Source: Diplonema japonicum | Lineage: Eukaryota; Protista; Euglenozoa: Diplonemea | Length of the DNA stretch: 64,000 nucleotides | Assembly (NCBI GenBank): GCA_964019335.1 | Contig: OZ025716.1 | Span: 124,001 to 188,000, forward strand | Direction of reading: 5' to 3' | Shown: positions 1 to 64,000 of the stretch, in pieces | Layout of the letters: each line of letters starts with the position of its first letter | Position numbering within the stretch: the stretch's first letter is position 1 | Notes under the pieces: model-generated | Seen by the model: only the letters and a program-made list of their open reading frames with translations | The model's database searches: none | Told to the model about the DNA's origin: nothing | Program-made: the position numbers and the translations under genes

Positions 1-295
1 ACGTTGGCAACGTGTTTTGAGTTGACAAACTTCTCCAGGTTTTACCCGGCACGTACAAACAACGGCCAGTTCCTCTTTTATTTTTTTTTTTTTTTTTTTT
101 TTTTTGTGCGTTGGGGTGGAACCCTTTTTTTTTTTTTAAGAAAAAGAAAAAAAAGATTTTTTAATTCTTTTTTTTTTTTCCCCCTCCCGTAATAGGTCCC
201 CCCTGTGTGCGCATTTTTCCAAAAAAAAAAAAAGAATTCCCGTCTGACACAACCCCCTTTTCAGCCCAACAAAAAAAAAAAAAAAAAAAAAAAAA

Positions 296-1399
296 ATGAC
301 AAACAGCATCGGCGTGTATGTAAAGCTGGCTAACGAGCTGCTAGAAACAGAAATCGACGGTGCGAGTAAGTTGAGCGACCTATACCCAATCGTGTCAGAA
401 AAGGCAGGTCTCATGGAAACGACATTCTCTCTAACATGGGAGGGGGAGAGGATAGACAGGCAAGGGACGCTCCTTGTAAGTGACAGCGGACTTTGTGAAG
501 ACTCTGTCATTGCAGTAGAAAAGGCCCTGGAGATCATTTGCAGTGTAGAAGATCTCGCTGCAAGGAAAACCGAACTCACAATAGCTGTATCCCAGGACCC
601 TGATGCTGTCCTAGTCATTGACACTAGTAGCCTCAAAGGATGTATTCTAACCATCCCCGGTGGCGATCTACCCCCCAACCTGAAAAAGGTTGTAATTGCA
701 GGCAGCAATGTGTTAGAATTCACCCATCTTGACGATTTCTTCCTTTCCCCCCACCGTAGCCTCATGTCCGTTGACCTCTCGGGGCTGTCTGTGAACGGTG
801 TTGGGAGCAATTTTTTGTCAGCGTGTTCCAGTCTTCAAACTGTGGATTTGTCATTTATTGAACCGCCGTGCCCCCCCCCCTTAGTGGGCCCGATGTTTCT
901 TGCGTGCTGCAAGGCGTTAAAACGTGTCGATTTGTCTCCTTTACGTGGTGTCTCTTGTGTTAAAAGTGGGTTTTTGAAGGATTGTTCGCAGTTGGAATTT
1001 GTAGACCTGTCCCCGTTGCACGGTGTGCGCGAGGTGGACCATTCTTTTCTCGCGGGGTGCTCGTCGATTCAGTCTGTTGACTTAACGGCTTTATCGTCGA
1101 TAACTGAGCTGTCGCACTCCTTTTTGTCAGGTGCCACGTCGCTCACCTCGTTGGACCTCTCCCCCTTCAGGGACAATATTTATGTCATCGGGACTTCGTT
1201 TCTCGCAGGCTGCACGTCTCTCGCGACCGTCGACCTGAGGCCTCTGTCAAATGTGAGATTTGTGGCATATGGGTACCTTGCCAACTGCCGCCCTACCGTT
1301 GACACCTCACCGCTTGACGCACTGCCGGGAATGGGATCCTTCACATTTGATCAGCCCCGTGATGAGCCGGCGGCCAAACGTTCTTGTTCTATATTATGA
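296..1399 (+). CDS. Leucine-rich repeat protein (LxxVDLSPLxxVxxIxxxFLxGC type) with possible N-terminal ubiquitin-like region and C-terminal CaaX
   Basis: Repeats such as LKRVDLSPLRGVSCVKSGFLKDC and LTSLDLSPFRDNIYVIGTSFLAGC. Ends CSIL*. ATG follows an A-run. Confidence 0.85.
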   Translation: MTNSIGVYVKLANELLETEIDGASKLSDLYPIVSEKAGLMETTFSLTWEGERIDRQGTLLVSDSGLCEDSVIAVEKALEIICSVEDLAARKTELTIAVSQDPDAVLVIDTSSLKGCILTIPGGDLPPNLKKVVIAGSNVLEFTHLDDFFLSPHRSLMSVDLSGLSVNGVGSNFLSACSSLQTVDLSFIEPPCPPPLVGPMFLACCKALKRVDLSPLRGVSCVKSGFLKDCSQLEFVDLSPLHGVREVDHSFLAGCSSIQSVDLTALSSITELSHSFLSGATSLTSLDLSPFRDNIYVIGTSFLAGCTSLATVDLRPLSNVRFVAYGYLANCRPTVDTSPLDALPGMGSFTFDQPRDEPAAKRSCSIL

Positions 1400-1564
1400 T
1401 GTGCAATGTAATAAAATGAATGAGGGAGAGGAAAAAGAGGGGGGGGGAGAGAGAATGAGTTCGCTTCTTTCTACCCTTGTTCTTTTCACCTTCTTTAGGA
1501 CGAAGGGGAAAAAAAAAAAAAAAGGATAACTGGCTTGAGCCAGTCTAAAAGGAAAGCCAGCAAC

Positions 1565-3319
1565 ATGTCTGACCTGCACGGCTATGACAACAAGGGCGTC
1601 ATCAAGAGCGGCACCTTTGGGACAGTCTTCAAGGTGGTCAGGAAAGCGGATGGTGTGGCCTTTGCGATGAAGGTGCAACGGTGTACAAGTGAAGCAGAGT
1701 CACTGCTGTGCAAGAGGGAGGTGCAGCACATGCAGAAGCTGAGCCATGCGGGGCTGGTACCGTGCCTGGAGCACTTTGAAAGGCAGACGGAGTACCAGGA
1801 GCCTGCACATCACATCATCATGCCCCTGTACACGGGCGACCTGGAAGAGTACATCACAGAGAATGGCCCCCTCACAGAGGAGATCATGGGTAGGCTTTTG
1901 TGGGATGTTGGCAGCGCCCTGCACTACCTGCACCAGGAGGGCTGCCTGCACAGGGATGTGAAGCCGCAGAACATCATGAGGGACGCACAGCTCGACAGAT
2001 TTGTCCTCGGCGACCTCGGACTCATGAAGGACACCACTCACAGCATTGCCTCCTCGCTTGTGGGGACTCCAGGGTTTCTCGCTCCGGAGTTCCTTGCCCA
2101 GTCGCACAATGCAGCATATGACAGCAAGGTGGACATGTGGGCCTTGGGTGTCACGGCGTGCTACGCTGGCCTCCGTCCCTACGAACAGGATAAGCTCTTC
2201 CGCTACCTGCATCTTAACTACGAGTTCATCATGAAGGAGCTACGTCCTCTCCTCCAGGACAGGATCGGGCATACGCTGCAGCACCCCGTTCTATGCATGA
2301 TGCGAAAGGAAGCGGCACACCGCATGTCCGCAGGGGAGCTCCTGCACCACGTCGGGGCACGGCTGAGGGACAGCGTGGCGGGGCTAACAAAGGAGCGTGA
2401 AGCGGCTCGCGTTGCATTGAACGCAGCGGAGGAGAAGATCCGGCAGCTGGAGGGCATCAAACTGCTTGAGAAAGAGGCCAGAGCGAGCAGCCCTCCTCTT
2501 GTCGGTACTTCGGAGAAGCAGCAGAACCAGCTCGAAGATTCTGTCAGCCAGATCTCGGGGACGCCACCACCATCTCATGTTGAACCGTCTGCTGCCCCGC
2601 TTGAGAACCTTTCGCCCGTTGAGGAGCAAGGCTCATACAAGGACGGGTGGGAAGTGCTTAGCACTTTGGGGATGGATGTAGAGAAGCACAAAAATGGGTA
2701 CAAGGCCGCACCACTGAGCGTGGCGGTGGAGAATGACCATGAGGAAGCCATCCGCCAGCTGTGCAGCAATCAAACCATCGATATCAATGCACCAGGGCTG
2801 GGCGGGTACACAGTGCTGCACACCGCCGTACAGAAAGGCAGCAAATCCATCGTTGACATACTGCTGTCCTTTAAAGCCGACCCAGATAAAGTAACGGACT
2901 TCGGGTGGACGGCGCTGCACTTGGCAGCGCAGCGGGGCATGTTCCAAGTGGTGGACGTGCTGCTCCGCTCAAAGGCTAACCCTAATAAGCGAGATAAGTA
3001 TGGTGAGACTCCCTTGCATGTTGCTTCGAAACACGGCAGCGTTCCAGTTGTCGACAGGCTGATGGACAGCTCTGCTGACCCCAACCTGCAGAATAATCCC
3101 AATGGATGGACACCTTTGCACCACGCTGCTTACGAGGGCCATGCGTCCATCGCTGAAGCAATGCGCTGGTGCAAGGCAGCATCGATGAAGGACAACCACG
3201 GTATTGACAAAAAAAAAAAAAAGAAAACATTTTCAGGTAGGCTCCCCTCTGACATTGCGAAACGCCACGACAGGACGGCAGTCCTGCAGGTCCTGAATGG
3301 GAAAGAGGTGAAAGAGTAA
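1565..3319 (+). CDS. Ser/Thr protein kinase (NEK-like) with coiled coil and C-terminal ankyrin repeats; one intron (3201-3236)
   Basis: SGTFG, AMK, HRDVKPQN, GDLG and GTPGFLAPE motifs. Ankyrins GYTVLHTA, GWTALHLA, GETPLHVA, GWTPLHHA. First ATG at 1565. Confidence 0.9.
   Translation: MSDLHGYDNKGVIKSGTFGTVFKVVRKADGVAFAMKVQRCTSEAESLLCKREVQHMQKLSHAGLVPCLEHFERQTEYQEPAHHIIMPLYTGDLEEYITENGPLTEEIMGRLLWDVGSALHYLHQEGCLHRDVKPQNIMRDAQLDRFVLGDLGLMKDTTHSIASSLVGTPGFLAPEFLAQSHNAAYDSKVDMWALGVTACYAGLRPYEQDKLFRYLHLNYEFIMKELRPLLQDRIGHTLQHPVLCMMRKEAAHRMSAGELLHHVGARLRDSVAGLTKEREAARVALNAAEEKIRQLEGIKLLEKEARASSPPLVGTSEKQQNQLEDSVSQISGTPPPSHVEPSAAPLENLSPVEEQGSYKDGWEVLSTLGMDVEKHKNGYKAAPLSVAVENDHEEAIRQLCSNQTIDINAPGLGGYTVLHTAVQKGSKSIVDILLSFKADPDKVTDFGWTALHLAAQRGMFQVVDVLLRSKANPNKRDKYGETPLHVASKHGSVPVVDRLMDSSADPNLQNNPNGWTPLHHAAYEGHASIAEAMRWCKAASMKDNHGIDKKKKKKTFSGRLPSDIAKRHDRTAVLQVLNGKEVKE
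3201..3236 (+). other. 36-nt in-frame GT-AG intron
   Basis: GTATTG...A-run...TTTTCAG. Removal deletes a poly-K insert and gives the ankyrin-like KDNHGRLPSDIA. Confidence 0.8.
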
Positions 3320-3407
3320 AAGCGAAAACGAAAAAGAAACAAAAAAAAAGCTTTTACGACTAACTGCCTCTCCCATTGCGACTCACACCTTTCCAGTTAC
3401 CAACAAC

Positions 3408-3890
3408 ATGGGTTGGGAATGGCGCGCCTTTACCGCTTCAGCCCCGGTCGCAGAAGTGGGGCACGTGGAGCGTCGGACAGACGTGTACAGGGTGGGTGTT
3501 GGTCCGGGATACGGCCTGAAGATGCGAGGTGGCGGCGGCCTTGAGCTGAAAACACTTGTCAAGGAAAGGGGAGAGCAGCAGAAGTGGACGAAAAGGAAGG
3601 TTGACGATGACACCCTGTGCAGCCACATACCAGGCTATGCTGCAATGCGTATCGCAAACATCCGTGTTGCCAAACGTCGCTTTTACACCCGCCTACCCTC
3701 TGTGGGTCAGGTTGAAGTGGTCAACATTACACTAGACCCAGCACCACCAGGGCAGCCAGCTTCTTGGGTCTCGTACTGTGTTGAGGATGGCGATCTTACT
3801 AAAGGTGCTCAAGCGGTGAAGGCATCTTGCCTACAGGAAGGCTCCATAGTGGGCGGCTATCCTTCGTGGCTCGACCGACTCTACTCGTGA
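3408..3890 (+). CDS. CYTH-like (triphosphate tunnel metalloenzyme fold) small protein
   Basis: N-terminal WEWRAF, ERRTDVY, GLKMRG..LELK, VAKRR, WVSYCVE and terminal YPSWL resemble bacterial CYTH-like proteins. Recognised by eye, no search run. Confidence 0.6.
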   Translation: MGWEWRAFTASAPVAEVGHVERRTDVYRVGVGPGYGLKMRGGGGLELKTLVKERGEQQKWTKRKVDDDTLCSHIPGYAAMRIANIRVAKRRFYTRLPSVGQVEVVNITLDPAPPGQPASWVSYCVEDGDLTKGAQAVKASCLQEGSIVGGYPSWLDRLYS

Positions 3891-4074
3891 ATGGTCTTTT
3901 TTGAATATGCAATCCCTAGCCTTGTTGGGTATTCATTCCCTTGTACCTAAAAAGAATAACAACACGACATTCAGTTTCTATTCTATCTTTTTCTCGAGGA
4001 ATCATCTATACACAGGTTGTTACTTACCCCACTTTTAAACAAAAAAGAAGAGGAAAAAAAAAGGAAGAAGAAAG

Positions 4075-6828
4075 ATGGAGAAGAGCCCGCACAAGGAAAC
4101 AGAGGGAGGTGGCGGCTGCAAGGATCGCCTGGAGCGGCTGTCAGCGGCAGTGCACACCGGAACGGAGAAGTTGTTCGAGAAGGTCAGCACTGTGGTGGTG
4201 AACCACCCGGGGGTGACGATCGCCATCTGCGTAGTCTTCGCGGCAGCGATGGCGCAGGGGATCTGGTTCTACGACGAGGAGGTGTCTTCGGACAAGCTGT
4301 TCACCCCTCAGGACAGCCAGGCCTTCAACGACGAGACCTGGGTGATCGACAGGTTCGGGAACGACGCGCGGACGGTGTTCCTGCAGACCCTCGGGACGGA
4401 GGGGACGAACATGCTGACGAAGGCGTCGCTGCTGTACATGCAGGAGATGCACGAGTGGTTCTTGTCGCAGTCGCTCATCGTGGACGGGGAGAACGTGACC
4501 TACAACGTGGTGTGCTCGAGGTACTCGGAGGGAGACGGCTGCAAGGCTCCCGTGTCCGTCCTGTCCTTCTGGCAGCACAACCGGACGCTCTTGGAGGCGG
4601 ACGCGGACCCCCTCGCCACCGTGAACTCCGTGAACTGGAGGGACATCGAGCCCTCGGGACCCCCCCTCAGCTACTACATCGGCAGCGACGCGGTTTACAG
4701 TGGGGCGGCGCTGTTGGTGTCGACGCGGGCGACGCGGATCATCTACGACCTGAAGAACGAGAAGGAGGAGATCTCCGGGGTCGGGGAGGACGACCCGCAG
4801 AGCAGGTACTTCGAGATCCTGGTTGCGGAGGACTCTGCGAACAGGCGTTCGGCCGACAGGGAGGCGCACAACGCTGAGGCGTACATCTTGACGGACGCGC
4901 AGGAGGAGGAGGCGGGAGACGAGGCGACGGGATCGGACGTGGCGAGCCTGATCATTGGGTACGTCTTGATGTTCGTGTACGCCTCCTTCGTCCTGTCCCG
5001 CGGGCGGGCGAAGTACTCGCACTCCATCCTCGGTCTGGTGTCGATAGTCTCGATCGGGCTGTCGACCTTCGCCGCCTACGGCCTCTGCTGGTACATCGGG
5101 ATCAAGTTCAACAGCGTGGTGCAGGTGCTGGTGCTGGTGCTTCTCGGGGTGGGGATCGACGACACCTTCGTGATCATGGACTCCTGGTGGGACTGCGCCG
5201 ACATCCCGACCATGAAGGAGAGGATGGTGGCGGCCATGAAGCACGCCGGGCCTGCGATCACGATCACCTCGATGACGGACCTCATCGCCTTCCTCGCGGG
5301 GTCGAGCACCTCCTTCCCGGGGCTCCGGGACTTCTGCTACTACGCGACGGTCGGGATCACCTTCGACTTCTTCTTCCAGTGCACCTTTGTGGTGGCGATC
5401 GCCTACCTCGACAGCGTGAGGCAGGAGAAGGGGAGGGCGGACTGCCTGTGCTGCGTCGCTGTGGACGACGAGACGGGCTTGTGCGTGAAGAAGGACGGGT
5501 CGTGGACCGAGGGGGAGAGGGGCCTCCAGAACCGCGTTGTCGGGACCTTTATGCCGCGTCTGGTGCTCGGGACCCTCGCGGGGAAGGTGGTGGTGATCCT
5601 CATCTCTTGCTTCTTTTTAGGGGTCGGGATCTACGGGTGCACCGAGCTGGAGATGAACTTCAACAACGAGTGGTTCATCCCGGACGGGCACGCCATCGAG
5701 GCGGCGATGGACGTTCGAAACAGCTACTTCAGCGGAGAGAGCCTCCCTGCGAACGTGTACTTCGGTGCGATCGACTACCCCTTGGAGCAGGACACGGTGC
5801 TGAAGGCGCTCGCGATCCTCCGCGGGAACCGGTGGGTCGTGGCGAACTCCACCTCCTCGTGGATGGAGGACTTCCAGAAGTGGGTGAGGGAGGAGCACGC
5901 CGCGGACTGGGACCAGGGGGCGGGGAGGGTTGTCCCCTCGCAGTTCTACGGGCACCTCCGGGTCTTCGCCTCGACGACGACGGGCCCCCGCAGCGCCTGG
6001 CAGCACATCGACAACATCCGGTGGAGCAGCAACGGGAGCGCTTTGGTCGCCACCCGCTCGGGCTTCCACATCATCGGGGCCCCCCTGTCGGACAGCGAGG
6101 ACGCCGTCGACTGCATGGACGACCTGCGGGCGGCGCTGACGGGGCCGGAGTTCCCGTGGGCCTACCCGTTCATCTTCTGGGAGTCCTACAAGATCATGAT
6201 CTCCGAGATCACGCAGAACGTGGCGGTCGCGGGGTCGTGCGTGTTCGTGCTGGTGACCCTCATGATCGCAAACATCCAGCTGGGCCTCCTGGTGACGGCG
6301 ACGATCGGGTGCGTCGACGTGTGCATGCTGGGCTTCATGCCGCTGATCGGGGTGCAGCTGAACAGCGTGTCGGTGATCTGCATCGTGCTCGCGGTCGGGC
6401 TGAGCGTCGACTACAGCGTCCACATCGCGGGGGCCTTCCTCCACGTGAGGTGCGAGGACGGCGAGGAGCACAGCGGGAGGACGCAGCGCGCGGCCTTCGC
6501 CTTGTGGAAGATGGGCCCCGCTGTGGTGAACGGGGGCACCTCCACCTTCATCGCGGTCCTGCCGCTCGCCTTCGCGATCTCCTACATCTTCACCGTTTTC
6601 TTCAGGATGTTCGTCATGATCATCTTCTTCGGCCAGTGGTTCGGGGTCTTCCTCCTCCCTGTGGTCCTCTCCTTCGTGGGGCCCGACCCTTACCTCACCG
6701 CTCCCGACCTCAACGAGAAGCCGCAACAGAACCCTCTCCACCCTGACCATGGGAACACCGCTGTCATCGAGAAGTCCCTACCCTCGGGTGAGGTGAACTC
6801 TCCGACTGAGATGCATGAAACCGTGTAG
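4075..6828 (+). CDS. Patched/NPC1-like sterol-sensing-domain RND membrane protein
   Basis: Two halves of multi-TM segments with GVGIDD and GLSVDY motifs, GPAITITSMTDLIAF, large luminal loops. Confidence 0.9.
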   Translation: MEKSPHKETEGGGGCKDRLERLSAAVHTGTEKLFEKVSTVVVNHPGVTIAICVVFAAAMAQGIWFYDEEVSSDKLFTPQDSQAFNDETWVIDRFGNDARTVFLQTLGTEGTNMLTKASLLYMQEMHEWFLSQSLIVDGENVTYNVVCSRYSEGDGCKAPVSVLSFWQHNRTLLEADADPLATVNSVNWRDIEPSGPPLSYYIGSDAVYSGAALLVSTRATRIIYDLKNEKEEISGVGEDDPQSRYFEILVAEDSANRRSADREAHNAEAYILTDAQEEEAGDEATGSDVASLIIGYVLMFVYASFVLSRGRAKYSHSILGLVSIVSIGLSTFAAYGLCWYIGIKFNSVVQVLVLVLLGVGIDDTFVIMDSWWDCADIPTMKERMVAAMKHAGPAITITSMTDLIAFLAGSSTSFPGLRDFCYYATVGITFDFFFQCTFVVAIAYLDSVRQEKGRADCLCCVAVDDETGLCVKKDGSWTEGERGLQNRVVGTFMPRLVLGTLAGKVVVILISCFFLGVGIYGCTELEMNFNNEWFIPDGHAIEAAMDVRNSYFSGESLPANVYFGAIDYPLEQDTVLKALAILRGNRWVVANSTSSWMEDFQKWVREEHAADWDQGAGRVVPSQFYGHLRVFASTTTGPRSAWQHIDNIRWSSNGSALVATRSGFHIIGAPLSDSEDAVDCMDDLRAALTGPEFPWAYPFIFWESYKIMISEITQNVAVAGSCVFVLVTLMIANIQLGLLVTATIGCVDVCMLGFMPLIGVQLNSVSVICIVLAVGLSVDYSVHIAGAFLHVRCEDGEEHSGRTQRAAFALWKMGPAVVNGGTSTFIAVLPLAFAISYIFTVFFRMFVMIIFFGQWFGVFLLPVVLSFVGPDPYLTAPDLNEKPQQNPLHPDHGNTAVIEKSLPSGEVNSPTEMHETV

Positions 6829-8037
6829 GGTGAGGGGAAAAAAAAAGAGAAAAAAAAAAATAAAACGCATCAAAAATAAAAAAAAAAATATAAATACTAC
6901 AAAATTGTAAATCTTTTCTTCCTCTTCTTCTTTCTTTTTATTTTTAATTTCGAAAACCTTTCTAACCTCTTCCATTTTCTAGCTTCTGAAGAAAAAAAAA
7001 CAAACTCGGGCCTCATGTAAGAACAAAAAAAAAAAAAGTGACGAACACCAAAGCAGCACTCAGAGGGCACTGTTCTGCGGTCTTTTGCTGATAGCGACGC
7101 AGGACAGTGGTGGACCCCCTGGGTGATGGGGACAAGCATGAGATCCTTTTTTTGTTTCTTTTTTCTTCTTTTCCTTATTTCTTTTTGTTTTGTTTTTCCT
7201 TTCCCCTGTCAACTATCTCGTTGCTTGTTCCTAGTCATGCCTAATATCTAGGAAAAGGAAGTAGGGAACGGGGTGCTATACAATACACATTTAAAGCAAG
7301 AACGAAAAAATATTTTTCGTACTTGTATTCGGAAAAAAAAAGAATTTTTTTATTAGGAACTAAAAAAGGGGGTTTTTTTTTTTAACATAACCTTTTACAA
7401 AATATATATTTGCGTTTCCATATTTTTTTTTTTTGTTCTTTTTAATCCACTACCCTCGTACTATCTCCTTTTTCATCTTTTTTTTCTTCTTTTTTTTTGT
7501 TCGTTCCTTTTTCTTTTTCTCTTCCTTTTTTTCTTCCAAAGCTGTTTTTCTCTACGAGACTAGCCTTGTTTTGAGTCTGAAAAACGCACGGAAAAAGCGA
7601 GAAAAAGAATAGAAGAAAAAAAGAAAACGGAAGAAGAAAAAAAAAAGAAAAAAAGAAGGAAAAAAGGCATGTTAAACTATTTTGTCACTTCGATATGATC
7701 AGAGTCAAAATAGTCATTCTTATTATTTTTTTATCCCACCCCCCCCCCCCCACATCCCAATTTGTTTTACTTTGTTGTTGCCCCAAATTTTATTATTCCT
7801 CCCGTTTCATTTCCCCCCCCCCCCCCCACCTTCGGGAAAAAAAATGCAAAAGAAAAAAAAAAGGGTATTTTTCTAGTGAGGGGAGAAAAAAGGAAGAAAA
7901 AAAAAAAAACCTTTTTTTTTCCCAGCGCATTTCCCCCCCCCCCCCCCTTTTTCCCCCCCTTTCTTTTTTTTAGAAATGTTTCTTTTTGGGGGAAAAAAAA
8001 AAAAAAATAAATAAACTACCCATACACACAAAGGGAA

Positions 8038-8103
8038 ATGTCTGAGCAAGATGAAGACAGTACAAGGCTTCACGATGACACCGAAAGCGACGAAGAAGAA
8101 GAA

Positions 8104-8136
<33 letters not shown>

Positions 8137-10224
8137 ATAATATCACCCATAGGAGCAACCCCACCAACCGCGGAACCAAAGGAAGCAAGCGAAGTCGAAA
8201 CAAGCACGGAACAACGCAGAAGCAGCGGCGCCTGGGAACAGGAAAAAATCGAACACGGCAGCGTCGATCGATCAAGCAGAAGAATGTCACTAGGAATAAC
8301 ATCAACAGCATCCGAGGCGACAACCACACCAGCAGTACCTGAGACATCAATGCTGTCGGTGGCATCTGCCGTTCACGACCAGTCCACATCACGCATTACA
8401 GCAACAGATGACGAAGAAGACAAACAGCTTCTACAATGGAAAAAACAATCTGCAGAGCTCCACTCCCTTCAAGACTCCCTAGAAGTACAAACCAGGGTCA
8501 TCACACCACAACCTACCACCTCGCGAGAGAGCACAGAACTCCTTCGTGTCATAATCCACCATCTCCAAGTCAGAGGAAAGACAAACCTCATCGGTACCAT
8601 CAGAAGCGAAGCCTTACACAACAACATCGCAATGGGGCTTAACCCAGATGTTCTCGTTGCAGGTATGGGTCGGGCAGACGCAGATGGAACCGAGCTTACA
8701 ATGATGTACAAGAACGCCTTGAGATACCTCCCTCCCTTGACAACTGTTTGGCACCATGTTAAACCATGGCCGACGAAAAACTACCACAAAGATGTTATTC
8801 CTTTGAAAGGTATTCCTCAGTACCACGACAGCCAGGAATACGCCAGTCACTACACTGTGTACAATTTGTTGGAACACTTGCTATTGGACGATGCCAACAC
8901 GCACGACATTCCGTTCCGGCCTCCGATTCGAAACAACTTCACAAATGCGTTCTTCTGCACTCATATACAGTTTATAGGACCCGATGCACTTGTTACGCTT
9001 TTAGGCCGTTTCTATCTTGATATTCCTGATGCGTTTTTATATCCTGAGAAATGCGCGGCAACAAGAATACGGGTGTTAAAGGTAATGACGTACTGGGTTC
9101 GACAGGGTGTCGTAGATTTCACAGATAATCTTTTGAGGAAGTGCAGGTCGTTCGCGGTGTTGGTGTTGGGGAAGCTTGAGAAGGGAACAGCGGCAGATGT
9201 TGCAAAGGCAGCGAAGGAGCTCCTCGCTGTTATCGAGAAATGCCTTGCAATGGGAATGCCCCGCATCGCCCCTCTCATGAAAACCTCCACAGCAAAACAC
9301 GAACAACCGGAACCCAAAACAGAAGGTCTTATCCGAGACGCAGTTCTATGCTCGATCGATGAACTGGACGACGAAGAAGTAGCACGGCAGCTTTGTTTAC
9401 TTTGCTACTCTGACTTCGAAAAAATCAGTATCCGAGAATGGCTGAACTCAGCGTGGATCAGCGGCAACGAACTATGGTCGTTAAGCCACAACTTAAGAAC
9501 TACCGTTGACCGTGTAAGCGATTATGTCGATTGGGTCGCATCGCTCATCATTACTCAGCCGACTGAGACGAAACGTGCAGCTCAGCTGCGGCAGTTCCTT
9601 CGAGTTGCTTTTATATGCCTTAAACACAACTGTTTAACAGCTGCGCAGGCCATCCATGCTGGTGTCACATCGAAATATGTAAAGAGGGTACACGGGCTTT
9701 CTAATGTACTGAGCGATCCGGAAATTGAGATGGCTGAACAGTTGGATGATATCAGCGACCCTTTTAAGTCGGCGCACACTGAGCTTGTGGCGAAGTGTTT
9801 GGAATCTGATGTGGCTTGTGTTCCTATTCTGGCCTATCCGTCTGGAGTGTTTTTTGCTGTCGCGTCTGATTCAAGCGAGAGTGTTAAAAGAGTTATTGTT
9901 GATGAAGAACAGGTTGATCTTGTTCACTGGCCCCGTATGATGGCCATCGCCTCGCAGGCGTTGCCGATAATCTCTTTCCAGTCGCGACCGTATAATTTCC
10001 GCCCGCTCCCGCAGATTCAGAAGCTACTCGCCGAGATGCCCGGTAAGCTCCCCAAAGCCGTTCTCGAGGCGGAGGTGCGCCGTCTTGAGGAGGTTGACAT
10101 CCCGCGTTCCCCGCCAGTTGTTTTCAGAGAGGCGCAGGAGGACAACGAAACCTTCACCTTCGTGGTGCCGCCCGAGGTGAAGAAGCCTTTTTGGCAGAGG
10201 ATCTTGTCCAGGAACAAAAAATAA
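8038..10224 (+). CDS. RasGEF (REM + CDC25-like domain) with acidic N-terminus
   Basis: REM-like RIRVLKVMTYWV. CDC25-like EVARQLCLLCYSDFEKISIREWL, WVASLII, RAAQLRQFL, CVPIL and FQSRPYNF. Confidence 0.85.
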
Positions 10225-10396
10225 AAACTTTTGTCCCCCCCCCCCCGTCCTTTTTTTTTTACTGTTCTTTTTTTTCCTATCCACTTGTAGTTGTCTATGT
10301 TTTTTTTTTTTTTTGTTTCCCCCTTTTTTTTTTTCTTTGTACTCGTTTCCACTTCGTCGTTTTACACACTAATGAAAGAAAAAAAAGAAAAAAAAA

Positions 10397-10512
10397 ACTA
10401 GTTTGGCGCTCCATTTGTTTGTGCGCACGAGCGGAATTTTACCTAATAAAATAGCTCATTACGCTGCCATCAACTAGTTTTTAGTCTCGACAATAATATT
10501 GTTAAAACAAAA
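10397..10512. repeat. Short dispersed repeat family B (ACTAGT-bounded MITE-like element, ~82-bp core)
   Basis: actagtttggcgctccatttgtttgtgcgcacgagcggaattttacctaataaaatagctcattacgctgccatcaactagt. Reverse-complement copies near 34862-34981, 50958-51070, 58045-58132 and 59728-59790; deleted form near 16455-16500. Confidence 0.8.
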
Positions 10513-10556
10513 AAGTCCCTACACCTTTTAAAAAAAAAGACAATATATATAGCACA

Positions 10557-11534
10557 ATGTCGGGGGTACTGTGGGTGGTGGCAGCGATGGCGCTCGGCCA
10601 AGGGACGTGCCCAACCGCGCCGGCTGTGCCTGAAGACAGGAGAGCAAATAAAAACAAAGCAATCATCTGCAGTTACAACCTGAAGTGGCTCTTCGATGGA
10701 GTCAACGACCGTGTGTCACCGTGGGACGTCCCACAGGCAGAGGCACACATCGTAGAGGTAGCCGCGGGCATGGATCAGGTCAATGCGGATGTGTACATCC
10801 TTGAGGAGGTGGAGGACTGCACAGTGGTCGAGGCAATGCGCAAGAAGATGACAAACGGCGATGACTATAAAGTATACATTGTGAAGGGTACTGATTCGTA
10901 CACCGGACAAGATGTTGCTTTGCTGACCAAAATCGACCCCATCATCGATTTGTACCGATCGAAGGCTAAAGAAGCGTTCCCAGTCACAGGCGGGACCTGC
11001 TCGTCGCCCTCTAGCCCCGGCACGACAGGTGTCTCGAAACATCTTGCAACCAAGATACAGCTCCGTCCCAACCTCATTGTCGGTATTGTGGGTGTGCATC
11101 TCTTGGCATGGCCTACTGATAAAACAAGATGCTCCAAACGGGAGGCGCAGGCAAAGGTGATCGCAGCCATTGCCACTGAGGTGAGCATAGGAGCGCAGGG
11201 TGTCATGGTGATGGGGGACTTCAACGACTACAGCGGGACACTGCTCGATGTGAAGGACCACATACCTGTCAGCAGGACGCTGGAGATCATCAAGGAGGCC
11301 ACCACCCCACCCATGCACGAGGCTGCCGTTGCTGTTGCCAAGGCGGACCGCAGCACGCACGGGACGGGGTCCCTCGGGAGCATGATCGACCACGTGCTGA
11401 TGTCGCAGTCGCTGGTCCCCTACATCGAGAGCGTCGCTATTCTGCACAACATCACCGCCTCTGACCACTTCCCTGTGGTTGTCGTTCTGAACTTCGAGAC
11501 CCCCGTCCCTGACACCGATGCGCCAGTCTGTTGA
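10557..11534 (+). CDS. Secreted endonuclease/exonuclease/phosphatase (EEP) family protein, truncated duplicate lacking stalk and TM
   Basis: Signal-peptide-like N-terminus, SYNLKW, ILEEV, MGDFND, IDHVL, SDHFPV. Appears identical to 13152-14110 up to about 11516. Confidence 0.75.
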   Translation: MSGVLWVVAAMALGQGTCPTAPAVPEDRRANKNKAIICSYNLKWLFDGVNDRVSPWDVPQAEAHIVEVAAGMDQVNADVYILEEVEDCTVVEAMRKKMTNGDDYKVYIVKGTDSYTGQDVALLTKIDPIIDLYRSKAKEAFPVTGGTCSSPSSPGTTGVSKHLATKIQLRPNLIVGIVGVHLLAWPTDKTRCSKREAQAKVIAAIATEVSIGAQGVMVMGDFNDYSGTLLDVKDHIPVSRTLEIIKEATTPPMHEAAVAVAKADRSTHGTGSLGSMIDHVLMSQSLVPYIESVAILHNITASDHFPVVVVLNFETPVPDTDAPVC

Positions 11535-12180
11535 GAATAACATCAACAGCATCCGAGGCGACAACCACACCAGCAGTACCTGAGACATCAATGCTGTCGG
11601 TGGCATCTGCAGTTCACGACCAGTCCACATCACGCATTACAGCAACAGATGACGAAGAAGACAAACAGCTTCTACAATGGAAAAAACAATCTACGTCATC
11701 AAGACGTACAAACCAGGGTCATCACACGACCTACCGCCTCACGAGAAAGCACAGAACTCCTTCGTGTCATAATCCACCATCTCCAAGTCAGAGGCAAGAC
11801 AAACCTCATCGGTACCATCAGAAGCGAAGCCTTACACAACAACATCGCAATGGGGCTTAACCCAGGAGGCAGACGCAGATGGAACCGAGCTTACAACGAT
11901 GTACAAGAACGCCTTGAGATACCTCCCTCCCTTGACAACTGTTTGGCACCATGTTAAACCATGGCCGACGAAAAACTACCACAAAGATGTTATTCCTTTG
12001 AAAGGTATTCCTCAGTACCACGACAGCCAGGAATACGCCAGTCACTACACTGTGTACAATTTGTTGGAACTGGACGATGCCAACACGCACGACATTCCGT
12101 TCGAAACAACTTCACGAATGCCCATCCTTTTTACTGTTCTTTTTCCTATCCTCTTGTGGTTGTCTATGTTTTTTTTTCTT
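11535..12180 (+). pseudogene. Internally deleted, frameshifted partial copy of the RasGEF gene plus part of its 3' flank
   Basis: Matches ~8294-8948 with indels (e.g. ccagatgttctc...gggcagac collapsed to ccaggaggcagac), then ~10247-10300. Confidence 0.9.
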
Positions 12181-13095
12181 GAACATGGGCCAGGCACCAA
12201 CGACGGAGGTATCGCACACGCAAGGATTCAGATGCGACCTGTGCAAGTCACCACACCCGGACACGGTGACCTTACTCCGCCATCAGCTGTATGAGTGCGC
12301 CTGTGCACAAGAGGAACTGGCACTAGACGGAATGGAGCCATTGCGCAACAGATCAGGATGGCCCCTATGTCTGGAGCTGCACGCGATACTGCCGAGGGGG
12401 CATGTCTTCGCACACCTGGAGAAGCTGCAGCGATACATGGCTGTAGTGGTCGGGAAACGGGATGTGGAGCTCATGCAAATAGACAACGCCAGCACACAGC
12501 CGCTGCCGTGGGTACGCGATGTGGAGGGAAGGAGATGCCTCGTGCCGACGGCGGGGGAGCTCGAAGGAGTGGGAGGAATCGTCGCAGAATTCTTGAACCC
12601 GCTGCTGCAGTGGTTGTCACAGCTACGATGGGTGAAGGAGGACACCAGCTCTGAAGTGTCAGCGGTGGAATTGGCCATCGACTTCGAATGGACGACAGGC
12701 AAGTTACTGGGAGGTCTGCTGGAAGATAGGGCTCGCAAGATCAAAGCACTGATAAGAAAGCTGAACGCGGCATGCAGAGCACGGAAGAAGCCACGCCCCT
12801 TCCCGGCGGATGAACAGAAGAGAGTGAAGTCCCTCATCGCAATAGGTGGGAAAACGACTATGGGTTTCGCCAGGAGGCCCATCTTCGCCACCCACTCCAC
12901 GCACGACAAGCTGATGGAACTGAAAGCCGCTTACAAGCGAGACCGCATCACGCGACTCCGCAAGACGCTCAAGGCCTCGATTGGAACGAAAGCAATGCTC
13001 CAGAAGGGGAGTATAAATAGATAGCCCCCCCAACCCACCCAAGGGCGGCCCTCCATGAGGGGGTTTGTCCTGCACTTTGAGTTTCTTCTTCTTTT
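12181..13095 (+). mobile_element. 5'-truncated non-LTR retrotransposon fragment (C-terminal zinc finger and tail)
   Basis: CDLC...LRHQLYEC zinc finger typical of the post-RT region, ELAIDFEWTTG and GFARRPIF. Homologous to fragments at 46620-47655 and 59034-59728. Confidence 0.65.
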
Positions 13096-13151
13096 TTTTT
13101 CAAAAAAAAAAAAAAAAAAGCCCCTACACCTTTTTAAAAGAATTTATCACA

Positions 13152-15488
13152 ATGTCGGGGGTACTGTGGGTGGTGGCAGCGATGGCGCTCGGCCAAGGGA
13201 CGTGCCCAACCGCGCCGGCTGTGCCTGAAGACAGGAGAGCAAATAAAAACAAAGCAATCATCTGCAGTTACAACCTGAAGTGGCTCTTCGATGGAGTCAA
13301 CGACCGTGTGTCACCGTGGGACGTCCCACAGGCAGAGGCACACATCGTAGAGGTAGCCGCGGGCATGGATCAGGTCAATGCGGATGTGTACATCCTTGAG
13401 GAGGTGGAGGACTGCACAGTGGTCGAGGCAATGCGCAAGAAGATGACAAACGGCGATGACTATAAAGTATACATTGTGAAGGGTACTGATTCGTACACCG
13501 GACAAGATGTTGCTTTGCTGACCAAAATCGACCCCATCATCGATTTGTACCGATCGAAGGCTAAAGAAGCGTTCCCAGTCACAGGCGGGACCTGCTCGTC
13601 GCCCTCTAGCCCCGGCACGACAGGTGTCTCGAAACATCTTGCAACCAAGATACAGCTCCGTCCCAACCTCATTGTCGGTATTGTGGGTGTGCATCTCTTG
13701 GCATGGCCTACTGATAAAACAAGATGCTCCAAACGGGAGGCGCAGGCAAAGGTGATCGCAGCCATTGCCACTGAGGTGAGCATAGGAGCGCAGGGTGTCA
13801 TGGTGATGGGGGACTTCAACGACTACAGCGGGACACTGCTCGATGTGAAGGACCACATACCTGTCAGCAGGACGCTGGAGATCATCAAGGAGGCCACCAC
13901 CCCACCCATGCACGAGGCTGCCGTTGCTGTTGCCAAGGCGGACCGCAGCACGCACGGGACGGGGTCCCTCGGGAGCATGATCGACCACGTGCTGATGTCG
14001 CAGTCGCTGGTCCCCTACATCGAGAGCGTCGCTATTCTGCACAACATCACCGCCTCTGACCACTTCCCTGTGGTTGTCGTTCTGAACTTCGAGACCCCCG
14101 TCCCTGACACCGCAACCCCAACTGCCGCCCCCACGCCGGCACCAGACACATCAGCCCCTGCCACCCCTGCTACCGATGTACCTGCCACCAATGCACCTGC
14201 AACCGATGCACCTGCCACTGGTGCACCTGCCACTGATGCGCCTGCTACCGATGCACCTGCCACCCCGGAGCCCGTAACGCCAGTTACTTCGGCTCCAAGC
14301 ACTGGTGCGCCTGCTACTGATGCACCAGCTACCGATGCACCTGCCACTGACGCACCTGCCACTGGTGCACCTGCTACCGATGCACCTGCCACCCCGGAGC
14401 CCGTAACGCCAGTTACTTCGGCTCCAAGCACTGATGCACCTGCCACTGATGCACCTGCCACCGGTGCTCCTGACACCACAGCACCTGTGACCAACGTGCC
14501 CATAACTTCTGCACCCGACACAAGTGCCCCTGTGACGGTAGCGCCTCGAACAGCTGTTCCGGGCAGCCCAGTTACAGAGGCACCTGACACACCTGTCCCA
14601 GTGACCGCAGCCCCTGTTACAACAGCTCCCGTTACAACAGCGCCTGCGACCAACGCGCCCGACACCAAAGCACCGGGCACACTTGCGCCAGCAACCGCTG
14701 CCCCTGCAACAGGCATCCCAGGTGTTCCACCTACCACTGCACCTAGTACAGCAATGCCGACATCTTCCCCTTCCACCAACCCACCGGTGACCGCAGCACC
14801 AACCAGCGCACCTTCGACTAATGCCCCAGCTACGGGAATCCCAGGTGTTCCCACTACACCTGCACCTGACACGATGGCACCCAAGACAAGCGCTCCTCTG
14901 ACTCAGGCTCCAGTAACACCGGCTCCTGCGACAGGTATACCAGGTGTTCCTCCAACCCCAGCGCCTGACACGGTGGCGCCGACGAGCCCTCCTGTGACCG
15001 CTGCCCCTGCTACTGGTATTCCAGGCGTACCCCCTACCCCCGCACCCGATACCGTGGTGCCAACAGTATCACCTGCAACAGGTGCTCCGAGCGCCTCCAC
15101 GCTTGCTCCTAATACAACGGTTCCCGCCACTGGTGCTCCAGTGACGGACACCCCGAAAGAGCCGAATGCTACCAATGCGCCTGCAACCCCCGAGCCAGAG
15201 CTGTCGAAAGGTTCGACACTCGAGCCGACTCCCGTGCCTGATACGGCAGAGTCGTCAAAGTGGTGGGTGTGGGTGCTGTGCGTGGCGGGAGGGTTACTCT
15301 GTGTGGGGGGTGCTGTAGCTGCTTGGATGAAGCACAGAGCCAGCCAGCAGATACGTATAAATGATATTTTGAACTCGAGCTTCGGCTCTGCGTCGGCGTC
15401 GATGGTCCCCATCGAACGAGTCGATAGCCCAGTGAACTTTTCTGACGGCCAGAAGGACACCGGACACCACCCCACCTTTGTGCTGTGA
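13152..15488 (+). CDS. Membrane-anchored EEP nuclease/phosphatase with Pro/Thr/Ala mucin-like stalk and C-terminal TM
   Basis: Same EEP motifs as the 10557 copy, followed by PATDA repeats, TM WWVWVLCVAGGLLCVGGAVAAWM and a short tail. Confidence 0.9.
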   Translation: MSGVLWVVAAMALGQGTCPTAPAVPEDRRANKNKAIICSYNLKWLFDGVNDRVSPWDVPQAEAHIVEVAAGMDQVNADVYILEEVEDCTVVEAMRKKMTNGDDYKVYIVKGTDSYTGQDVALLTKIDPIIDLYRSKAKEAFPVTGGTCSSPSSPGTTGVSKHLATKIQLRPNLIVGIVGVHLLAWPTDKTRCSKREAQAKVIAAIATEVSIGAQGVMVMGDFNDYSGTLLDVKDHIPVSRTLEIIKEATTPPMHEAAVAVAKADRSTHGTGSLGSMIDHVLMSQSLVPYIESVAILHNITASDHFPVVVVLNFETPVPDTATPTAAPTPAPDTSAPATPATDVPATNAPATDAPATGAPATDAPATDAPATPEPVTPVTSAPSTGAPATDAPATDAPATDAPATGAPATDAPATPEPVTPVTSAPSTDAPATDAPATGAPDTTAPVTNVPITSAPDTSAPVTVAPRTAVPGSPVTEAPDTPVPVTAAPVTTAPVTTAPATNAPDTKAPGTLAPATAAPATGIPGVPPTTAPSTAMPTSSPSTNPPVTAAPTSAPSTNAPATGIPGVPTTPAPDTMAPKTSAPLTQAPVTPAPATGIPGVPPTPAPDTVAPTSPPVTAAPATGIPGVPPTPAPDTVVPTVSPATGAPSASTLAPNTTVPATGAPVTDTPKEPNATNAPATPEPELSKGSTLEPTPVPDTAESSKWWVWVLCVAGGLLCVGGAVAAWMKHRASQQIRINDILNSSFGSASASMVPIERVDSPVNFSDGQKDTGHHPTFVL
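14110..15250 (+). repeat. Coding minisatellite (15-bp PAT[D/G/N]A units; 129-bp higher-order duplication)
   Basis: Repeated cctgc(c/t)ac(c/t)gatgca. cccgtaacgccagttacttcggctccaagcactg occurs at 14271 and 14400. Confidence 0.85.
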
Positions 15489-15534
15489 CCTGTCCTTAAC
15501 CGGCTATTCCTTACGAGAAACCTTTTCTTCAGAC

Positions 15535-15571
<37 letters not shown>

Positions 15572-17391
15572 ACAAAAAAAAATTGATCTAAGTCCACACG
15601 TCCGTTCCCTCCTCTCCCCCCCCCTTTTTTTTCTCTTCATATTATATAAAGGTCGTTTCCTACTTTGAGAAATATATATTGCAAAAAAAAAAAAAAAAAA
15701 AATAAGAATTTTAAAAAAAGTAAAATCTTATATTGAAAAAAAAAAAAAGAAAAGAAACACGGGACATACACGTTGCATCAGTGGTTTTCTTTTTGTGTCG
15801 GTTATGTGTATTTTTTTTTTCTTCTTTTTTTTTTTTGCGCAAATTCCCCGATACGATAGAAAAGAAGCGTGTGCCCTTGTTATGGTCAATGTGCTCGGGA
15901 TAGAAGATTTGGACTAGGGCAGTTACCTGTCCCCTAAGTTTTCACAAATCTCCGGTTACTTAATGGGGAATAATAATAATAAAAAGGAACAAAAACCTTA
16001 CCCATGTTTTTTATTATTATTTTTTTTTTTTTATGTAGTATTTTATTTTTTTTTTAAATGAAAAAAATTGTTTCTCAGTTTCAAACGCATATTCTTTCTT
16101 TTTTTTCTTTTTTTTTTTCTTTCCTTCTTCTGTCTTTTTTTTGTTTTGTTTTTTTTTTTTTTTTTTTTTTTTTTTTTCCTTCCCTTTTCACGAGCGTCCT
16201 TCTTTTTTTCGTTATGTTCTCACCTATGCTCGCAACTGGCGGTACCCTGTCTGATGGTAGTCCTGGTTTTTTTTTTTTTTTTTTAAAAAGAATCTTTTTT
16301 TTTTTGTGCACAAAATGGCGGGATTAATGTCTCCCCCATTTATTGTTTTTCTGTTTACTTTTCTTCCCTTTTTCTTTTTCTTTTTTTTTTTTCTAAACAA
16401 AAGGGGAGCGCAGCATCGTGCTTTTGCGGGGGTTGCTTTTTATTGTCGGTATTAAAAACTAGCTGAGGGCAGCGTAATGAGCTGCCATCGCGAACTAGTT
16501 TAACCCCCCCCGGCACATTCGAAGCAACAGTCAGTTCCTCTTTCTTCTAATTATCCTCCAAACGGATGAAATTTGTTCACGGAACAAAAGTAACAAACGA
16601 CTTGATTGGCTCTTTCCCCCCCTTTTTTTTTTCCATTATTTTTTTCCACGCTGTTGATTGAGTTACTTTAGCATAAGATTCCCCCTGATTTCTTCTTTTT
16701 TTTTGTTTCGTTTGCCAAAAAAAAAGGGTGGAATGGAAACCGATAAAAAGAAAAAAGAGAGAGAAAAAAAGGGGGGGGGGGAATAAAAAAAGAAGGGGAA
16801 AAAAAATAAAAAGAGGGGATGGAGAGGAGAAATCCCTTTTAAAGAAAATCTTAAAGCAAGAAAATCATAGCCGTTGTCCCCCTCCTTTTCCCCCCCACCT
16901 TTTTTTTTTGACTTTTTTTTTCCCGTTGTCTCCTTTTATTTCCCGTCGTTGTGTTTTACCTTTTTTTTTTTTTTTTTTTTTTTCGGTTTTTGCGTTGACG
17001 GCCTATAACCGGGACCACGCCCACCTTTTTAAAAAAAGGGGGAAAAAAAAAAAAAAAAAAAAAAAAAAGCTCTTGTTTTTTTTAAAATGTCTCTTTTTTT
17101 TTTCTGTCCTTCCCACAATTCAATCCAGTAAATCAGGATTTTTTTCTGGGGGGGAGGGGGGAGGTGTCGGAAGGGTTAATTTTTTTTTTTTCAGTCAGAA
17201 AAAGGGGGGGGGAAATTTTTTTTCTCCCCCTATCCCTACCCCTTTCTTTTTTTTTTTTCTTCTTTCTCCTTCCCGTTTCTATTTTTTTTTGTTTTGTTTT
17301 TGAAAAAGCAAATGCGAATCTGAACGACCAAAAGGGGGGTAGAGAGGAGGAAGAGTCCCTGTATGCAACCGATTTCTTTCTTCTCGCCTCG

Positions 17392-18126
17392 ATGAATATG
17401 TTGCCTGTTGATGCATTTCGCACCATTATGGGGCACTGCACAGCGCAAGAGATGGCCAAGTATTCGACAGTGTGCAGCACTTGGTACCGACGGTTCGAGT
17501 ATCGCCTACAACCTATCCGCAAACACTTATCGATCACCGGCCTCACCTGGCTGAAGAAGAAACATGAATTCAAAGACGCTTGGAAAACAATTCATCCCGG
17601 GCATCATGCTGCTAAAACTATAATAGTTCTCACCATGTCTAACCCAAAGGTGGGAGGGACCACCCTGTGCAGGGCCGTTGCGAAAGAATCCCCAAAGACT
17701 GAAACTCTCTTCACAACCGCCATTAGCAACGGGACAAGCAGCTTGACTTTGCAAATAATGACCGATGTGTGCAATCCGCACAGCAACCGCACCCCTCCCG
17801 GGTTCTTCATTCTCCTATACGATACGTCCAGTGTAGATTCTATTTTGTACTTTTCCCGAAAGGTGCTCTGTGGAGGGCCCTACATCTTGGTGGGGACGAA
17901 GTGCGACCTCCCCCCTGATCCTGTGGCCTCAGATCTTGCGGCGATGTTTGCGGAGTCCCTTGGTGTACCCCATGTCAGGACCTCCGCAAGGACATTGGAA
18001 GGGTTGCCGGAACTAATGGAGTTCGTCACTTGGCAGGCAGCAAGGCTCTCCGTTCAGTTTAAGCCGATCACCCTGCCGCCTCCCGAGCCCAAGCCCGTTT
18101 GTCACCATCCTTGCTGTCTGATGTGA
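17392..18126 (+). CDS. F-box + Ras-like (pseudo)GTPase fusion with CaaX
   Basis: F-box LPVDAFRTIMGHC...YSTVCSTW. Ras-like ILLYDTS, ILVGTKCDL and TSART. Degenerate P-loop SNPKVGGTT. Ends CCLM. Confidence 0.7.
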   Translation: MNMLPVDAFRTIMGHCTAQEMAKYSTVCSTWYRRFEYRLQPIRKHLSITGLTWLKKKHEFKDAWKTIHPGHHAAKTIIVLTMSNPKVGGTTLCRAVAKESPKTETLFTTAISNGTSSLTLQIMTDVCNPHSNRTPPGFFILLYDTSSVDSILYFSRKVLCGGPYILVGTKCDLPPDPVASDLAAMFAESLGVPHVRTSARTLEGLPELMEFVTWQAARLSVQFKPITLPPPEPKPVCHHPCCLM

Positions 18127-18240
18127 AGATTGGGTCCGCGATGCGGGGGGAGGAAAAAGAAAAAAAAAAAAAACGTTTATACCTTCCCTCTTGTTTCTTT
18201 TCGTGTCGCTCATGGTACAATTATCCCAATAATAAGGTGC

Positions 18241-18783
18241 ATGCCTGAAATAGGTCTTTGCGCTGACCTGCTGGTGGAGGTCGCTGCTTATCTGGGGTAT
18301 CGGGACCTTGCTACTTGCGGGAGGGTCAATGTAAGCTTCAGAAAGGCTGTTGGGCACAAAAGAGTGCTTTTAAATGCTATTGAAAACACAGAAGGCGGCA
18401 GCACAGTGTGCCATCGCCTCGTGGCAAGGATGAAGGCAGTCGTGGTAGCAGGCGGGGTCGCTGGAGTGCTGCCCCCCTCTAAGGTGTACGGGTTCCTTGT
18501 GATGACACACAAGCACCGGGCAACCTCCGTGGCCTTGCGCTCACGCCAGTCGGTGACGAACTGGCCCCTCAGCAACACTTACCCGCATGATTATATCTCG
18601 ATGATTAGAGCACAGATCCCACCCCTTCAAGCCAGGCTGGACACAATATTATCCTGCTTATCTTTAGGCGTTGCCAGCTTCGGCCCTGTGGCAGCCTCTC
18701 TGTCCCCTGCCCCGGTGTTGTCGGCAATGTGGCCTGACAGAATCGACGTCAACTCAAGTAAAAAAAAAGTTACGTTTCCCTAG
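18241..18783 (+). CDS. F-box-like domain protein
   Basis: LCADLLVEVAAYLGYRDLATCGRVNVSFR matches the F-box pattern. ATG at 18241. Confidence 0.55.
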   Translation: MPEIGLCADLLVEVAAYLGYRDLATCGRVNVSFRKAVGHKRVLLNAIENTEGGSTVCHRLVARMKAVVVAGGVAGVLPPSKVYGFLVMTHKHRATSVALRSRQSVTNWPLSNTYPHDYISMIRAQIPPLQARLDTILSCLSLGVASFGPVAASLSPAPVLSAMWPDRIDVNSSKKKVTFP

Positions 18784-18875
18784 CTATTTGTTTCGTTTTT
18801 TTTTTTTTTTCCAGGGAATGTAAAACCCCTTCATGAAAAAAAAAAAAGAGGAGGGAGCAGGGAAGAGGGGAAAAA

Positions 18876-21257
18876 ATGTTGTACGTACGAATCCCGCACA
18901 GCAACACCACGCAGGACGTGGAGCTGTCCCCTCACATCCTTATCGGCGACATAAAGAGGGCGGCATTAGAACGGCAAGGACTGCCCCCTGACAGGTTTGA
19001 GCTTGAGGACCAGCACGGCGTCGCATTACAAGACGCAGCGTACCTGGGATCGACAGGCCTGCACAACGGCGAAACGGTCGTGGTACGGCCAACAGAAGCA
19101 GCGAAAGCCGCGTGGTTCCTCGAAGAGAAAGGAGTGAGCTACGACTCAAAAAGCATTGAACGAGCGGTCTCAACTGGCAACATCACGTACATCGTGACAA
19201 TGTGCACGGCCAACAACACACCGGAAAAGGAAGCGAAACGCATCATCCCGGACTGCTACATCGAACGGGCCTGCAGAATGTCCCCTGACGAGGTGACACA
19301 TTCCTTCACATTAGGCGACAACTTAACACCTTTCAACCTGTTCGAGGAAGCACTATCTGTCTCCCTTCTGCCCGGGAAGGTGTACCGCATCATAGCAGAG
19401 TACCTAACAGGTGAAGAAGCAAGAACCGCTGTAATCAACAAACAGGAGATGACAGTAGTGGAGCTGTACGAGAAATCTTTGCAGCACACCCCTGATGACT
19501 ACGATGTACTCTACCGCCTCGCAAGGCTCACCACGAACCAACAAGACCGTCGAAAATTTCTCGTACCTGTAGTGGAACACGCCAAGAGCATGTCGTTACG
19601 CGCCCGTGCTGCCTACAAACTATGCAGAACGATGAGTGAAGGTGAAACGGTTGCTGTGGGAGGCCGAAACATGACAGCGATGAACCTGGTGAAGATCACG
19701 ATAGACAGGTTCCCTTCTTTTAGTGACGCGTACCACAAGCTGGCTTGGTTCGTCGGAGCCAGCCTGTCCGATTCCACAACCTTGCTCAACGGCGACGTTG
19801 TGACCGTTCAGTGGCTTTACACAGAAGCGATACACCGCGACCGAACCTTTGCGTACCCTTTCTGCGCGCTTGCCTCGCGTGTCGGGGGGTCAGACGTTGT
19901 GAAATTGAAAGACGGCCGCAGCATGACCAGCTCTGAACTATACCTCGAAGCCATTCGTCTCGACCCGCACCTTGCCGAATGCTACGTTGGGATCTCACGC
20001 AATCTCAAACCAGGCGAATCAATCACCATCGGAAGCGAACAGTTGTCCGCAGTCGGTTTATGTCTACGGGCTGTGGAAATGGATGTTGCCAACAGCTCAC
20101 CATACGTCCAGCTTGGAGTTCTAATGAACAACGCGACAGATACAATTGAGATAAAGGGTGTTAGCTACACACGGAGGGGGTTGTATTTAAAAGCTCATGA
20201 CGTGACTCCTACAAAACGAACGTGCTCTGCGTTGGCAAGGGACCTCAAGGGCAGCGAGAGCGTGGTGCTTCTGAACGGAGCCGTTGTAACCGCGTTCGAA
20301 CTGTACCTCCACGTGACGGAGCTGTCTCCGGGGAGCTCGTCAGGGTACTACAACGCCGGTTGCTGCATGGGGTACGGCGATGTTCACAAGGGAATGACAA
20401 AGCTCGACATGTTCCTCACCGCTTGGAAGAAATGCAACGGCACCCGAGCAGAGGTAATCCACAACATAGGATGCTGCCTGTCAATGGGCCGCACGTGTCT
20501 CATTGATGGAATTGCTTACGACGAACAAGCAGCGTTTCTCAAAGCGCTTAGCTTAGACATGACGGACCCCGACAGCTACTACAACCTAGCATGCGCCTTT
20601 GACTCCACCGACACCACAATCGATTCCATAACTCTGCCTTCTAATGAAACGGCCACACAAGTTGATCTTCTCCTCACTGCGATACGTCTGGACCCCCATG
20701 TTGCCCCTTACTACGGGAAGCTGGCTACCGTAATGCGAAGGAAGGGTCTTGAGACGATGGACCTCAACGGGGAAGTACTTTCCCGCAAAGCCGTCATCGA
20801 GCGCGGATTTGAACAGAACGACGCATTCAGTGACCCAAGCGTGTTCTTTGCAAGATTCCAGTCGGACGGTGCGAGGGAGGACCTTTTAAAATGCTGCGAA
20901 TTGATTATCACGGAGAACAAGCTGTTCGACCCTACTGTTTTGCCGGATGATCTTACTGTTGAAATCAATGATGTCCTGTATACCAAGGCCGATGTGATCA
21001 AGGTTGCTCTAGGGATGGACCCTTTTTGCGCGGAATATTACTTCGCGCTGGGCGGTCGGGACAATCTGATCAAAGCGATCGAAATAGACCCGTGGCGTGT
21101 GAAGTACTACCGTGCGCTCGCCTTGCTGATCGCCAGCACGGAGGTTCTGACACTTAACGAGGAGAAGCACACAAAGCGTTCTCTTCTCGAGTACGATTGC
21201 TGTGCCCCGTCTGCAGACAGTGTTCGGAAGAAACGCAGGATTTTGGGAACGGAATGA
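18876..21257 (+). CDS. Ubiquitin-like N-terminal domain + TPR-like repeat protein
   Basis: N-terminal MLYVRIP...IGDIKRAA...GLHNGETV. Repeated LYxEAIRLDP..A..Y..L units separated by short beta inserts. Confidence 0.75.
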   Translation: MLYVRIPHSNTTQDVELSPHILIGDIKRAALERQGLPPDRFELEDQHGVALQDAAYLGSTGLHNGETVVVRPTEAAKAAWFLEEKGVSYDSKSIERAVSTGNITYIVTMCTANNTPEKEAKRIIPDCYIERACRMSPDEVTHSFTLGDNLTPFNLFEEALSVSLLPGKVYRIIAEYLTGEEARTAVINKQEMTVVELYEKSLQHTPDDYDVLYRLARLTTNQQDRRKFLVPVVEHAKSMSLRARAAYKLCRTMSEGETVAVGGRNMTAMNLVKITIDRFPSFSDAYHKLAWFVGASLSDSTTLLNGDVVTVQWLYTEAIHRDRTFAYPFCALASRVGGSDVVKLKDGRSMTSSELYLEAIRLDPHLAECYVGISRNLKPGESITIGSEQLSAVGLCLRAVEMDVANSSPYVQLGVLMNNATDTIEIKGVSYTRRGLYLKAHDVTPTKRTCSALARDLKGSESVVLLNGAVVTAFELYLHVTELSPGSSSGYYNAGCCMGYGDVHKGMTKLDMFLTAWKKCNGTRAEVIHNIGCCLSMGRTCLIDGIAYDEQAAFLKALSLDMTDPDSYYNLACAFDSTDTTIDSITLPSNETATQVDLLLTAIRLDPHVAPYYGKLATVMRRKGLETMDLNGEVLSRKAVIERGFEQNDAFSDPSVFFARFQSDGAREDLLKCCELIITENKLFDPTVLPDDLTVEINDVLYTKADVIKVALGMDPFCAEYYFALGGRDNLIKAIEIDPWRVKYYRALALLIASTEVLTLNEEKHTKRSLLEYDCCAPSADSVRKKRRILGTE

Positions 21258-21501
21258 GCAAACAAAAAAAGAAAAAAAAAAAAAGAATGTTTCATAGTAA
21301 TTTTTTTTTTTTAAAAAATAAAAATAAAAATAAAAAAGTAGACACGACTAACTTCCTTCCCCCCAGCCCAATTATACTATCCAAAGGGGGGGAAAAAAAA
21401 AGTACTGTAAATCTCTTAATTTTCTTTTGAGAGATTTACACCATTTTATACTTTTTTTTTTTCGTGCGTGAGGAAAAAAAAAAAGGAGGGGGGGGAAAAA
21501 A

Positions 21502-21957
21502 ATGTCTGTCGAGATAGTTCAGGTGAAAGGGAAAGCCGCAGTAAAGATAATTGAGCAGATAGAACAGCTTGAGAAGAAGGTGTTCCCGAAACATGAGGTG
21601 ATGGACGTCGCACGCGAATCGAAAAAGCGAAACGTGGTGACCCTCGCAGCTGTAGAGGGCGGTGCGGCAGTTGTAGGGTACTTGCTTTTCTGCGTGCGTG
21701 ACTCAGCTGCTGATCTCATTAAGCTTGCGGTCTCCACCGAAAAACGAGGACAGGGCATTGGTGACAGCTTGCTAGCTACCTCACTCACATACATGGTAAA
21801 GCAACGACTGACCGCATGCAAACTGCACGTGGCAGCTGAGGGCCGTACACCTGCCCAGTCCCTCTATGCGAAACACGGTTTCGTAACTAAGCAAGAGATT
21901 CCCTCTTACTACAGGGAAGGGAGGTCGGCGGTAGTGATGGAAAAAAACCTTTTGTGA
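21502..21957 (+). CDS. GNAT acetyltransferase, RimI-like
   Basis: LAVSTEKRGQGIG acetyl-CoA motif, LHV...PAQSLYAKHGF, SYY. Confidence 0.9.
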   Translation: MSVEIVQVKGKAAVKIIEQIEQLEKKVFPKHEVMDVARESKKRNVVTLAAVEGGAAVVGYLLFCVRDSAADLIKLAVSTEKRGQGIGDSLLATSLTYMVKQRLTACKLHVAAEGRTPAQSLYAKHGFVTKQEIPSYYREGRSAVVMEKNLL

Positions 21958-22191
21958 GCGGGGGGGGGGGCGGGGGGGCGTCCCCTCCTCTTTTTTTTTC
22001 TTTCTTTTAGGCCCCACGTTGACACAGGAGCCGTTTCGCACACCGATCGTAGAAAAAAAAAAGAAAAAAAGTTATTATCAAGTTTTTTTTTTTCCTTTCC
22101 TTTGAAAGCATGGGCTAATGAAGCAACGACGAAATGGGAACCTGCTCTCGGAGGAAGAAGGGGTGGAGTTGGGGGGAGGGATGAAACAAAA

Positions 22192-22899
22192 ATGAAAGGT
22201 GACGGTCTCAACCTCCTTGCAAAGGCTTCTGACACAGAGAGGCCATGGCTCACACTATTCCTCGACACACCGCTCCTGCACACCATAGGGTACGGCGATC
22301 TGTGCTGGAAGCAGAGCAACAAGCAGCGCACCAAGCTCAACAACCTTCAAAGCAATCAATTTAGCAAATCGCTATCGACCCATGAGAAATGGTCCATTGA
22401 AGAGAGCGAGACGAAGTGCACAACATGGCTCCGTAGAAGCGACGAAGTGGTGTGGTTCAACAGCCTTTCGGTGGGCCAACGGGCTGTTCAGGTCTCGAAA
22501 CTCAGGGAAACCAACACCATTAAATCAGAATGGACACCCCAGCCCGCAAGGATGCACCATGTAGCAACAGGGCCCGAAGTCGGTGGTATGAAGCTCTCTG
22601 CGCTCATGGGCCTGCAGCGTGAGAGGATGAAAAGCTTGCAGCAGATCTTCTCCTGCCCACGGTCCCCAGCAGTAGTAGAGGCCTCACCCCACCACCCAAC
22701 CCCCCCACCACGACCCAAAACCAGGCTACGGGGTGTGTACCCCGGGTTCAGGAAAGCTAACGTGGTCTCCGCTTTACCGTTTATCAACACCACTTCTGTG
22801 ATGACGTTGATACCCTCGCCGCCACGCAACCCGCCGACGAGGAGCATCGTGGCACTGCCGTGCCATAGAAGCTCAAAACGAACGGTGAAGGGGGCGTGA
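22192..22899 (+). CDS. Hypothetical protein
   Basis: Open frame with coding-like composition between homopolymer-rich spacers, ATG after an A-run. No recognisable motif. Confidence 0.55.
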   Translation: MKGDGLNLLAKASDTERPWLTLFLDTPLLHTIGYGDLCWKQSNKQRTKLNNLQSNQFSKSLSTHEKWSIEESETKCTTWLRRSDEVVWFNSLSVGQRAVQVSKLRETNTIKSEWTPQPARMHHVATGPEVGGMKLSALMGLQRERMKSLQQIFSCPRSPAVVEASPHHPTPPPRPKTRLRGVYPGFRKANVVSALPFINTTSVMTLIPSPPRNPPTRSIVALPCHRSSKRTVKGA

Positions 22900-23013
22900 A
22901 AAAAAAAAAAAAACTTTCTTTTTTTCTTTTTTTTCAAACGGTGAGATATTTACAAAACTTACAGGGGGAGGGGACACAAAAAAAAAAAAAAAGGGAAAGC
23001 CAAAAAAAAGAAA

Positions 23014-25338
23014 ATGCCGTATGCGCTTTGCTGTCCTGCACAGCAACGTGACGCGTGTCACCGTTTGCTGCTGGAACAGTTCAATCAACACAAGGAAGGT
23101 GAGGTCGATGCTGCTTGGCGTGACGCCTACGCCGACGCAGAAGAACTCATTCGATGCAGCAAATCCGTTCAGAACGACGAGGAAACCCCTGTCATGTTCC
23201 AACAAAAGTGGGAACGATCCGTTGTCAAACCAGCAGAGGCGTTCTGCGCTCAAATGAAACTACTGCAAATGTCCTGGAGCCCGCTGTGCCAGTCCCTGGG
23301 ACAGTTCGAGAAGGAATGCTTAACCCCCTCCATGGACACGGAGTACTTCGACGCAACACAATCAATTCTATCTAAAGTAATACACGATCACTACAGGGGG
23401 TTGTTACAGCTACAAGTCTTTCAGTACTGGCACAGGGCGTTGTATGACATGTGTTTAACACATTTATCAGAGGAAAACGTTCTGATGTTGCGTGGAACGA
23501 AATGGTGGCGTTGCGACGCTGCGACCATGTTCTTTGATAGGAAAGCTGCCGTGACTCAAATGTCGAAGATTGTCGATAGGTACGCCAAGTTCAAGTCCAG
23601 AACAACTGGGTTCCGATGCAAAATCGAGGAAGCCGAAGCGGAACTGTCAAAACGTCGTGTTGCCCGGCCGCCTTCGCTCACGGACATGTGGTTATTCGGG
23701 ACTTGCTGCGGGATCGTGGTGTCAATGGGATCCATTTTGCTATTCGTTCTCTTTTTCTCGAACCCTCACCCGGCTTACAACCCAGACGTCCACCTATGGG
23801 GTGTTCTACCATACTTTCGTGGATATCTATTGATATACCTAACAATATGGTGCTGGGCAGGGGCTGTGTACCACATGGAAACGTACCGCATTAACTACCC
23901 GTACCTGCTAGGTCTCGTGGGGTCCACGATCGGCGCCATTCAAATCGCGAAGATTGCGGCGTTTCTTACTGCGTTGTGGACGTTTTGTTTCACGTTTTAT
24001 ATAGCGTCTGCGAAGTGCGCGTTGGATTTCTTGCCGTTTGTCGACAATCGGTGGTACATTCTCGTCAATGCGGTGGGGCCTGTGTTGTTCCTGATGATGC
24101 CCGGAGGGTGTTTCGAGGGCAACACGCGGTCTTGGTTTTTGAAGACAATCCTCCAGGTGTTCTCGACCCCGTTCATCCCTGTTACCTTCGCCGCGAATTT
24201 TCTCACGGATTACCTGACATCGATGGTCAAACCCTTGCTCGATATTATAACCACCTGGGAGGCGATCTTCTCCGGAACGATCCTGTCGGAGTCGCAGGTG
24301 GCGTCGAAACCTGTCCTCACCCCTGTTGTGATATTACTGCCGCTCTTGTGGAGGTTGATGCAGTGCCTTTCCAAGTCGTTTTCGGTGTTCGCCCCTGTTC
24401 AGGTTGTACCGCAAGTGTGTTTAGGCGGACGACCACACCCGCTTATAGGGAGGTGGAAAATCTCGGGAGCATCAACCACCCTCACAATTACTGTCACGGA
24501 AAGCAAGCAGTTAACGCTGCAAATCCACGATGACTCATACGTCCTTGTAAGGGAAACCGACAGACATTACAGCTGCCTAGTGGGAGGCACGTGTGAAAGG
24601 GAACTCGCGCTCTCTGTTCTGTCGAACAGCGAGCTGGCCGTCACCTACGTGAAAAGCAGAACGCCGCTGGAAACGGTTACCAAGACCGCGAAGAAGTGTG
24701 TTCCCAAAGCCTTCATAGTGTGGCCGCACGGGATGAACGCTCTAAAGTACGTAGTGTCACTGCTTCCTGTCATCCTGACGCTTCTGTCCGACTTAAGCCA
24801 GAATGTGTATGTTTTCCTGCTTTTAGTGTCAACGTGCTACTCGTTCCTTTGGGACGTCTTCATGGACTGGGGTCTGTGGAAGAACGACACATTTCCAGGT
24901 AAGGATCTCGTCCCGTGGTACTTCGGGTTGGTGTGGCGAAGGACATCCTCGGGGACCGTGGATACCGGTCACAAAGTTTTTTACTACACCCTTGTAGGGT
25001 GCAACTTTATTGGTAGGTGTGCTTGGGCGGTTACTCTTGTATCGGATCTGCATCTGGTGGGGATTAGCTCGCTTGGGAACGCTGAGCTTGTTATTTTGCT
25101 GGCCTCGTTGGTAGAGGTCCTTCGTCGGTCCATCTGGGCGCGCCTCCGTCTAGGGCACGAGCAGGTGGCAGACGTTGGGAACTACAGGCATGGTGATGGG
25201 TACCGCGACGTCCCACCGTTGATATCCAAGAAGACCCCATGGACGACACCCAAGGGCTTCACCGTGCTGCAGAAGCTTAAAATCGGGTCCACAGAGTTTG
25301 CGGAACACCTCGAAAAACAACAGGAAAAAACGTATTGA
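23014..25338 (+). CDS. EXS-domain (XPR1/PHO1/SYG1-like) phosphate exporter family protein with divergent N-terminus
   Basis: YRINYPYL, VTFAANFLTDYLTSMVK, WRLMQCL, NALKY, YSFLWDVFMDWGL, EVLRRSIWARLRL. Confidence 0.9.
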   Translation: MPYALCCPAQQRDACHRLLLEQFNQHKEGEVDAAWRDAYADAEELIRCSKSVQNDEETPVMFQQKWERSVVKPAEAFCAQMKLLQMSWSPLCQSLGQFEKECLTPSMDTEYFDATQSILSKVIHDHYRGLLQLQVFQYWHRALYDMCLTHLSEENVLMLRGTKWWRCDAATMFFDRKAAVTQMSKIVDRYAKFKSRTTGFRCKIEEAEAELSKRRVARPPSLTDMWLFGTCCGIVVSMGSILLFVLFFSNPHPAYNPDVHLWGVLPYFRGYLLIYLTIWCWAGAVYHMETYRINYPYLLGLVGSTIGAIQIAKIAAFLTALWTFCFTFYIASAKCALDFLPFVDNRWYILVNAVGPVLFLMMPGGCFEGNTRSWFLKTILQVFSTPFIPVTFAANFLTDYLTSMVKPLLDIITTWEAIFSGTILSESQVASKPVLTPVVILLPLLWRLMQCLSKSFSVFAPVQVVPQVCLGGRPHPLIGRWKISGASTTLTITVTESKQLTLQIHDDSYVLVRETDRHYSCLVGGTCERELALSVLSNSELAVTYVKSRTPLETVTKTAKKCVPKAFIVWPHGMNALKYVVSLLPVILTLLSDLSQNVYVFLLLVSTCYSFLWDVFMDWGLWKNDTFPGKDLVPWYFGLVWRRTSSGTVDTGHKVFYYTLVGCNFIGRCAWAVTLVSDLHLVGISSLGNAELVILLASLVEVLRRSIWARLRLGHEQVADVGNYRHGDGYRDVPPLISKKTPWTTPKGFTVLQKLKIGSTEFAEHLEKQQEKTY

Positions 25339-25545
25339 GGCTATACCAGCTAGCCGGCAGCACTGATATATCGGTTTTCTTCTTTTTTTTTTTTTTTTAT
25401 TTTCTGCACGAATAGACAGTTTCTTGTTGCAAGGGCGCCAACCAAACACCGCTTTTTTTTACCTTTCTGTGTCACCTATGTAATCTACGAACAGGTCGGG
25501 GGGAGGGGGGAGGGGGGGAAGAGAGGGGAAAAAAAAAAAAAAAAA

Positions 25546-26856
25546 ATGGGCTTTGCATCGGGGGCATCCTCTGTGTCTTACAGGGAGCCGTCAAAAAGGC
25601 ATCCTGAGACCTCATCTGAATGGTTCACGTACATTCTGACAATGTGTTTGGGTGTGGGGAGCTGGGTGACTATTAACGGCGTCTTCCAACAACTGCCCAT
25701 ATTGGTGGACCAACCGGAAGGGTGGTCGCTCCCCAGCTACATAACGGTGGTGATCCAGCTAGCCAACGTGGGACCGCTTCTCTTGCTAGGAATGCAAAGG
25801 GCAACGGGAAGCGATCTAACTACAGGAGGCGTCATTTCCGGCTTGCTGATCAATATTTTATCTATGGCGCTGCTGGCCACCGGTGCGTGGAGCACCACAA
25901 TGAACATAGCAGGCTCAGAACACAGTGTTGTGTTGCTTGCTTTGATATTCACGGCATCGTCAGCGGATTGCTTGTCTTCGGTGACATTCTGGCCGTTTAT
26001 TGCTTTGTTCAAACTGGATTACCTGTACACATCATTGTCTATAGGGGAAGGATTCTCTGCTGTGCTCCCTGCGATTTTGTCGTTCATACAACAGCCTGGA
26101 AATGACAATCCATTGTTTTCTGCGAATCTTTTCTTCATGCTGTTGGGGGTCATGATGACCGGGGTTGGTTTTGCATTCGGGCTGCTTGTTGCTCGAGTAC
26201 CCGTTCAGTTCGAAATTGACGACGATGACCGGACCGAATCTATTGTGTGTACTGATGATGAAGGATGCGACAGGGCTACGCTGACAATGCTTAGCGGTGA
26301 TGGTGGTGATGATGATGATGATGGTGGTGGGGGTACGGTGATATTTCCTTTTTTCATGCTGTTCTCATGTTCGTTTCTTCAAAACGGCGCGTTGCTGTCG
26401 ACACAGACGTTTACCACGCAGCCTTACAGCAATGTTGTCTATCAGGTCGCGCTGTCTCTTTCCATGTTTATCGAGCCTATCGGGTCTGCTTTGGCAATAT
26501 TGTATCCGTCTATTTTGCCGAAGGAACAGTTATATTGGTTGAGTGCTGTTCTTTTGTGTACAGGGTACCAGCTTGTTCTAGCAGGATTGTCGCCGAATCC
26601 TCCTTTCAGAGGGTCGTTTTTGGGGCCTTTTTTAACAGTTGGAACGTCAACGGTAGCTTCCTTCGTTATTTCGTATCTTAAGACAGTTGCAATGTTGTGG
26701 TTGAAGCGATGCGTGAATGGTGGGGAGGTGCAGGGTGCGATGCAGAGGGCGGGCGTTGCGATCCAGCTCGGGTCTTTTGTCGGGGCGTCGCTGTTCTTCC
26801 TCCTCATCGTGGTGCTGCAAGTTTTCGAAGAAGCAAGCGGGAGCGGAAGCTGGTGA
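25546..26856 (+). CDS. SLC52-type riboflavin transporter family protein
   Basis: GVGSWVTINGVFQQLPILVDQPEGWSLPSYITVVIQLANVGP, DCLSSVTFWPF, IGEGFS, AIQLGSFVG. Confidence 0.85.
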   Translation: MGFASGASSVSYREPSKRHPETSSEWFTYILTMCLGVGSWVTINGVFQQLPILVDQPEGWSLPSYITVVIQLANVGPLLLLGMQRATGSDLTTGGVISGLLINILSMALLATGAWSTTMNIAGSEHSVVLLALIFTASSADCLSSVTFWPFIALFKLDYLYTSLSIGEGFSAVLPAILSFIQQPGNDNPLFSANLFFMLLGVMMTGVGFAFGLLVARVPVQFEIDDDDRTESIVCTDDEGCDRATLTMLSGDGGDDDDDGGGGTVIFPFFMLFSCSFLQNGALLSTQTFTTQPYSNVVYQVALSLSMFIEPIGSALAILYPSILPKEQLYWLSAVLLCTGYQLVLAGLSPNPPFRGSFLGPFLTVGTSTVASFVISYLKTVAMLWLKRCVNGGEVQGAMQRAGVAIQLGSFVGASLFFLLIVVLQVFEEASGSGSW

Positions 26857-27075
26857 AGAATTTTTTTTTTCCCCCCCCTAGAAAGTACATTGTTAGATTA
26901 TATAATTTTTTTTTTTTTTTTGCGGTTGAGAAACTTCTTGGCAGTGAAAGTGGAACCACTGGCATTTCTTTCTTTTTTTTTTTTTTTTTTTTTTTTTATA
27001 TTTTACCCCCCTCCGAATGATATATACCCTGCTCAGTATAGCAGCATTCATATTAAAATCATGTTGACGGATTTC

Positions 27076-27111
<36 letters not shown>

Positions 27112-27400
27112 GGGTTCCTATTGTTTAAACCGCCTTTTTATTTTATTTTTATTTTTTCACGTGTGAAATCAGAAAGCATCTGATTTTTTTATTTTTATTT
27201 TTTGTTGCTTCTTGGGGGGTGGTCTTCAAGTTGATCTCCCCTTTCTTCTTGTTCAGAGAGCCCCGTGGGGGATTTCGTTTTTTTTTTTTCTTTTTTTTTT
27301 TTCCAAATTCTTTTTTCAAAAAAAAAAAAAAAAAAAACACACACACAGGAGTAGGAAAAAAAAAAAAAAAAAAAAGAGGAGAAGAAAAAAGGAAAGGGAG

Positions 27401-27431
<31 letters not shown>

Positions 27432-27451
27432 AAAAAAAAAAAAAAAGAACA

Positions 27452-28102
27452 ATGGCCGGCGTACCCAGCCGAAAATCGTACAACGATGTTGGCAAGCTGC
27501 CGAGTTACACCACCGCCCTTCCCGGGATCTCGGAGTTGCTTAATAAAATGGTCACGAAAGGGGACGGGAAATCAAGGGGAGGGGAACGGACGGCCTTCGA
27601 TGGGAGCAAGCCCGCACCGGTGTCGATTCAGGATTACTTAATTAGAATGTGCAAGTATGGTTATTGCAGCCCGGAGGTGTTCATTTGCCTTGTTATCTAC
27701 CTGGGTCGTATCCGTGCGAAAATGGGGACGAATTTCACTTCTTACAATATTCATCGGCTCCTCTTAACTGCTTTTGTAGTTGCTGCCAAGTTGAGGGATG
27801 ATACCTACTATTCGAATAAGTACTATGCCTCTATTGGGGGTGTTACGCTGCAGGATATGAATAAGATGGAGCAGAGCTTCCTTAGATATACCTCATGGGA
27901 ATTGCACATCAGAAAATCGGAGTACGACCAGTACTTCGCTGCGATGCACTCCTCTTCAAAGCCTCGCGCCTCGCCGACTTCCTCCCCGTCTTCGAAAACA
28001 GCTCAACTCACCTCCACAACCTCCAGCACCGCCGCCACCACCCCGCAGCAACAACAGCATCAGCAGAGCAAGTTAGCAAAACTTAATCAACCGAATTATT
28101 GA
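27452..28102 (+). CDS. PHO80-like (cyclin U/P) cyclin
   Basis: PVSIQDYLIRM, YNIHRLLLTAFVVAAKLRDDTYYSNKYYASIGGVTLQDMNKMEQSFL. Confidence 0.92.
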   Translation: MAGVPSRKSYNDVGKLPSYTTALPGISELLNKMVTKGDGKSRGGERTAFDGSKPAPVSIQDYLIRMCKYGYCSPEVFICLVIYLGRIRAKMGTNFTSYNIHRLLLTAFVVAAKLRDDTYYSNKYYASIGGVTLQDMNKMEQSFLRYTSWELHIRKSEYDQYFAAMHSSSKPRASPTSSPSSKTAQLTSTTSSTAATTPQQQQHQQSKLAKLNQPNY

Positions 28103-28105
28103 AGT

Positions 28106-28140
<35 letters not shown>

Positions 28141-28595
28141 ATTAGAATTTTTTTTTTCCCCCTCCCGTTTTTTTTTCTTTTTTTTCTCCCCTCCCGTCCA
28201 CCCTTCGTTTTGATGATTTTTTTTTTTTTTTTTTTTTTGGTTAAAACGCTTTTGTTTTTCGGTAACTTTTTTTTTTTGTTTTGGTGAAAAAAAAAAGTGA
28301 CATAAATGAGAACAAGGGGCGCGTCTCATAAAGACCTCCTTAACTCATTTTTTTCTTCTTCTTTTTGTTGTTTTGGTAAAAAATCTTTTTTTTTTTTTTT
28401 TCGCACAAAAAAAAAAAAAAAAAGTTACTGGGAAAAAAAACGTTGTTTTTACCTGCTTTTTTTTTATTATTTTTGAATGAATATATCTTAAATGAGTGAA
28501 TCATCTAACCCATGCATGTCCTTTTCCCCCCTCGTTAAAGTTGCAGAAAACGCGAGTTCTGAGCAGGTCTGTGATGCTCATAAAAAAAAAAAAAA

Positions 28596-28747
28596 AATAA
28601 TAACTATTTATTGCCAACAAATAATGAGTCATAATTTAACTCGAGTTCCCGAATTTTTTGCACGAGGGCCCGCAGGGCCCGAGTGCAAAAAAACGGTAAC
28701 GAGAGTTAAATTATGGCTCATTTGGCGGCAAGTAAGTCGTTTTATTT
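28596..28747 (+). other. Long imperfect hairpin at the element end (GCA triloop, tandem GA mismatches)
   Basis: ...cataatttaactc GA gttcccgaattttttgcac GA gggccc GCA gggccc GA gtgcaaaaaaacggtaac GA gagttaaattatg... Confidence 0.9.
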
Positions 28748-28775
28748 CACTCTTCGTCATTTGAGTCACTCACTC

Positions 28776-29807
28776 TCACTCACTCTCACTGCTTTCACCG
28801 CTGCTTTCCTCACACGGGTCAGCTTTTTTTGGGGGGACAGGCATTTGGTTATTGTTGATATTGATTGTGACGTAGTCGCTAATATTTGAGAAATAAATAG
28901 TTTGACCCGGTTGGACACTGTTGGGGGCGGGCTGTGGCAGTCCAGGCTGTTGTGTGTTGGGAACCAAGGCAGGATTTCCAGGCTGCTGTTGTGAGGGCAG
29001 GCAAGGAATGTTCAGCTGCTGCGACACAGTCCTAATCAGCTTTTTGCTTTTATCGATGTAGCCCTGGGCTACTGAAACCGAGTTCCAGCTAAAAGATTTC
29101 ATCAGCGTGGCTATGTCGGCGCCCCCTTCACAAGCAGCTGTAGCGGCACTCCTCCTCATCGAATGCGAAGTGTACTTCGACGGGCAGCTCTTGCCTAGCA
29201 GGCTGGCCACTACTTTGGTGACGTTCCTCACGGTGTTGATCCCTAACCTGGACGCAACAAACCCCTTACCCGTTCTGTGTATGGGCTGCCCTCCAAAGGA
29301 ACGGTTTCTTGTCGTCAACAGAGGAAAAATAGATGTTGAAAACATCGGCTGCGAGTACTCTAGCTCGTACAGCTCGTCCCCCCTCAACCCCCCGTAATAA
29401 CCACAAACAAACATTGCTCTGTTCACGGTAAAAACGTTGGCCTTCATATGCTCAGGGCATTCGAGGGTGAGCAACGTAGAGAGGTCCTCCATGTTGAATA
29501 CCTCAGCTTTTCTGACAACCCGGGTCGTGGAGGATTCCGACCTCTTCAAAAAGAGTTTGAGCTCTTTCCACTCCTTTTCATCAGCCCCATAAATTGCAAC
29601 GAAGACAGCCCGGATTTGGCTATACAGCGTCCACGCGATGCCACAGCTGTACCCATCAGCAAGTTTCTGCTTAAGATAGGAGATGACATCAGCTTCTTTC
29701 GGCTTCGTATGCTTGGACCAGAAGTTTTCCCATGCTGTTTTGTAAATCTCAGCTGACTTCCTGGGGAGTTTTTCTTCCCAGTTCGAACACTTTTTAACCT
29801 TTGGCAT
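28776..29807 (-). pseudogene. Tyrosine recombinase (CryptonI-like), probably internally deleted
   Basis: LPRKSAEIY, GLRGDEL (catalytic R), YTSHSMRRSAAT (HxxR), WNSVSVAQGYI (catalytic Y). R-to-HxxR spacing is only ~70 aa. Likely start MPKVKK at 29807. Confidence 0.8.
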
Positions 29808-31968
29808 GATTGCGATGCGATTTGTAGTGCTGTTAGGTGGTTTTTTTGCTGAAATTTCCCTAAGGTGATATGGGGGTGGCAATTTCGCTATGGCATTTAA
29901 AGGGGAAGTAAAGCGCTTATTCCCACTTTTAAGGGCTGGAATGGCCTCAGATGGCCAAAAATAGTCAAAATACCCCCACCCCAAAAAAATTTTTCAAGGG
30001 GGTGGGTACATTTTTTTCACGACGAGACCCATTTTTTTCACTCTGAATGGCCATTATTTAACTGCAAAATCTCATTATTTAACTAGTTAAATAATGGCGA
30101 TTTCGCGTTAAATAATGAGGCCCCTAGTGAGTGAAGAAAATGACGAAGAGTGAAATAAAAAAAAAAAAAAAAGGCGGGCAGCCACTCGAGGATGTGTCGA
30201 AAGGCTGAATAGAAAATATGATTTTTTTTCTTTTTTCTTTTTTTTTTTTTCTTAATTATCCGAAGCGGAAGAAAAAAAAGAGAAAAAAAATCTGATGGGA
30301 ATTTTTTTTCCCCCCCCTTTTTTTTTTTTTGGGCTTAAAAGTTGCCTGATCTTTTGGCATCCCGGGGGGATGGGGGGGGGGGGTGAGGAAAGTGGGGGAA
30401 CATTTGATAAATTGGAAGGAACGCGAAATTGGCGTAAACTCGGGAGGAAAGGATGGTGAGTAGCTCACCCTAAGGTATAACTACGACATAAAGAGCTCCC
30501 CTCGTGAAACTAAAAATATTTATTTTTTTTTTTTTGCGTGCGTGTGAGGAACAAAAAAAAATTACCTTCTCCCCCCCGGGGGGGGGGGGGGGGGGAGCGC
30601 AACATTTCTGTACTAGGTCTTTAGTTCAGCATTTCTACCAAGAAATTACGAAAATTCGCCCCCCCCCCCCTCCCCCCCCGTAAGAAGGGAAAGAAAAAAA
30701 AAAAAAAACTAAAAACTAAACTAAGTTATCAGAAGGAGGGGGAAAAAAAAAATGTGGGGGAAGGCAGCGTTCTGCGTTTTTACAAAATAAAATCCTCTAA
30801 AAAATTTTGTAAAAAAAAAAAAAAAAAAAGTTGAGCATTGAACGCCAACACGCGGGGGGGGGTTTGCTGTGCTTGTCACTATTTTTTCTTTCTCCCACCA
30901 CCCCCCCCCTCCCCGCTTTTTTTTCTCTCTTCCCCCCCCCCTTTTTTTCTCTTGTGCAGCTTTATTTTTACCCTTTATTTTCTCTTTTTTTTCTTTTCTC
31001 CCCCCCTTTTTTTGACATATGTGTTCGTCTCAACTTTGAACTTTTAAAGTAGAGGGGAAAGAAAAAAAAAAAAAAAAAAAAAAAAAAGCCATACCTACCC
31101 CCTTCTGAGCATCGGTGCGATTAGCAACAAAAGGGGTTTGTTGACAAGTAATATCTTGCTATTCTTTGTCGCTGTGAAAAAAGGCATTTCTTCGTTCTAG
31201 TTGTAAGGCAAATCTTCTTTGCCAGTTTTTTTTTTTTGCCCCCCCTCTCTTTGGTACTGAAATAGGTATATTTTTCTCCCTTCCCTTATCCCCCCCCCCC
31301 CTTTTTTTTCCCTCCCTACTGCCGCCAAAGTAAAAGTTTGCGATCACGTTTTTGCTTTTTTTTTAAAATTACTGGAAAAAAAAAAAAAGAAAAAAAAAAA
31401 AAGGTCGGCCTGTCAAATCCCAGATGCTGGGGAAAGAAGAAAAAAAAAAATTGTCAGTCCTGCATTCTTTTTTTTTTTATTTTATATTTTACAGTGTTTT
31501 AAAATTTGCATTTACCATCAGGAATTCTTCAGGGGGAGGAAAAAGAGAAAAAAAAAAAAAATACTCTGTGAGTGAGCGAGCAAATACCACCTTTGCAGCA
31601 AAAATACATGGTCTTTCTGTTTTAGTCATGTCCCAAGGAAAAATAGGCCTTGCATACACCCGACTTAATCTTTTTTTCAGATAAGAGAAAACACATACAA
31701 AAAAAAAAAGATGGGGGGGGAAAAACTAGAGATTTACCAAAAAGAAAGAAAAGAGAAAAGAGAAAAAAAAAAGAAGAGGGAAAGAAAAAAAAAATAAAAA
31801 AAATAAAAATAAAAAAGGGAGGGGCACAAAAAAAAATACTATATATTCGCAAAACAAAACTACTACTTTAAGAAAATTTGCAAAATATTTCCGGTCCTAA
31901 TTCTCTTTTGGTTATTGACAGCATAACAGGTTAAAAGAAATTTGGGAAAGAAAATCGGGGAGGGAAAC

Positions 31969-31999
<31 letters not shown>

Positions 32000-33046
32000 C
32001 GTTCTTTTTGTTCTTCTGAAAAGAATAGGTTTTGCTTTTTCCACGCGCACACGGTTTTCCAAATATAGTTTCAAATTTGAGTGACAATGATAGATGACAA
32101 ACTGAGGACTAAAATCGAGTGCCGGTCAGACGGGACTGCTAACTAGGAGACTCTGAAAAATATTGGAAAATGGCCAACGAAAAAAAAAAAAAAAGATTGA
32201 AATATATTTGGGAAACCGTGTTCTAGAAAAAGAAAAAAGGGGGAGGAGAAAAGTATTACTCAAATCTCTATAGGGCCTCTGAAATACTCCTCCCCCCAAA
32301 AAAAGAAAATGAAGAACATATCACCTTCCCCCCCCCCCCCTCTCTGATCGCTCACATTTCTTTCATTTCTTTTTTTTTTTTTTTTTGCAAATGTGCTTTT
32401 CCCAATTATTATTTTGTTCTCTTTCCCTTTTTTTTTCCTTTTTTTTTTCCCTTTCTTTTTTTTTTTTCTTTTTTGCACTTTTCTTTGCCCCATCTTCGTT
32501 TTTGTACCACCCCCACCACCCCCCCTGCCGCCCCTTTTTTTTCTTTTAGATCTGAGTCAATTCTTTGCACCTGTGGAGAGCAAAAAGAAAGAAAAAAGAA
32601 AATCGGGAAAAAAAAAGTATTTTTCTTTCCTCTCTCTCCATTTTTCCTTGTTTTTTTTTTTTTTTTCCCTTTTGTTTTTTTTTCTTTTCATCAGTGCTTG
32701 CACAACATCCTTTATTTTCTTTTTCTTTTTCTTTTTTTTTTCTCCACGGCCCCTTCTTCATTTTCTTTTTTTTCTCTTTCCCCCCTTCTTTTTTTCTTTC
32801 TTTTCCCCTCCCATTTTCTTCATTACATTTTTTTTTTTTTTTACCCCCATTTCTTTTTTTTCTTTTTCTTTTTTTATATTTCCCCCCTGTTTTTTTCTTT
32901 TTCTTCTCACCCTCCCCCATTTTCTCCCCCTCCTTTCCCATTACCCCTATTATTACTTCAAAAAAAAAATTTTTTTTTTTTCCCAACAACAACTGGCAAA
33001 AAAAAAAAAAAAAAAAAGTCGAGCATACATTTAAAAAAAAAAAAAA

Positions 33047-34687
33047 ATGTTATCAGTCCTCACGGCGACCGTTGGTCTAGCTTGTAGCTCCCTAGTGGTG
33101 AACACGACACTGGGACAGGTGGAAGGGAGGACGGACGAAGAGCTGGGTACACAGTACTTCTATGGCATCCCCTTCGGTAAAGCTGAGAGGTTCGCACCCC
33201 CAACTGACCAGGACAGGTGGAACGGCGTAAAAAAACTCGGAATGACACAACCCCCAAGCTGCCCACAGGCCCATCTAACAAAGGATATATGGTTCGGTCA
33301 AGAGGACTGTTTAACGATCGACATCTGGAGGCCAGGAGGCCTCACCGGCGGGGAAAACCTCCCTGTTATGGTGTGGGTCTTCGGTGGTGGTTTCGTAATA
33401 GGATCCGACGATCAGGTCAACATTTACAATGGAAAGAAAATCGCGAAGAATTTCAACACAATCGTGGTGGCAATGAACTACCGGGTGGACAACCTAGGTT
33501 TTCTAGCATTGAACAGCCTGTTCGCAGAACATAACACAACTGGAAACTACGGCCTTCTCGATCAGCAGCTTGCGTTAAAATGGGTACAACAGAATATTGC
33601 AAGCTTCGGGGGTAATCCTGCTAGCGTGGAATTATTCGGACAATCTGCTGGAGGCTGTTCTGTTGTCGCTCAGCTCGCCATGCCCAGTAGCAAAGGCTTG
33701 TTTTCCAGCGCTGCCATTGAGTCTTCCTTGCCCGTTTCAAACGTAATGTGGGTTTCAAAAAAAAACGCTGTTTCTTTCGGGGAGGTTTTTGCTTCGCATG
33801 TAGGCTGCCCGGAATCGAACGGAAATCAGATTTCGTGTCTGCGAAACAAGCCTTTGGAAGAAATTCTGAACGCATTGCTCGAATGGCGCCACGATTTGCC
33901 GAAAACAGCAGGATTTCTACCGTCATTGATGCCCATCATGACTTGGTGGCCAACGATCGACGGGTCTACTCTACCTTACCCGCCCGTTGAATCTGTTCAA
34001 AAAGGAATTTTCACGGACGTTCCCACCATTATGGGAACGGTTCAAAACGAAGGGTCGATCTTCGCACCGGGAATGCCGTTGATCGTGAATAGTACTCTGG
34101 ATGTTCCGATTGAGTACCCCATCACCTCTCAGGGCTGGCAGCGGTCTGTCGAGCATTTCTTCGGGAAGGGCACCTCCAATTCAGGCAAAATCGTGTCGTT
34201 TTACGAATCGGTGTACCCGAAGCCATCGGTCAACTCCACAATGTATTATTCAAATCTGACCGCGGATCTAATTCGGGATTTATTCTTCATATGCCCCGCG
34301 AGGTTCTTGCAGCGTAACATCGCGTCCTCTCCTACTCGAAAATCGCCGATTTTTGCGTACCACTTCAGTCAAAACATATCAAGTTATCTGTATGATGCTT
34401 TCGGTGACTATCACACATCAGAGATTCCTTATGTGCACAATCTTGTAGATGAGTGGCGCAAGTGGAAGGATGATGAGGTCTCGCTTTCGTTGAAAATGGC
34501 TGGATATTGGACATCCCTTGCTGCTGGGGACGCGCAGGTGACGTGTCCCACTTGTCCTCAGTGGCGGCCGTTCACCATGGGTGACCAAGGGTATATGTCT
34601 TTTGCTACTCCGACGGGCATGAAGGTCGATTTGATGACTAACGTGTGTGATTTTTGGGATACGATCGGGTACGAAAGCGTTGTTTAG
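33047..34687 (+). CDS. Secreted type-B carboxylesterase/lipase
   Basis: Signal-peptide-like N-terminus, YGIPF, EDCL, PVMVWVFGGGF, GNYGLLDQ, FGQSAG nucleophile, NEG, YHTSEI. Confidence 0.93.
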   Translation: MLSVLTATVGLACSSLVVNTTLGQVEGRTDEELGTQYFYGIPFGKAERFAPPTDQDRWNGVKKLGMTQPPSCPQAHLTKDIWFGQEDCLTIDIWRPGGLTGGENLPVMVWVFGGGFVIGSDDQVNIYNGKKIAKNFNTIVVAMNYRVDNLGFLALNSLFAEHNTTGNYGLLDQQLALKWVQQNIASFGGNPASVELFGQSAGGCSVVAQLAMPSSKGLFSSAAIESSLPVSNVMWVSKKNAVSFGEVFASHVGCPESNGNQISCLRNKPLEEILNALLEWRHDLPKTAGFLPSLMPIMTWWPTIDGSTLPYPPVESVQKGIFTDVPTIMGTVQNEGSIFAPGMPLIVNSTLDVPIEYPITSQGWQRSVEHFFGKGTSNSGKIVSFYESVYPKPSVNSTMYYSNLTADLIRDLFFICPARFLQRNIASSPTRKSPIFAYHFSQNISSYLYDAFGDYHTSEIPYVHNLVDEWRKWKDDEVSLSLKMAGYWTSLAAGDAQVTCPTCPQWRPFTMGDQGYMSFATPTGMKVDLMTNVCDFWDTIGYESVV

Positions 34688-34861
34688 AAAGAAGAAGAAA
34701 AAAAGAGAAAAAGAAATGATAAAGTGGTTTTTTAACGCGTTCTTTCTTTTTTTCTTTTTTTTTTTATACCGTCCGTGTTGGCTCCGTGTTGTGCAAAAAG
34801 TTTCTCTCTTTTCTTTTTTTTTTCTTTTTTTTGTTGGCTCAATATTTTTTTTTTTCTTCTC

Positions 34862-34981
34862 GTTTTTAACAATATTAATTGTCGAGACTATAAAAAAAAA
34901 ACTAGTTGATGGCTAGCGTAAGAGCGTAACGTATGAGCTATTTTTATTAGATAAAAATTCCGCTCGTGCGCACAAACTAGT
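34862..34981. repeat. Repeat family B copy (inverted relative to 10397)
   Basis: ttttaacaatattaattgtcgagact...actagttgatggc...attccgctcgtgcgcacaaactagt. Confidence 0.8.
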
Positions 34982-35043
34982 TTTTTTTTTCAAGGCCGGT
35001 GGGGAAACCCTTTTTTTTTATCTTTTCGAAGGAAAAAAAAATG

Positions 35044-35078
35044 GATTTTATACCTATATGCAACTTGTGCCGAGCAAA

Positions 35079-35113
<35 letters not shown>

Positions 35114-35135
35114 GAACAACAAGGACATATAATCA
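35044..35135 (+). repeat. Short repeat family A (palindromic MITE-like)
   Basis: gattttatacctatatgcaacttgtgccgagcaaaaa...tgcgaacaacaaggacatata. Related to 47897-48820, 51441-51485 and 60642-60738 (reverse). Confidence 0.7.
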
Positions 35136-35410
35136 TAATGAAATATTTTTTTTCTTTTTTGTCTATATTCTGTCGCGTCGGGTGAGAACAAATTTGACAC
35201 AGGAGATCGAAACAAAGTTGAACAGGTGTAACTGTGTTCAAAGAATTCCGTCCTAAACGCAGAATCTGTCTCTTTCTCACCACCACCTCCCTCCCCCCCC
35301 CCCCCCCCTTCTAACGTTTTCCTTGATATTGTTTTGTCTGTTTCCTCAAAAAAAAAAAAAAAAAACAGGAGAAGTGGGCTGAGGAGGGGGGGGAGGAAGG
35401 GTTTAAAAAA

Positions 35411-38400
35411 ATGTCTAGATCAGCAGACAGCGTTCAGTACTATCGGAAGATGGAGTGCGTGGTGAACAGGGTGATGACCCGGCTGATGGAACTGGTGCTG
35501 AAGGAACGCCCCAGTAGCTCGAAAGAGATACTTGACATCGTCTTCGATGTAACAAAAAAAAACATAAAAGGGTTCACTGAAGGGAAGGGATGGCTGTGCG
35601 GAGGGTGCGCGGCTCCCAACAAGCTAGATGCAGCGGTATGCGGATCCTGCAGAGCAGGAAAGGACGATCCGATACCCACATCCGACGCCAGCGGAGAGGG
35701 CCCACTACTAATCTCCGTTCGTCGCGAGCTCGCAATGCGAGAGGAAGCACTGGAAGCACGGGAGAAAGCAGTCTCCGAAAAAGAGAAGGAACTAGGCATC
35801 GTGTCCAACGCACCCACGTCAAAGGTGAAGGCGAAGGCAGCCTCGGAGACCCCTTCTCGTTTCGGAGACGGAGCTGACCTCATGCCCTCGCAAGAGAAGG
35901 TCCCTGAAAAGCCTACCCTGCTACCCCCTTCGTACGCACCCCCGAAGGTGGCATCCTCACCCGACGGAAAAGGAGTTCTGCAATATCTGAAAACATGGAT
36001 GGACGCAAAGGGACAGCCTCTGTGGAAAGACGAGACAATCAGTGACTTCTGCTCCGACGCCGACTTCCTGGTTCAAGCAGACAGGAAGAAGGGTCGCTCT
36101 GGCAACGAACCAGCAATGATCGTTCGAGCCCTGTACGCGTACACTCACTCGCAGCTCGGCCCGAGGTCCTTCTGGGCCGTGTGGGTACCCGCTGTACAAG
36201 ATATTGAAGAAGGCGACGAGAAAGAACCCACACCAGGGAAGTGGGAGCCTCTATTCGGGAGCTCTTCCGAGCTGGAGGTCCTCTTCCAAAAGGGAGGGTT
36301 CTCCTCTTTGACACGGGTTCCCGCAACAGGCGAGCTGTGCAACGCCCTGTCGATTCCGAAAGAGTCGGGTCCGAAGGAAGGGATCGTCGTCACAGCGATG
36401 GAGAACTACGAGAAAATCGGTCTGAGCACCTACTCCGCCCCGGGAGGGGTATTTTTGGTGAGGTACGAGAACAACCTGCGTGGCCACAGGGCATACTCCC
36501 CCTTGAGGGACACGGTGGCCTACCTCCCTGCAGGGGATCGGTTGAAAGACAAGAACTCCCTTCTGGACGACATACCAAAGCAGAGCAGGCTTCCCTTATC
36601 CGGTGTGCTCGAGTACGTCGCAGCGAACACACCCGACAGCCATGTCCACGGTGGAGCGGAGAAGAACAAAGAAGGGCAGAAGCTTCCGCCCGTGTGGCAC
36701 TGCCGGCCCTTTACAGACCCCGACATCACAAAGCTCATCGAGGAGTGCATGGACCAACCGAACCAGCAGAAGGCCGACAAAGGGCTGCACGAGAAGGCGA
36801 TGAAGGTTCTGCAGAGAAACAAGGTGGCGGTGCAGGAGGACGGGTTCCCCGCAATATCAGCAGAGCTGTTCGGCGCGGTCTTCAAGAAGTCCTGCAACTA
36901 CCAAGAAGGAGTGCTTCTCACCCCCGAGGAGATCGGGAGGGCCTTCACCCTGCAGTGCCTGACGTGGCAGGGGCGGCACTTCCTCGTCACCCTGTCAACG
37001 ACTACGGCAGAGACGAGAACCCCGCACATCCTCGGCGAGGTGGAGACGGGTGAGGTCATTCCCGTTTACAGGGTTGTGGCGAGCTTCTGGCCCGCACAGA
37101 TCTTCTACCTCCTGAACCTCGCGATGAGGGAGACCCAGTTCGGGAACAGCAGCGCGGCGCTCACCATCTCCAGCAACGCGATCACTCTGGCTGACGGGAC
37201 CTTAGGGAAATACCTGGCGAAGCAGCCCTCGTCGTGGGTGGAGGAACTCGATGCCCCAATGGAGGCTCCCATGTTCCTCAGGCAGGACAAGGGGTTCTTC
37301 GGAACGGCGAACAAGGTGACGGCGACCTGGGCGGGGGACTGCTGGCAGGTGAAGTTCCCGACGGGGAAAACAAAGCACGTGGAGTCGGGGGCGTGGGTGG
37401 CACCGAAGGCATGGATGCTCCCGCAGGTGAGGCCCCTCATCTTCTACACGAACAAGGCGTTGCAGGCTGTTCAGGTGTCTCAAGACTCGTCCAGCGAAAA
37501 AAAAACGTACCGAGGTATCAGCTGCGCTCTGTCACGTGAGGTGTACGCGACCGGTCGGGTGCTGGTGTGGGCGCAGTACTCGTCGACAAGCGAGGACCAA
37601 GGGGTGGCGGCGGCCTTTGCAAAGGGGGAAAAACCGGCGGCAGTCTTCACCATGCACGGGAGGACCTGCGTGGCAGTGAAGCCTTTCTCTCGATTCGCGA
37701 GAGAGGCGGAAATGTTGTACAGGCAGAACACATGCTTCCGTGTGACAGAGTCGCTGACGAAGGAGCAGGCGCAGATCCTCGGGAAGGAGAACCTGCAGCT
37801 CTTCACGCTGGAGGAGGTGAGCGAGGTGGAGATGCACTGCATCCTAGTCCGAAGAATGCTCCCGTTCGCGAAGACGACGGCTGCCGCCTCAGTTGTGTTC
37901 CAAGCAGAGGCAGCGCTGAAAGGGAACAAGTGTTTGGAGCTCTCCATCTCCTCGACGACTGACGGTGAAGTCCCCGCAAAGTGGCAGGCCTTCTTCCAAG
38001 AACCGTCCCTGGGGTGCCCAGTGAATGGGTCGAGCGCTTGGACGAACCCAACCTGCGAGACGGCACTCCTGGACAAGCTCTGTGACGCCTACAAGCACCT
38101 CCAGCCGGTTGGGGCGAACGAAGTCCCGCACCACTCCCTCTTTTTGAACTCCGCTCCCGAAGGGCGCCACGCAACACTTGGTCTCAAGTCCATCAAGCTC
38201 ACTGCGCAAGGCCTGACCGATGCACACGGCACCTACAAGCACGACGAAGACTGTTTCGGGGAGTTCAACATTGTTAATGACGAGGATTTCACCGTAAAGT
38301 ATGAAGAAGGCATGTGGACCATGGAATACGACGGGAATGATCTCGAGGACAGCATCACCTTCAAGTGCGAGCACCTCCTCGGGGAGTGGCCTCAGGTGAA

Positions 38401-41400
38401 CAAGATCTCTGGACCTGTCATCAAGCCGATGCAGATCAAGAACGAGAGCATCCTGCAGCCGAGATGCGACGAGCGCCATCTGCTCGTCGTCGACAAGTCG
38501 ACGGAAGAGGAAAAAGAATGCTACACCTGCGACAAGGTGATCGACGGCCCGAAGCACCTCACATGCCGGAAGTGCGAGCAGTACTACCACCCAAGGTGCC
38601 AGAACTACGTCGGGTGGGACGGGATAAAGTTCAAGGTGGAGAACAGCACGCTTGTGAAGTACGAGGACGATGAGATCGTGTGTCCGCATATCACAAAGCT
38701 CACCATCATCGGCAGTGACCTGGTGGACCAGCGGGGGACAAAGGTGTCGGCCCCAAGTGAGTGTGACATCCTGCCCCTCGCACGTCTGTGCGCGATGACG
38801 TTCGTGGAACACAACCTCCCCCTCGCAAAGGAGCAATCACACCCCGCCACCGAGATCATCTCAATCGCAAGAAAACTGGTTGGAAACGAAGATATCGACG
38901 TGGTCCGCATCTTCGGGAAGAAAGGGCAAAACGACAAAATAAAACTAAAGGTTGGTGTCCACGGGGAGAACGGGTGGTGCATCGATGCAAAGCTCAGACA
39001 AACGGACGCGAGGCCGGGGCTTGCCGTCGGGGACGAGGGAGCACTCATGGCGAGCAGGATCGTTCGCCTCGGTGTACCTCTTGAAGTGGTCGGGCTTCGC
39101 AACAACTGTGTGAAGCTGGAGGGCGCAAAGGAACTCCTCGAGTCTGTTCGCGAGAACCCTTGGGTGATCGAGACTACAATCGGAAACGACGACGGCAACG
39201 CACAAGACAACATGGAGACAGAAGTATACAGACAAGCACTGTCCATCAGGTGCATGTACCACAGATGCCGAAACCGTTACGAGCAGCTCACAGACGACCA
39301 TCTGTCCGGGGTGGGGGAAATGTGGCCCGAAATCATTGCACTCGCCCTGCACGACATCCCAAACCTAAAACTCCCGATGGGGGCCATCCTGGACCAGCAC
39401 CCAGAGGGGTGGAAGGAAATGTGCAAGAGATTCAAGTCCCCTCCACAGGTGACACAAGCTGTCCTTCACAACGCCTGCAAGTACGGAAGGGTGAAGGCCG
39501 TGAAACCCATTCTGGACGACTGTAAGGTAGACCCGAATATAGAAGACGACCAAGGCAACCCCCCGTTGGTCTTGGCAGTGAGACAACACGCATTCGAGTC
39601 CGAAGAAGGAGGAAAAATCATCGGAAGGTTGGTAACCCCGGAAATCGCAAAGAAATGCAAATCAGTGCTGTTTTCAGCTGTCGAGGCCTGCGGCCCTATC
39701 GTAACGGGTGAGCTGCTGAAGATGGGGATCGAACCGGAGGATCCTTCCAAGCTCCTGAAAGCTGCTGTGCAGAACAAGGCGTTCGAATCTGGTACAGACG
39801 TACTTCACAAAATCATCAAAATGCAAGAAGACATCAAGACATCCGATGCGTTACTGGCGGTGGCATCCGTTGAAGGAGGCGGATCGTTTCTCATCATGAA
39901 GGAGCTTATCGACGCAGGTGTCGGGATCGAACAGGTACAAAGCTACGGCGATAATTACGAAACGGCAGGCATGACTGCGCTCCACCTTGTGGCAGGGTAC
40001 AAAACCCCATTGACCGACGAAGATAAGAAAGTTGTAAAGCTACTAATCTCCGAGGAGGTTTTAAAAATGGAAGAAGACTGCGAAACCCCGCTTAAAATAG
40101 CAATGAACGCCACCCCCGAAATGACGCTGTTCCTGTTGGACAACGGTGCGACAATCCCTACAACCGACGAGACAGGAAGCTACCTCTCAGCAGCATGTCA
40201 GAACGAACTATTTAATTCTGATGCCGGCATTGAAGCTTTGAAGCGAATCCCGAAATCAACAGAAAACAACGACACACGAGAAGCCCTCGGCGAGGCGTGC
40301 AAAGTAGGCCACCTTCTCATCGCAGATTACCTCATTTCAATTGGTACCTCTGTCACGGAGAAATCGAACTGCTACGACATGACCCCATTGGCAATGTGCT
40401 GCAAATCAACCTTTGACTGGGCTACAACAGAGGAAGGCCGTTCTATCTTAGACAAGCTTATCACAAAGGACACGTTGGAATCTAAAGACGACGAGCAACA
40501 AACCCCTCTCGCCATCGCCATCGGCTCCGGCCTCGTCTTCACCGCAGATTACCTCATCGACAAGGGCGCCGACGTAATGGTCAAAAACGAAGAAGGATGG
40601 AGCATGGCCGCGTACCTCACGAAATCAACACAGTTTGAATCAACGGAAAAGGGAAACGAAGTGATCAGACGTATCATCACGAAGGACAATGTCAACGAAC
40701 TTATCGGGACAGAGGATGAAGGCGACGAGGACAAGTTTAGCCCGCTCATGATGGCAGCCGCGCTCGGCAGGGTGAAGCTCTGCAAGATCCTCCTTGAGCT
40801 CGGAGCAAAGGTCTCCACAAGCTCGACAGCATCTGCTTTAACCTTCGCTGTGAACAACCCCGCTTTCGGCGAGGACTTAAAACTCTTCGAGAAGTTGATC
40901 ACCAAGGAAACCATCAACCAAAAATCCGATAACGACGAGACCCCATTAGAAATCGCCATTCAACGATGCAATTTTAAGCTCATTCCTGTTCTATTGCAGC
41001 ACGGTGCGACAGGAGAAGATATCATCAGCGGAATCTGCACCAACGAGGCCTACGACTCCCCGGAAGGGGTTGAAGTAGCAAAGGCACTCATCACCAAGGA
41101 AAATATCGACACCCCTGTCGACGGTGAGACGCCTTTGTACCGTGCCTTGTCATGGGGCTTGCTCTCAATCGCTGCGTTTTTAATAGAAGCAGGGGCAGTG
41201 ACAACTGCACCTGAAGATGGTGAATCCATGCTTGTTGAGGCTTGTAATACGCAGTCGTTCAACTCGCCTGAGGGAAGACATCTTATTTCAAAGCTTGCTA
41301 ATGAGAAGAATATTAATGAGGAGCACGGCAAGCCTTTGCGTACTGCGGCTTCCAACGGATATCTGGAGCTTGTTGAGGAGCTGCTCGACAAAAAAGCAGA

Positions 41401-41844
41401 CTTGTCTCTGTTCGACCCCGAAGACAGGCGGACAGTTTTGATGGAAGCGGCTTCTGAATCGGACTGGAACACAGTTGAGGGGTGTAAGGTTTTGAAACGC
41501 ATTTTAGACGCGGCTGAAAACCTTCAAGAACTCTTCGCGGTGCAGGATTCCAACGGCGATACCTGTCTTCACGATGCAGCATCGTATTCAATGTTTTCCA
41601 TGCTTGACGTCCTTCTTAAGAAGGTGGATAAGAAGACTCTTGCTGTGAAAAACGAACAGGAGAAGACACCGTTGCACTGTATTTGCGACACGCATGCAAC
41701 GACTCAGCTCCAGATGCGGGTTGTGAGGAAGCTGGCGCAGCTTCCGCAGCTTGAAATACAAGATAAGAACGGGAATACCCCTTTGCACATAGCCGTTTCA
41801 GAGTCCGGGCAAGGGCCTTTTGATTTACTGGTATGATGGGGAGG

Positions 41845-41881
<37 letters not shown>

Positions 41882-42102
41882 CCAGATTGACTGTGGTTCC
41901 AACGTCAAAGCAACGAACAACGAGAAGAAGACACCTTTGCACCGTGCTGTCGACGAGGAGGTCTCTGTGGGGGCGGTCAAGGTGCTTTTGCAAAACGGGG
42001 CGAAGCCCAATGCGAAGGACAACGACGGCAATACCCCTTTGCAGCTGCTGCTCCACAAGATGAAGTATAAGAACAACGTCAAAGCTGTATGGGTTTTCTT
42101 TT

Positions 42103-42143
<41 letters not shown>

Positions 42144-42444
42144 GCACGGGTAATGTAATGCTGTCCTCCTCCTGGTTAAGCTCTCTTGAAGCTCACCAGT
42201 GTGCGCGTTTAGCCGTTTTTGTTTTGGCACGTTGGCGATGGCATATGTATTGGACGATTCAAAGTTTTACAGAAATAGTTCTTGTAAATGAAAAAAAAAT
42301 TGGGGACTTGAGATTAAAAAAAAAATGGGACTTGTAAAAAAACAATATTGGGTCTCTCTTCTTAACCGGGGTCACAGAACCAGTCGCCTTCTTTTTTTCT
42401 GGGGGGGGCCTTTCCCTTTCCCTTCCATAAAGAACACTATACTA

Positions 42445-42476
<32 letters not shown>

Positions 42477-42721
42477 AGGCTGTGGAGTTGCTACTCCCTG
42501 TTACTACAGTTCCCTTGAAAGAAGGGACAGTGGTGCGTAAGGCAGAAATTCGAGAAGCTTTGAATTTGAAGGAAGGTGAATTCATGCCTGCAGAAGGGGC
42601 CAATGAGGAGGACGAAGAAGAGAGCACCTGGGCAGGTGAGAGTGGTGATGATGAGGATGAGGATGAGGATGAGGGCGACGATCTCGATTTGGACGAAGAC
42701 TGGGATGATGACGATTGGTAA
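35411..42721 (+). CDS. Giant multidomain protein: RanBP2-type Zn finger, R-S-E ADP-ribosyltransferase domain, C1/PHD-like finger, LRR-like segment, ankyrin repeats, acidic tail; exons 35411-41830, 41886-42086, 42479-42721
   Basis: WLCGGCAAPN...CGSC; KTYRG / YSSTSED / REAEML; CYTC...CRKC..YYHPRC; VGDEGA...LRNNCVKLEGA; many ankyrins. Two phase-0 GT-AG introns restore the frame. Confidence 0.8.
41831..41885 (+). other. GT-AG intron (55 nt as assembled)
   Basis: GTATGA...A-run...TTCCAG. Splicing gives FDLL|IDCGSNVKATNNEKKTPLHRA, an ankyrin repeat. Confidence 0.85.
42087..42478 (+). other. GT-AG intron (~392 nt)
   Basis: GTATGG + T-run ... A-run + CAG. Splicing gives NVKA|AVELLLP in frame, ending in an acidic tail at 42721. 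Confidence 0.7.
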
Positions 42722-43063
42722 AAATGGCAGTGTAGCTCCCCCCCCCCCCCCCCCCCCATGTCACATGCCACAATGCCTCCGAATAGAAGGCAGAATTTTT
42801 CTTCTTTTCTTCTTTCTTTTTTTTTTTTGTAGTTTTATCAACAAAAGAATACTGGACAGTATTCGCCTCCTTTTTTTTTTTTTTAAATCCCATGTGGATT
42901 CAAGTAGACCGGGGGGGGGGGGGGGGGGGATGGGGGAAATAACACCAAACATTCCTTTTTTTTTTATGTTACAAAATATTATCTCATTTTCTTTCTCTTT
43001 TTTTTTTTTGAACACAAAAACCCTTTGCCCCTTCGTATCGTAACCACTGAGAGTCGGCAGATT

Positions 43064-43195
43064 TGTTGTTTTGTGCACAGCCGGGGGGGGGGGGGGGGGG
43101 GGGTTAACCTGTAGAAGGATAAGCCCAGCAATGCTACCACTGCTCTTTTTAGCGCCAACAATTCATTATCAATATACTGTTTTTCTTGTTCATAC
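43064..43195. repeat. Dispersed repeat family E
   Basis: ttaacctgtagaaggataagccc..caatgctaccact..tctttttagc..aacaattcattatcaat. Also at ~46122-46236 and reverse at ~49606-49700. Confidence 0.8.
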
Positions 43196-43536
43196 AATGT
43201 TTTTTGTGTTTGGCTGATATAAATCAGCTCAGGTCTTTCAAGGGGTTAAGCGCAGAATCTTGGTTACCCGGAAGAAGCTACAGCTCGGCCGAAGTGTTCT
43301 CTCTTATATCTTTTTTTTTTTTTTTTCCCCTTACTCGAGCGAAAGAAAAAAAAAGAAAAAAAAAAAAGAGAAAAAAAAGAGGGGAAAAAAAAACCCCCCC
43401 CCCACCCAATTTTTTTTTTTCTTATTCCTTCAATCCTTCGTCATTTATCAACAAAAAAGCGGGAGACGTTGTTCGCAGCGTGATTTCATCGTGATTTCTT
43501 TTTTTCTTTTTTTTTTTTTTGCCGGGTTATAAACAA

Positions 43537-43670
43537 ACTTCTCCAGGTTTCTACCCGGGACGTACAATGGCCAGGTACCCTCTGTCCGGTAAACTAGTCG
43601 CTTTGTGGTCCTTTTTTTTTTCCAGGCGTCCTGCCACATACCGCAGGTACCCTTAAATGTCTCTTTTTTT
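43537..43670. repeat. Dispersed repeat family C
   Basis: aacttctccaggttt..acccgg.acgtacaa is shared with 28-75. caggcgtcctgccacataccgcagg is shared with ~45633-45658 and ~55904-55945. Confidence 0.75.
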
Positions 43671-43732
43671 TTTTTTTAAAAAAAATATTTTGGCTGTAAT
43701 AATATTAAATAAATGGAGTGCCAGGTTTGTTT

Positions 43733-43789
<57 letters not shown>

Positions 43790-44227
43790 CCAAATTGGTG
43801 GACGGCGTTCTCTTCTAACCCGAACTGCCTTTTTTTTATTAATAAAAGTATTGTTTTTTTTATTTATTTTTTTTTTTTTATGCCAACCTCGGGTCCACGA
43901 CCTAAATATTTTCTTTTTTTGTTTTTTTGTTTACGTTACTTCCATGGGGTCGCTGCTTCCTCCCCCCCTCCCTATCAGAGTGGATTTTTTCTTACTCTTC
44001 TTGTTCCAAAAAAAAAAAAAAAAAGAAAAAAAAAAAAAAAAACCCAGCATTTTTTTTCCTCCTTGTGTGTCTCTCTCCCCTGCAGTTTCATTCTCTCCGC
44101 TTTGATTTGCGATGATTTTTCTTTTTTCTTTTTTTCAAATATGTTTTTGTGTCTTAAAAGTTAGTGTGCGAGAAAAAAAAAAAAAAAAAAGTTTAGTTCT
44201 CAAAAAAAAAAAAAAAAAAAAAAAAAA

Positions 44228-44749
44228 ATGTCGCTGAACCGCGAACCAAGGAAGTTCACCAAAAAGCAAGTTACTGGTGCTTTCAGGAAGAAGTGCTGTG
44301 ACCACAACGACTGGGACAACGTAAGAGTGGCGAAGGGCCTGATGACCCTGAGATGCAGAGCCTGCCAGAAGCAATGGAGGGCAGCTGTGGATATGGTGTG
44401 GGGCAGGTTGAAATGCGCAAACTTTGGGTCAGAGGAAGGGTGCTCCGACAAGCCCTGCTCAAAACTACACATCCACAACAGAAAGCTGTCTCTCGAGGCT
44501 CGTGTGAGGCAGCACGGAGAAGGGGTCATCAACCAAATGAGTGGGAGGGTGACTGCACAAACACTTGAGAAGATCCAGGCAATCGGCCAACAACTCCGAG
44601 CCGAGGAGGATGCAACGTGCTCCCCAGCCTCCTCTGGTGCCTCTGAGTCATCTGATCAAAGTTTTACGGAAGGATCGTCATCACACGCAACTTATGTGTT
44701 CACCCGCGACCCTTACTCCTTTGAGGCCCCAACACCTTTTTTCCAGTAA
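44228..44749 (+). CDS. Zinc-ribbon + CCCH zinc-finger protein (CxHNDWDNVR family)
   Basis: CCDHNDWDNVR..RCRACQKQW and C-x8-C-x4-C-x3-H (CANFGSEEGCSDKPCSKLH). Paralog at 53557. Confidence 0.8.
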   Translation: MSLNREPRKFTKKQVTGAFRKKCCDHNDWDNVRVAKGLMTLRCRACQKQWRAAVDMVWGRLKCANFGSEEGCSDKPCSKLHIHNRKLSLEARVRQHGEGVINQMSGRVTAQTLEKIQAIGQQLRAEEDATCSPASSGASESSDQSFTEGSSSHATYVFTRDPYSFEAPTPFFQ

Positions 44750-46619
44750 GGGGGTGCTTTCAAGTATCTTTTTTTTTTTTTTTAAAGATGTGTTGTTCGC
44801 TGCTGACCTCCTTGTCATGTTTTCTTCATCCCTCCCTCCCCAAGGGCTATGTTGGCAAGGAAACACGTTTCTAAGCTTTTCTTGGGGTAAAGCAACGCGA
44901 CGCAAGCTGTTTAAAAACATAAAAAAAAATCAGCCACTCCTAGATGCCAAAGACCTGCCGCCAATTTTTGATTTTTTATTTTTTATTTTTACCCATTTTT
45001 TTTTGGGGGAAAAAAAAAAACGGCTGGGAGTGGTGGGTTTGGGTAGAAGCGCAGTATTTTCTTTTGGAAAAATTGAAAAAAAAAGCCACATTTTTGGGTT
45101 TTTAGGGGGTTTGATACCCCCCCCCCCCCCCCTCCCCCCTTCAGATTTCGTCTGGGAATATCTAAAAAAAAACAAAAAAAAAAGAAGAAGAAACAAAGAA
45201 AAAGAAACGAATTTCTCATTTTTTTTGGTTGTGGCGAAAAAATTCCAGACTTTAACAATCTTTCTCTCAAAAAAAAAAGAAAAAAGAAGAAAAAGAAAAA
45301 AAAACATCTTATTCACCCTCTTGAATCTCTTTTTTTTTGTTTTGTTTTGTTTTGTTTTGTTTTATGGTACTCTTTGTGAACGAAACGGAAAAAAAAAAAA
45401 AAAAGAAGAAAAAAAAAAAATTATATTTCGTGAATAAGACCGTTTCTTTTTTTTTTTTTCTTCTTTTTGTTGAATTTTTGAAATTTTTTGAATTTTAACG
45501 AAAACAACTTCTTTCTTCTTTTTTTTTTTTTTTTTTTTTTTGGCAGCGCGACGAGTAGCTCCATCCCTTTTATTACAAAACCGGGGTGTTTTCTTTTATT
45601 TGTTATTCGAAGGCTCATTCTATTTTTTTTTTTCAGGCGTCCTGCCACATACCGCAGGTTTTTTTTTGGGGGGGTCGTTGGAGGTTTGAGAAATAAGACA
45701 ACTGGACTGACCCATGGTAGGAACGCTGTCTTTTCTTTAAAAATTGTTTTTTTTTTCCCCCTCTTCTGAAGTGTTCAAACCTCAAAGGGCTCATCACTTC
45801 ACGCCACTGTATGACTTTGATGACCCGACAAGGACGTTGTCGAATTTTTTTTCGCAGCTCATTTCTTTTTTTTTTTTTAGGTGTATGTAGTTAAGATGGG
45901 TTGAAGAACGAAAGGGCCGCCCCGGCTGAGGTTGAGCTGTACACGGCGCGGAACGCAGAAGAACCTACAACTCGGTCGCGGTTGCTCCCCCGCCAACACC
46001 GGCCTCCTTTAACTCTTATATGAGTTCGTTCGGACGAATATGTCAACACTTTTTTTTTTTGGAACTTACGAAAATTTCCTGTTTTGATTATTTGAGCAAA
46101 AAAAAAAAAAGAATCGGTTGATTGTTGTTTGTGCACAGCCGGGATTAACCTGTAGAAGGATAAGCCCAACAATGCTACCACTACTCTTTTTAGCAATAAC
46201 AATTCATTATCAATATATTGTTTTTCTTGTTCATGCAAAAAAAAAAAAGGGCAGCATACCATGTTGCCGATGCTTGTTTTTGCCATGATGGTGGCAAACA
46301 GAACAGGGAAGCGAAAATCTAGGATGCCTAAGAGTGGTGCCCAAGCGCACTTGTGACCCCTGGGTACAACCCAGGGCGGGTTACTGTTAAAAGTACTTAG
46401 CGAAAAATATATGGTGTCGCATAGCCCCCGAAAATCCGGTTTTTTACACCCTATTTTTTGGCTTTTTTAAGGGGTTCCTAAGGGCCTTTTTCAGAAAAAC
46501 CAATTCTTAACACTTGCCTGCTCATGCAGAGCTTCGACATTGGTATCTTTGGAGTCAAACTTTCATTCTCTACCCATCTGTTGAGGATTTTCCTTTTTTT
46601 TTTTTTCTTTTCTTTCTTC

Positions 46620-47655
46620 TCCAACATCACCAGACGGGTACCACCCCCAGAGGGCGAGCAGAGCGAAAGCGAGGACAGCTCGGAAGAGGAAGGGGACGAG
46701 ACACACGAGCGTGTGAACAAGAGACCAACAACAGACGAAGTCACATGCGACGCGTGCGGTGCGGAGGAGGACGAGAGCAACATGCTGCGACACGCATTAT
46801 GGGAATGCAGTGTGGCGAAGGAGGTGCAACAGAAGGAAGTACATGCAGAAGTAGTGGCCAACAAGACGGAAATGCCAATCTGCATGCAGCTACATGGAAC
46901 GCTCCCGCGTGGTCACCGATCACACCAACACCGGCTGAGGAAGACGCAGTACTACTTGCTGGAAGTGGTGGCAAAACGAGACCAGCTTCTCCAGGACAAG
47001 AGAATGCTAGAAACGTACACGACCCACCCCTGGGAACAGATAACGGAAGGAAACGCTCATGCGCCACCTGAATGGAAGGAGCTGAGGAAGCATGTGAGCG
47101 GGAGCCTGATGATGAAGCACGGTGAAGACATCGTCAAGTGGCTCAGAAAGCTGAAGTGGTACGATGGACCGAGGAAGACGACAGTCACCACAATGGAACT
47201 CGTACTAGACTTCGAGAACACGCTGGGCGTCGAGCCGATCACGGGGAAGAAGGGTGATCTAGACATGATACAGAAGAAAGCGCGGAGTTTCCACGGCCTC
47301 CTGGAAAGAATCCAAGAAGGGTGGGACACAGCACGCATACAGAAGAAGGTCAGAGGCAAGCGGATCTTCCCAGCGGAGAGCAAGAAGAACCACGCGCTTA
47401 GAACCATAGGTGCGAAGAAGAGTCTGGGATGGAACAGAAGGCCAGTTTTTGCATCAGAGAAAACCAAGAAGGACCTTAAGAAACTGGGCAGAAAGTGGCA
47501 AGAAGAAAGGGAGGATACTTTGAGAAAGGCAACACAGCCAAAAAAGAAAGAAAGGCCGAGGCCCCAGAAGGGAGAAAGGGGTAGATAAGTAGAGACAAGG
47601 GGGACGTTCCAAAACAGGAACCTCCTTTATCTCATCTCTTTCTTTTTTTTTTTGC
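46620..47655 (+). mobile_element. 5'-truncated non-LTR retrotransposon fragment
   Basis: CDACG..E..LRHALWEC, WLRKLKW, ELVLDFENTLG, GWNRRPVF. T-rich on both sides. Confidence 0.65.
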
Positions 47656-47926
47656 ACTCATAAAGCTTAAAAAGCGAAAATTTTGCTTTTTTAAGGGCCA
47701 AGATGGCACTTTAAGGGTAAGTTTTCCCCACCCTGGTTTAATAGTGATTTAGAATCCAGATGCTCAAGCCCTAGACTGCACTGCACACAAAGTGGTACTA
47801 CTTTTCTACTTAGAAATTTAACAGGGGGTTTTTTGTCGCATAGGAGGGTCGTTTGTTGACATTTTTTTCCGGACGAGCTCATATATTTTTTTGTGTGATT
47901 TTATAACTATATGCAACTTGTGCACG

Positions 47927-47954
<28 letters not shown>

Positions 47955-47957
<3 letters not shown>

Positions 47958-48700
47958 TAGCTATTTACTGCCAACAAGTAATGACTTTACCGTTACCTCG
48001 AGGTTCCGCATTTTACCGTCGAGGGCCCGCAGGGCCCGAGATGGTAAAATGCGGAACCGAGAGGTCGGTAAAGCATTACTTGGCGGTAGGTAAGTGGTTT
48101 TATTTCACGACACTCTGAAATTACTTCACCACGAGGGGCACAACAGGGTGACAAGGGGTACAACAAGAGAGGGGTTACAAAGGTTACAATACAAGTTGTT
48201 TTTCCTCCTTTTGTTGACTAAGAGCTGCCGCTGTCGCTGGCATTGCCACTGTCACCATCTCTAATCAGGCCTTCCCATACCTAGCGCGGCCGCTGGCTCC
48301 TTTTTTTCTGCTGCTTCGGTATTTTGAAGTCTTTTGGGGTGCTTGGGTAAGCTGACTAAGTTACCCTTACCCACAGAAGAGTTACCCCCAGAAACTGGGA
48401 AACAAGGCCTAGCCAAAAAGTGGGCAAATTGGGAGGAAAAAGTAGTCCACTTGGAACTGAGCCGAGGCAAAAGTTGGCCAATTGAGCTGAACCTGGGGGG
48501 AAATAGCAAACTGAGAGGAAAAAGTAGCCCCACTGGGAACCGAACCGAGGCAAAAATTGGCCTACCGAGGCATATTATTTAACGGAAACCCCCTATTACT
48601 TCACGGAAAACAGGCCATTATTTCACCGTGAAATAATGAGATTTAGCGTGAAGTAATGGGCCCCCCAGTGCGTGAAGTAATTTCTGAAGAGTGAAATAAA
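47955..48700. mobile_element. Non-autonomous Crypton-like element (hairpin + asymmetric IRs, no YR) nested in a family-A repeat
   Basis: Same gagggcccgcagggcccgag apex, same ttttatttcac / gtgaaataaaa IR ends, ~83-bp internal tandem duplication near 48420-48565. Confidence 0.85.
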
Positions 48701-48748
48701 AAAAAAAAAAAAAAAAAATACTTTTCGCAGCTTTTAAAACCCTTTTTT

Positions 48749-48787
<39 letters not shown>

Positions 48788-49385
48788 CGCGCGAACAACA
48801 AAAAAAAATATAGTCATTAGGAATTTCTTTTTTTTTTTTTTTTTTTGGTAAAGAAATAGCATAAAACCGTGCCGCGTCTGAATCCCTCTAATCAACATAG
48901 GGACGAATGTGTATTGCCAGATAACAAGAAAAAAAAAAAATAGCAAAATTTTAACTTTTAAACCCCCTCTGCCCGGGGTTTATAAAGGCGGGGGGGGTAC
49001 AAGTTGGACCTCTAGTACAAGAAGGGTTACTCCTCTTTTTTTTTTTTACACGCCTTTTTTTTTTTTTTTTTTTTTTTTTTTCTCTTTTGTTAACCAGTGC
49101 AATTCACTCGCCCCCCTATTTCTTTCATATCACGCTGTCTACTTATAAGGCACGGTTACAAGTAGAACACCAAAAAAAAAAAAAAAAAAAAAAAAAAAAG
49201 AAACATTTATTATTGCGCAACCTTCATTTCAATGTCAGAAAACTAAGATTCGATTTTTTCAAAACAGAAAAAAAAAAAAAAAAACGGGTGACCAGAATGT
49301 AAACTAATGAATAGCATGAAATGACGAGGAAAAAAAAAAAAAAGGGAGGGTATTTAAACAGCCCGGGGGGAGTAATTCAATACAA

Positions 49386-49580
49386 CGACACGGGCTCAGA
49401 ATCTTGGTTACCCGGGGCGCCCCGGCTGGGGGGGTGAGCTGCACACCGCACGCATTAAGGACACGACGCGGAAAGCAGAAGAAGTTACAGCTAGGCCGAG
49501 GTGCGCCCCCTGTAATCAAGTAAATGGTGCTTGTGCAGGGTGCCCCCACCGGCTACCTTTAAATCATCGAGTTTTTTTTT
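49386..49580 (+). repeat. Repeat family D (3' end of the non-LTR family)
   Basis: acacgggctcagaatcttggttacccgggg...cctttaaatcatcgag(T)n. Copies at 55448-55645 and reverse at 58255-58365; decayed copies near 43250-43300 and 45917-45980. Confidence 0.8.
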
Positions 49581-50957
49581 CTTTCTTTTTTTTTTTTTTT
49601 TTTTTGCATGGACAAGAAAAGCAATAAAATTGATAATGAATTGTTATTGCTAAAAAAGAGTAGTGAGTAGCATTGTTGGGCTTATCCTTCTATAGGTTAA
49701 ATAAAAATTAAATTTTCTTTCCGGTTTTTTTCCGCTCCTGTAATTTGTTTTTTTTTTCTCCTTTTTTTTAAGAGAAAGAAAATAGAGGGGGGGTAAAAAA
49801 AATGAATCTTAAGATCGAAAGTGCTGGTGTGCACTTTTTTTTTTATTATTATTATTATTCTATTCTATTCTCTCCTTTCCTCTCACTGCTATATGCTGGA
49901 TGTGATTGGTGTTCTGCCACCTCATTCAAAACAAATCTTTTTTTCTCAGCCATAAAGTTAAGAGGCTACGGGTATTGGATATGAGAAATGTGTGGCCAGT
50001 CGCTTTTTTGCGGCAGTATTTTTTTTCTTGCAGCCTTGCAGACGAAGAGATACAAAGCCCACTGACGCCCAAACCCAAAACTGTCGAAACGGAGTTCGAG
50101 AAACCACTTCGTTCCCTTTCATAGCGAATTCTTTTTTTTTAGTCTTTTTTTTTTTTTTTTTTATAGTCCCAATTTTTTTACAAGCTTTTTTTTTTTATTG
50201 ATCCCACTATTAATCGTTCCCCTTTCCCTCCCTTCCCTTCCCACTCCCCCGGTTTTTGAATCAAAAAAAAAAAAAAAAAAAAAAGAGAGAAAAAATTCTT
50301 AATTTCTTCTTTTTTTTTTTCTTTTTTTTTTTCTTTTTTTTTTTTCATAATTTTTTTCTTACCTCAATCAATTTTTTAGGGGGGGGAAATAAAAAAATAC
50401 TGGAGCAAAAAAAAAAAAAAAAAAAAAAAAGAAGAAGAAAACGCCCCCGCTGGAGGAACGGAAGCAGCTTTCTCTGGTTTGCAGAGCTACGGTTTGTGTA
50501 GCTGATATAAAAACTTTTTTTTTTTCGATTTTCTTTTTTTCTTCTTTGCTTCCAATTGATAAACTGCAAGTTTTTGCTTTTATTCCGTATACCTAGTCAG
50601 TTTCGAACCCCTTGAAGAAAATCCCTCATGTTTTTTTTTTTTTTTTTTTTTCCCGATTTTTTTTGTATCAGTAACAACCTTCTAAGTTTGATTGGCTGAG
50701 GCTTTAGCGCCTCTACTAACTAAGGATAGCGCTATTCGGTTTTTCATTTCCAAATGGAACAATCGAAAAACAATAGAATGCAGTACCACCTTTGCTTCTG
50801 GTTAACGCCAAGAATAAAAGGGGTGGGGGCACATCAACAACTGAGAGTGTTGCCCCCCTTTTTTTTTTTGGTATTGCAGATTTCGTCTCTTGTTCTAAAA
50901 CAATTTTAGTTTCCCTTCACCTCCCCATTTCCACCAGCTTCCCGAGGATTCTTTTTT

Positions 50958-51070
50958 TGTTTTAACAATATTATTGTCGAGACTAAAAACTAGTTGATGG
51001 CAGCGTAGTGAGCTATTTTATTAGGTAAAATTCCGCTCGTGCGCACAAACAAATGGAGCGCCAAATTAGT
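50958..51070. repeat. Repeat family B copy
   Basis: Near-exact reverse complement of 10397-10512. Confidence 0.85.
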
Positions 51071-51909
51071 TTTTTTTCTTTTCTTCTTTTCTTTTTTTCT
51101 TTTTTTCTTTTTTTCTTTTTTTTTTTTTTTTCCTCATGGATGTCTCGCAACTATTTCCACAACTTTACGTCTTTCCATCTCCCCCTCCCGTTGCCCTCCT
51201 TTTTTCTTTGCATCCAACACGAGAAAGATGCACATTGGTCTATTTCTTTTTTTTTTTTCTTTTTTTTTTTCCTGTAATCAAGTAGGTAGTTCGTCCCCAT
51301 TTTTTTTTTTTTTTTTTTTTGTTGTTGTTACAAATATTTAAATCTTTTTCAAAAAAAAAAAAAAAATGATTTTGTAACTACATTCAACTTTGTGCTGAGA
51401 ACTTTCGCATTTTAAATTTTTTTTTTTTCTTTTTTTTTTTTTGCTCGTGCGAAACAACAATGACATATAGTCATTAAAGAATTCTTTTTTCTGAAGAATT
51501 CTTTTTTTTTTTAAGGGCAGCAAAACCTTAAGATACCCTCCCTCCCCTTCGGTGAATCATTTAGGGAATTCCATGTCAGGGTGACATGTGTACCCGGGAG
51601 AGTCTCATAGATGCCTGTCTGCTGCTGTGTCGTTCGACTACAATCACCCCCCTCCCCATGTACTTTATGGTACACCTGGAGCCGGCTGTGGTCGCAACGT
51701 TAAGAGAGCGATTTTTTTTTCTTTTTTTTTTTCCCCCTTGCTTCTTGTCTTGAGATGACTTTGAACCCTTTCAACACTCTCTTTGCTTTTTTCTCGGTGG
51801 GTGGGGGGGGGGGGGGGGTGGAGAATCGTGCTGCTTCCACTTTCCCCCTCCCCCCTCATCACCGTGAATTTCATTAAAAAGAGGGTATCCTCATCAGAAG
51901 TAGAAGGGG

Positions 51910-51946
<37 letters not shown>

Positions 51947-52220
51947 AAGAAAACCACTTCATAGGCACCATCCTGATAAAAAAAAAAAAAAGGACTACGC
52001 AAATGGCTGGCTGACCTGCAAAGTCAGAATGCGATGCATAGAAATCTTTTAATTTTTCTTTTTACTCATATGAGTCTATCCCTGATTAAAACGTTCTAAA
52101 AAAAGCACGTTTTTGTGGTGATCAGGCCTAGACCGCAGTTCTGCACACAAAGTGGTGTCGGACTAGTTTTCTACTTTGAAATTTAACGGGAGTTTTGCCG
52201 CTACCTAGGAGTGTGTTTCA

Positions 52221-52294
<74 letters not shown>

Positions 52295-53025
52295 GCTGCA
52301 AACACGATAAGCGAATTTGGATTTTCCACCATCACGGAGGTTTGCAATTTCATATCCACCAAACACGTTTTCAAATTCTTATTTTGTCCACCATCTACGG
52401 TAACCACTTTTGAAATCCACCATCCACGGTAACCTCGAAAATGTAGGTGGGCCTTGGGTTCTGCTCAAAGGGCCACAGTCTCTTTCTCTGGGTGGTGCCC
52501 AGGGGGGGTTGAGTGCACTGCAGGGTTGGATGTGGCCACCCCTCGCCCGCCTTCTGTCAGGGTCCTGCATGAAGTTAACCTCAAGCCCCCCGTTGTAGCT
52601 AAATCAAGAACGGGGAGACCCTCGTTGGGGATAAGAGGAAACTGAGCAACAGAGAGGGGACATACACCTGCGGCAACTGCAAGAATGTGGGGCACAATGC
52701 CCGTTCTTGCAAGAACCCCCACTCGACTGCTGCGTCACAGCCGCAGACCCCTAGAAGTGCTCTTCTGAGCTGAAGCAGACCCAGCTAACGTAGTGGCATA
52801 GTGTAGAGTCATTTCCCCCCCTTTTTTTCCTTTGCCTATCATTTATTCCTATTGTTGCAGTGCTCTATATTTCGCCAAAATAGTCAAAAAAAAAAAAACG
52901 AAATGCGAAAGGTTCCGTATTATCGAAATTAGGTTTCCTAAAGGAAAATTTTGATGGTTTACAGGAAACGGTGGAAAATTGAAATTGGGTTTCCGTGTTT
53001 GGTGGGGAAAATGAAAAAGTGATTT
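52295..53025 (+). mobile_element. Mutator/MULE-like remnant with C-terminal CCHC knuckle and motif-array inverted ends
   Basis: LKPPVVAKSRTGRP followed, after a stop and frameshift, by YTCGNCKNVGHNARSC (52663-52710). ccaccaaacacg occurs on the left and cgtgtttggtgg on the right. Confidence 0.6.
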
Positions 53026-53489
53026 CCCTACCCCCCTCTCCTCCCAATTTCTTTTTTTTTTTATTTTTTTTTTTTTATCATACAAGTTTTTTTTTTTTTT
53101 TTTTTTTCCTCTGGACTTTGAGGTTTTTTTTTAAAGGTATGATGGGTTATTGTTTTTTTTTTTTTTTTTTCGAGACCCGTAGGTGATCATCTCTCTGCTA
53201 TGTGCTTTCACTATTAAGTTTTTTCGCATTCTCACGGTTAGGTTCGCATCTAAAGGTGTGCAGCAAAAGGGGCCGACCACAGCCTTCCCTGCCAATGTTA
53301 AGTCGGGGGGTGCACGCCCTGCGACATATGCGGGGTTTGACAAAACGCTTTTTCTTTTTTTCTTCTCCTTCCTTTTCTTAATGCACCTCCATCGTGATGA
53401 TCATGAGAACGCTGCATATTCCATTTTTTTTTTTTTTTCTTTCTTCCCTTCGTTGTGTTTTTTTTGTTTTTTTTTTTATTGACAACTCA

Positions 53490-53524
<35 letters not shown>

Positions 53525-53556
53525 GAGTTTTAAAAAAAAAAAAAAAAAAAAAACAT

Positions 53557-54261
53557 ATGTCGTGCGAGGCAGCAGAGACCAGCAGCAACTGCAACAGCAG
53601 CAACAGCACCGAATCAACGGGAAACTCCTGTCCTCCCCCGCTGGTGCGAAGTTTTACCAGAAAGCAGGTAACGACCGCGCTTAGGAAGAAGTGCTGCGAC
53701 CACAACGACTGGGACAACGTAAGAGTGGCGAAGGGCCTGATGACCCTGAGATGCAGAGCCTGCCAGAAGCAATGGAGGGCAGCTGTGGACATGGTGTGGG
53801 GCAGGTTGAAATGCGCAAACTTTGGGTCAGAGGAAGGGTGCTCCGACAAGCCCTGCTCAAAACTACACATCCACAACAGAAAGCTGTCTCTCGAGGCTCG
53901 TGTGAGGCAGCACGGAGGGGGCATCTTAAGCCAGATCAGCACAACTAGAGTCACGAAAGACACCCTGGAAAAAATCAAAAAACTGGAAGTACAAATCACA
54001 ACCTCGTCAGAAGCCGAAGAAGTGCAGTCCCAACCCAATACTCTTCAGAGTGCCGAACAATACCCTCAACAGCCTATTTTTGTACAGAACACGGCCCCTC
54101 TAGCGGCCCCTATGGGTATGAACGTCTTTGCTGCGTCCCCCTATGCAGGTGTGGGTTTCGCAGGAAGCGCCATACCTCAATTTTCCGGACCGTGTGGAGT
54201 GCCTCCTGCTGCTTGGACGTATATGGTGTACCCCCAGCTCACTGCCCAGTTGCTGTGGTGA
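53557..54261 (+). CDS. Zinc-ribbon + CCCH zinc-finger protein, paralog of 44228
   Basis: Identical core peptide and Q/P-rich tail. The 3' end may continue through an intron at GTGAGA (~54258). Confidence 0.8.
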   Translation: MSCEAAETSSNCNSSNSTESTGNSCPPPLVRSFTRKQVTTALRKKCCDHNDWDNVRVAKGLMTLRCRACQKQWRAAVDMVWGRLKCANFGSEEGCSDKPCSKLHIHNRKLSLEARVRQHGGGILSQISTTRVTKDTLEKIKKLEVQITTSSEAEEVQSQPNTLQSAEQYPQQPIFVQNTAPLAAPMGMNVFAASPYAGVGFAGSAIPQFSGPCGVPPAAWTYMVYPQLTAQLLW

Positions 54262-54844
54262 GACTTTTTTATTTTTTTGTTTCCCCCGATTTTTTGGTCT
54301 TCGGAGGAGCTCGAGTCCAAGGCAGGTCACTCCTTGTGTTATAGAGGGATGGCAGTTGTGGGTTTGGTACAATACCCGTCCCCAATCCTGCCTGTCGGAC
54401 CAAAAATGGTGGGGCACGTTTGACCAGAGCCAAAGAAGCACATTGGCATGGTTGTGATGGATCTGGTTTTACCAGGAGGCGGAAAAGTTTCTTTTTTTTT
54501 TTTTTTTTTTCTTATACTATAAAATTCCTATCTATCTTATAATCTAACTGCTAAATTCGGTTCAAAAAAAAAAAAAAAAAAAATGACGACAAAAAAAAAA
54601 AAGAAGAAAAAAAAAAGGGGGGACACGTTGTTTGCTTTTCAAAATACTACTCTCACCCCCCCCCCCCCCCCCCCCCCAGCCTCAGTTGAGGGCTGTCACA
54701 AAAAATTTAATAATTAAATGTCTCTTTTTTTTTTTTTTTAATAGGGCGTATTAGGGTGTCCAACTTGCATATTTCGTCGAAACTCGGCCCGAAAATGGGT
54801 TTTTAGGCGACTTTGGGTGTTTTTTTGTTTTTGTTTTTGTTTTT

Positions 54845-54881
<37 letters not shown>

Positions 54882-55314
54882 GCCTTTGTGTCACAAATGT
54901 GCAAGATTTAATTTTGGGACTAATTTCGACCCCCCTGCCCCGTTCATCGTAACATCTTCCTTCTTTGATTAAAAAAAAAAAAATAGAGATCTATTACTGT
55001 AAAACGAAAAAATCCAAAAGAGTTTGTCACTCCGGCATTTTTTTTTCTCCCCCTGGAATCTTTTTTTAGCTAAGTTTATGGGGGGGAATACTATCTTCAA
55101 GAAGGGGATTAGTTGTATAGCAGTTAAAGTACAGGCCAGACGTTTCCCTTTCGTCCAAACCCCCTCCCCAGCAAAATAACAAACCTTAGCTTGCTCTCTT
55201 CGCAAAAATATATCCGGGCTTTTTTTTTTTTCTCTTCCGGAATTTTTCGCTTTTTGCAGTATTTATTTATTGTTGTTTAACTTGTGCAAAACATCATGAT
55301 TTTTTTTTTTTTTC

Positions 55315-55645
55315 GTGGTGGGGATAACATGGAAATATAAAGAAGTACATCAGATGTGTTGTTCGCTGTTGACCTCCTCGTCGGTCATCACCGGTAGCGC
55401 CCAAGTGGAAGAAGCAGATGCTCTGGGTGGCGAACAGGCAGCAAACTACACGGGCTCAGAATCTTGGTTACCCGGGGCGCCCCGGGTTGAGCTGCACACC
55501 GCACGCATTAAGGACACGACGCGGAACGCAGAAGAAGTTACAGCTAGGCCGAGGTGCGCCCCCTGTAATCAAGTAAATGGTGCTTGTGCAGGGTGCCCCC
55601 ACCGGCTTCCTTTAAATCATCGAGTTTTTTTTTTTTTTTTTTTTC
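55315..55645 (+). mobile_element. Decayed 3' fragment of the non-LTR family (longest family-D copy)
   Basis: Frame from 55382 reads KWKKQMLWVANRQQTTRAQNLGYPGRPGLSCTP, which aligns with the LINE C-terminus. Flanked by T-runs. Confidence 0.6.
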
Positions 55646-55814
55646 CAGTCACTTCTCTCCTGGCGGAGATTTTTTTTCGTTTTACAGCTAGTATAAAAAA
55701 AAAAAAAAAAGGTTAAAGAACATCTCTCCCCCTTCGGCATTCTCCATATCTTTCCCTGGGTGTATTGTACGCCCTGCCAGAGTGTTGAAGGAGTGAAATG
55801 AGTCATCTTTCCAA

Positions 55815-55856
<42 letters not shown>

Positions 55857-55941
55857 CCCCTTTAAAACTAATCCTGACTGCCTTTTTTTTTTTTTTTTTT
55901 TTTCAGGCGTCCTGCCACATACCGCAGGTAACCTTCAATGT

Positions 55942-55994
<53 letters not shown>

Positions 55995-56297
55995 TCCTCC
56001 TTTTGAGGACGGGGGCTGATTAATCAGCTATATGCTTCTCTAGAGCCATCTGTGTACTCCACCCAAGGCCCCCTTTACAGAGACTGTAAAAAAAAGAGGG
56101 GGGGGGGGGAAGGGGACAAAAAGTATTTATTTTAACCGGAAAAAACACTCTTAGGCTATCCTCAAGAGAAAAGAAAATGACGTAAAAGGTGTATTTTGAT
56201 AACAGAAATACAGAATCGTTTCACTGCCAACATACCACAGCGACTTAATGAAAGACAGAAAAAGCCTTTTTTTCGTTCGAGAATAAAAAAAAAATTC

Positions 56298-56329
<32 letters not shown>

Positions 56330-57002
56330 CGCTCTTCCCCCCCCCCCCCCCCCCCGCCGCACTTCATCCTGGCCCCAGATTTTTATAAAAAAAAGAACTT
56401 TTTTTTTTGGCGGCAAAAGAAAAAAGATGCCCCCCCCCCCCCACCCACCGCGAGGAAACGGACTAGGCATGCCATGTCTGAGAGGTGGTGCCGCACAGGT
56501 TGAGAACCCACACCTCCAACCCCCTGTACTTAGGTACACTGGGAGCGTTGTTCGACCTTCACCTTGACGTTAAAAGACCGAATTTATAATCAAAAAAAAA
56601 AACTTTTTTTGTTTTTTTAAACGAAGGGTGGCCGCATGACAATGTAGAGAGAAAACTAGAACCTTCTACCTTGTTGCCATCTCACAAAGAAAACCATTCC
56701 CAAAAAAGCGCGTGTTTAATCTTTTTTTTTTTCCAGGTGGTGGAGGGGGGAAACACGGAGATATAAAAGAAGTGTTTTTACTTAATTTTGTAAAGTTACA
56801 TGAGGAAATTTCTAAAGAGCCATAAAAATCAGAAATCACTTTACCGTTCACGTGTAAAAATATAGTGGACCATAAATGTAAAGTAATAGGCCGAATTTGG
56901 CTTAAAAAAGTGCCATAAATGTAAAGTAAAATCTGATTTTTACGCGATTTTCGAACTTTTTCGGCATTCGTCTTCATTTTTTGCATCTGGTGGCCGCTAA
57001 CA

Positions 57003-57080
57003 CCGCCATAGGTCAGTGGTCAGGACCCTCGGCCAGGGTTTCAGGGGTCGAGGGTTCAAGTCCCGAGGGACCGTTTTTTT
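57003..57080 (+). other. tRNA-like / Pol III A- and B-box unit (SINE head or tRNA pseudogene)
   Basis: TAGGTCAGTGG (A-box-like) and GGTTCAAGTCC (B-box), followed by T7. No clean acceptor stem or anticodon arm. Confidence 0.5.
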
Positions 57081-57096
57081 GACCCCGATTTTATCG

Positions 57097-57170
57097 AAAA
57101 AAGTTCGGTGTCCGGGATTTGATCTGGCGTCTCCAGGAGACGAGTGCGACGGCATAACCACTGAGCTACC
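57097..57170 (-). other. Second, convergent tRNA-like unit
   Basis: Minus strand reads GGTAGCTCAGTGGTT...AGATCAAATCC...CTTTTTT. Confidence 0.45.
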
Positions 57171-57917
57171 ACTGAGCTACGGCATGTTGCGCTTTTACTT
57201 TTTTTTTTTTTTTTTTTTTCAAAATACCAATGCAGGGCCGCCATGGAGAGCATAACCACTGAGCTACAGCATGTTGCGCTTTTACAAACGTCACTCGACA
57301 TATAAATTAACTGGTTCACAAAATATGAGACGTAACCCAACCTGCCCAAAACACAGCCAGGTATCTGAGGCAAAACACTGTCAGGCATCCGAGGCAAAAG
57401 AGGCACAAACACACTTTACCAGGTTTCCGAGCCACCAAGCATCACACCTGAGGCCGGCAAAAATGCCGAAAATTACACTGGCCATGCATACAGGCGTTCT
57501 TTTACACGATACCTTGTTGATGAAGGAACCTGCTATTTTGGCTGGAAGTCAGACCTGATCAAGCCCCTGCACAAAACCAGCAGTTTCTGAAGTGCGATGA
57601 TCAAGTGCCGACACAAATTACACAAAACCTACAGAATTCTGTCAATTTGACATCCTCTTCTCAGGCACTCAGGCTTAGTTTTGACATGTGAACATTTCGC
57701 AGAAGTGAACATAAAGGGTTCACAGTGTCCGAAATTTCCTCATTTAACTTTACAAAAATTAAGTAAAATATCATACTAAATAAAAATCAGCCAGATTTTT
57801 ATTTAGTAAATATTTGTTTGTTTTTTTTTTTTTTTTTTTTTTTCTTTTTGCGGGAAAAAAAAAGGGGGGAAAAAAAAAAGAACGGCAATCTAGGGGAAAA
57901 AATTGTTGTTCCGCAAT

Positions 57918-57952
<35 letters not shown>

Positions 57953-58132
57953 CCTTCTGGCAAAATAAGGGGTGGATGGGTCCGCCCACCTTTACACAAC
58001 CAAGAAAAAAAAAAAAAGAACATTTTTTTTTCTTTTTTGTGACGAAAAACTAGTTGCAGCCAGGCAGCGTGTGAGTTGTTGTATTGAGTAATATACCGCT
58101 CGTGGGCACAAACAAGTGGAGCGCCAAACTAG

Positions 58133-58167
<35 letters not shown>

Positions 58168-58254
58168 CCACGAAAAGACATCTCTAAAACTCAGGTAAAG
58201 TCCGGGGCCTCCAAGAAGGGGCTACACACGGAGGTTTTTTTCGAAAAAAACAAA

Positions 58255-58365
58255 ACAAAACTCGATGGTTTAAAGGTAGCCGGTGGGGGCACCCTGCACA
58301 AGCACCATTTACTTGATTACAGGGGGCGCACCTCGGCCTAGCTGTAGCTTCTTCTGCGTTCCGCC
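58255..58365 (-). repeat. Repeat family D copy (reverse)
   Basis: Reverse complement of ~55520-55630. Confidence 0.85.
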
Positions 58366-58519
58366 TTTGACCGGGTTTTAGAGAGTCATTACATCAGCTT
58401 TTCTTTCCCCTCCCCCTACCCTTTTTTTTGAAAGAAAGCGCGCCTTCCCGGTGCAGCCCTTTAAGAAGGCTAACGGCGATTTATTAAAAAAAAAAAGAAA
58501 AGGGGAAGAACAACGTACG

Positions 58520-58870
58520 CGGGTAACCAAATTACTTTTTTCCATCGTCGCCTTAAGCCTCCAACTTTTTTTTTTTCCACCGTCCACGGTAACCTCCGAC
58601 ATTTTTATGCCTCATTGGGTTTATGAAACGTAGCAAGGGGAGCAAAAAAAACATGGTGGCATAGCAAAAGAAAAAGGGGAAAAGACCTTTAAGAGAAATG
58701 GGTGACTACCGACAGCACTTCGAGCAGTTATTTTCCCGAGAAGCACTTGGTGTCTTTTCCGAGCCCTGGCTGTGCCTGCACGTTTCTTCCCAGGTGCACA
58801 CACCTCCACCATGGACATTGGAAAAAAAAGTTTTGGGTTACCGTAAACAGTGGTGGAAATTCTGCTTTAC
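58520..58870. mobile_element. Possible small MULE-related MITE
   Basis: ccaccgtccacggtaacc (~58577) and the inverted ggttaccgtaaacagtggtgg (~58837) match the end motifs of the 52295-53025 element. Confidence 0.4.
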
Positions 58871-59033
58871 AGACTTGAGTAGAAAAAAAGTTATTTAATT
58901 ACCGTGTGCGTGGTTATTCTCAAAAAAACAAGATGGAATGTAACATGGGGGGGGGGGGGGGGGGGGGGGGGGTACACATTATCACTCATGTCTTTTTCTT
59001 TCTTCTTTTTTTTTCTTTTTTTTTTTTTTTTCA

Positions 59034-59728
59034 GTGCAGAGCTACCTGGTGCGAGTGGTGGCGTTGCGTGACAGTAGAGCAGCGGAGAGGACGGTGCATG
59101 TTATAAGACCATATCCTTGGAAAGAGACGACGACCGGAACAAGATGCCAGGTACCGACGGAGGAGATGCTTGTTGCGCACGGAGCAACGGGTGAGATACT
59201 GAAAAAGCAGTTGAAACATGTGCTACCCTGGCTGCAAGGTCTGAGGTGGTACCTAGGATCGAAAAAGACGTCAATCACCACGATGGAGCTGGCAATTGAT
59301 TTTGAGATGACGACCGGTATATCCTTATACGGGGAACATGGGGAGAGCAGTCTGTTGGAGAGAAAAGCCGCACGTCTGCGGTACATCCTCAATAGAGTGC
59401 AAGCATGTGCGGCAAAGGGCAACAAAAGCGGCTTCCCGGCAAGAAGGATGACCAGAGTACACTCCCTGAGAAACCTGGGCGCACCAGCGATGCATGGCTA
59501 CGACAAGAGACCCCTGTTCTCGTCAACCCAAACAGCCCCCTATTTGGAGGGACTGCGACCGATGTTCTTAGCGCAGATGCCGTCCATGACGGACAGGCAA
59601 ACCCCGACGGCCGGCACCAGGATGCAACCGCAGAATGGTGACAGGCACGTGTAGGATCCCCCGTCCACGGTGGGCACCAACCAGCGCACCGCAAAAATAG
59701 ATCGAGTTTTTTTTTTTTTTTTTTTTTG
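59034..59728 (+). mobile_element. 5'-truncated non-LTR retrotransposon fragment
   Basis: WLQGLRW, ITTMELAIDFEMTTG, SLRNLGAPAMHGYDKRPLF. Ends gatcgag(T)n. Confidence 0.65.
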
Positions 59729-60049
59729 ATAGCAGCGTAATGAGGTATTTTATTAGGTAAAATTCCGCTCGCGCGCACGACCAACTGAGTTGAAGGAGCA
59801 ACGGGGCCTCTCTTGAGCTAGTCAAAATGTGTATCAGAGGAAAGGCAAGAGGTAGAGGTTGGGGCTAATGCCAGCTTACCTTTGGCTTGTTTTTACGTTT
59901 CACATCAATTTTTATTTAGTTCTGGGAAAAGCGAACTCATGCAGGTATGGATGCAAGCGCCTGCTGTCAGCGCCTTTGACCCTTGGGAGCTGCTTTCATT
60001 TTTGGCAAAGTACTTTTACATTTTTTCACATGACAAAACAAAAACGTTG

Positions 60050-60084
<35 letters not shown>

Positions 60085-60209
60085 CCCCTCCAAACAACAA
60101 AACAAAAAAAAAAGAAAAAAAAAAAAAAAAAAAGGGAAGGAAGGCATCCGCATCGCATCGCATATGTTAATATTGTGTGTGTGTCTTTTTTTTTTTTTTT
60201 TTTTTTTTT

Positions 60210-60385
60210 TTTCTTCTCTTCGTCATTTTCTTCTCACTCACTAGGGGCCTCATAATTTAACGCGCAAAAAAAACGCCCATAATTTTAACGAGAAAAGCCC
60301 ATAATTAAAACTGGTTAATTGTGAGATATTTTGGAGTTAAATTATGGGGATCTTCAGAGTGGAAAAAGAAATGGGTCTTGTAAGA
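60210..60385. mobile_element. Isolated right end of the Crypton-like element (inverted)
   Basis: ctcttcgtcattttcttctcactcactaggggcctcataatttaacgcg...aaatgggtcttg is the reverse complement of ~30020-30150. Confidence 0.8.
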
Positions 60386-60641
60386 AACCTTTAAACCTTG
60401 AAAGAATGAAACGGAAAAAAAGGGGGAGAGAGGGAAAGGGGGAATTTCTTTTTTGCCCACTTTTCAGGGGTGTGAAATGAGAACTGGAACTCTTGAAAAA
60501 AAAACAACTTAAAAAAAAAAATAGTTCTTTTATGACTATATGTCTTCGCGTGAATGGGTCTGCCTTCTGCTCGTGTGTGGAAACCCACTGGACGTGGAGA
60601 TTTGCCTGACGCTCCTCTACGAGAGTGGATATACGTCAGCA

Positions 60642-60738
60642 ACTATCTTATTTTTTGTTGTTCGCACGAGCAAAAAAGGTTTTTAAAAAGCTGCGAAAGT
60701 TTTTTGCTCGGCACAAGTTGCATATAGTTATAAAATCA
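60642..60738 (-). repeat. Uninterrupted family-A repeat (empty site for the 47955-48700 insertion)
   Basis: Reverse complement reads gattttataactatatgcaacttgtgccgagcaaaaaactttcgcagctttttaaaaaccttttttgctcgtgcgaacaac. Confidence 0.85.
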
Positions 60739-60763
60739 TTTTTTGAAAGATAAATATTTGTAA

Positions 60764-60796
<33 letters not shown>

Positions 60797-60926
60797 AACG
60801 TCAAAATACCTCTCATAACAGGAAGCAATCAAAATTAAAAACCCGTTCCCCCTCCCCCCTTCCTTTTTTTTTTTGGCTGACCCTTTTTGGCACCCCGTGG
60901 TAGTTGTCTGTCAGCTAAGTGGCCCT

Positions 60927-60957
<31 letters not shown>

Positions 60958-61676
60958 GGAGGCCCAAGCGAAAGGGAAAATCCCCCCGAAAACTACCATT
61001 GACACAAAGCTGGCCGAGACTTGATTTTTTTTTTTCTTTTATTTTTTTTTTTTTTTTTATTCAAACAGTAGTCGGCCAGTTTTTTTTTCGTTTCTCTTTC
61101 TTTTTTTTTTCTTTCAGTACCCCCGAATGTGTTTTCGAAAATTGAGTTGGGTCCAAACAAAGGGGAATGTTTTGAGCTGGACAAATACGCTTGGAGTACC
61201 TCTCAGAAGTACCCCTTTTTTTTTTTTTTTTTTATCACAAGAGGTGCAGCAAGGCACAGATTCACCTGGCATGTGGGCAGATGAGGAGAAACAGGAGGGG
61301 AAAGGTCCTTTTACTCTCCTCAAAATTCTTACTTCCTTTCACGTACTGAAATTGACAGTCTAAAAAAAAAAAAAAAAAAAGAATGAGAGGCTTTTTTTTT
61401 TTTTTTTTTTTCCCTGGAAAGAGAGAAAAAAAAAAAGAAAAAAAGGAAAAAAGAAAAATTGCTGTCTTTTGTACTTACTTGTAAAAAGGGAAAAAGAAAC
61501 AAAAAAAAACAATAATAATTAAAAAAAAAGAAAGAAAAAAAAGGGGGGGGGAAACGAACTCATTTTTTTTGAATATCAACTGGTCTTTAAACGATCACCT
61601 GGGGGGGGGGGGGGGGGGGGGGGGGCTATGTGTACTAGTAATCAACCGGGCTGGGTAATTCTTTTTCAAAAAAAGG

Positions 61677-61710
<34 letters not shown>

Positions 61711-61932
61711 ATATTCCTATCTTTGAGCCTTAGTGAGTCAGGGCCAGGGTTCCTTTGTGTGAGTGGGTGCTATTTCTAGAAGAACAAGTAATTACAGTTT
61801 CTGGAGAGAAGGGCCTGACTTTTGTGTCCATGCTGCAAACTCTGGTGAGCTAAGGGGACCGTAAAAAGTTTTGTTTTCTTTCAACCTTCTTCATTAGCAC
61901 TGCTTATCGAACCCAGTCCGAACTTTTAACTG

Positions 61933-61965
<33 letters not shown>

Positions 61966-62061
61966 ATATACACTATTATTATTTTATCGGTAAATACTTA
62001 AAAAGAAAAAGTTTACTTTCCCTCAGAACTCTTTTAACCACTAAACCCACACATGTCATAT

Positions 62062-62097
<36 letters not shown>

Positions 62098-62099
62098 AA

Positions 62100-62770
62100 G
62101 CTTATTTATTGCCAACAAATAATGAGTCATTATTTAACTCAGGGTCTTCCGGTTCAAAATGGGTTTTTTTTCGATAGACCTGCGATACTTTTTGGCCGAT
62201 CTTTTGACCTTTTTTTTTTTTTTTTCAAAAAAAGAAAATAAATAAAAATAGGGGGAATTGCGGAATGGCAGCAAAGAGTTTCGCTAACCAAGTTGTCGTC
62301 TGACATTTTGAGGAATTCCATTTAGAAGGAACTATGTTTGATGGAAGAAGCGCATCGTGGTTTTCTTTCAACTAATACTAAAACCACTCGCCCCGTGATA
62401 AAAAGAGAAAAATTCCTCACAAAGGGGCAACCCCTGCCCCCCCATGGGCCTACCGCAGGCACAAGAAATTCGCCGGTCTACGTTGACGGTAACGAGTGTT
62501 AAACCTTCGTCATTTGAGTCACTCACTCTTCACTGCTTTCACTGTTTTTTTTGGGGATTTTCCTGCATTTAAAGGGGAAGTAAGGCACTTATTCCCACTT
62601 TTAAGGGCCGGAATGGCCTCAGATGGCCAAAAATAGTCAAAATACCCCCACCCTAAATGATTTTTTCAGGGGTTGGGTACATTTTTTCCACGACAAGACC
62701 CATTTTGAAGCCCCATAATTTAACTCCAAATCTCATTATTTAACTGCAAAAAATCATTATTTAACTAGCT
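62100..62770. mobile_element. Internally deleted copy of the 28595-30160 element (YR ORF lost, hairpin interrupted, right end truncated)
   Basis: 62102-62140 matches 28606-28642; 62486-62545 matches 28693-28800 with a deletion; 62566-62770 matches 29894-30087. Confidence 0.85.
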
Positions 62771-62985
62771 ACTTTTTTTTTGGCGCCATTGCGCGAATTT
62801 CTTTTTTTCACCTTGTTTGGCTAAATGCTGCCCTTTTTCGGCATTATTGAGGGGTTAGTGGTTTAAAAAAAAAAAAAAAAAAAAAAAACTTTTTTATATG
62901 TTTTTTAATTTATATACCGGTAAGAAAACAACCTACACCTTCTACCTTTTAATTTTTATTATTTGGTACTACTAGATACGTTCTT

Positions 62986-63023
<38 letters not shown>

Positions 63024-63100
63024 TTTGTGTTGATGTTTGCTGCCCACACCCTTTGGATCTTTAGAAGAATTCTGTAATATTTCAAACGGAGGAGGAAAGA

Positions 63101-63137
<37 letters not shown>

Positions 63138-64000
63138 ACACCTGTAAAGAACTATGGCACAAACGATTTGATTGTCGGAGTGCTGGAAAAAAAAAAAAAA
63201 AAAAAAAAAAAAACTAAAGGGGCCCCCCGAATAATCCCTTTATTTGGGCAGTGGAGGGGGGGTGTTTGGGCTCCAAAAAAAAAAAAAAGAATTATTTGGA
63301 ATACACTTATTTGGGTTGTACTTATTTGGGCTAGGGAGCCTGCCACATGGAAAGCAGGGAGCGGGGCTTAGAGCACTTCGGAAATCTTAACATGCCAAAT
63401 CGTGCCAAGATTTTTTTCATGCCCTTTTTTTTCCAAGGGAAATTTTAACAGTTTTTCTCCCAGGCTGTGGAGACCCACAAACGTTGCAGACAAACCGCCT
63501 GGTTTTGGCGTTAGGTTGCAGGGGTCTGAGTTGGGAGGCTGCTGGAGTCTCGTCAGGTGTAGTGTCCATTGTAACACCCGCAACAACGTTCTGTGCTGCA
63601 CTGTCTAAAGCCCGACCCCTTCAAAGTGCTTACTTCGCTAAGTGCCCTTAGCTGTATGGTCTCCTCGGAACTACCTGACCTTTCTCATGTGCCTGCCCTA
63701 CCCACAGTGCCACGTTGATTCGGCGCTCTGCTGTCATCAACGTCCTGCCTCGGCTGCTTGGGGTGCCACAGCCCCCCCTAACCCCTCAAAATGGCGGGAG
63801 GTCTGAATCGCCGGCGCCACACAGAAGCAGCTTCACAATACGTACTTTTCCTTTTCAATCGATTGTTATATTTGTACTTATAAAATATAGCGCGCATTCG
63901 ACGACACTGGTCAAGCGACTGGCACCTTCCGAAGAAGGGCCTCCCACGTCCGCCGGGTTGAGCAGAGGATGCCCCGGGGCGGCTGTTCCAGTCTGATCAT

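Follow-up and report, generated by a model that had tools for sequence, protein, structure and literature searches.

Cryptons are eukaryotic transposons whose sole enzyme is a tyrosine recombinase (YR) and that lack a reverse transcriptase (Goodwin et al. 2003; Kojima and Jurka 2011, PMC3212892). They are presumed to proceed through a circular intermediate that is integrated site-specifically (PMC3212892), and they have been described as having no terminal inverted or long repeats, only direct repeats of 4-6 bp (PMC3212892; PMC13465315). The diplonemid elements presented here resemble Cryptons in encoding a tyrosine recombinase as their single enzyme, without a reverse transcriptase, and in that this recombinase has homologues in animals. 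Judged by the same descriptions, however, they differ by carrying an asymmetric pair of 35-nt inverted repeats, a 143-nt terminal hairpin and a second palindrome, and by inserting into A-tracts with no clear direct repeat. To our knowledge, the manner in which eukaryotic YR-only transposons such as Cryptons move is poorly known.

We are aware of folded-single-strand recombination by tyrosine recombinases only in bacteria, where it is carried out by integrons and CTX-type phages. In the integron attC x attI reaction catalyzed by IntI, the site is set by the fold of one strand and not by its sequence, non-Watson-Crick positions mark that strand, and covariation is seen in the stems. A single strand is exchanged, with replication finishing the process. 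These attC sites are 60-140 nt long and their strand is marked by extrahelical bases; the IntI enzyme has a dedicated extra helix. In CTX phage attP(+), a duplex-like site arises by pairing between two imperfect sites that lie in inverted orientation on one strand, again with the exchange of one strand, through the use of host XerC/XerD and a forked hairpin of ~150 nt.

The elements examined here reside in the genome of the marine protist Diplonema japonicum, which holds hundreds of copies, including a family A and a family B element in the window (the whole 64,000-nucleotide stretch of DNA that was analyzed). An initial annotation of the window had described a YR ORF between inverted repeats, a long hairpin outside the left repeat, and a second family member in which a different 19-nt stem is combined with an unchanged tip, both tandem G.A tiers and their spacing. 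All of these features were recovered, with the ORF on the minus strand and a 21/17/21 spacing in both elements (Table 1). Damage to the window ORF and the second palindrome near the right end had been missed.

Table 1. Coordinates of the family A and family B element features within the window.
Feature	Position	Strand	Description
Family A element, autonomous type	28600..30157	+	1.56 kb; left terminus ATAACTATTTA, right terminus GAGTGAAATA
Left-end hairpin (HP-L), quasi-palindrome	28611..28731	+	Outside IR-L; base pairing out to 28602/28744
Outer-left CGAG	28642..28645	+	Tandem G.A/A.G mismatch with 28700-28703
Inner-left CGAG	28663..28666	+	Tandem G.A/A.G mismatch with 28680-28683
Hairpin tip GGGCCC-GCA-GGGCCC	28666..28680	+	C(GCA)G triloop on + strand
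Inner-right CGAG	28680..28683	+	
Outer-right CGAG	28700..28703	+	
Left inverted repeat (IR-L)	28740..28774	+	Starts TTTTATTTCAC; internal to hairpin; 35 nt
Tyrosine-recombinase ORF, damaged	28776..29808	-	97-bp deletion near 29353-29356 and second frameshift
Right-end palindrome (HP-R)	30030..30142, core 30052-30117	.	Inverted copies of motif CATTATTTAAC; overlaps inner half of IR-R
Right inverted repeat (IR-R)	30126..30160	+	35 nt; element end GTGAAATA at 30150-30157
Family B non-autonomous element	47957..48698	+	742 bp; CGAG at 47999, 48020, 48037, 48058; tip 48023-48037
IR-L of family B element	48098..48142	+	
IR-R of family B element	48657..48701	+	

The family A element in the window is bordered by A-tracts at both ends and has termini common to 58 sampled copies, among which the left flank is A at positions -5 to -1 in 50-56 of 58 and the right flank is A at positions +1 to +6 in 40-46 of 46. 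Its two inverted repeats are 91% complementary. Such repeats are family-specific, and the left terminus ATA(A/G)CTATTTA is conserved across families. Autonomous copies are few and measure ~1.6 kb; internally deleted non-autonomous copies (530-570 bp) number in the hundreds and include a burst of identical ones. Three intact recombinase copies are 99-100% identical to one another, and the D. japonicum transcriptome holds ORF fragments at 99% identity. The group consists of small, recently active Crypton-type (broad sense) DNA transposons that encode only a Cre-like YR. No published description of the group was found in the literature, and no paralogous empty site was found for the family B element of the window.

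Other eukaryotic carriers of tyrosine recombinases were considered as possible relatives. DIRS, Ngaro and VIPER are YR retroelements whose complex, asymmetric repeats are intelligible only when the element is circular or joined (PMC13465315; PMC6681497). These elements encode reverse transcriptase and span several kb, whereas the single diplonemid ORF matches Phage_integrase only, and membership was rejected given that no reverse transcriptase/RNase H ORF is present. More generally, a retroelement identity was rejected because the element is devoid of reverse transcriptase, and a protelomerase-type hairpin telomere was rejected because the copies are internal, with host DNA on both sides.

The window ORF matches Pfam Phage_integrase at 1.9e-7, but this copy is probably dead, as suggested by two lesions: a 97-bp deletion takes out the beta-hairpin/Lys region, and the frame is brought back by a second, compensating frameshift. 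An intact version (L003:822-1955:-) encodes 378 aa and matches the same profile at 4.8e-9; the score for PF00589 is 36.7 bits against a cutoff of 27.1. The intact 1.66-kb copy has one ORF of at least 150 aa, with Pfam matches to Phage_integrase only, in agreement with the earlier proposal of a eukaryotic YR-only transposon. The catalytic residues are present in order, with H249, R252, W275 and Y284 invariant and R142 and K169 nearly so in an alignment of 63 homologues. In family B, a copy that carries a recombinase gene of its own (L103) encodes a protein 39% identical to that of family A. Our comparison sets aside recombinase loci C51, C41, C10, C30 and other more distant ones.

AlphaFold2 (mean pLDDT 86) predicts a two-domain protein composed of an N-terminal helical core-binding domain and a catalytic domain. 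The top PDB match returned by Foldseek for this predicted structure is Cre (E = 3.6e-12, target-normalized TM-score 0.69-0.73 over ~310 residues), and IntI (2a3v) is ranked 37th, behind Cre and XerH. The NCBIfam integron integrase profile yielded no match to the recombinase at E<=0.01. As modeled, the enzyme is closer to Cre than to IntI. An exhaustive protein search identified 1567 homologues at E<=1e-3, and among those looked up only one is named, a coral protein annotated after a Daphnia protein. A word-based protein search for relatives of the recombinase gave no match, and a metagenome scan with protein alignment gave no relatives.

The left-end quasi-palindrome of family A occupies 143 nt when base pairing is included. 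Predicted single-stranded DNA folds have free energies of -41.9 kcal/mol for family A (z = -9.9) and -51.1 kcal/mol for family B (z = -12.3), and none of 200 shuffles matched the stability of either hairpin. A genome search with the hairpin apex, as the initial annotation had recommended, revealed 249 exact copies of the 15-nt tip versus one for a reversed control, and all 60 of the tips sampled (the other ~190 being set aside) reside in the same element context. A chance origin of these hairpins is therefore excluded by the fold z-scores, the tip counts and the element context taken together. The repeats recovered by a metagenome scan with the 21-nt tip were all GC-rich, bacterial in appearance and without relation to the element. 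The expectation that folding would place the outer left terminus beside IR-L was also borne out.

Five families (A-E) have stems of unrelated sequence arranged in one common layout. Each hairpin carries four CGAG motifs on one strand, ~21 nt apart, that create two tandem G.A tiers (spacings of 21/17/21, 22/17/20, 20/9/18 and 19/25/19 across families). In families A, B, C and E, the distance between the left terminus and the outer tier is 40-42 nt, and in family D a degenerate CGAG copy occupies this position. Four of the five families have a C(GNA)G triloop, with tips that carry a GCA triloop in families A-C and the sequence GCGAAGC in family D. Hairpin arms pair within each family and fail to pair across families. 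The recombinases of families A and B have diverged to the extent given above, yet the tip and both tiers of their hairpins are identical. Covariation was judged by a consensus fold and by direct pair counts. The RNAalifold consensus for families A and B has 46 pairs, with both sides changed in 7 (8 according to the pair table); 10 such pairs are obtained by a same-column count. Thus the compensatory change originally noted in the stem, with tip, tiers and spacing retained, extends to at least 7 pairs. As with attC sites, stems vary in the diplonemid elements, with compensatory changes, while structure is kept. On these comparisons of sequence, the left hairpin is clearly under selection and is best explained as a cis element selected for its structure.

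The hairpin imperfections had been described initially as G.A or G.T on the + strand, and this bias holds true upon broader counting. When the hairpins and the IR-L/IR-R pairings are combined, mismatches on the strand that carries the A-tract (hereafter the ‘top’ strand) are mostly G.A or G.T by 59:13, or 35:13 in total if the CGAG tiers are excluded, although these counts are not fully independent because families A, B and C have common ancestry. The hairpins contribute 47:11 and the inverted repeats, whose bias was absent from the initial annotation, contribute 12:2. In the window element, IR-L/IR-R pairing has three purine-purine mismatches (GAG versus AGA) on the + strand. Since these repeats are separated by 250-1450 bp, the G.A-type mismatches that they form are meaningful only when a single strand folds back on itself. 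Folding each strand separately, a check proposed at the outset, upheld the asymmetry in part: the top strand is predicted to be more stable in every family hairpin by 2.3-5.5 kcal/mol, but the strands differ by only 1.7 kcal/mol for the whole element, where generic energy models hardly separate them. Apparently, the left hairpin is built to fold on one particular strand. Strand-biased imperfections are another feature in common with integron attC sites, as are the one-sided junctions described below, though 8 of 60 diplonemid tips are flipped. In contrast to the integron system, the strand marks are tandem G.A pairs, the enzyme fold is nearest to Cre rather than IntI, and the host is a eukaryote.

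A fold that exerts its function in RNA, either as a transcript hairpin feeding small-RNA silencing or as a 3′-end signal of the recombinase mRNA, might also be envisioned given that family transcripts exist and that long hairpins are typical of small-RNA precursors. However, the recombinase mRNA corresponds to the bottom strand, in which the mismatches become unfavorable C.U and A.C. Furthermore, a GNA triloop closed by C-G is characteristic of DNA rather than of RNA. The hairpin also stays with the end of the element and persists in copies without an ORF. We find a role in RNA very hard to credit.

The explanation that we favor overall, although tentatively and with a confidence that falls just short of even, is that these YR-only transposons carry a top-strand hairpin selected for its structure and move by one-strand exchange. 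The left quasi-palindrome would work as a folded hairpin of the top strand, whose stem would carry tandem sheared G.A pairs in the 5′-CGAG-3′/5′-CGAG-3′ context, about two helical turns apart, plus the C(GNA)G triloop. The base of the folded hairpin would bring the left terminus next to IR-L, and the pairing of IR-L with IR-R would then bring the right terminus to the same spot. The recombinase would exchange the top strand only, at GTGAAATA^A on the right and at A^ATA(A/G)CT on the left, either yielding a single-stranded circle or consuming one on insertion, and replication would complete the reaction as it does for integron attC sites and CTX phage. The resemblance to CTX phage lies in the possible formation of a site around GTGAAATA^ATAAC by pairing between the IR-L side and the combined IR-R and left end, whereas the diplonemid elements differ by encoding their own enzyme and by carrying regularly spaced G.A tiers.

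Insertions are found in A-tracts in one orientation, such that the element strand is always the A strand, and there is no target duplication. The donor ATAGCT is always kept at the left junction and the A residues of the target are always present at the right junction, head-to-tail joins read GTGAAATA|ATAGCT, and the sequence common to both ends is at most ATA or A. From their sequences, these junctions look like those expected from one top-strand crossover. Circles or single-strand intermediates were not found in public runs, which are present as short contigs only.

Fixed-orientation insertion beside a short target without duplication is also characteristic of IS200/IS605 elements (IS608) and Helitrons, whose single-strand transposition is guided by subterminal imperfect hairpins and employs HUH (Y1/Y2) nucleases. 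The diplonemid elements share this fixed orientation and lack of duplication. Membership in these groups was nevertheless rejected, as the only ORF encodes a tyrosine recombinase and no HUH Y1/Y2 nuclease is present. A bacterial precedent for one-strand copy-out by tyrosine recombinases is provided by the Vibrio SE elements (strand-biased circularizing integrative elements; PMC9345347). SE elements differ from the diplonemid group in being bacterial, ~7 kb in length and equipped with four genes. We are not aware that hairpin ends of a comparable kind have been reported for SE elements.

The same termini could instead be explained by recombination of duplex DNA only, in which a double-stranded circle is excised and integrated in a manner like that of Cre/lox or the Tn916 integrase. 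The palindrome would then represent a dense, inverted array of sites for recombinase binding, the site would take its direction from the four CGAG motifs in direct orientation, and hairpins would form only accidentally during replication. The Cre-like fold of the recombinase is in keeping with this explanation, as Cre acts on duplex DNA. So is the motif TTATTT(A/C)AC, of which each element has ~10 copies, some of them in 21-bp tandem units. Non-autonomous copies carry 1-3 extra 21-bp units in the right arm of HP-R, and these iteron-like repeats of a putative binding motif look like ordinary duplex binding sites. Moreover, HP-R exhibits no strand bias (-28.0 versus -30.2 kcal/mol), and integrases of the Tn916 type accept overlap sequences that do not match and have a preference for A/T tracts. 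However, binding to duplex DNA leaves unaccounted for the self-complementarity between CGAG motifs in five families, the C(GNA)G triloop tips and the purine-purine and G.T mismatches of one strand, including those in repeats 0.25-1.45 kb apart. A 7-bp overlap of AATAGCT with an A-tract would also have 4 mismatches in 7, and the alternative junction type expected of two-strand exchange is absent, except perhaps in one copy (L083). On balance, we consider recombination of duplex DNA alone to be unlikely.

The state of the hairpin in individual copies also bears on the proposal of a fold selected on one strand. In element orientation, GA-GCA-GA is kept in 43 of 60 copies, and the loop is GCA in 52 and TGC in 8. 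Therefore the asymmetry of the hairpin is not absolute, as evident by the 13% of tips that are flipped and the 28% of copies that have lost the canonical state (n = 60). The one-strand reading offered initially is supported in part: the bias of the left hairpin and of the IR-L/IR-R pairing speaks for it, and these copies and the unbiased HP-R speak against it. Conversion of GA/GA to perfect pairs is frequent, whereas all family consensus sequences keep GA/GA. Young copies retain G.A/G.A and old copies are converted to perfect pairs or flipped, with 3 of 24 copies converted in the young burst versus 5 of 5 old copies. Apart from their conversion, copies L080 and L086 are identical to the young burst, so transposition with a converted hairpin may still be possible. 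Hairpin lesions were observed in 12 of 24 copies from a sample picked independently of the tip; 10 of these lesions are unique to one copy, and the other two copies share a composite deletion. Deletion derivatives and hairpin deletions were likewise observed in short Logan contigs of public runs. Flips and arm-to-arm conversions would be expected, if only duplex DNA recombines, as template-switching products of any quasi-palindrome.

Flipped tips, and the whole flipped hairpin of L051, also recall flip/flop isomers, and raise the prospect that the hairpin is a priming or self-priming origin for the second strand of a single-stranded intermediate, separate from the recombination site. Parallels exist in the minus-strand origins of single-stranded phages and plasmids and in the terminal hairpins of parvoviruses. 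A top-strand bias is consistent with such an origin, as is the family D tip, a mini-hairpin initially described from phage replication origins. However, flipped tips are a minority rather than about half, and the element encodes no replication protein. In addition, the phasing of the tiers, at 42 and 63 nt relative to the crossover point, suggests that they are linked to recombination. An origin separate from the recombination site therefore seems to us distinctly improbable.

Returning to one-strand exchange, the layout, the top-strand mismatch bias and the one-sided junctions make an attC/CTX-like folded single-strand model plausible but unproven. Points against this model are the unbiased HP-R, the small strand difference for the whole element and the Cre-like enzyme, along with the 21-bp iteron-like repeats and the presence of converted copies in the young burst. 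The more specific claim, that this is the first eukaryotic YR element to recombine a folded single strand, with a ~110-bp stem made of the hairpin and IR-L/IR-R, sheared G.A pairs every ~21 nt, exchange in A-tracts and replication finishing the reaction, is possible but rather doubtful at present.

These elements offer an unusually clear test case, with a 378-aa enzyme, small non-autonomous elements, sharp junctions, and a hairpin whose G.A tiers and GNA triloop are each open to separate mutation. If the single-strand model fails, the conserved hairpin would be an unexplained feature of a Crypton-type element that is clearly under selection. If the model holds true, this style of recombination would extend to eukaryotes as an independent counterpart of integron attC and CTX recombination, and it could supply a compact, orientation-specific insertion tool.

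The element at 28600-30157 of the window (element 1, family A, autonomous type) has the architecture recognized by the initial annotation, with a tyrosine recombinase ORF between left and right inverted repeats (IR-L and IR-R) and a long hairpin beyond the left one. A palindrome near the right end was absent from that annotation. When folded as single-stranded DNA, the left hairpin yields -41.9 kcal/mol (z = -9.9). Relative to other long copies, the window ORF is damaged by the loss of 97 bp and a compensating frameshift. The DNA at 28100-28480 and 30160-31000 is intergenic and rich in long A, T, G and C homopolymer runs, and the A runs are the target of the element.

Features of the two elements located in the window
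Feature	Position	Strand	Length	Remarks
Left-end quasi-palindrome	outside IR-L		143 nt	element 1
CGAG motifs of hairpin	28642, 28663, 28680, 28700			element 1
Hairpin tip	28666-28680			element 1; GGGCCC-GCA-GGGCCC
IR-L	28740-28774		35 nt	91% complementary to IR-R
Recombinase ORF	between IR-L and IR-R	minus		Pfam Phage_integrase match
Second palindrome	30052-30117			just inside IR-R
IR-R	30126-30160		35 nt	91% complementary to IR-L
Element 2	47957-48698			family B, non-autonomous

No second long ORF was found inside the element, and therefore it is a DNA transposon that encodes a tyrosine recombinase alone. An exhaustive search recovered 1567 homologues of this protein at E<=1e-3, the best of which are 34-40% identical and include a coral protein. 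Residues R142, K169, H249, R252, W275 and Y284 are conserved in the alignment, and an AlphaFold2 model (mean pLDDT 86) finds its best PDB match in Cre, over both domains, with XerH and IntI ranked lower. The closest homologues (P0002-P0007) share with the window family a Ser-rich N-terminus and a C-terminal tail motif, Y(Y/F)FSNI..(A/V)TI.I, that follows a low-complexity linker. We conclude that this is a Crypton-type element. However, published Cryptons are described as lacking terminal inverted repeats and as carrying only direct repeats of 4-6 bp (PMC3212892; PMC13465315), whereas the diplonemid element has a 35-nt inverted repeat pair and a hairpin end. Our literature search found neither a Crypton with hairpin ends nor an account of transposons in diplonemids, and the genome note on D. 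japonicum YPF1604 (62.3 Mb) does not discuss transposons.

As the initial annotation proposed, copies were collected by means of the apex sequence. The 15-nt tip occurs 249 times in the 62.5 Mb assembly, compared with once for a reversed control, and 60 tip-containing loci were read. Few element copies are long, and many are internally deleted forms of 530-570 bp in which positions 1-234 are joined to 1260-1566. An intact 378-aa ORF is present in three copies (contigs C36, C60 and C73) that are 99-100% identical to each other, and the EukProt transcriptome of Diplonema japonicum contains pieces of the recombinase ORF at 99% identity. Two intact-ORF copies with complete hairpins (L003:642-2315 and L002) carry the loop GCC rather than GCA, and the third (L004) has lost its right hairpin arm. 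Lengths of 529, 550 and 571 bp reflect differing numbers of a 21-bp unit, GTTAAATAATGGCSRTTTCGC (L038:1135-1705, a non-autonomous member of family A; window 30085-30117), within the right-end palindrome, on its right arm. These repeats form an iteron-like array of the putative recombinase-binding motif. Elsewhere in the genome (G000:C63:448500-465300), a tandem array repeats with a period of 2516 bp, and within every unit is a family A copy without its first 72 nt.

Element 2 carries the same tip, tiers (tandem G.A mismatches from paired CGAG motifs) and spacing as element 1 on a different stem, and its hairpin yields -51.1 kcal/mol (z = -12.3), in agreement with the initial claim of a second member with a preserved pairing layout. 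Its left flank (47800-47893) is the end of a SINE-like repeat present 40 or more times in the genome, and the element is inserted in the A tail of this repeat. An inverted paralogue of the same repeat end, at 48745-48820, has an uninterrupted A/T run.

The proposed preservation of the layout on differing stems extends to five families in the DNA examined, which are A, B, C (L058, L061, L070, L041), D (L089, L060) and E (L076). The conserved left terminus is common to all five, as are a first CGAG ~41 nt inside it and four same-strand CGAG motifs, spaced 21/17/21 in A and B, 22/17/20 in C, 20/9/18 in D and 19/25/19 in E. Downstream follow an IR-L starting TTTTAT, the right-end palindrome, a family-specific IR-R and an A-tract. 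The tip is C(GCA)G in A-C, GCGAAGC in D and different in E. Arm complementarity is high inside a family and at background level across families. Families A and B are identical in tip, both G.A tiers and termini even though their recombinases (family B gene in L103) share only 39% identity, and at least 7 hairpin pairs have changed on both sides yet remain paired (7 by RNAalifold, 8 in its pair table, 10 by same-column count). A role for the structure at the RNA level seems very improbable to us.

The hairpin end is strand-asymmetric and under selection for structure. In the hairpins of six family representatives, 47 mismatches are of the kinds that the top (A-tract) strand can tolerate, G.A and G.T, and 11 are of the kinds that the bottom strand can tolerate, C.T and C.A, as anticipated from the sequence alone, although these counts are not fully independent because families A-C share ancestry. 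The pairing of IR-L with IR-R, a new observation, is biased likewise (12 versus 2), with GAG opposite AGA in families A and C, G.A, T.G, G.A and A.G in D1, T.G and A.G in E, and a mixed pattern in B. Since these repeats are separated by 250-1450 bp, mismatches between them matter only where a single strand is folded back onto itself. The bias persists (35 versus 13) for hairpin and inverted repeat mismatches without the conserved CGAG tiers. Folding of both strands, a check named in the initial annotation, favors the top-strand hairpin in every family by 2.3-5.5 kcal/mol, under an energy model that is not known to treat sheared G.A pairs or GNA loops with terms of their own. The right-end palindrome showed no strand bias, and whole-element folds of the two strands differ by just 1.7 kcal/mol, which counts against asymmetry. 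Set beside the long-range mismatch bias, an array of binding sites that functions only as duplex DNA is in our judgment rather unlikely.

Changes within the tip show that the arms pair in vivo. Left tier, loop and right tier, scored in element orientation, read GA-GCA-GA in 43 of 60 copies, GA-GCA-TC in seven, GA-TGC-TC in five, TC-TGC-TC in two, and GA-TGC-GA, TC-GCA-GA and AA-GCA-GA in one each, the last in a copy with a deleted left arm (L034). Flipped tips thus amount to 13% of the copies. The multi-base changes are templated, either by copying of one arm from the other or by loop inversion, and in L051 the entire inner hairpin is inverted. On a tree from the rest of the element, converted copies make up 3 of 24 in a young near-identical burst versus all five old copies. 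Among 24 left ends chosen independently of the tip, 12 have hairpin lesions, of which 10 are single-copy and two represent a shared deletion of a composite element. Thus, the hairpin decays after insertion while multiplying lineages retain intact G.A/G.A, which means that selection operates through transposition. Conversion may nonetheless leave mobility, since L080 and L086 are converted but otherwise identical to the burst. An alternative in which the hairpin would prime second-strand synthesis is one that we consider improbable.

The composite is present at three or more loci (L035 in C5, L017 in C40, L021 in C62). In it, GTGAAATA|ATAGCT links a non-autonomous copy of family A to one of family B, whose hairpin core carries an identical deletion throughout; this deletion also occurs in the recombinase-bearing L103 of family B. 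It seems to be mobilized as a single unit.

The hairpin is linked to the element end, because all 60 tip loci present the order left terminus ATA(A/G)CTATTTA, hairpin, IR-L; unlinked hairpins would have spoken against the initial proposal. The right end is GAGTGAAATA wherever located among these loci. The element always enters A-tracts in the same orientation, and a single strand defines the junction. A-tracts flank both sides, invariably on the same strand, with A at positions -5 to -1 in 50-56 of 58 copies and at +1 to +6 in 40-46 of 46, and these junctions show no target duplication apart from ambiguous A's. Donor ATAGCT or ATAACT is always retained at the left, and target A's always come next at the right. 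Several independent head-to-tail joins, GTGAAATA|ATAGCT (L035, L044, L052, L017, L021), place the top-strand crossover immediately after GTGAAATA; measured from this point, the tiers are at 42 and 63 nt, or two and three 21-nt steps. The junction type predicted if strands were exchanged a second time, at a staggered position over a mismatched overlap, was not found in the loci read, with perhaps one exception (L083).

The closest functional analogies are all bacterial, namely integron attC, CTX phage and the strand-biased SE elements of Vibrio (PMC9345347). Separately, the exact 21-mer CGAGGGCCCGCAGGGCCCGAG occurs in 47 JGI metagenome contigs (L104-L150) that are GC-rich (0.52-0.75) and bacterial-looking, where it lies in a few recurring flank contexts; it may belong to bacterial small palindromic repeat families that share the G.A/GNA hairpin. 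For the diplonemid elements, we tentatively favor, at close to even chances, a mechanism in which the top strand would fold, the hairpin base and the IR-L/IR-R stem would bring both termini together, the recombinase would exchange the top strand alone, and replication would finish the reaction.
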